From Myxococcales bacterium (lineage in GTDB: Bacteria > Myxococcota_A > Polyangia > Polyangiales > Polyangiaceae): 23,433 bases of DNA. The notes beneath the pieces were generated by a model. That model was given only the letters and a program-made list of their open reading frames with translations. It did no database searches and had not been told where the DNA came from. Both the position numbers and the translations under genes were made by a program. Shown here one piece after another: positions 1 to 23,433 of the stretch (position 1 is the first letter of the stretch; the number at the start of each line of letters is the position of its first letter). Where the stretch lies: the NCBI GenBank assembly GCA_016212965.1, contig JACRDA010000068.1, positions 1-23,433 on the forward strand, in the 5' to 3' direction.

Positions 1-2
1 CC

Positions 3-113
3 GACCACTTCAGCAGAACGGACCGCGTGAAGACGGCCAAACGCCTCCTCCGCAAGCTCGACGAGCTAGGCTTCGACGTTCCAGAACTGCGTGACCGCAA
101 CCCTGCCGCGTAG
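3..113 (+). CDS. 3' end of a gene entering from the left edge, product unknown (...DHFSRTDRVKTAKRLLRKLDELGFDVPELRDRNPAA*)
   Basis: Frame is open from the window edge to TAG at 111-113. Third codon positions are mostly G/C, as in the confident genes. Only 36 aa are visible and no family is recognisable. Confidence 0.35.
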   Translation, partial: DHFSRTDRVKTAKRLLRKLDELGFDVPELRDRNPAA

Positions 114-136
114 CCGCCGCAGTGGTCAGTTTCTTC

Positions 137-1198
137 CTAGAAGAGATCACGCACGCCAGGAGCGGTGCTCCCCGCGCCGCTCGCGCCCGGCAGATCCCGC
201 GCGCACCGAAACCCTACGTTGTCATATCGCGCGCCGAAAGTGCCACAGTCGCGGCTGTGTGCGCGCACGTCGGCCGCGTCATCGCTCATCCAGCTCCCGC
301 CTCGTATGACGCGGCAAGAGAGGTCTCGCGGCTGCGAATAGTCCGCGGAGTACCCCGACCCAGTCCACTCCCAGACGTTGCCCGCCATATCGTGAGCACC
401 GAACAGGCTATCGCCGGCGGGATGCGTCCCAACGATGCAGGTCCCGAGCTCGCCCGGAAGCCGCTTCCAGCAGAGCTGCTGTTCCGGGTGCGCGTCGCCC
501 CACGGGTATCGCCGCCCATCGACCCCGCGCGCCGCGTACTCCCACTCTTCTTCGGACGGCAGCCGCTCGTTCACGTGCCGGCAGTATTGATCGGCCTCGT
601 CCCAAGCCACGCAGTTGACCGGGTGGTCGTCGCGATCGGGGCGAGCCCAGTTGCAGAATTGTCCGTTCGTCGGCGGTCGACAGGCACCGCTGTCGACGCA
701 AGCGCGGTAGGCTGCCACCGTCACCTCGATGTCATCGATGCAGAACGCGGCGACTTGCCCGCTCGGCGCGCCCAGTTCGTCGGGCCGGCCATCGGTCGCG
801 CCGACTTGAAACAGCGCCTGTGGAATCGGCACGCAACGCGACAAGACCGGCGTTGCTGTGGTTCGTGCGGGTGGAGCGGCTTCGCGGAACTGCGGAGGCG
901 CGCGCGACCCAGCGGCGCCCGTGGCCCTCGAGTTGGTGCTACCGATCCTTGGGGTTGCGGGGGTTGCGGGCGCTGGCTCGTTCACGGGAGCCCTCTTGAG
1001 AGCAATGATCAGCACCAGGCCAAGAACTGCGCCCCCTGCAAGGCCGCCGATGACGGCGACTCTTTGCGCTCGTGTGCCCAACATGCGCAGCCGCTTCGCG
1101 GTGCTGGCGGCCAAGGCGGTAAACGCAGGTGCCAACGCTACCGGAGCCGGCGCTGGCGGCGCTTGCCCGAGAGCACGCAGGCCCCGCGGTCTGATCAC
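137..1198 (-). CDS. Membrane-anchored formylglycine-generating-enzyme (FGE/SUMF1-type) domain protein
   Basis: 353-aa ORF. It has an N-terminal hydrophobic anchor (VAVIGGLAGGAVLGLVLIIAL) and a Pro/Ala-rich linker. FGE-sulfatase hallmarks follow: HPVNCVAWDEADQYC, LPSEEEWEYAARG, RYPWGD, GAHDMAGNVWEWT, RVIRGGSW, VGFRCA. Start is uncertain (GTG 1198 or ATG 1084). GC3 is visibly lower than in the core genes. Confidence 0.85.
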   Translation of the reverse strand: MIRPRGLRALGQAPPAPAPVALAPAFTALAASTAKRLRMLGTRAQRVAVIGGLAGGAVLGLVLIIALKRAPVNEPAPATPATPRIGSTNSRATGAAGSRAPPQFREAAPPARTTATPVLSRCVPIPQALFQVGATDGRPDELGAPSGQVAAFCIDDIEVTVAAYRACVDSGACRPPTNGQFCNWARPDRDDHPVNCVAWDEADQYCRHVNERLPSEEEWEYAARGVDGRRYPWGDAHPEQQLCWKRLPGELGTCIVGTHPAGDSLFGAHDMAGNVWEWTGSGYSADYSQPRDLSCRVIRGGSWMSDDAADVRAHSRDCGTFGARYDNVGFRCARDLPGASGAGSTAPGVRDLF

Positions 1199-1438
1199 CT
1201 TCGAGTCGGCCCGCGCCGGCGCGCCTCAACGGCACGACGGGACGACGCGGGTCGCCGCGTTCCACTCGGCGTCGGTCGCCGTCCCCGTTTAGGTTCGGCC
1301 CGTGAGGCTGTCGAAGATGGAGGCGAGTCATCCTCACCCCTGGGAGTCATCCTGAACCCCAGAAGGCGGCGTGGGCGGGGTGCATGACCGCGGCGAACTT
1401 GGCCCGCGGGCGCGGCGCGCGGTAGCCCTCGGGAGATC

Positions 1439-1645
1439 ATGCACGCCGCAACCACCGACGCCCCGACTGCCGCCGCCGCGACGAGCTGCCGCGCGAGCGC
1501 GCGGGCCCTGCTCTACCAGAGTCGCGCCTACCGCCGCCTGCACCGGATCCGCAGCGAGCGCCCGGAGCTCGCGCCCGAGCTCGACGCGCTCGCCGCCGAT
1601 CTGCTCGAGGTGGTGCACGCGGTAGCGTCTATGCGGGCGGACTGA
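1439..1645 (+). CDS. Possible small hypothetical protein (68 aa)
   Basis: ATG is preceded by GGGAGA 3 nt upstream. GC3 is very high across the ORF. The 3' end overlaps the convergent cyclase gene by 17 nt. No recognisable domain, so this could be a GC-driven spurious ORF. Confidence 0.3.
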   Translation: MHAATTDAPTAAAATSCRASARALLYQSRAYRRLHRIRSERPELAPELDALAADLLEVVHAVASMRAD

Positions 1646-3914
1646 GCGGGCCGCTGCCCGCCTCGCTCACGCGGCCTCGCGGCCCGGCGATGGCGCGCGT
1701 GAGCTCGTTCAAGCTCACGCACCACGCGCCCGCGGCGCCGAGGCCCTTCAGCTCGACGACGCGCCGCTCGGCGTCCAGATGGACCCTGGCGCACGCGCGG
1801 GTCAGCGTCGTCTCGCACATGAAGAGCTCGCCGTCGGCGGCGACGCCCTGAAGGCGTGAGGCGCGGTTCACGGGCTCGCCGATGGCGCTGAACTCGCCGA
1901 GGTCGTCGGTCCCGAACGTCCCCGCAACGACCGTACCGGTCGCGACTCCGAAGCCGATGCCGACCGTTCCGAGATCCGGGATCCGCGTGGCCCACCGCCG
2001 GCGCAAATTCACGAAGAGCTCGTGGATGTCGGCCGCCGCCCGCAGCGCCGCGAGCTCGCTGCCATGGGGCTCCACGTCGAACAAGCCCATCACGCAGTCG
2101 CCGAGGAACCGGATCGGCGCCCCGCCGTGCCGGCTGATGCACTTGCCCACGATCTCGGCGAACTCCTTGATGAACAGCGCCATGACGTCGGGCTGGATCA
2201 CCGCCGATGCCGCCGTGAAGCCGCGGATGTCGGCGAAGAACGTCGTGAGCTCGATGCGCACGAAGCCTTCGAGCTGGCAGCGCGCGCGCAGGTGCGGCAG
2301 GCCCGCGCTCGGATCGACCGGCGGGACACCGAGGTCGGAGATCTGAGCCTCGGCGACGCGCCGGAGGTCCTCGGCCTCGCAGTCGATGGCGCAACGCCGG
2401 GCTTCTTGCAGTCGCTTCCGGGCCTCCGGCACGTCTCGCATGTGGAGGAGGATCTCGGCCTCCACGAGCAGCGCCCGTACGTAGTGGTAGTCGCGATGGG
2501 GGCGCAGATCGTCCCTCGCCTGCGTGGCGAAGGCGTGCGCGCTCGAGCCGTCCCCGTCGCGGCGGAGGATGAGCTGGGCGCGGAGCGTGCGCGCGATGGC
2601 GCGCTCCTTGTCCCGACCCCCTGCCGTCGCGACCAGCGTCTCGAGCTGAGCGAGGCACGCCTGCGCGCCCGCGCAGTCGCCGGCGTCGAGCCGAGCGCCG
2701 CACTCCAGGGTCCGGCTGAAGAAGACGTTGATCGGGTCGCCGACCCGCGCAAAGAGCTCGCAGCTCGTGCGCAGGTGCTTCACGCCTTCGTCCGTGGTGG
2801 AGCGCTGGGTGAGCAAGGCGCGCCCCAGGCTGCGATGGGCATAGGCGGCAGCGCGCGGGAGGATCTCGGCAGCCTCGGCAGGATTGCCCGTCAGCACGTC
2901 GAGGACCTGCAGGTCGCGGCGGTACATCGCGATGGCCTCGGTGAGCTCGCCGGCCGCGAACTTGAAGTCCCCGAGCCGCGAGAAGAGGTCCGCGCGCTCG
3001 GCGGGCATCTGCCGGCCACGCGGGCGCTGGGCGCCCGGAGGATCGGTCTCGTCCACGATCTGGCGCGCGCGCTCGAGGTACATCCACGTCTGCTGTCGAT
3101 CCGTGCGCGCTGTCGTGCGCGCGAGACTGAGCGCCGCCTGAACCTCGCCCTGTCGGTAGCCGACCTCGCGGAACGTGCCGATCGCGTCCTCGAGGTCAGC
3201 GCGCGCGGCGGCCGTCTGGCTCGCCGTGGCCAGGAGGATCCCGCGCAAGCGGAGCACGGTGCCCCGCGGGATCGCAGCCAGCGTACCGAAGTCCTGTCGC
3301 GCGATGACGGCGTCGAGCACTGCGAGACCGGCGTCGCGGTCGCCACTGCGGAGGTGCACCCGCGCCAAGGTGGTCGCTGCGAACGCGTGCAGCAAGAGGT
3401 CGAGCGTGGTCGCGTTCGACGCACGAGGCGGCCCGGCGGTGGGCCGCGCCGTCTGGCTGATCCAATCGTGGTCGGGCGCACGCCCCCAGTCCGACAGGTT
3501 CTTCGTGCGAAAGAGCCGCGCCACGTAGTGGAGCGTGGGGTCGCCCGCGCGCTCGGCCTGGGCGACGGCATGCCCGAGGACGTGGTCTGCACGCGGAAAC
3601 TTGCGCAGCTCGCCGAGCGCCCGGCTCTGGCCCAGGCGCCAGAGCACGCGCATCGTCACGCTGATCTCGTCCATCACACTCAAGGCCTGGAACGTCACCA
3701 TCGCCTGTTCGTGGCGAGCGTCGTAGATCTCGGCACACCCGAGCTCGAACCGGAGGAAGCCTGGCATCCTGCCCACGCCGGTCTTCGCGAAGACGGTTGC
3801 GACCTCCTCGGCCTGGACCTGCTCGAGCCACTGCTCGACCGTGAGCTGCCCGAGCGGGTCGCCAAGAAGGTAGGGCACGAGCAGCGGAGCGTGAGTGGAC
3901 GACGTGGACGGCAT
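1629..3914 (-). CDS. Class III adenylate/guanylate cyclase with a long N-terminal TPR-like helical-repeat region
   Basis: The C-terminal ~190 aa carry the cyclase homology domain: FFADIRGFT (metal Asp), RFLGDCVMGLF (second Asp), GFGVATGTVVAGTFG, GEPVNRASRLQG (Asn/Arg). The N-terminal ~550 aa are Ala/Leu/Arg-rich helical repeats. ATG 3914 is chosen because the in-frame extension up to 4106 uses many A/T-ending codons. Exact start is uncertain. Confidence 0.85.
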   Translation of the reverse strand: MPSTSSTHAPLLVPYLLGDPLGQLTVEQWLEQVQAEEVATVFAKTGVGRMPGFLRFELGCAEIYDARHEQAMVTFQALSVMDEISVTMRVLWRLGQSRALGELRKFPRADHVLGHAVAQAERAGDPTLHYVARLFRTKNLSDWGRAPDHDWISQTARPTAGPPRASNATTLDLLLHAFAATTLARVHLRSGDRDAGLAVLDAVIARQDFGTLAAIPRGTVLRLRGILLATASQTAAARADLEDAIGTFREVGYRQGEVQAALSLARTTARTDRQQTWMYLERARQIVDETDPPGAQRPRGRQMPAERADLFSRLGDFKFAAGELTEAIAMYRRDLQVLDVLTGNPAEAAEILPRAAAYAHRSLGRALLTQRSTTDEGVKHLRTSCELFARVGDPINVFFSRTLECGARLDAGDCAGAQACLAQLETLVATAGGRDKERAIARTLRAQLILRRDGDGSSAHAFATQARDDLRPHRDYHYVRALLVEAEILLHMRDVPEARKRLQEARRCAIDCEAEDLRRVAEAQISDLGVPPVDPSAGLPHLRARCQLEGFVRIELTTFFADIRGFTAASAVIQPDVMALFIKEFAEIVGKCISRHGGAPIRFLGDCVMGLFDVEPHGSELAALRAAADIHELFVNLRRRWATRIPDLGTVGIGFGVATGTVVAGTFGTDDLGEFSAIGEPVNRASRLQGVAADGELFMCETTLTRACARVHLDAERRVVELKGLGAAGAWCVSLNELTRAIAGPRGRVSEAGSGPLSPPA

Positions 3915-4156
3915 CTCGGTCGCGTAGGGTACCACGGGTACCACCAACGGGTCGGTCGCGACCGCACCTGGGCGCGCTGACGTTCCTCCTCTCCTCCCAC
4001 CTGATCGCGCTTGCTCCCGCCCGTCGGGTCCGGTTATTTTCCTCGCCGCAGCATAAGCCCGGCGCCGCATCGTGCGGCCATCTCGGAGGTCTACAGAGGC
4101 TGGCACTCAGCGACGACGGATACGCCACCATCGGCAGGCGCTTCGGCTCGGCGGAC

Positions 4157-4816
4157 GTGGCGCAGGAGGCCTCGGAGGCGAGCACGCGGTGGTCTCGCGA
4201 CCGCGCGGCACTCGGCCCCTATGGCCACGGCGCGAGCGGCCTCGAGGAGCTCGAGAAGCTGCGCACGGCCCATCAGGCCCTCCGCACGACCCGGCCCGAG
4301 CTCGTGGCGGCCAAGAGCGTCGCCGTGGGCGGCCGCGATGCGGACGTCGCGGCCGGTTGGGCCTGGGTCGACATGGTGGACTCGGGGCTCGCCGTCTTGG
4401 CGCGGAGCGACGCCGCCCTCGCGACCGCCCTCAACGCGGCCCTGCCCACGAACGACGCCGGCCTCGACGCCGGCATCGGGGCGCTCGCGGCGCTCGTCGA
4501 CAAGCACAAGACCGCCCTGCCCGCCGACATGGGTGCGCAGGCGCGCATCGACGAGGCGCCGGCGCTCCGGGCCAAGCTCGCCGCGGCACCAGGCGCGGTG
4601 GCGGTCGCGAAGGCAGCGCCGGTCGCCGACACCGCGGCGCTCGATCTGCTCGACGGCAAGCTCTACGTCACCATCTGCGACCTCAACGTCGCGGCGCGTC
4701 GCGCGATCCGCAACGGCCGGCTCGCCGCCAAGGCGGACGACTACCGCCTCCACCACCTGAATCGCTCGGGCCGTCCGGCACCCGTCGTGAAGCCCGCCGA
4801 GCCGCCGGCGCCGTAG
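4157..4816 (+). CDS. Hypothetical protein (219 aa, Ala-rich, predicted helical)
   Basis: GTG-initiated ORF with consistently G/C third positions, divergent from the cyclase gene. No motif recognised. Confidence 0.55.
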   Translation: MAQEASEASTRWSRDRAALGPYGHGASGLEELEKLRTAHQALRTTRPELVAAKSVAVGGRDADVAAGWAWVDMVDSGLAVLARSDAALATALNAALPTNDAGLDAGIGALAALVDKHKTALPADMGAQARIDEAPALRAKLAAAPGAVAVAKAAPVADTAALDLLDGKLYVTICDLNVAARRAIRNGRLAAKADDYRLHHLNRSGRPAPVVKPAEPPAP

Positions 4817-4865
4817 CGAACACGCGCGCCTAACCCCGCGAAAACGCATGGACGACTTGGCGCGG

Positions 4866-5165
4866 GCCCTGCCCCGCCGGGGGAGACGCTTGCCCCGCTT
4901 CGGGAGGCGGCTGCCCCGCTTCGGGAGGCGGCTGCCCCGCTTCGCGACGCGGCTGCCCCGGACCCGGCAGCGGTTGCCCGGCCGGGGCGGACGCGTGCCC
5001 CACTCGGGCCGGCGATCGCCCCGCGCCAAGGGGCGCTTACCCCGCGGCGCGCGAGAGGGGTACCGGCTGCGTCGGCTCGTGCCCCGCGCATCAGCGGCGA
5101 CGCCTGCCCGGCGGAGACGCTTGCCCCGCTTGCGGGGGCGGGCGCCCCGCTCCAGGCCGGTCGCC
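4866..5165. repeat. Degenerate tandem array with strict 21-nt phasing of a (C/T)TGCCCCG core, about 14 slots
   Basis: Cores start at 4870, 4891, 4912, 4933, 4954, 4975, 4996, 5017, 5038, 5080, 5122 and 5143. Slots 5059 and 5101 are degenerate or offset. Units 4890-4910 and 4911-4931 differ by one base. The 19-mer GGAGACGCTTGCCCCGCTT recurs at 4882-4900 and 5113-5131. Confidence 0.8.
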
Positions 5166-5190
5166 GACGCCGACTCGTCCGCCGCCCGCT

Positions 5191-5280
5191 AAGAGCCCGC
5201 TTGCAGCTGACGGGCCCGCACATGTCCGCCGCGGCGACGCGGGTCCCACTCGACGGGCCCGCAGCTGAAGCGGGGGCTTA
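5191..5280. repeat. Imperfect palindromic element A (CAGCTG-centred arms)
   Basis: Left arm is AAGAGCCCGCTTGCAGCTGACGGGCCCGC (5191-5219). Right arm is GACGGGCCCGCAGCTGAAGCGGGGGCTTA (5252-5280). The arms are reverse-complementary apart from two 1-nt indels and a few mismatches. The loop is 32 nt. Confidence 0.65.
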
Positions 5281-5412
5281 ACGGGGCGGCTTGGTGCGAG
5301 GGGTCTGCGGCGGGCGTGCTCGCCGGGAATGCGCTCACCGCCCGCCACATCGTTGCCCCAGGGGCAGTGGCGGCTTGGTCGTCGGCGCCCACACGCAGTA
5401 CACTCCAGAGCG

Positions 5413-5616
5413 ATGCAACCGCTGGAGGCACACGACACGACCCGTCGGCGCAAGACCGTCGAGGAGCTCGCCGCCGAGCAAGGCGTCGCTGCGCTCGAGG
5501 ATCTCGACGAGGTCGCCGCCCTCTGGCCCGCGGACGACGATCCCGACGAGCTCGACGCGTTCATCGTCGCCGAACGCGCCGCTCGCCGCGAGGTGGCGCG
5601 CAGGCCGGCTCCGTGA
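5413..5616 (+). CDS. vapB: VapB-like antitoxin partner of the PIN toxin (67 aa, acidic C-terminal half)
   Basis: ATG 5413. Its stop TGA (5614-5616) overlaps the GTG start of the PIN gene (GTGA). The sequence TVEELAAEQGV...DLDEV...WPADDDPDELDAFIVAERAARR is the short acidic type commonly found upstream of vapC genes. The longer ORF from 5329 is less likely. Confidence 0.7.
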   Translation: MQPLEAHDTTRRRKTVEELAAEQGVAALEDLDEVAALWPADDDPDELDAFIVAERAARREVARRPAP

Positions 5617-6029
5617 CCGCGATCCTGCTCGACACCTCGGTCGCGAGTCTCTTGCACCCGAAGCGCCGCAGCTCACCGCAACGAGCGCGGTACGAGCCCT
5701 TCCTGCGTGGGCACATCGCGGCGCTCAGCTTCCAGACAGTCGCCGAGCTGTGGGCGTGGGCCGAGCAGCGCGCGTGGGCGCAGCCGCAGCGCACCGCGCT
5801 CGGCGCGTTCCTCGCGCGCTTCGTCCTGCTTCCGCACACCGACGAGCTCAACCGAGCCTGGGCGCTCGTCATGACCCAGGCGCGGAGAGCCGGCAGACGG
5901 CTCGAGGCCGGCGACGGATGGATCGCCGCCACGGCCGTCCACTACTCCGTCCCACTGCTGACGCAGGACGCCGACTTCGTCGGGCTTGGGGTGACCGGGC
6001 TCGAGCTCGTCGCCGTTGCCGCGCCGTGA
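5613..6029 (+). CDS. vapC: PIN-domain ribonuclease toxin (VapC family)
   Basis: 138 aa with a GTG start and a 4-nt overlap with the upstream gene. PIN acidic residues sit in the expected contexts: ILLDTSV near the N-terminus, TVAELW, DGWIAATA, LLTQDADF. Confidence 0.85.
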   Translation: MTAILLDTSVASLLHPKRRSSPQRARYEPFLRGHIAALSFQTVAELWAWAEQRAWAQPQRTALGAFLARFVLLPHTDELNRAWALVMTQARRAGRRLEAGDGWIAATAVHYSVPLLTQDADFVGLGVTGLELVAVAAP

Positions 6030-6068
6030 ACGGGCGCGAACTCGCTCTCGACCTCGAGTCCGTCCGTC

Positions 6069-6174
6069 CCCCCAACGCCCTCGCTTCAGCTGCGGGAGCG
6101 CGGCGGAAGGGGCGTGCGGGATGCGAGGCGTGAGTGCGCCGCGGGACCGTCAGCTGCAAGCGGCCGGTTGGGGG
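6069..6174. repeat. Imperfect palindromic element B, same family as element A
   Basis: Left arm is CCCCCAACGCCCTCGCTTCAGCTGCGGGAGCGCGG (6069-6103). Right arm is CCGCGGGACCGTCAGCTGCAAGCGGCCGGTTGGGGG (about 6139-6174). The ends CCCCCAAC/GTTGGGGG and the GCTT(G)CAGCTG(A)CGG cores pair. The loop contains AGGGGCGTGCGG (6108-6119). Confidence 0.65.
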
Positions 6175-6360
6175 ACGATTCGGAACAATGCACCTATTGC
6201 TCCAGCGGTGGGGATACCCGTTCCCGCGCCGCCGAGAGAAGCTGCTGGTATTCGGGCTTCAGCGGTGGCACCAAGCGTCGCCGTCCCAGCGCCTGCGCGC
6301 AATGATCGGGTACACGTGTTCACCGACATGACGTATAGTGCTTGTTCGAGACACCACGCG

Positions 6361-7852
6361 ATGAGGTTCGAACCAGGAGTCGTCGTGACCTCGGGGCTCC
6401 GCCTTGAGCGCTCTCTCGGCCAGGGCGGGATGGGCTTGGTGTGGGTAGCGCGCCACCTTTCGCTCGACACCGAGGTGGCGGTGAAGTTCATCTCTGCCGA
6501 GGCGCTGAACGCAGACCCTGCCCTCGCGGAGCGCTTCACGCGCGAGGCTCGCATCGCCGCCAAGATCAAGGACCCGCACGTCGTTCAGATCCTTGACCAC
6601 GGCATGACGGCTGACGGGACGCCGTTCATCGCGATGGAGCTACTCGATGGCGTGAGCCTGGCGCAGCTCATCGAGCGCTCGGGGCCGCTCACGTCCGAGG
6701 CTGCCGCGTCGATCGTGGCGCAGACAGCGGGCGCGCTGGCGAAGGCCCCACAAGCTCGGCATCGTTCACCGAGACATCAAGCCTGACAACCTGTTCCTGA
6801 CGACAACGGGCGGCGCGGCGTTCGTGAAGGTCCTCGACTTCGGCATCGCGAAGCAGCAGCAGGGCGCCGTCAGCTCCAACACCGCGACGGGCTCGGTGTT
6901 CGGGACGCCCGCCTACATGAGCCCCGAGCAACTCCTGAGCGCGAAGGGTGTCGACGCGCTCGCCGACCTCTGGGCGCTCGCGGCCGTTGCCTACGAGGCG
7001 CTCACCGGTCGCCCCCCGTTCACGGGCGAGACGATGACGGCGCTCGCCATGGCGATCTGCGCGGGGCAGTTCGCACCCGCGACCAGCACGGACCGCGAGC
7101 TCCCCACCACCGTGGACGCGTGGTTCGGTCGGGCGTTCGCCCGAGCCCCCGGCGACCGGTTCCAGACGGCGACCGAGCTGGCCGAGACGTTCTCGGAAGC
7201 GCTCGGCATCCCGGCGAGCCGGGTACCGGGCGCGCGGACGTCAACGCCATCGTTCGAGTCGCTGCCCGGCGCGACCGCTGCGCCCGTCAGGACCGTGCTG
7301 GCTGCGCCGTCGCCGCTCGGGGGCCGTTTCCTTCGGGCTTCCGTGCCGGTCGCGACCATGTCGGGGGCCACGTCCACCCTCAAGCCCAAGCGCGTCGGCT
7401 CCAGGGCCGGGCTCCTGCTAAGCGCAGGTGTGTTGGCCGCTGCGGGCATGGCGGTCGGCTTGTGGCGCATCTCCGCTGCCGTGCCAGGTGGCGCGCCGGC
7501 GGACTCGACGCCCGATGGGAGGACCGTGGCGGTTGCGCCTCCGGCATCGCAGCGGGGCGTCGTGACGACGGAACCCGCGCCCGCAACGCCAGCCACATCC
7601 GGGAACCATCCTGGGTCGAACCCAGCGGCCGCGGCAGCGTCGTCGCTCGCTTCAACAGGCTCAGCCCCGGCGGCGCCATCTGGCGCGACTGCACAGACGT
7701 CTGCTGGCGCCACTCCGGCAGCAACCGGTCCTCTACGAGCCGCCACGCCGGCGACGGCAGCGGGGACATCGCAGGGCCCGGCCAGTGGTTGCGCCAGCCC
7801 CTTCTACATGGACGCAAAGGGCATCAAGCGGGTTCGGGTGGAGTGCCTATGA
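6361..7852 (+). pseudogene. Hanks-type Ser/Thr protein kinase with a C-terminal TM segment and Ala/Pro/Thr-rich tail, interrupted by a +1 frameshift (or sequencing error)
   Basis: Frame 1 (6361-6786) gives LGQGGMGLVWVA, AVKFI and then ...ALAKAPQARHRSPRHQA*. Frame 2 continues from 6749 as HKLGIVHRDIKPDNLFL, KVLDFGIAK, GTPAYMSPEQ. The two halves join perfectly if one C is removed from the CCCC run at 6746-6749. TM segment is GLLLSAGVLAAAGMAVGLW. Alternative start is ATG 6328. Confidence 0.85.
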
Positions 7853-8882
7853 CATCGCGAATTCCTCTGATCTGAGTCTTCTGGCCCTCGTCGCGACTAC
7901 TACGCTCGCGTCGCGGGCTGCCGCCCAGCCGATCGACAAGAAGTCCTGCGCGGTGATGTTCGAAGAGGCTCAGACCGAGCGGCAGGCCGGGAAGTTGAAC
8001 GCTGCGCGCGCAGCAGCCGCGGGGTGCGCCCAGGAGGAGTGCCCGACGGTCGTGCGCAAGCAATGCGCGGCGTGGCTTGACGAGCTCAAGGCGGCGATCC
8101 CATCGATCCTGGTAACCGCCGAGGACGCGGCCGGCCGAAGCGTATCAGACGCGTTGCTGATCATCGACGGCACGACCATGGCGACGCGGCTCGAAGGAGA
8201 CGCCATCGCCCTGGACCCAGGCGAACACGAGGTGCGGATCGTGCCAAACGGCGCGCCCCCCCAAACCAAGCAGGTGGCGCTCGTCCAAGGCCAGCAACGC
8301 GCAGTGACGTTTACGGTGGCCGCACCCCCGTCCCCCCGCCGCAGCACTGAAAGTGTGCCCTCTGCCGCGAGCGCGACAGCGACAGTCGAAGACGACGACT
8401 GGGCCGGCAGCTACGCGGTGGGCAGCTCTGGCCTTCTGAGCGGAGCTAGCCTTCTGGACGTGCCGTCGCTAAGCGGCGTGTTCGCGCGGGATGGCGGCGC
8501 GGACGGGTTCCTCGGGCTCAGCGCGAGCACGCGCTTCACCTACGAGCATTTCCTCCTCCAGACGGAGGTCAGCGTTCGCGTGGGGTCCGGGCAATTTGAC
8601 AAGGAGCTCGCCTGGTCGCCCACCTTGGGACTCGGTGGTGCGGTTGCCGTCGCAAAGAACGTGGCCTTCAGCCCCATGGCACGCCTGAGCATGTTCTTCT
8701 TCAGCGGTGTGACTGCCAACCTCTTCGCACCGGTGGCCGAGTTTCCGGTTACCGTCTTTGTCGGCAAGAACGGATACGTCGAGCCCTTCATCGACATCGG
8801 CGCGGTGATCGCCGCAGCTGGCGGCAGGGCAGTCGGGGGCTTCCTGTTTGACGTCGGCTACAGGCTCGGCGTCGTGTTCTGA
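7785..8882 (+). CDS. Secreted Cys-rich/PEGA-like domain protein with a C-terminal outer-membrane beta-barrel-like domain
   Basis: Signal-peptide-like LSLLALVATTTLASRAAA|QP, followed by a 4-Cys helical segment. PEGA-like stretch: IIDGTTMATRLEGDAIALDPGEHEVRIVPNG...AVTFTV. The last ~160 aa are Gly/aromatic-rich and end in an alternating beta-signal (DVGYRLGVVF, terminal Phe). Start is problematic: GTG 7785 overlaps the kinase by 68 nt, while the ATG at 7849 (ATGA overlap with the kinase stop) is in another frame. See findings. Confidence 0.7.
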   Translation: MVAPAPSTWTQRASSGFGWSAYDIANSSDLSLLALVATTTLASRAAAQPIDKKSCAVMFEEAQTERQAGKLNAARAAAAGCAQEECPTVVRKQCAAWLDELKAAIPSILVTAEDAAGRSVSDALLIIDGTTMATRLEGDAIALDPGEHEVRIVPNGAPPQTKQVALVQGQQRAVTFTVAAPPSPRRSTESVPSAASATATVEDDDWAGSYAVGSSGLLSGASLLDVPSLSGVFARDGGADGFLGLSASTRFTYEHFLLQTEVSVRVGSGQFDKELAWSPTLGLGGAVAVAKNVAFSPMARLSMFFFSGVTANLFAPVAEFPVTVFVGKNGYVEPFIDIGAVIAAAGGRAVGGFLFDVGYRLGVVF

Positions 8883-8937
8883 TCTGGTCAGCGACGGCCA
8901 GCCTGGCCCGCGCCGGCGACAAGCACAAGGCCGCCCT

Positions 8938-8979
8938 GGCGCCCCGCTTGTGTCGGCGCGCGCCCCGCTCGTGTCGACA
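8938..8979. repeat. Two 21-nt-spaced units GCGCCCCGCT(T/C)GTGTCG(G/A)C, sharing their core with the 4866-5165 array
   Basis: CGCCCCG occurs at 8940 and 8961 (21-nt spacing) with matching GTGTCG tails. A further CTGCCCCGG lies at 9010-9018. Confidence 0.6.
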
Positions 8980-9128
8980 GAGACTCGCGTTGGCAGCAGT
9001 CGTCCCGAGCTGCCCCGGCACATTGCGCCCGCGATGTCCATTACACGGCCATTACAGTCGCGAGGGCCACGCCGGGGATGACCGAGCCGCCTTCGCTCTC
9101 GCGATGCTTGCGGTGCCCTCCGCGGAGC

Positions 9129-9178
9129 GATAGGCTCGGATAGGCTCGGATAGGCTCGGATAGGCTCGGATAGGCTCG
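9129..9178. repeat. Perfect 10-bp tandem repeat GATAGGCTCG x5
   Basis: Read directly from the sequence: five head-to-tail identical copies, about 210-260 bp upstream of the zinc-knuckle gene ATG. Confidence 0.97.
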
Positions 9179-9386
9179 GCAAGCGCGATGCGGCCGGGAG
9201 GCGCGGCGCGGGGAATCGCCAGGCGCGTGCGAATGGCTCGCGCCGCAAGATCAGAGCACCCCCGGAGAATATGGCGTATAGCTTGTGTGCTATGACGCAG
9301 GATAACCGGTTGGAGATCGACTGCGCAAATGCCCCGACGCGTGCACACGCGGAGGGCGCGAGACAGGGAGAGAACCGGAGAGAACC

Positions 9387-10124
9387 ATGGCATGCTCCGT
9401 TTGCTTTGAAGTGGGCCACAACGCTGCCACATGCCCTGTGGCGCGGCGCTGTTCGAATTGCGGCGGCGTCGGGCACTACGCGACGACTTGCCCGAGAATG
9501 CGACGATGCGGCAACTGTGGAAAGCGCGGCCATTACGCGACGACTTGCCCACATGGCGAGGCTGACCGAGTGTGCTCGCTTTGCGGCACTGCGGGCCACA
9601 ACAGGGCCACCTGCTCGTTGAGTGACGGTTACGTGGACCCAATTGAATCGGTCGTTGACCGCATCGAGGATGTGCCGATACCTCGAGGCCGCAGAGTGGT
9701 GAACCTCGAGGCCGACGGATGGCTCGGCGCCCACCTGCCCGTGTCCTTGTGGAAGGAGCGCACCGACGAATACCTTCGGGCGCTGCGCACATATGAACGA
9801 CTCCGCCCTGCCTTCAAGGCTCTCGTTACGGAGGTTCACAGGGCCTGTAACCACGTACTCTATGTGGGCCGCGCAGGCGCGAATCCGAATCTACTGCGCA
9901 GCCGCTTTGACGCGCATCGCGCGGAGCGCGGAGCGCAATTCATCAAGCCGGTATTTCGTGTCGCCACACAGCTTGCGCGCGATGCGCGTTGGGAGGTCGT
10001 CGCCATCCGGTGGATGATGCGCCGGCATGACGATGGCACCCTCTGCTGCAATAACACGGCAGCCGACGATCGCGGCCAATGGCCGGCAACCGAGGACACG
10101 GTGGTCTATGTTGTTACGTGTTGA
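9387..10124 (+). CDS. Protein with four CCHC zinc knuckles (C-X2-C-X4-H-X4-C) and a C-terminal GIY-YIG-like putative nuclease domain
   Basis: ATG is preceded by GGAGAG. Knuckles: CSVCFEVGHNAATC, CSNCGGVGHYATTC, CGNCGKRGHYATTC, CSLCGTAGHNRATC. The C-terminal HVLYVGRAGANPNLLRSRFDAH resembles the YIG-Arg-His block of GIY-YIG nucleases, with a later WEVV Glu and CCNN Asn. Codon usage is atypical for the window (many A/T-ending codons). Confidence 0.8.
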   Translation: MACSVCFEVGHNAATCPVARRCSNCGGVGHYATTCPRMRRCGNCGKRGHYATTCPHGEADRVCSLCGTAGHNRATCSLSDGYVDPIESVVDRIEDVPIPRGRRVVNLEADGWLGAHLPVSLWKERTDEYLRALRTYERLRPAFKALVTEVHRACNHVLYVGRAGANPNLLRSRFDAHRAERGAQFIKPVFRVATQLARDARWEVVAIRWMMRRHDDGTLCCNNTAADDRGQWPATEDTVVYVVTC

Positions 10125-10259
10125 GCGCGCCGCGAAGTCGACCGCGCGCGAGGTTCGCCCACCCGATGGCTGGTGCTCCGCGCCTGGGAACGCACCCGAA
10201 CGCACCGCGGCTCGTCCCGGCTCTTCCTCCCCCGGATCCTCGCTGCGCTCGTCGCCTGG

Positions 10260-10304
10260 GTCGGGCACCGTCGGGCACCCTCTGCTGAGCTCTGCTGAGC
10301 TGAG
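10260..10304. repeat. Two back-to-back perfect 10-bp tandem duplications, (GTCGGGCACC)x2 then (TCTGCTGAGC)x2 plus TGAG
   Basis: Read directly from the sequence. They end at the GTG (10304) that opens the next ORF. Confidence 0.95.
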
Positions 10305-10870
10305 TGGCTACCACGTTCTGCAGGCTGACCGTGGCTGAGAATCGCATATCAGTGATCGATGCGGCGTCGTGCCTTGGCAGGCAGAAGCAGCATGTATTTA
10401 AGGTGCTGAAGCGCCTCGGCATTGTGCCAGAGATGGCTCCTGCGTCTCGTTCGCGCGGGCAGCGCGTGGCGTACCTGTCCGAGGAGCAGTTTCGTTCCCT
10501 CGAGGCGGCGCTTGGATCTGTTGATGGACCTTCTGGCGAGCCTGGCGAGCAGGCGACGCGGCACGGCGCCTTCTACCTCATCCAACTCGAGCCGGTTCTT
10601 GAGCCCGGGCGATTCAAGCTCGGATTCGCCAGCAATCTCGAGGAGCGGCTCAGAGCCCACAAGGTGGCCGCTCCGCTGTGTCGAGTGGTTAAGACCTGGC
10701 CGTGTAGGTTGCTTTGGGAGAAGACAGCGATTGAGAGTGTTGCGCGAGGTTGCGAGCGCGTGCACACGGAGGTGTTTCGCGCTCCCGGACCCGACGGACT
10801 CGATGCGATCACGCGTCGTGCGGATGCCTTCTTCGCGTTGATGCCTGAGGTCCCGCGTCGGCCGCCCTGA
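10304..10870 (+). CDS. HTH-like N-terminal domain plus GIY-YIG superfamily (T5orf172-like) domain protein
   Basis: The N-terminal ISVIDAASCLGRQKQHVFKVLKRLGI looks like a helix-turn-helix. The C-terminal GAFYLIQLEPVLEPGRFKLGFASNLEERLRAHKVAAP...WEKTAIE...HTEVF fits the GIY...(K/Y)(I/L)G...R..H...E pattern. Start is uncertain (GTG 10304, 10331 or 10352). GC is lower than in the core genes. Confidence 0.7.
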   Translation: MATTFCRLTVAENRISVIDAASCLGRQKQHVFKVLKRLGIVPEMAPASRSRGQRVAYLSEEQFRSLEAALGSVDGPSGEPGEQATRHGAFYLIQLEPVLEPGRFKLGFASNLEERLRAHKVAAPLCRVVKTWPCRLLWEKTAIESVARGCERVHTEVFRAPGPDGLDAITRRADAFFALMPEVPRRPP

Positions 10871-11191
10871 AGTCAGCGATAGAGCCGCTCGGCATCGAGC
10901 CCCTCGGCTGCCGCGAACCGCGAACCCCATCACGGACTTTCCCGATCGCTCGAGCGCCCTCAACGCCTCTGCTTCGCCCCAACGCCCCAACGCCTGCTCG
11001 TCCCGTGCGTCGTGCCCCGTGCCCGACACCGATTCGACACGCGGCCCTCCGGCCCTCACGCGTGTCAGCTCGTTGTAGCCGCTCGGCACTCAGCGCTCGC
11101 GCGGACGGCCGTGACGCCGCTGCCGCCCTCCCGCCCCGTCACCGCCCGTCGCCGCCCACCCCGAACCCACCCCCCCTGAGCCCCCCCTGAG

Positions 11192-11386
11192 CCCTGGGGC
11201 AGGGGCGTGCGGTTCGGCGCGGCATGGGAGGGTCCCGATGCGAGCGCGAGGACGCAGGCGGACGAGCTCGCAACCGCAACGCACCGGCTGCCTGCGCCCG
11301 AGCGCGAGCCAGGGGAGGGGCCCATGCCGCGCCGAACCGCACGCCCCTGCCCCAGGGCGATGCCGCACGCCCCTGCCCCAGGGCGA
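11192..11386. repeat. 166-bp palindromic element with perfect 37-bp inverted arms, plus a 24-nt tandem re-duplication of the right end
   Basis: Left arm CCCTGGGGCAGGGGCGTGCGGTTCGGCGCGGCATGGG (11192-11228) is the exact reverse complement of 11321-11357. The 92-bp interior is itself partly self-complementary. CCGCACGCCCCTGCCCCAGGGCGA occurs at 11337-11360 and again at 11363-11386, ending exactly at the stop codon of the M28 gene. Confidence 0.9.
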
Positions 11387-12711
11387 CTAGCCTCGAAGGC
11401 TCTCCGGCATGTGCGCCAGCACCGCCACCGCAACCGCGAACCCGGCGAGCGCGTGATCGAGATCTTCGCGCGACACGTTCTCGAGGACGTCGTTGGCCGA
11501 ATGGTGGAAGTCGAAGTAGCGCGTCGCGTCCTGGCGGAGGTCGAAGAACGGCACGCCGAGGCCGCGGAGCGGCTGGATGTCGACGCCGCCGCGGGCGCCG
11601 CCGGGGTCGAGGGCGATGCCGAGGGGGCCCAGCGCGGTGTGCAGGTGGCGGGCGGCCGCCGATTGGGCCTGGCCCTCGGGCATGCGCAGGGCCCAGGGCT
11701 TGCCGTCGCCCTGATCGGCCTCGAGCGCGACGAAATGCTGGCCGGCCTCGTCCTTGTGCGCCGCCGCGTAGGCGTGGCCGCCGCCGCTGCCGAGCTCCTC
11801 GTTGGCGAAGAGCGCGATGCGGACGGTGCGGCGCGGCCGGACCGGGAGCTCCGCGACGAGGCGCGCGGTCTCGAGCGCGAGCACGCAGCCGGCGCCGTCG
11901 TCGAGCGCGCCGCGCCCGAGGTCCCAGGTGTCGAGGTGCGCGCCGAAGAGCACGATCTCGTGGGCGAGGTCGGTGCCCGGCACCTCCGCCAGGACGTTGT
12001 GCCCGGTGCCGCTCGGCAAGGAGCGGCAGCCGAGCTCGAGCCGCAGGCGCACGCGCCGGCCCGAGGCCGCGAGGCGCGCGAGCAAGTCGCCGTCCGGCAC
12101 GCACACCGCGGCCGCGGGGATCTGCGGGGCGTCGGACTCGTAGAAGAGCATCCCGACGTGGGGCGCGCGCGTCGCGCTCGTGGCGATGGAGCGCACGAGG
12201 CAGCCGACCGCGCCGAGGCGCGCGGCGTGCGAGGTCGCGTGCGCCCGGAGGTAGCCGCCGTGGTTGTAGCCCGTGCCGTCGCGCAGGCGCGGCATCAGGT
12301 GGTGGATGTAGACGATGCGGCCCTCCACGCCCGCGCGCCCGAGCTCTTGCAGGGCGTCGAGCGACGGTACGACCACGAGCTCCGCCTCGAGCCCGCCCGC
12401 CGGGGTCGGGACGCTGCCGCCGAGGGCGGCGACCACGATCGACTGGCACGTGGGCTCGAGGATCTCGGCGCGCGCCGAGCCGCGCTCCCAGCGGGTGCAT
12501 TCGGCGGGCTCGGTGCGCACGTTCGCGAGCCCGGCCCGGCCCGCGGCCGCGAGGGCCCACGCGACGCCCGCGGCCTCGCCGGGGGTGCCGGTGAAGCGCG
12601 GACCCACGTCGTCGTTGAGCGACACGAGCAGATCCCAGGCGCGCGAGGCGTCGCGCGCCCCTTGCCGCAGCTGACGGAGCCAGGGCGCCTCGTGGGAATG
12701 GCGGTGGGGCA

Positions 12712-12712
<1 letters not shown>
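11387..12712 (-). CDS. M28-family metallo-aminopeptidase
   Basis: 441 aa starting at MPHRHSHEAPW. Motifs: FGAHLDTWDLGRGALDDGAGC, LFANEELGSGGG, FVALEADQG, FHHSANDVLENV. The start ATG shares one nt with the fumarase stop (TGATG). The longer ORF to 13969 is read-through in an open frame. Confidence 0.9.
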
Positions 12713-14331
<1,619 letters not shown>

Positions 14332-14393
14332 GACGACCATTCTCCTTCTGGCCGGCCGGGCTTCGTGGCCGCCGGCAATGAGGCGGGGCGCCG

Positions 14394-15932
14394 CTAGCGC
14401 TCGCCCGCGAGCAGCGCGAGCAGGGACAGCATCGGCACGCAGGTGGGCAGGCCGGCCTGCCAGTCGGCCGGCGCGAGCGCCGAGCCGCCGATGTCGATGT
14501 GGACGAAGGGCAGCGGGCCGCCCCGGAGGCCGGCCGTGATGTCGAGGAACGCGAACGGGAACTGGTGACCGCGCGCCGTGGCGGACGAGGCGGCGTTGTT
14601 GCACGACAGGACGTCCTCGGCGCCGCTCTTGGCGGCGACGAAGGCGTAGTCCTCGCGCCGGGGGCGGGTGCGCTCGGCGGGCTCGCCCCACGCGTCGCCG
14701 AGCTCATCGAGCGCCTCGACGAGCCCGGCGTCGCGCGCTGGGCGGTTGCCGATGAGGCCGGTGTAGGGGCCGAAGGCCCGGTAGACGTGCCCGGTCAGGG
14801 TGGCGACGGAGGCGAGGATCGGGCCGCGCGCGCCCGCCGCGAGCTCCTTGCAGCGGGCGAGCAGGTCCGCGAGCACGAGCCGCCCCTCGGCGTCGGTGTT
14901 GCCGATGCGGACGCGTACGCCGCCGCGGCTCGTGACGATCTCGTCGGTGACGTAGCTCTCCTCGCCGATCGAGTTGCGCCCGAGCCCGAGCAGGCCGACC
15001 ACCTCGACACCCGGCAAGCGCAAGGCCGCGACCGCGCGGACGAGGCCCGCGACCGCCGCCGCGCCGCCCTTGTCGCGCGACATGCCAGCCATGTGGCCGT
15101 CGGTCTTGAGATCGGCGCCGCCCGTGTCGTAGGTGACGCCCTTGCCGGCGAGCAAGAGCGTGCGCTTCACCTCGCCCTCGGGGCGGTAGCGGAGCTCGAC
15201 CACGCAGGGCCGGTGCCGCTCGACCTGCTGCGAGGCGCGCGCCACGGCCGCGATGAGCGGGTACGCCGACACGTCTTCCTCGACGGCGACCGTGACGCCG
15301 GTGCCCAGGAAGGTCTCGCGGCACAGGGCGGCCACGCGGCGCGGGGCCATGCGCTCGGGCTCGGTCGCGATGATGTCGCGGCAGAGATCGCGCGCGCGGT
15401 CGATCGCGGCGAGCTCCGCGGCGCGCTCGGGCCCGAGGCCGACCACCGTGATCGACTCGGCCGCGAGCTTCGCCGTCCCGGCCTCGCGCGCCTCGAGCGG
15501 CGCCCACTGGCTGCCGCGCGCCGCGAGCGCCGCGAGCTCCGCGGCGTGCACGAACTTCGGCCCGGCCGGCACCGACACCGCGAGGAGCGGGCGCCGCGCA
15601 CCGGCCGCGACGGCGCGCACGACCGCGGCGGCGGCGGCCTCGCTCACGGCGCGGACGTCGTCCGTGTCCTCGTCGAGCGCGCCGAGCGCGGCCACGACGA
15701 CCCGCCCGCCCGGCGCGGTCGGCCAGGGCAGCAGGCTCGCGGTCGCCTTGCCTTTGGCGAAGCTCGCGTCCGCCCGGCCGAGCGCCGCGACGGCGGCGCT
15801 CGCCACGGGCCCGAGGGTGGCGGCGTGCGCGGCGTGCGGCGCGTGCACGACGACGACGAGGGCATCGTGGGCCGAGGTGGCGAGGTCGGCGGCCTGGAGC
15901 AGCGCCGGCAGCGCGGAGCGGAGCTCGGTCAT
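14394..15932 (-). CDS. pepA: M17 leucyl aminopeptidase
   Basis: 512 aa. Motifs: [27 protein letters not shown], and the M17 signature [12 protein letters not shown]. Confidence 0.92.
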
Positions 15933-16003
15933 GGGTGCGCGGATACTACCCGCTCGCGCAGGGCGCCAGGGTTTCCGTACGCTCTGCTAGGCTGCGGGCT
16001 CCG

Positions 16004-16420
16004 ATGACCGCCGACCTTTCCCGCTTCGAGCTCGACGTGCGCTTCGCCGAGACCGATCTCATGGGCATCGTGCACCACGCGACCTACCTCGTGTACTTCG
16101 AGGCCGCGCGCGTCGACTGGCTCAAGAAGCGAGGGGCGTTCTACCAGGACTGGGCAGCGCTCGGCGCGCACCTGCCCGTCGCCGAGGTGAAGCTCCGCTA
16201 CAAGAAGCCGGCGCGCTTCGACGAGCGGCTCGTGGTCGAGACGCGGCTCGTGGAGGCCAAGCGCTTCTCGCTCCGCTTCGCCCAAGAGGCGCTGCGTTCG
16301 GGCGAGCTCCTCTGCGCGGCCGAGGTGCTGCTCGCCTGCGTCGGCGACGATCTCGCGCTCCGGCGCATCCCGGACGAGCTCGCCGCCGTGCTCGGGCGGG
16401 GCGAGCTCGCGCGGGAGTGA
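16004..16420 (+). CDS. 4HBT/YbgC-type acyl-CoA thioesterase (hotdog fold)
   Basis: 138 aa. FAETDLMGIVHHATYLVYFEAARVDWL is the typical Asp-x-x-G-x-V-H hotdog thioesterase N-terminus. Divergent from pepA with a 71-bp gap. Confidence 0.85.
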   Translation: MTADLSRFELDVRFAETDLMGIVHHATYLVYFEAARVDWLKKRGAFYQDWAALGAHLPVAEVKLRYKKPARFDERLVVETRLVEAKRFSLRFAQEALRSGELLCAAEVLLACVGDDLALRRIPDELAAVLGRGELARE

Positions 16421-16432
16421 GAGCGTGCGGCG

Positions 16433-17779
16433 CTACGCCGCGCAGAAATCGCGCACGACCTCGTAGAGCACGCGCTGACCCCACAGGTAGCCGTCGACGG
16501 GGATGCGCTCGTCGTGCCCGTGGTACATCGCCGTGAAGTTGAGCTCCGGTCCGAGGCGCACGGGCGAGAAGCCGTAGCAGACGGCGCCGAGCCGTGCGTA
16601 CGCGAAGGCGTCCGTGAAGCCCGGGATCATGTAGGGCACGGCGACCCCACCCGGATCGTGGCGCGCGAGCGCGGCGCGAATGGCCTCGAAGAGCGGCGTG
16701 TCGGACGGGAACACCGTGCCGTCGTGCTGGTGCAGCACCGTGAGCGCGAGGTCGCTACCGACCACGGCCTGCACCTCGGCGAGGAACGACGCGACGGACT
16801 GGCCCGGCACGACGCGCCCGTCCACCTGCACCGAGGCCGACGAGGGGATGACGTTGATCTTGCTGCCCGCGCGCAGCATCGTCGGCGAGGTCGTGTTGCG
16901 CAGCATGGCGTCGATGCCGCGCGCCTGATCGAGGTTCTGCTTGGCGATGCGGTCGAGCAGAAAGCCGGCGAGGCTCGGCGACAGCACGAGCGGCAGGAGC
17001 TTGTTCTGCGGGAAGGGCGCGCGCGCCGCGAGCGCGCGCAGGAACTCGGCCACGACCGGCGTGACGTGCTGCGGCAGGCGCGTCCCGCCGAGCGCCGCGA
17101 TGGCGCGCGCCAGGCGCACGACGGCGTTCTTCGGGTGGGGCATCGAGCCGTGGCCCGGCTCGCCCTCGGCCGTGAGCTCGAACCAGCAGATGCCCTTCTC
17201 GGCGACCTGGATCGGGTAGAAGCGCGCGGCGCCCATGTGCAGGGTGTGCCCGCCCACCTCGTTCAGCACGTAGTCGGCCCGCACGAGCTCGGGGTGCTCG
17301 CTCACGAGGAACTCGGAGCCGAGGCGCGAGCCCGCCTCCTCGTCCGCGACCGCCGCGAAGATGACGTCGCGATCGAGCGCGATCCCCTGCCGCTTCAGGA
17401 GCACGAGCGTCATGAGGCTCATCGTCACCATGTTCTTCATGTCGACGGCGCCGCGGCCCCAGACGCAGCCCTCCGCCTCGTCGGCCAGGAAGGGGTCGTG
17501 GCGCCACCTGTCGCGATCGACCGGCACGACGTCGAGGTGCCCGTTGAGGAGCAGCGGGCCCTTCCGGCCTGAGCCGCGCAGGCGCGCGACGAGGTTCGTG
17601 CGACCCGGCTCCTTCTCGCGCGTCTCGAACGCGATGCCCTCGGCCGCGAGCACGCGCCCGACGACGTCGGCGGCGAGGCGCTCGTTGCCGGGCGGGTTCG
17701 TGGTGTCGACGCGCAGCAGCTCCTTGAAGAGGGCGAGGCTCTCGCGGCCGAAGGCATTCCAGTCGAGGTCGGCAGCCAT
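16433..17779 (-). CDS. M20/M25/M40-family metallopeptidase (ArgE/DapE/CPG2-like)
   Basis: 448 aa from MAADLDW. Motifs: LLLNGHLDVVPV, GRGAVDMKN, AAVADEEAGS. The upstream part of ORF 16433..18604 is Arg-rich read-through. Confidence 0.9.
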   Translation of the reverse strand: MAADLDWNAFGRESLALFKELLRVDTTNPPGNERLAADVVGRVLAAEGIAFETREKEPGRTNLVARLRGSGRKGPLLLNGHLDVVPVDRDRWRHDPFLADEAEGCVWGRGAVDMKNMVTMSLMTLVLLKRQGIALDRDVIFAAVADEEAGSRLGSEFLVSEHPELVRADYVLNEVGGHTLHMGAARFYPIQVAEKGICWFELTAEGEPGHGSMPHPKNAVVRLARAIAALGGTRLPQHVTPVVAEFLRALAARAPFPQNKLLPLVLSPSLAGFLLDRIAKQNLDQARGIDAMLRNTTSPTMLRAGSKINVIPSSASVQVDGRVVPGQSVASFLAEVQAVVGSDLALTVLHQHDGTVFPSDTPLFEAIRAALARHDPGGVAVPYMIPGFTDAFAYARLGAVCYGFSPVRLGPELNFTAMYHGHDERIPVDGYLWGQRVLYEVVRDFCAA

Positions 17780-17832
17780 GCCGTCGGCATACCACCGCGC
17801 GCGTGCGGCGGGCGGCGGGGCCGCCGGGGTCG

Positions 17833-18636
17833 TCAGTGCCTGAGCTCGCTCGCCGGGACGTCGGCCGGCGGGGGGCGCAGCTCGTGGTGCTCGAGCGCGA
17901 CCGCGCGCACGACCGGCGGCAGATCGAGCGCGCGGCTCACCATGGCGAGCTCCATGCGGCCGAGCAGGCCGAGCAGCGGCACGGCCACGGCCGACGGCGA
18001 GCCCGGGTTGAGGACGATCGCCATGCGCACGCGCGCGCGCATCGACCAGCTGCGCGCAATCTCCACCTGCACCTCGGCCACGGCCGGCCGGCGCGCCGCC
18101 ATGAAGACGACATCCTGCTCGGTGACGCGCGGGTTGCCGAGCAGGATGCGCGCCACCATCGGATGCGGATCGCGCAGCAGCTTGCTCACCGTGGCGCGCG
18201 AGGGTTGCCGGGCGAGCGCGCGCCGCTCGCCGAGGCTGAGCTCGCGCCCGTTGCGCGTCGGCACGCCGCCCGCGCGCCGGGGCCCCTCCTCGACCTCGAG
18301 CGGGGAGCGGTGGTGCTCGGCCGAGCTGCAGCGCAGGAGCCGTCCGAGCGCGGGCAGGGCCGCCGCCTGCGCCTGCTCGCGCAGGGCGCCGAGCCGCTCG
18401 AGCTCGGACGGCTCGACGACCACCGGCACGAAGGCCCCGAGCGTCTCGGTCGCGACGGGCTCGGCCGCCTCGGCGCGCAGGCACAGGCTGTTGAGCTCGA
18501 CGGCGACCCGCTCGGGGCGCTCGGCGTGGAGCTCGGCGCGCGCGAACGACACGCGCAGCTCGTGCGGCAGGAGCGCCGGCACGGTGCGGATCCAGCGCTC
18601 GCACGGGCGGTCGCGCGCTCCCCGCTCCGCGGCCAC
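17833..18636 (-). CDS. Conserved-looking hypothetical protein with short helical repeats
   Basis: The C-terminal half looks like genuine protein: LLRDPHPMVARILLGNPRVTEQDVVFMAARRPAVAEVQVEIA...IVLNPGSPSAVAVPLLGLL. The proposed GTG start at 18636 lies 2 nt after the CDF stop. Start is uncertain. Confidence 0.6.
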   Translation of the reverse strand: MAAERGARDRPCERWIRTVPALLPHELRVSFARAELHAERPERVAVELNSLCLRAEAAEPVATETLGAFVPVVVEPSELERLGALREQAQAAALPALGRLLRCSSAEHHRSPLEVEEGPRRAGGVPTRNGRELSLGERRALARQPSRATVSKLLRDPHPMVARILLGNPRVTEQDVVFMAARRPAVAEVQVEIARSWSMRARVRMAIVLNPGSPSAVAVPLLGLLGRMELAMVSRALDLPPVVRAVALEHHELRPPPADVPASELRH

Positions 18637-18638
18637 GC

Positions 18639-19648
18639 TCAGCGCGCCTCCGGTGCGTCCGCCGCCGCGCGGCGCGCGCGCGTCCCGAGCGTCACGAGCC
18701 CGGTGCCGTGCGGAGCCTCGGGCTGGATGGTCGTGTGGGCGATGCCGTGCGCCGCGCGCAGGGCGCGCCCGGCCGCACCGGCCACCACGGTGCCGTGGTG
18801 ACCCGCGGCGATGACGACGTGGACCGTGAGCACGTTGAAGCCTTCCGAGATCGACCACACGTGCAGGTCGTGAAAGTCGGCGACGCCGGGCACCTGCCGC
18901 AGGGTCGCCTCGACCTCGTGCACGTCGATCTCGACCGGGGTGCCCTCCATCAGCACGTGGGCCGTGTCGCGCAAGAGGCGCCAGCCCCCGTAGAGCACGA
19001 GCAGCCCGATGGCAGCGCTCGCCACCGCGTCGGCGCGCGTCGAGCCGCCCGCGAGCATCACCGCGCCGGCCGCGATGGCGCCCACGCTCCCGAGCCCGTC
19101 CGACAGGACGTGCAGGAAGGCGGCGCGCGTGTTCGGGTTGTGGCTGCCGCGCGACAGGATGAACGCCGAGGCCGCGTTGACGACGAGGCCGGCGACGGCC
19201 GTGGCGAGCATGGGCGCGGCGGCGATCTCGGGCGGCTCGGCCCAGCGCACCACGGCCTCCTTGCAGACCCAGATGGCGACGAGCGCGAGCGCGATGCCGT
19301 TGACGAACGCCGCCAGCACCTCGGCGCGCCGGAAGCCGTAGGTGCGACGCCGCGTGCGATCGCGGACGGCGATGCGCTGGGCGGCAATCGCGAGGCCGAG
19401 CGCGGCCGAGTCGCTCAGCATGTGCCCGGCGTCGGCCACGAGCGCGCGGCTACCGGTGAAGAAGCCGACGGCCGCCTCGACCAGCATGAAGCTCGCCGTG
19501 AGCCCGAACGCCCAGGCGAGCCGGCGGAGCGGCGTCGCACGGTGATCGTGCCCATGCCCGTGGGCGTGTTCGTGCTCGTGCTCGTGCTCGTGCTCGGGCC
19601 CGTGCTCGTGCTCGGGCCCGTGCTCGTGCTCGTGCGGGCGGTCGGGCA

Positions 19649-19649
<1 letters not shown>
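18639..19649 (-). CDS. Cation diffusion facilitator (CzcD/ZitB-like) metal efflux protein with a His-rich N-terminus
   Basis: 336 aa. N-terminal PHEHEHGPEHEHGPEHEHEHEHEHAHGHGHDH. TM2 has ADAGHMLSD and TM5 has LHVLSDGLGS (HxxxD pairs). The C-terminal cytoplasmic domain has DFHDLHVW. The GTG start shares one nt with the thiolase stop (TAGTG). Confidence 0.9.
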
Positions 19650-20881
<1,232 letters not shown>

Positions 20882-21042
20882 GTCGACCTCTTCGCTCTTC
20901 GCCGCCACTTCGGCCGGGGACGACCCCCGGACGGCGCGCGCCACGAGCACGGCGGCTCTCGTCGAGTTTCTAGCACGGTTCGAGCGCCAGGCGGGGCGTG
21001 CGGGCCGCGCCGGCCGGGCCGTGTTAAGCGAGGCCGCGCGTC

Positions 21043-21918
21043 GTGCTGCCTCGCCTCGCCATCCTCGCGGCCGCCCTCCTGTTCTCGACGGGCGGCGCGG
21101 CCATCAAGGCCTCGACCTTCGGCGGCTGGCAGGTCGCCGGCCTGCGCTCGGCCATCGCCGCCGTGGCCGTCCTCGCGCTCGTGCCCGCGGCGCGCCGCCA
21201 CGTGGCGAGCTGGCGGGCCCTGCTCATCGGCGTCGCGTACGCGGCGACGCTCGTCCTGTTCGTGCAGGCCAACAAGCACACGACCGCGGCCAACAGCATC
21301 TTCCTCCAGTCGACGGCGCCGCTCTACCTGCTCGTGCTCGCACCCACCGTGCTGAAGGAGCGCGTCCACCGGCGCGACCTCGGCCTCATGCTGGTGCTCG
21401 CCGCGGGGCTCGCGCTCTTCTTCGTCGGCGCCGAGCCCGGGCAACCTTCGGCGCCCGACCCCTTCGTCGGCAACCTGCTCGGCGTCTGCTCGGGCCTCAC
21501 CTGGGCGTTCACGCTGCTCGGCCTGCGCTGGCTCGAGCGCCGCGGCGCCGAGCCGGGCGCCGGGCTCGGCGGCGTCGTGGTCGGCAACCTCGTCGCGGCG
21601 ATCGTGTGCCTGCCCTTCGCCTGGCCGCTCTCGTACGGCCTCTTCGGCGACTGGCTGCTCGTGCTCTACCTCGGCGTCTTCCAGATCGGCGCCGCCTACG
21701 CCTTGCTCACGCGCGGCTTCCGCGAGGTGCCCGCCCTCGAGGTCTCGCTCCTCATCCTGGTCGAGCCCGCCCTGAGCCCGGTCTGGGCCTGGCTCTTCCA
21801 GGGCGAGCGCCCGGGCGCCTACGCCGCCGTCGGCGGCGCGCTCATCCTCGCGGCCTCGATCGGCAAGGCCGCCCTCGACCGGCGGCGCCCCCGCGCGCCC
21901 GACGCGGAGGTAGGCTGA
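21043..21918 (+). CDS. EamA/DMT-superfamily transporter
   Basis: 291 aa with about 10 hydrophobic segments in two similar halves (FSTGGAAIK..., [11 protein letters not shown]...). GTG start, divergent from the thiolase gene. Confidence 0.85.
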
Positions 21919-21921
21919 GCC

Positions 21922-22731
21922 ATGTCGATCCCGACCGGCCTCGCGCTCGCAGAGCTCGTGGAGCGTCACCAGGCCGAGGCACTCCGCGACCTGCCGTTCG
22001 AGCGCCTGCGCGTCGCCGACGGCTGGGCCGTGTGCAGCGGCGCGGGCTCGCACGTGAACAAGGCCGCCGGCCTCGGCTTCGCGGGACCGGTCGGCGCCGC
22101 CGACCTCGACGCGCTCGTCGCGTTCTTCGAGACGCGCGGCGTCGAGCCCAAGGTCGAGCTGTCGAGCTTCGCCGAGCCGGCCCTGCTCCGCGCGCTCGCA
22201 GACCGCGGGCTCGTGCTCGAGGGGCTCGAGACCGTGCTGGTGCGCGCGGTGGAGCCGGTGCCCGCGCCGCCCACGCCGCGCGACGTCACCCTCGTGCACG
22301 TGAGCCCCACCGACGAGGCCGCGCTCCGCGAGGCCGTGACCACGTCGGCGCAGGGGTTCGTGCCCGAGGGCGGCGAGGTGGCGGCGGAGCTCCTCGACTT
22401 CGCCCTCGCCGTCGCGCGCTTGCCCGTCGCCGACACCTTCGTCGCCCGGGCGGACGGCCGCGCGGTCGGGGCCGGCAGCGCCGTCACCTCCGGGGGCGTC
22501 ACCGGCCTCTTCGGCACCTCGGTCGCACCCGGCTACCGACGCCGCGGCATCCAGCAGGCCCTCATCGCCGCGCGGCTCGCCTGCGCGCGGGCGCGCGGCA
22601 GCCGGCTCGCGTACATCGTGTCCTTGCCGGGCATCGCGACCGAGCGCAACGCGGCTCGGCTCGGCTTCGCCCTCGCCTATGCGCGCGTCGTGCTCGTCAA
22701 GCGCGGGCCCGGGCTCGCGCCGTCGCCCTAG
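21922..22731 (+). CDS. GNAT-family N-acetyltransferase
   Basis: 269 aa. GGAGG lies about 10 nt upstream of the ATG. The acetyl-CoA-binding block is VAPGYRRRGIQQALIAARLACARARG, followed by NAARLGF. Confidence 0.8.
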   Translation: MSIPTGLALAELVERHQAEALRDLPFERLRVADGWAVCSGAGSHVNKAAGLGFAGPVGAADLDALVAFFETRGVEPKVELSSFAEPALLRALADRGLVLEGLETVLVRAVEPVPAPPTPRDVTLVHVSPTDEAALREAVTTSAQGFVPEGGEVAAELLDFALAVARLPVADTFVARADGRAVGAGSAVTSGGVTGLFGTSVAPGYRRRGIQQALIAARLACARARGSRLAYIVSLPGIATERNAARLGFALAYARVVLVKRGPGLAPSP

Positions 22732-22768
22732 CCTCCCAGGCGCGCCTTCACCCACGAGGAGACCCCCC

Positions 22769-23332
22769 ATGCAAACCACGAGCCCCGACCCCCGCACCGC
22801 CCACCGCCCGCCCGCCAGCGCCGCCCCGCGTCTGTCGCTCGAGGACCTGGCGCGGCTCGACTGCCGCGCGCTCGCCGATCTCTACGCCGTGGGCTCGGTC
22901 CCGGCCTCGCTCGCGGCGCTCGACGGCTCACCCGCGGGTCGCATGCTCGCCGTGCGGGCGCTCGACCGCGGCCCGGTCGCGCGCCTGTTGCGAAGCATCG
23001 CCGGCTCGCGGCACTTCGTCTGGGCGGGCAAGAGCTTCGAGGCCGCGAGCCCCACGAGCGGACACGGCGTGAACCGGGTTCGCGCCCCGGGCATCCTCGG
23101 GCTCCAGAAGCTCTTCCCCTTCGAGACCCGCTTCGGGGCCTCTGCGCTCGACGGCGCGCCGACCGTCGTGCTCGACTACGACCTCGCCGACAACCCGCCC
23201 TACATCCGGCGCGTCCACGACGAGGTCCGCGAGGTGTCCCCGGGGCTCTTCCTCGGCCCCGCGATGTGGAAGGCGCAGGGCAGCCCCCGGCACACGGTGC
23301 TCTGGTTCGCGCTCGACACGGCGCGGCCGTGA
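22769..23332 (+). CDS. Hypothetical protein (187 aa)
   Basis: ATG is preceded by GAGGAG 7-8 nt upstream. GC3 is high. Protein-like segments VVLDYDLADNPPYIRRVHDEVREVSPGLFLGPAMWK. Its stop overlaps the next start (GTGA). Family not recognised. Confidence 0.65.
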   Translation: MQTTSPDPRTAHRPPASAAPRLSLEDLARLDCRALADLYAVGSVPASLAALDGSPAGRMLAVRALDRGPVARLLRSIAGSRHFVWAGKSFEAASPTSGHGVNRVRAPGILGLQKLFPFETRFGASALDGAPTVVLDYDLADNPPYIRRVHDEVREVSPGLFLGPAMWKAQGSPRHTVLWFALDTARP

Positions 23333-23433
23333 CGGCGCGCCTCGGGGACGCCCCGCACGTGCTCGTCACGGGCGCGGCCGGGGCCATCGGCGGCGCGACG
23401 GCCCGCGCGCTGCGCCAGCGCCGCCCGCGCGCC
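23329..23433 (+). CDS. 5' end of a short-chain dehydrogenase/reductase or NAD-dependent epimerase family gene (runs off the window)
   Basis: VTARLGDAPHVLVTGAAGAIGGATARAL contains the TGxxGxxG Rossmann dinucleotide-binding motif. GTGA overlap with the upstream stop. Frame is open to the window end. Confidence 0.5.
   Translation, partial: MTARLGDAPHVLVTGAAGAIGGATARALRQRRPRA

Follow-up and report, generated by a model that had tools for sequence, protein, structure and literature searches.

CCHC zinc-knuckle/GIY-YIG-like and T5orf172-like genes side by side in a low-GC islet of a Myxococcales bacterium

Several described systems combine a GIY-YIG-type nuclease domain with small zinc-binding modules. 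The T5orf172 homing endonuclease genes (HEGs) of phages, represented by Gp53/121/130/174 of ICP1 and their relatives, carry variable tandem zinc-finger DNA-binding repeats that are reshaped by inter-repeat recombination (Barth et al., 2023; PMC10448857). Relatives of T5orf172 that have been domesticated and now serve as repressors are known as well (PMC10448857). Similarly, plant EFFECTOR OF TRANSCRIPTION (ET) factors contain a GIY-YIG nicking domain and variable cysteine-rich ET repeats (PMC6585611), and Penelope-like elements contain a GIY-YIG nicking domain together with CCHH and CX2-5CxxC fingers (PMC8557442). Since fusions of zinc fingers with GIY-YIG or T5orf172 domains have been described, the original prediction that the locus reported here has no described counterpart is only partly true.

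The window, i.e. the whole stretch of DNA analysed, comprises 23,433 nucleotides of a Myxococcales bacterium (assembly GCA_016212965.1, contig JACRDA010000068.1). Two genes on its forward strand are considered. ORF1 (9387-10124, 245 aa) encodes a CCHC-knuckle array followed by what appears to be a divergent GIY-YIG-like core, and a deposited protein 100% identical to it is a hypothetical protein of a Myxococcales metagenome-assembled genome (MAG). ORF2 (10331-10870, 179 aa) encodes a solitary helix-turn-helix (HTH)-like plus T5orf172-like protein. The ORF2 frame is open from a GTG at 10304 (10304-10870, 188 aa). However, the GTG at 10331 is probably the start codon, because it is where the alignment of the family starts and because a 179-aa protein with 99% identity exists.

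Both genes are located in a low-GC islet (8883-11386, borders approximate) between an OMP-like gene on the left (7785-8882, forward strand) and an M28 peptidase gene on the right (reverse strand, 3' end at 11387). The islet had been noticed earlier and is evident by three measures. Its GC content is 0.673 compared with 0.728 in the remainder of the window; a sliding-window profile dips from about 8500 to about 11000, with values of 0.63-0.66 there and 0.70-0.77 in the flanks; and the GC3 of ORF1 and ORF2 is 0.68-0.70, against 0.81-0.98 in neighbouring genes. The genes around ORF1 and ORF2 in the window are housekeeping genes and constitute neither a defence island nor a prophage. Searches for a tRNA gene at the islet, for an integrase in the scanned neighbouring genes and for direct repeats at the islet borders were all negative. 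A 10-nt unit, GATAGGCTCG, is perfectly repeated 5.1 times at 9129-9179, 208 bp upstream of ORF1. This array, which may bind a protein or may have arisen by slippage, was absent from all other loci compared. The 206-bp spacer between the two genes (10125-10330) contains several twofold tandem duplications of 10 nt, two of which are perfect (10260-10279 and 10280-10301), and no terminator or promoter consensus was found in it. A promoter and terminator scan together with an Rfam search over 8500-11600 also found nothing.

The N-terminal part of ORF1 consists of four tandem C-X2-C-X4-H-X4-C zinc knuckles (9393-9614, forward strand; residues 3-16, 22-35, 41-54 and 63-76). All four had been called textbook knuckles; a regular expression recovers four exact units within residues 3-76, and Pfam zf-CCHC (PF00098) matches with 26.8 bits (E=5.1e-6), above its gathering threshold of 20.8. 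The usual carriers of CCHC arrays are retroviral nucleocapsids and eukaryotic proteins that bind RNA or single-stranded DNA. The closest PDB sequence to the array is yeast Air2 (E=0.002), and the top Foldseek PDB matches of the ORF1 model are the knuckles of Trypanosoma brucei RNase D and Lin28, the match being confined to the knuckles. The spacing within the knuckles is identical in Air2, Lin28, retroviral nucleocapsid, T. brucei RNase D and ORF1. These tandem CCHC binders are all eukaryotic or viral and, unlike ORF1, none is fused to a GIY-YIG-type core. T. brucei RNase D, a nuclease that carries CCHC knuckles, shows that knuckles can steer a nuclease. By family membership, the ORF1 array is a putative binder of zinc and single-stranded nucleic acid.

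Knuckles 2 and 3 share the peptide GHYATTCP, and their DNA is identical at 19 of 20 positions (9474-9493 and 9531-9550, 57 nt apart), as had been noticed earlier; a repeat finder lengthens this patch to 24 nt at 92% identity with the same offset of 57 nt. The recent internal duplication proposed on this basis was not borne out. Over the whole 42-nt units, knuckles 2 and 3 agree at 28 positions, no better than knuckles 1 and 4 (29/42). The identity is concentrated in the 3' half (19/21, including a shared rare ACT codon), whereas the 5' half agrees at only 9 of 21 positions. The patch thus looks like a local conversion or exchange and not a recent duplication of a whole unit, and it fits the repeat reshaping by recombination that is known in phage T5orf172 HEGs.

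The knuckles are followed by a linker and helical region (9615-9791, forward strand; residues 77-135), defined by AlphaFold2 (AF2) secondary structure with pLDDT 84-98. This region contains a short predicted strand at residues 113-114 and a D-x3-P-x-G...W112 motif that is kept in alignments of close homologues. The conserved core domain (9792-10121, forward strand; residues 136-245, AF2 pLDDT 92-98) was delimited by a deep HMM search and hhalign in addition to the model. The AF2 model used was built from 108 sequences (pLDDT 89); a model from five sequences (pLDDT 53) was discarded. Conserved residues in the core are H151, Y159-x-G161-R162, R173-x3-H177, E203, L219-C220, N223, G230 and I240-Y241, and the predicted order of elements is alpha, beta (YxGR), alpha (R, H), beta, alpha (E), loop (N), beta (IY). 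Y159, G161, R173 and E203 are invariant in the 108 sequences, and H151, R162, C220, N223 and Y241 are conserved in at least 95%, although family members share just 20-30% identity.

The ORF1 motif quoted in the original prediction, VLYVGRAGANPNLLRSRFDAH, is present in the sequence, and its comparison with the core of GIY-YIG nucleases can be followed residue by residue. Y159-x-G161 lies on the predicted beta-strand 158-164, as a YIG strand would. R173 (100%) and H177 (78%, with Arg in another 18%) lie on the helix 167-181, and hhalign pairs them with R27 and H31 of I-TevI, so that V-Y-x-G...R-W-x2-H of ORF1 is aligned with VYVG...RWKRH. E203 is at the N-terminus of the helix 202-215 and N223 (96% conserved) is in the loop after this helix. 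From their order and spacing, E203 and N223 may be the equivalents of I-TevI E75 and N90, a region over which the alignment is without significance. The beta-alpha-beta-alpha order expected after the YIG strand is also seen in the model, with the Glu on the last helix as in canonical GIY-YIG domains. In contrast to these, the loop between YIG and Arg is four residues longer in ORF1, and a conserved 'S-x-I-Y' strand is added at the C-terminus. The GIY tyrosine, expected about 10-11 residues before YIG, is absent from the ORF1 family, in which no Tyr is conserved upstream; H151, eight residues before Y159, closes a predicted helix where the GIY strand would be expected.

Profile comparison gives a mixed picture. 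When the ORF1 core was compared by hhalign with an alignment of solved GIY-YIG domains (I-TevI, 1MK0/1LN0; UvrC, 1YD6/1YCZ), a probability of 76% and E=2.2e-5 were obtained for a match of just 21-29 columns. This match falls on VYVG...RW..H, the very segment singled out earlier from the sequence. The score of 31.8 compares with at most 18.4 for 150 column shuffles and a reversed control, and the ORF2 family, used as a positive control against the same canonical domains, performed more poorly than the ORF1 core (17%, E=1.4e-3). Scattered members of the ORF1 family also give weak matches to Pfam models of the clan, namely MUG113 (1.5e-4), T5orf172 (5e-4), GIY-YIG (0.014-0.034) and GIY_YIG_2 (0.023). 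The ORF1 core itself has no match at threshold in Pfam, NCBIfam, PHROG or PADLOC, and a PDB sequence-profile search with it returned no GIY-YIG chain. A Foldseek search of the PDB with the full-length ORF1 model, which depends on sequence order, yielded nothing at E<=0.001, and GIY-YIG entries were missing from the best 50 of 84 matches at E<=10. No separate bona fide GIY-YIG domain was found in 20 longer family members scanned over their full length. The proposed GIY-YIG likeness has the hhalign match in its favour, but the GIY tyrosine, a Pfam match at threshold and a fold match in the PDB are missing from it. Taken together, the conservation and the model suggest a divergent GIY-YIG-like domain that keeps the second half of the active site.

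Whether the missing strand has moved was approached with profiles in which the S-x-I-Y strand was placed at the front, compared with both the ORF2 family and canonical GIY-YIG domains. In the permuted profile, S-x-I-Y aligns with GIY at the right spacing. The local score did not gain (29.2 against 31.8 unpermuted), and the gain in global score was only marginal (22.2 against 20.9, with 17.6 for a reversed-strand control).

The ORF1-core family is rare and unannotated, with 111 representatives at 50% identity clustering in a deep HMM search, and ORF1 has five close homologues. About 11 of the 111 clusters carry knuckles, and the number of knuckles in ORF1 homologues varies from 1 to 5. The core is accompanied by anything from none to five knuckles, or by a distinct conserved C-terminal tail of 55-60 aa. 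Neighbours of ORF1 homologues include MazE, YAcAr/SLOG or an RHS/Tox-ART locus. The GC content of ORF1-family genes is below that of the flank in five of eight loci, for example 0.35 against 0.57.

Among the described systems, phage T5orf172 HEGs are similar to ORF1 in having a GIY-YIG-clan core at one end and variable small tandem zinc repeats at the other. They are also free-standing and modular genes, as here, and the T5orf172 domain itself is probably shared by ORF2. However, their repeats are CapR/DUF723/DUF4397 fingers of the CxxC...CxC type, whereas those of ORF1 are C-X2-C-X4-H-X4-C knuckles. The ORF1 core is below the threshold of the T5orf172 model, ORF2 has an HTH-like domain in place of zinc fingers, and a search of 50,697 phage genomes turned up no relative of either protein. 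Both ET factors and Penelope-like elements resemble ORF1 in joining a GIY-YIG domain to zinc-binding modules, but they are eukaryotic, and their zinc motifs, domain order and context (transcription regulation and retrotransposition) differ. Structurally, the whole ORF1 model came closest, by Foldseek, to BFVD proteins of Klosneuvirinae giant viruses (E=5e-5 to 9e-3), for example Hokovirus A0A1V0SGW8 and A0A1V0SFP8, Klosneuvirus A0A1V0SLJ9 and A0A1V0SKB8, and Yasminevirus A0A5K0U8Q9. These are annotated as CCHC-type and 'GIY-YIG nuclease' proteins; several of the GIY-YIG ones have 27-30% identity to ORF1 over the knuckle array of about 80 residues, and two proteins match over 163-180 columns. 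They belong to viruses of eukaryotes, only parts of the structures superpose (TM-scores 0.1-0.34), and the comparison is one of predicted structures and annotation.

ORF2 belongs, as a typical member, to a large family of solitary HTH-like plus T5orf172 proteins that hops between phyla. This family comprises more than 720 proteins of about 174 aa in many phyla, and about 50% identity is retained across phyla. An HTH-like region may be present at the N-terminus (10340-10513, forward strand), for which the evidence is weak: the similarity between the family profile and the HTH-like repeats in PDB 2LVS has E=0.013, and a few members match IF2_N or HTH_Tnp_1. The T5orf172 domain (PF10544; 10571-10834, forward strand) is defined by family-invariant columns, which are F90-Y91-L92-I93, K105-x-G107, R115-x3-H119, W138-E139 and T155-E156-x-F158 and which fit a GIY-like and a YIG-like strand, R-x3-H and Glu. 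The motif AFYLIQL...GRFKLGFASNLEERLRAH...WEK, read from ORF2 earlier, is present. ORF2 itself scores below threshold against PF10544 (14.1 bits, E=0.071; threshold 20), but 43 of 51 homologues with 47-99% identity match at E<0.01 (best E=1.8e-6), and the T5orf172-like assignment is supported through them. In addition, hhalign aligned LGFA..ERLRsH of the ORF2 family with VGSA..KRWKRH of I-TevI.

ORF2-family genes have a lower GC content than the flank in nine of nine loci and are found in diverse contexts: after an integrase, between tyrS and alaS, after a reverse transcriptase (RT) gene, before a UDG gene, and near BrnT or MazE-PIN. In the locus where an RT gene adjoins the ORF2 homologue (L011, 3500-7500), no Rfam family reached the gathering score, and hence RNA of a group II intron was not detected. 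Across the ORF2-family loci no conserved flanking DNA was found, apart from a short GCAG(R)CTGACC motif in the closest relatives.

The best explanation of these domain identities (each at the strength given above), the family sizes, the foreign composition and the lack of linkage described below is that ORF1 and ORF2 are two independent, horizontally acquired, free-standing genes for homing-endonuclease-like nucleases of the GIY-YIG type that became adjacent by chance in a small foreign islet, for which a probability of about 0.55 is estimated. Catalysis, substrate and selfish life-style are what we infer for the two products. In ORF2, the HTH-like N-terminus would position the C-terminal T5orf172 nuclease on DNA. 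In ORF1, the core would be fused to interchangeable nucleic-acid-binding modules, here four knuckles arranged as 'beads on a string', whose copy number may drift through recombination between repeats. The knuckle array or the HTH would bind a specific nucleic-acid site, which for the knuckles would most likely be RNA, or DNA that is single-stranded or unwound. The GIY-YIG-type centre would then nick or cut with the use of one metal ion. Such genes may persist because they are selfish in the manner of HEGs, or because mobile elements in conflict use them as weapons. Several traits of HEGs are displayed by the two families, which are sporadic, solitary and foreign in composition and have different neighbours in every locus. 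In contrast, tblastn found neither family in INPHARED (50,697 phage records) or PLSDB (72,556 plasmid records), and in the 2.9 million contigs of IMG/VR the ORF2 family occurred once and the ORF1 family not at all. A phage or plasmid origin was rejected on these counts, and with this near-absence a classical phage-HEG life-style is at most putative. For neither gene did an occupied site with an empty counterpart come to light.

The original prediction was a two-gene module, either a defence or abortive-infection (Abi) system or a homing cassette. A functional module of this kind, in which a nuclease that senses single-stranded nucleic acid is paired with a DNA-binding GIY-YIG partner, is now highly improbable. 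The two genes do share a strand and a low-GC islet, with 180-206 bp between them, both contain nuclease-type domains, and some ORF1 homologues are near conflict-type genes (MazE, YAcAr/SLOG and RHS toxins). However, when 24 fetched loci were searched by tblastn with ORF1 and ORF2, homologues of ORF1 were found in L001, L002-4, L005, L006, L015 and L024 (more distant ones in L019-22) and homologues of ORF2 in L007/8, L009/10, L011-13, L014, L016, L017, L018 and L023, with not one case of co-occurrence in seven independent ORF1-homologue and nine ORF2-homologue loci, an outcome that the original prediction had itself named as refuting it. Several of the ORF1-homologue contigs are short, and linkage in them was assessed within 2-6 kb. 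The sizes of the families are also unlike (five close homologues of ORF1, or 111 clusters more widely, against more than 720 ORF2-family proteins), the neighbourhood is a housekeeping one, and the long spacer argues against operon-like coupling. The two nuclease-like domains are not detectably related to each other by sequence, as hhalign gave at most 2% over just an 11-column WE..AI motif and HMM-against-sequence comparison about 0-5 bits. A conserved module was rejected on the lack of co-occurrence, and a known defence system was rejected since PADLOC-DB v2 (5,027 models) yielded no family for ORF1 or ORF2 at E<=1. Each gene could still be a stand-alone anti-phage or anti-plasmid defence nuclease instead of a selfish homing-type element. 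The sporadic distribution and foreign composition would suit this explanation, as would the chromosomal location, the absence from the phages and plasmids searched, and the presence of some copies beside toxin-antitoxin (TA) modules, integrases or RHS loci, a common setting for defence genes. It is distinctly unlikely, given that neither protein matches a PADLOC model, no methylase or immunity gene is conserved nearby, and many copies lie between core housekeeping genes and not in islands.

It is also conceivable, but unlikely, that the ORF1 core is no nuclease but a domain of novel fold that has some different activity, or one that serves purely for binding or regulation. In that event ORF1 would be a bacterial protein, such as a regulator or chaperone, whose CCHC knuckles bind RNA or single-stranded DNA, or a domesticated, catalytically inert HEG derivative like CapR. 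The missing GIY tyrosine, the lack of a Pfam match at threshold and the failure of Foldseek, with a full-length query, to recover a solved GIY-YIG structure despite the high confidence of the domain (pLDDT 92-98) are in keeping with such a role. So are knuckles typical of the RNA or single-stranded DNA binders Air2 and Lin28, and the repressor-acting domesticated relatives of T5orf172 (PMC10448857). Against it, Y, G, R and E (100%) and N (96%) are conserved over 108 sequences at 20-30% identity, with GIY-YIG spacing (R-x3-H) and on matching elements of secondary structure, and the hhalign match to canonical GIY-YIG domains (E=2.2e-5) has clean controls. Inert derivatives normally lose such residues.

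The pair is thus better regarded as two independent stray nuclease-type genes than as a new two-gene defence system, because they are never neighbours elsewhere. The apparent system would be a chance juxtaposition, and one locus is no basis for an entry in a defence catalogue. A more far-reaching interpretation is tentative, with the odds against it: the ORF1 family may be an unrecognised bacterial branch of GIY-YIG proteins in which the GIY strand has been replaced, possibly by the displaced C-terminal 'S-x-I-Y' strand (a circular permutation), and in which CCHC arrays steer the nuclease by reading single-stranded nucleic acid in a modular way. Such proteins would represent a new kind of selfish or conflict nuclease encoded by free-standing genes, and may have a common origin with giant-virus proteins annotated as CCHC and GIY-YIG. 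Should the ORF1 core prove to be an active nuclease of the GIY-YIG type, it would show that bacteria use CCHC knuckle arrays as a nuclease-targeting module. The 'zinc-finger beads plus GIY-YIG' design of phage HEGs, ET factors and Penelope-like elements would then gain both a new type of finger and a new unannotated core family of 111 clusters with no Pfam model, and a compact nuclease or nickase for single-stranded targets, with specificity encoded in repeats, may become available.

In this contig of a Myxococcales MAG, ORF1 (9387-10124, forward strand, 245 aa) and ORF2 (10304-10870, forward strand) lie among housekeeping genes. A Ser/Thr kinase gene and an OMP-like ORF are found upstream, while genes for M28, M17 and M20 peptidases, fumarase and thiolase, then EamA and GNAT genes, are located downstream on the opposite strand. 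The original prediction placed the two ORFs on a low-GC islet, and a sliding profile of the window agrees: GC dips to 0.63-0.66 over approximately 8500-11000, compared with 0.70-0.77 in the backbone. Likewise, the GC3 of ORF1 and ORF2 is 0.68-0.70, against 0.81-0.98 in the flanking genes. A search for tRNA genes found none, and the neighbours that were scanned include neither an integrase nor a phage gene. The 365-aa ORF at 7785-8882 has no Pfam match, and its C-terminus (...GYRLGVVF) ends like those of outer-membrane beta-barrel proteins. Because the GC of this ORF (0.66) already falls short of the backbone values, the left islet border is not sharply placed.

All four perfect period-10 tandem duplications of the 23-kb window fall inside the 2.5-kb islet (Markov expectation 0.004). 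Of the 20 perfect tandem duplications that have periods of 7-11 nt, 11 are in the islet too. Perfect arrays are GATAGGCTCG x5.1 at 9129-9179, 208 bp upstream of ORF1; GGAGAGAACC x2 at 9367-9386, abutting the ORF1 ATG; and, ahead of ORF2 at 10260-10301, GTCGGGCACC x2 with CTCTGCTGAG x2.2 adjoining it. Two more 10-nt arrays (10188-10206 and 10208-10227) were reported by TRF, outside the script's perfect two-copy count. Islet DNA outside the genes is dense in short duplications of 10-nt period, for which slippage, fill-in of staggered nicks and binding-site arrays are candidate causes. At the right edge, just past the 3' end of the M28 peptidase gene, lies a near-perfect hairpin of about 170 nt (11191-11386; 74-nt arms, 81% complementary), with a folding energy as RNA of -162 kcal/mol (z=-9 vs shuffles). 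The 22-nt arm end, GCCCTGGGGCAGGGGCGTGCGG, has a third copy at 11363-11384 and none elsewhere in the window. The hairpin, which matches no Rfam family, may act as a large terminator or represent a mobile element of palindromic form. Two further repeats, hexamer GTGCTC x15.7 at 19542-19635 and a 21-nt unit x4.4 (42-nt super-period) at 4869-4960, are in regions covered by long ORFs and probably encode repetitive peptides.

ORF1 and ORF2 had been proposed to form a two-gene module, to be recognized by linkage in other genomes. When both proteins were compared by tblastn with every fetched locus, with 1.5-10 kb of flank covered for most, homologues of the two were found together in none of seven independent ORF1 loci, two more distant ones or nine ORF2 loci. 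By the criterion set with the original prediction, the module hypothesis is refuted, and the pair is not a system. The family sizes are also far apart, with 111 ORF1-core representatives and more than 720 ORF2 relatives. Neither protein matches a PADLOC model. Stand-alone defence and a non-catalytic binding role are less likely alternatives. Most likely, they are two separately acquired, free-standing nucleases resembling homing endonucleases.

ORF2 is a new member of an already known kind of protein. Translation most likely begins from the GTG at 10331, for a product of 179 aa. The relatives (E<=1e-3) are typically 172-177 aa with approximately 50% identity, and span Planctomycetota, Chloroflexota, Gammaproteobacteria, Cyanobacteria, Desulfobacterales and Alphaproteobacteria. 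The predicted T5orf172 domain is sub-threshold on ORF2 alone (E=0.071), but among the aligned relatives 43 of 51 give a T5orf172 match (best E=1.8e-6). The residues invariant in the family, F-Y-L-I, K-x-G, R-x3-H, W-E and T-E-x-F, fit the GIY-YIG clan, and hhalign aligned the family segment LGFA..ERLRsH to VGSA..KRWKRH of I-TevI. The first 60 residues show weak HTH similarity, in line with the prediction (PDB 2LVS, E=0.013; IF2_N or HTH_Tnp_1 in a few members). In nine loci the gene is solitary with different neighbours in each, e.g. downstream of a phage-type integrase or of a reverse transcriptase (RT) gene, between tyrS and alaS, ahead of a UDG gene, or near BrnT or MazE-PIN. Its GC is under that of the flanks in 9/9 loci. 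No relatives were found in phage and plasmid collections, and IMG/VR yielded one occurrence in 2.9 million contigs.

In a Desulfobacterales lineage (loci L011, 4266-6549, L012 and L013), the ORF2-family gene starts 74 nt past a 553-aa RVT_1 RT gene, with MazE-PIN and BrnT modules close by. No Rfam family reached gathering score in L011 3500-7500; hence, no group-II-intron RNA was detected beside this RT gene. A GCAG(R)CTGACC motif, common to ORF2 and its 75%-identical relatives, immediately precedes the start in the window (10318-10330), L016 (2536-2548) and L017 (306-318). In L018 (gene at 1020), the motif region is set back from the gene by about 50-75 nt, with a palindromic form, GTCAGTCTGC-TAT-GCAGGTCTGT, about 50 nt upstream. 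The motif may serve as an operator bound by the HTH domain; should translation really begin at the upstream GTG, it may instead encode a conserved extension of the N-terminus.

A protein identical (100%) to the ORF1 product is on deposit as 'hypothetical protein'. Residues 3-76 contain four exact C-X2-C-X4-H-X4-C knuckles (k1-k4), and Pfam zf-CCHC passes its threshold (26.8 vs 20.8 bits). The best PDB matches of the array are Air2, Lin28 and a CCHC-knuckle-bearing RNase D of T. brucei. Such knuckles usually bind single-stranded DNA or RNA. The sequence details given in the original prediction are all confirmed: both quoted motif strings are present, the peptide GHYATTCP is found in two places, and 9474-9493 agrees with 9531-9550 at 19/20 positions. 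The recent internal duplication read from this was overstated, since over 42-nt units k2 and k3 agree at 28/42 positions and k1 and k4 at 29/42. Only the 3' halves of k2 and k3 are nearly identical (19/21, with a rare ACT codon in common), which suggests a local exchange patch.

The C-terminal core of ORF1 is GIY-YIG-like and probably a divergent member of that group (roughly two chances in three). Among 108 sequences of only 20-30% identity, Y159, G161, R173 and E203 are invariant, H151, R162, L219-C220, N223 and I/V240-Y241 are at least 95% conserved, and H177 is conserved in 78%. The confident AlphaFold model from this alignment (pLDDT 89 overall, 92-98 in the core) puts H151 in a helix, YxGR on the strand that follows, R173 and H177 in the next helix and, past another strand, E203 at the beginning of a helix; a loop with N223 and a strand with IY come after it. 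Y-x-G, R-x3-H, E and N, the accepted GIY-YIG catalytic set (Van Roey 2002, cited in PMC8557442), are predicted on matching elements. Against solved domains of I-TevI (1MK0/1LN0) and UvrC (1YD6/1YCZ), with sequences verified by PDB search, the core profile gave an hhalign probability of 76% (E=2.2e-5) over a short match of 21-29 columns (VY-G...RW..H). The score of 31.8 compares with 13.9 for the reversed profile and at most 18.4 for 150 column shuffles; the positive control, the ORF2 family, scored more weakly (17%, E=1.4e-3). Scattered members weakly match four GIY-YIG-clan Pfam models, and no other clan was matched as consistently, DUF6866_C (PF21740; weak matches to 3 core sequences) excepted. 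Foldseek against BFVD included giant-virus proteins annotated GIY-YIG. However, no Pfam model reached threshold on the core, no PDB GIY-YIG chain was found by sequence-profile search or among the best 50 of 84 Foldseek matches, and the GIY tyrosine is missing. The conserved C-terminal S-x-I-Y strand, tested as a displaced GIY strand, fits in spacing and did not raise the score. Profile comparisons detected no homology to the ORF2 domain.

Only four ORF1 homologues (36-58% identity, 1-5 knuckles) came out of a word-indexed search across 5.8 billion proteins; genome and metagenome scans added one from a Planctomycetota MAG (4 knuckles) and one from a soil metagenome (5 knuckles). With the C-terminal part, free of knuckles, as query, an exhaustive HMM search gave the 111 representatives (50% clustering; 52 at E<1e-10), all 'hypothetical' in every source and with no Pfam domain assigned. 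About 11 carry knuckles, most are of about 200 aa, in which the core lies close to the N-terminus and a different, conserved tail of 55-60 aa is present, and the remainder have other extensions. The core is therefore a mobile module joined to alternative accessory domains. In this family (P0138-P0234), both the tail of the proteins of about 200 aa (...P.t..dv..iA.eva...l..al.pisRP....W) and their conserved N-terminal segment, (L)A(Y/F)D(L)...AP(R), are unannotated. Conflict-type neighbours of ORF1 homologues occur in some genomes, none of them shared by the loci: an RHS/SpvB/TcdB toxin with Tox-ART-HYD1 and DUF6881 (L006, 4996-10827), a YAcAr (SLOG-related) gene (L002, 1063-1491) and a MazE antitoxin (L001, 66-344).

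Catalysis, substrate and life-style are what we infer for both proteins. In ORF2, the HTH would bind DNA and the T5orf172 domain would cut it; in ORF1, the knuckle array would recognize nucleic acid and the core would cleave it through a single-metal centre of GIY-YIG type. The closest described design to ORF1 is that of phage T5orf172 homing endonuclease genes, whose variable tandem Zn-finger repeats are reshaped by inter-repeat recombination (PMC10448857); the variable knuckle count and the k2/k3 patch are in keeping with it. ORF1 is a new variant of this known design, a Zn-module array with a GIY-YIG-type core, and not a new system. It differs in that its finger type is unusual for bacteria and its core family is unannotated, and the ORF1 family merits a Pfam-style family description.
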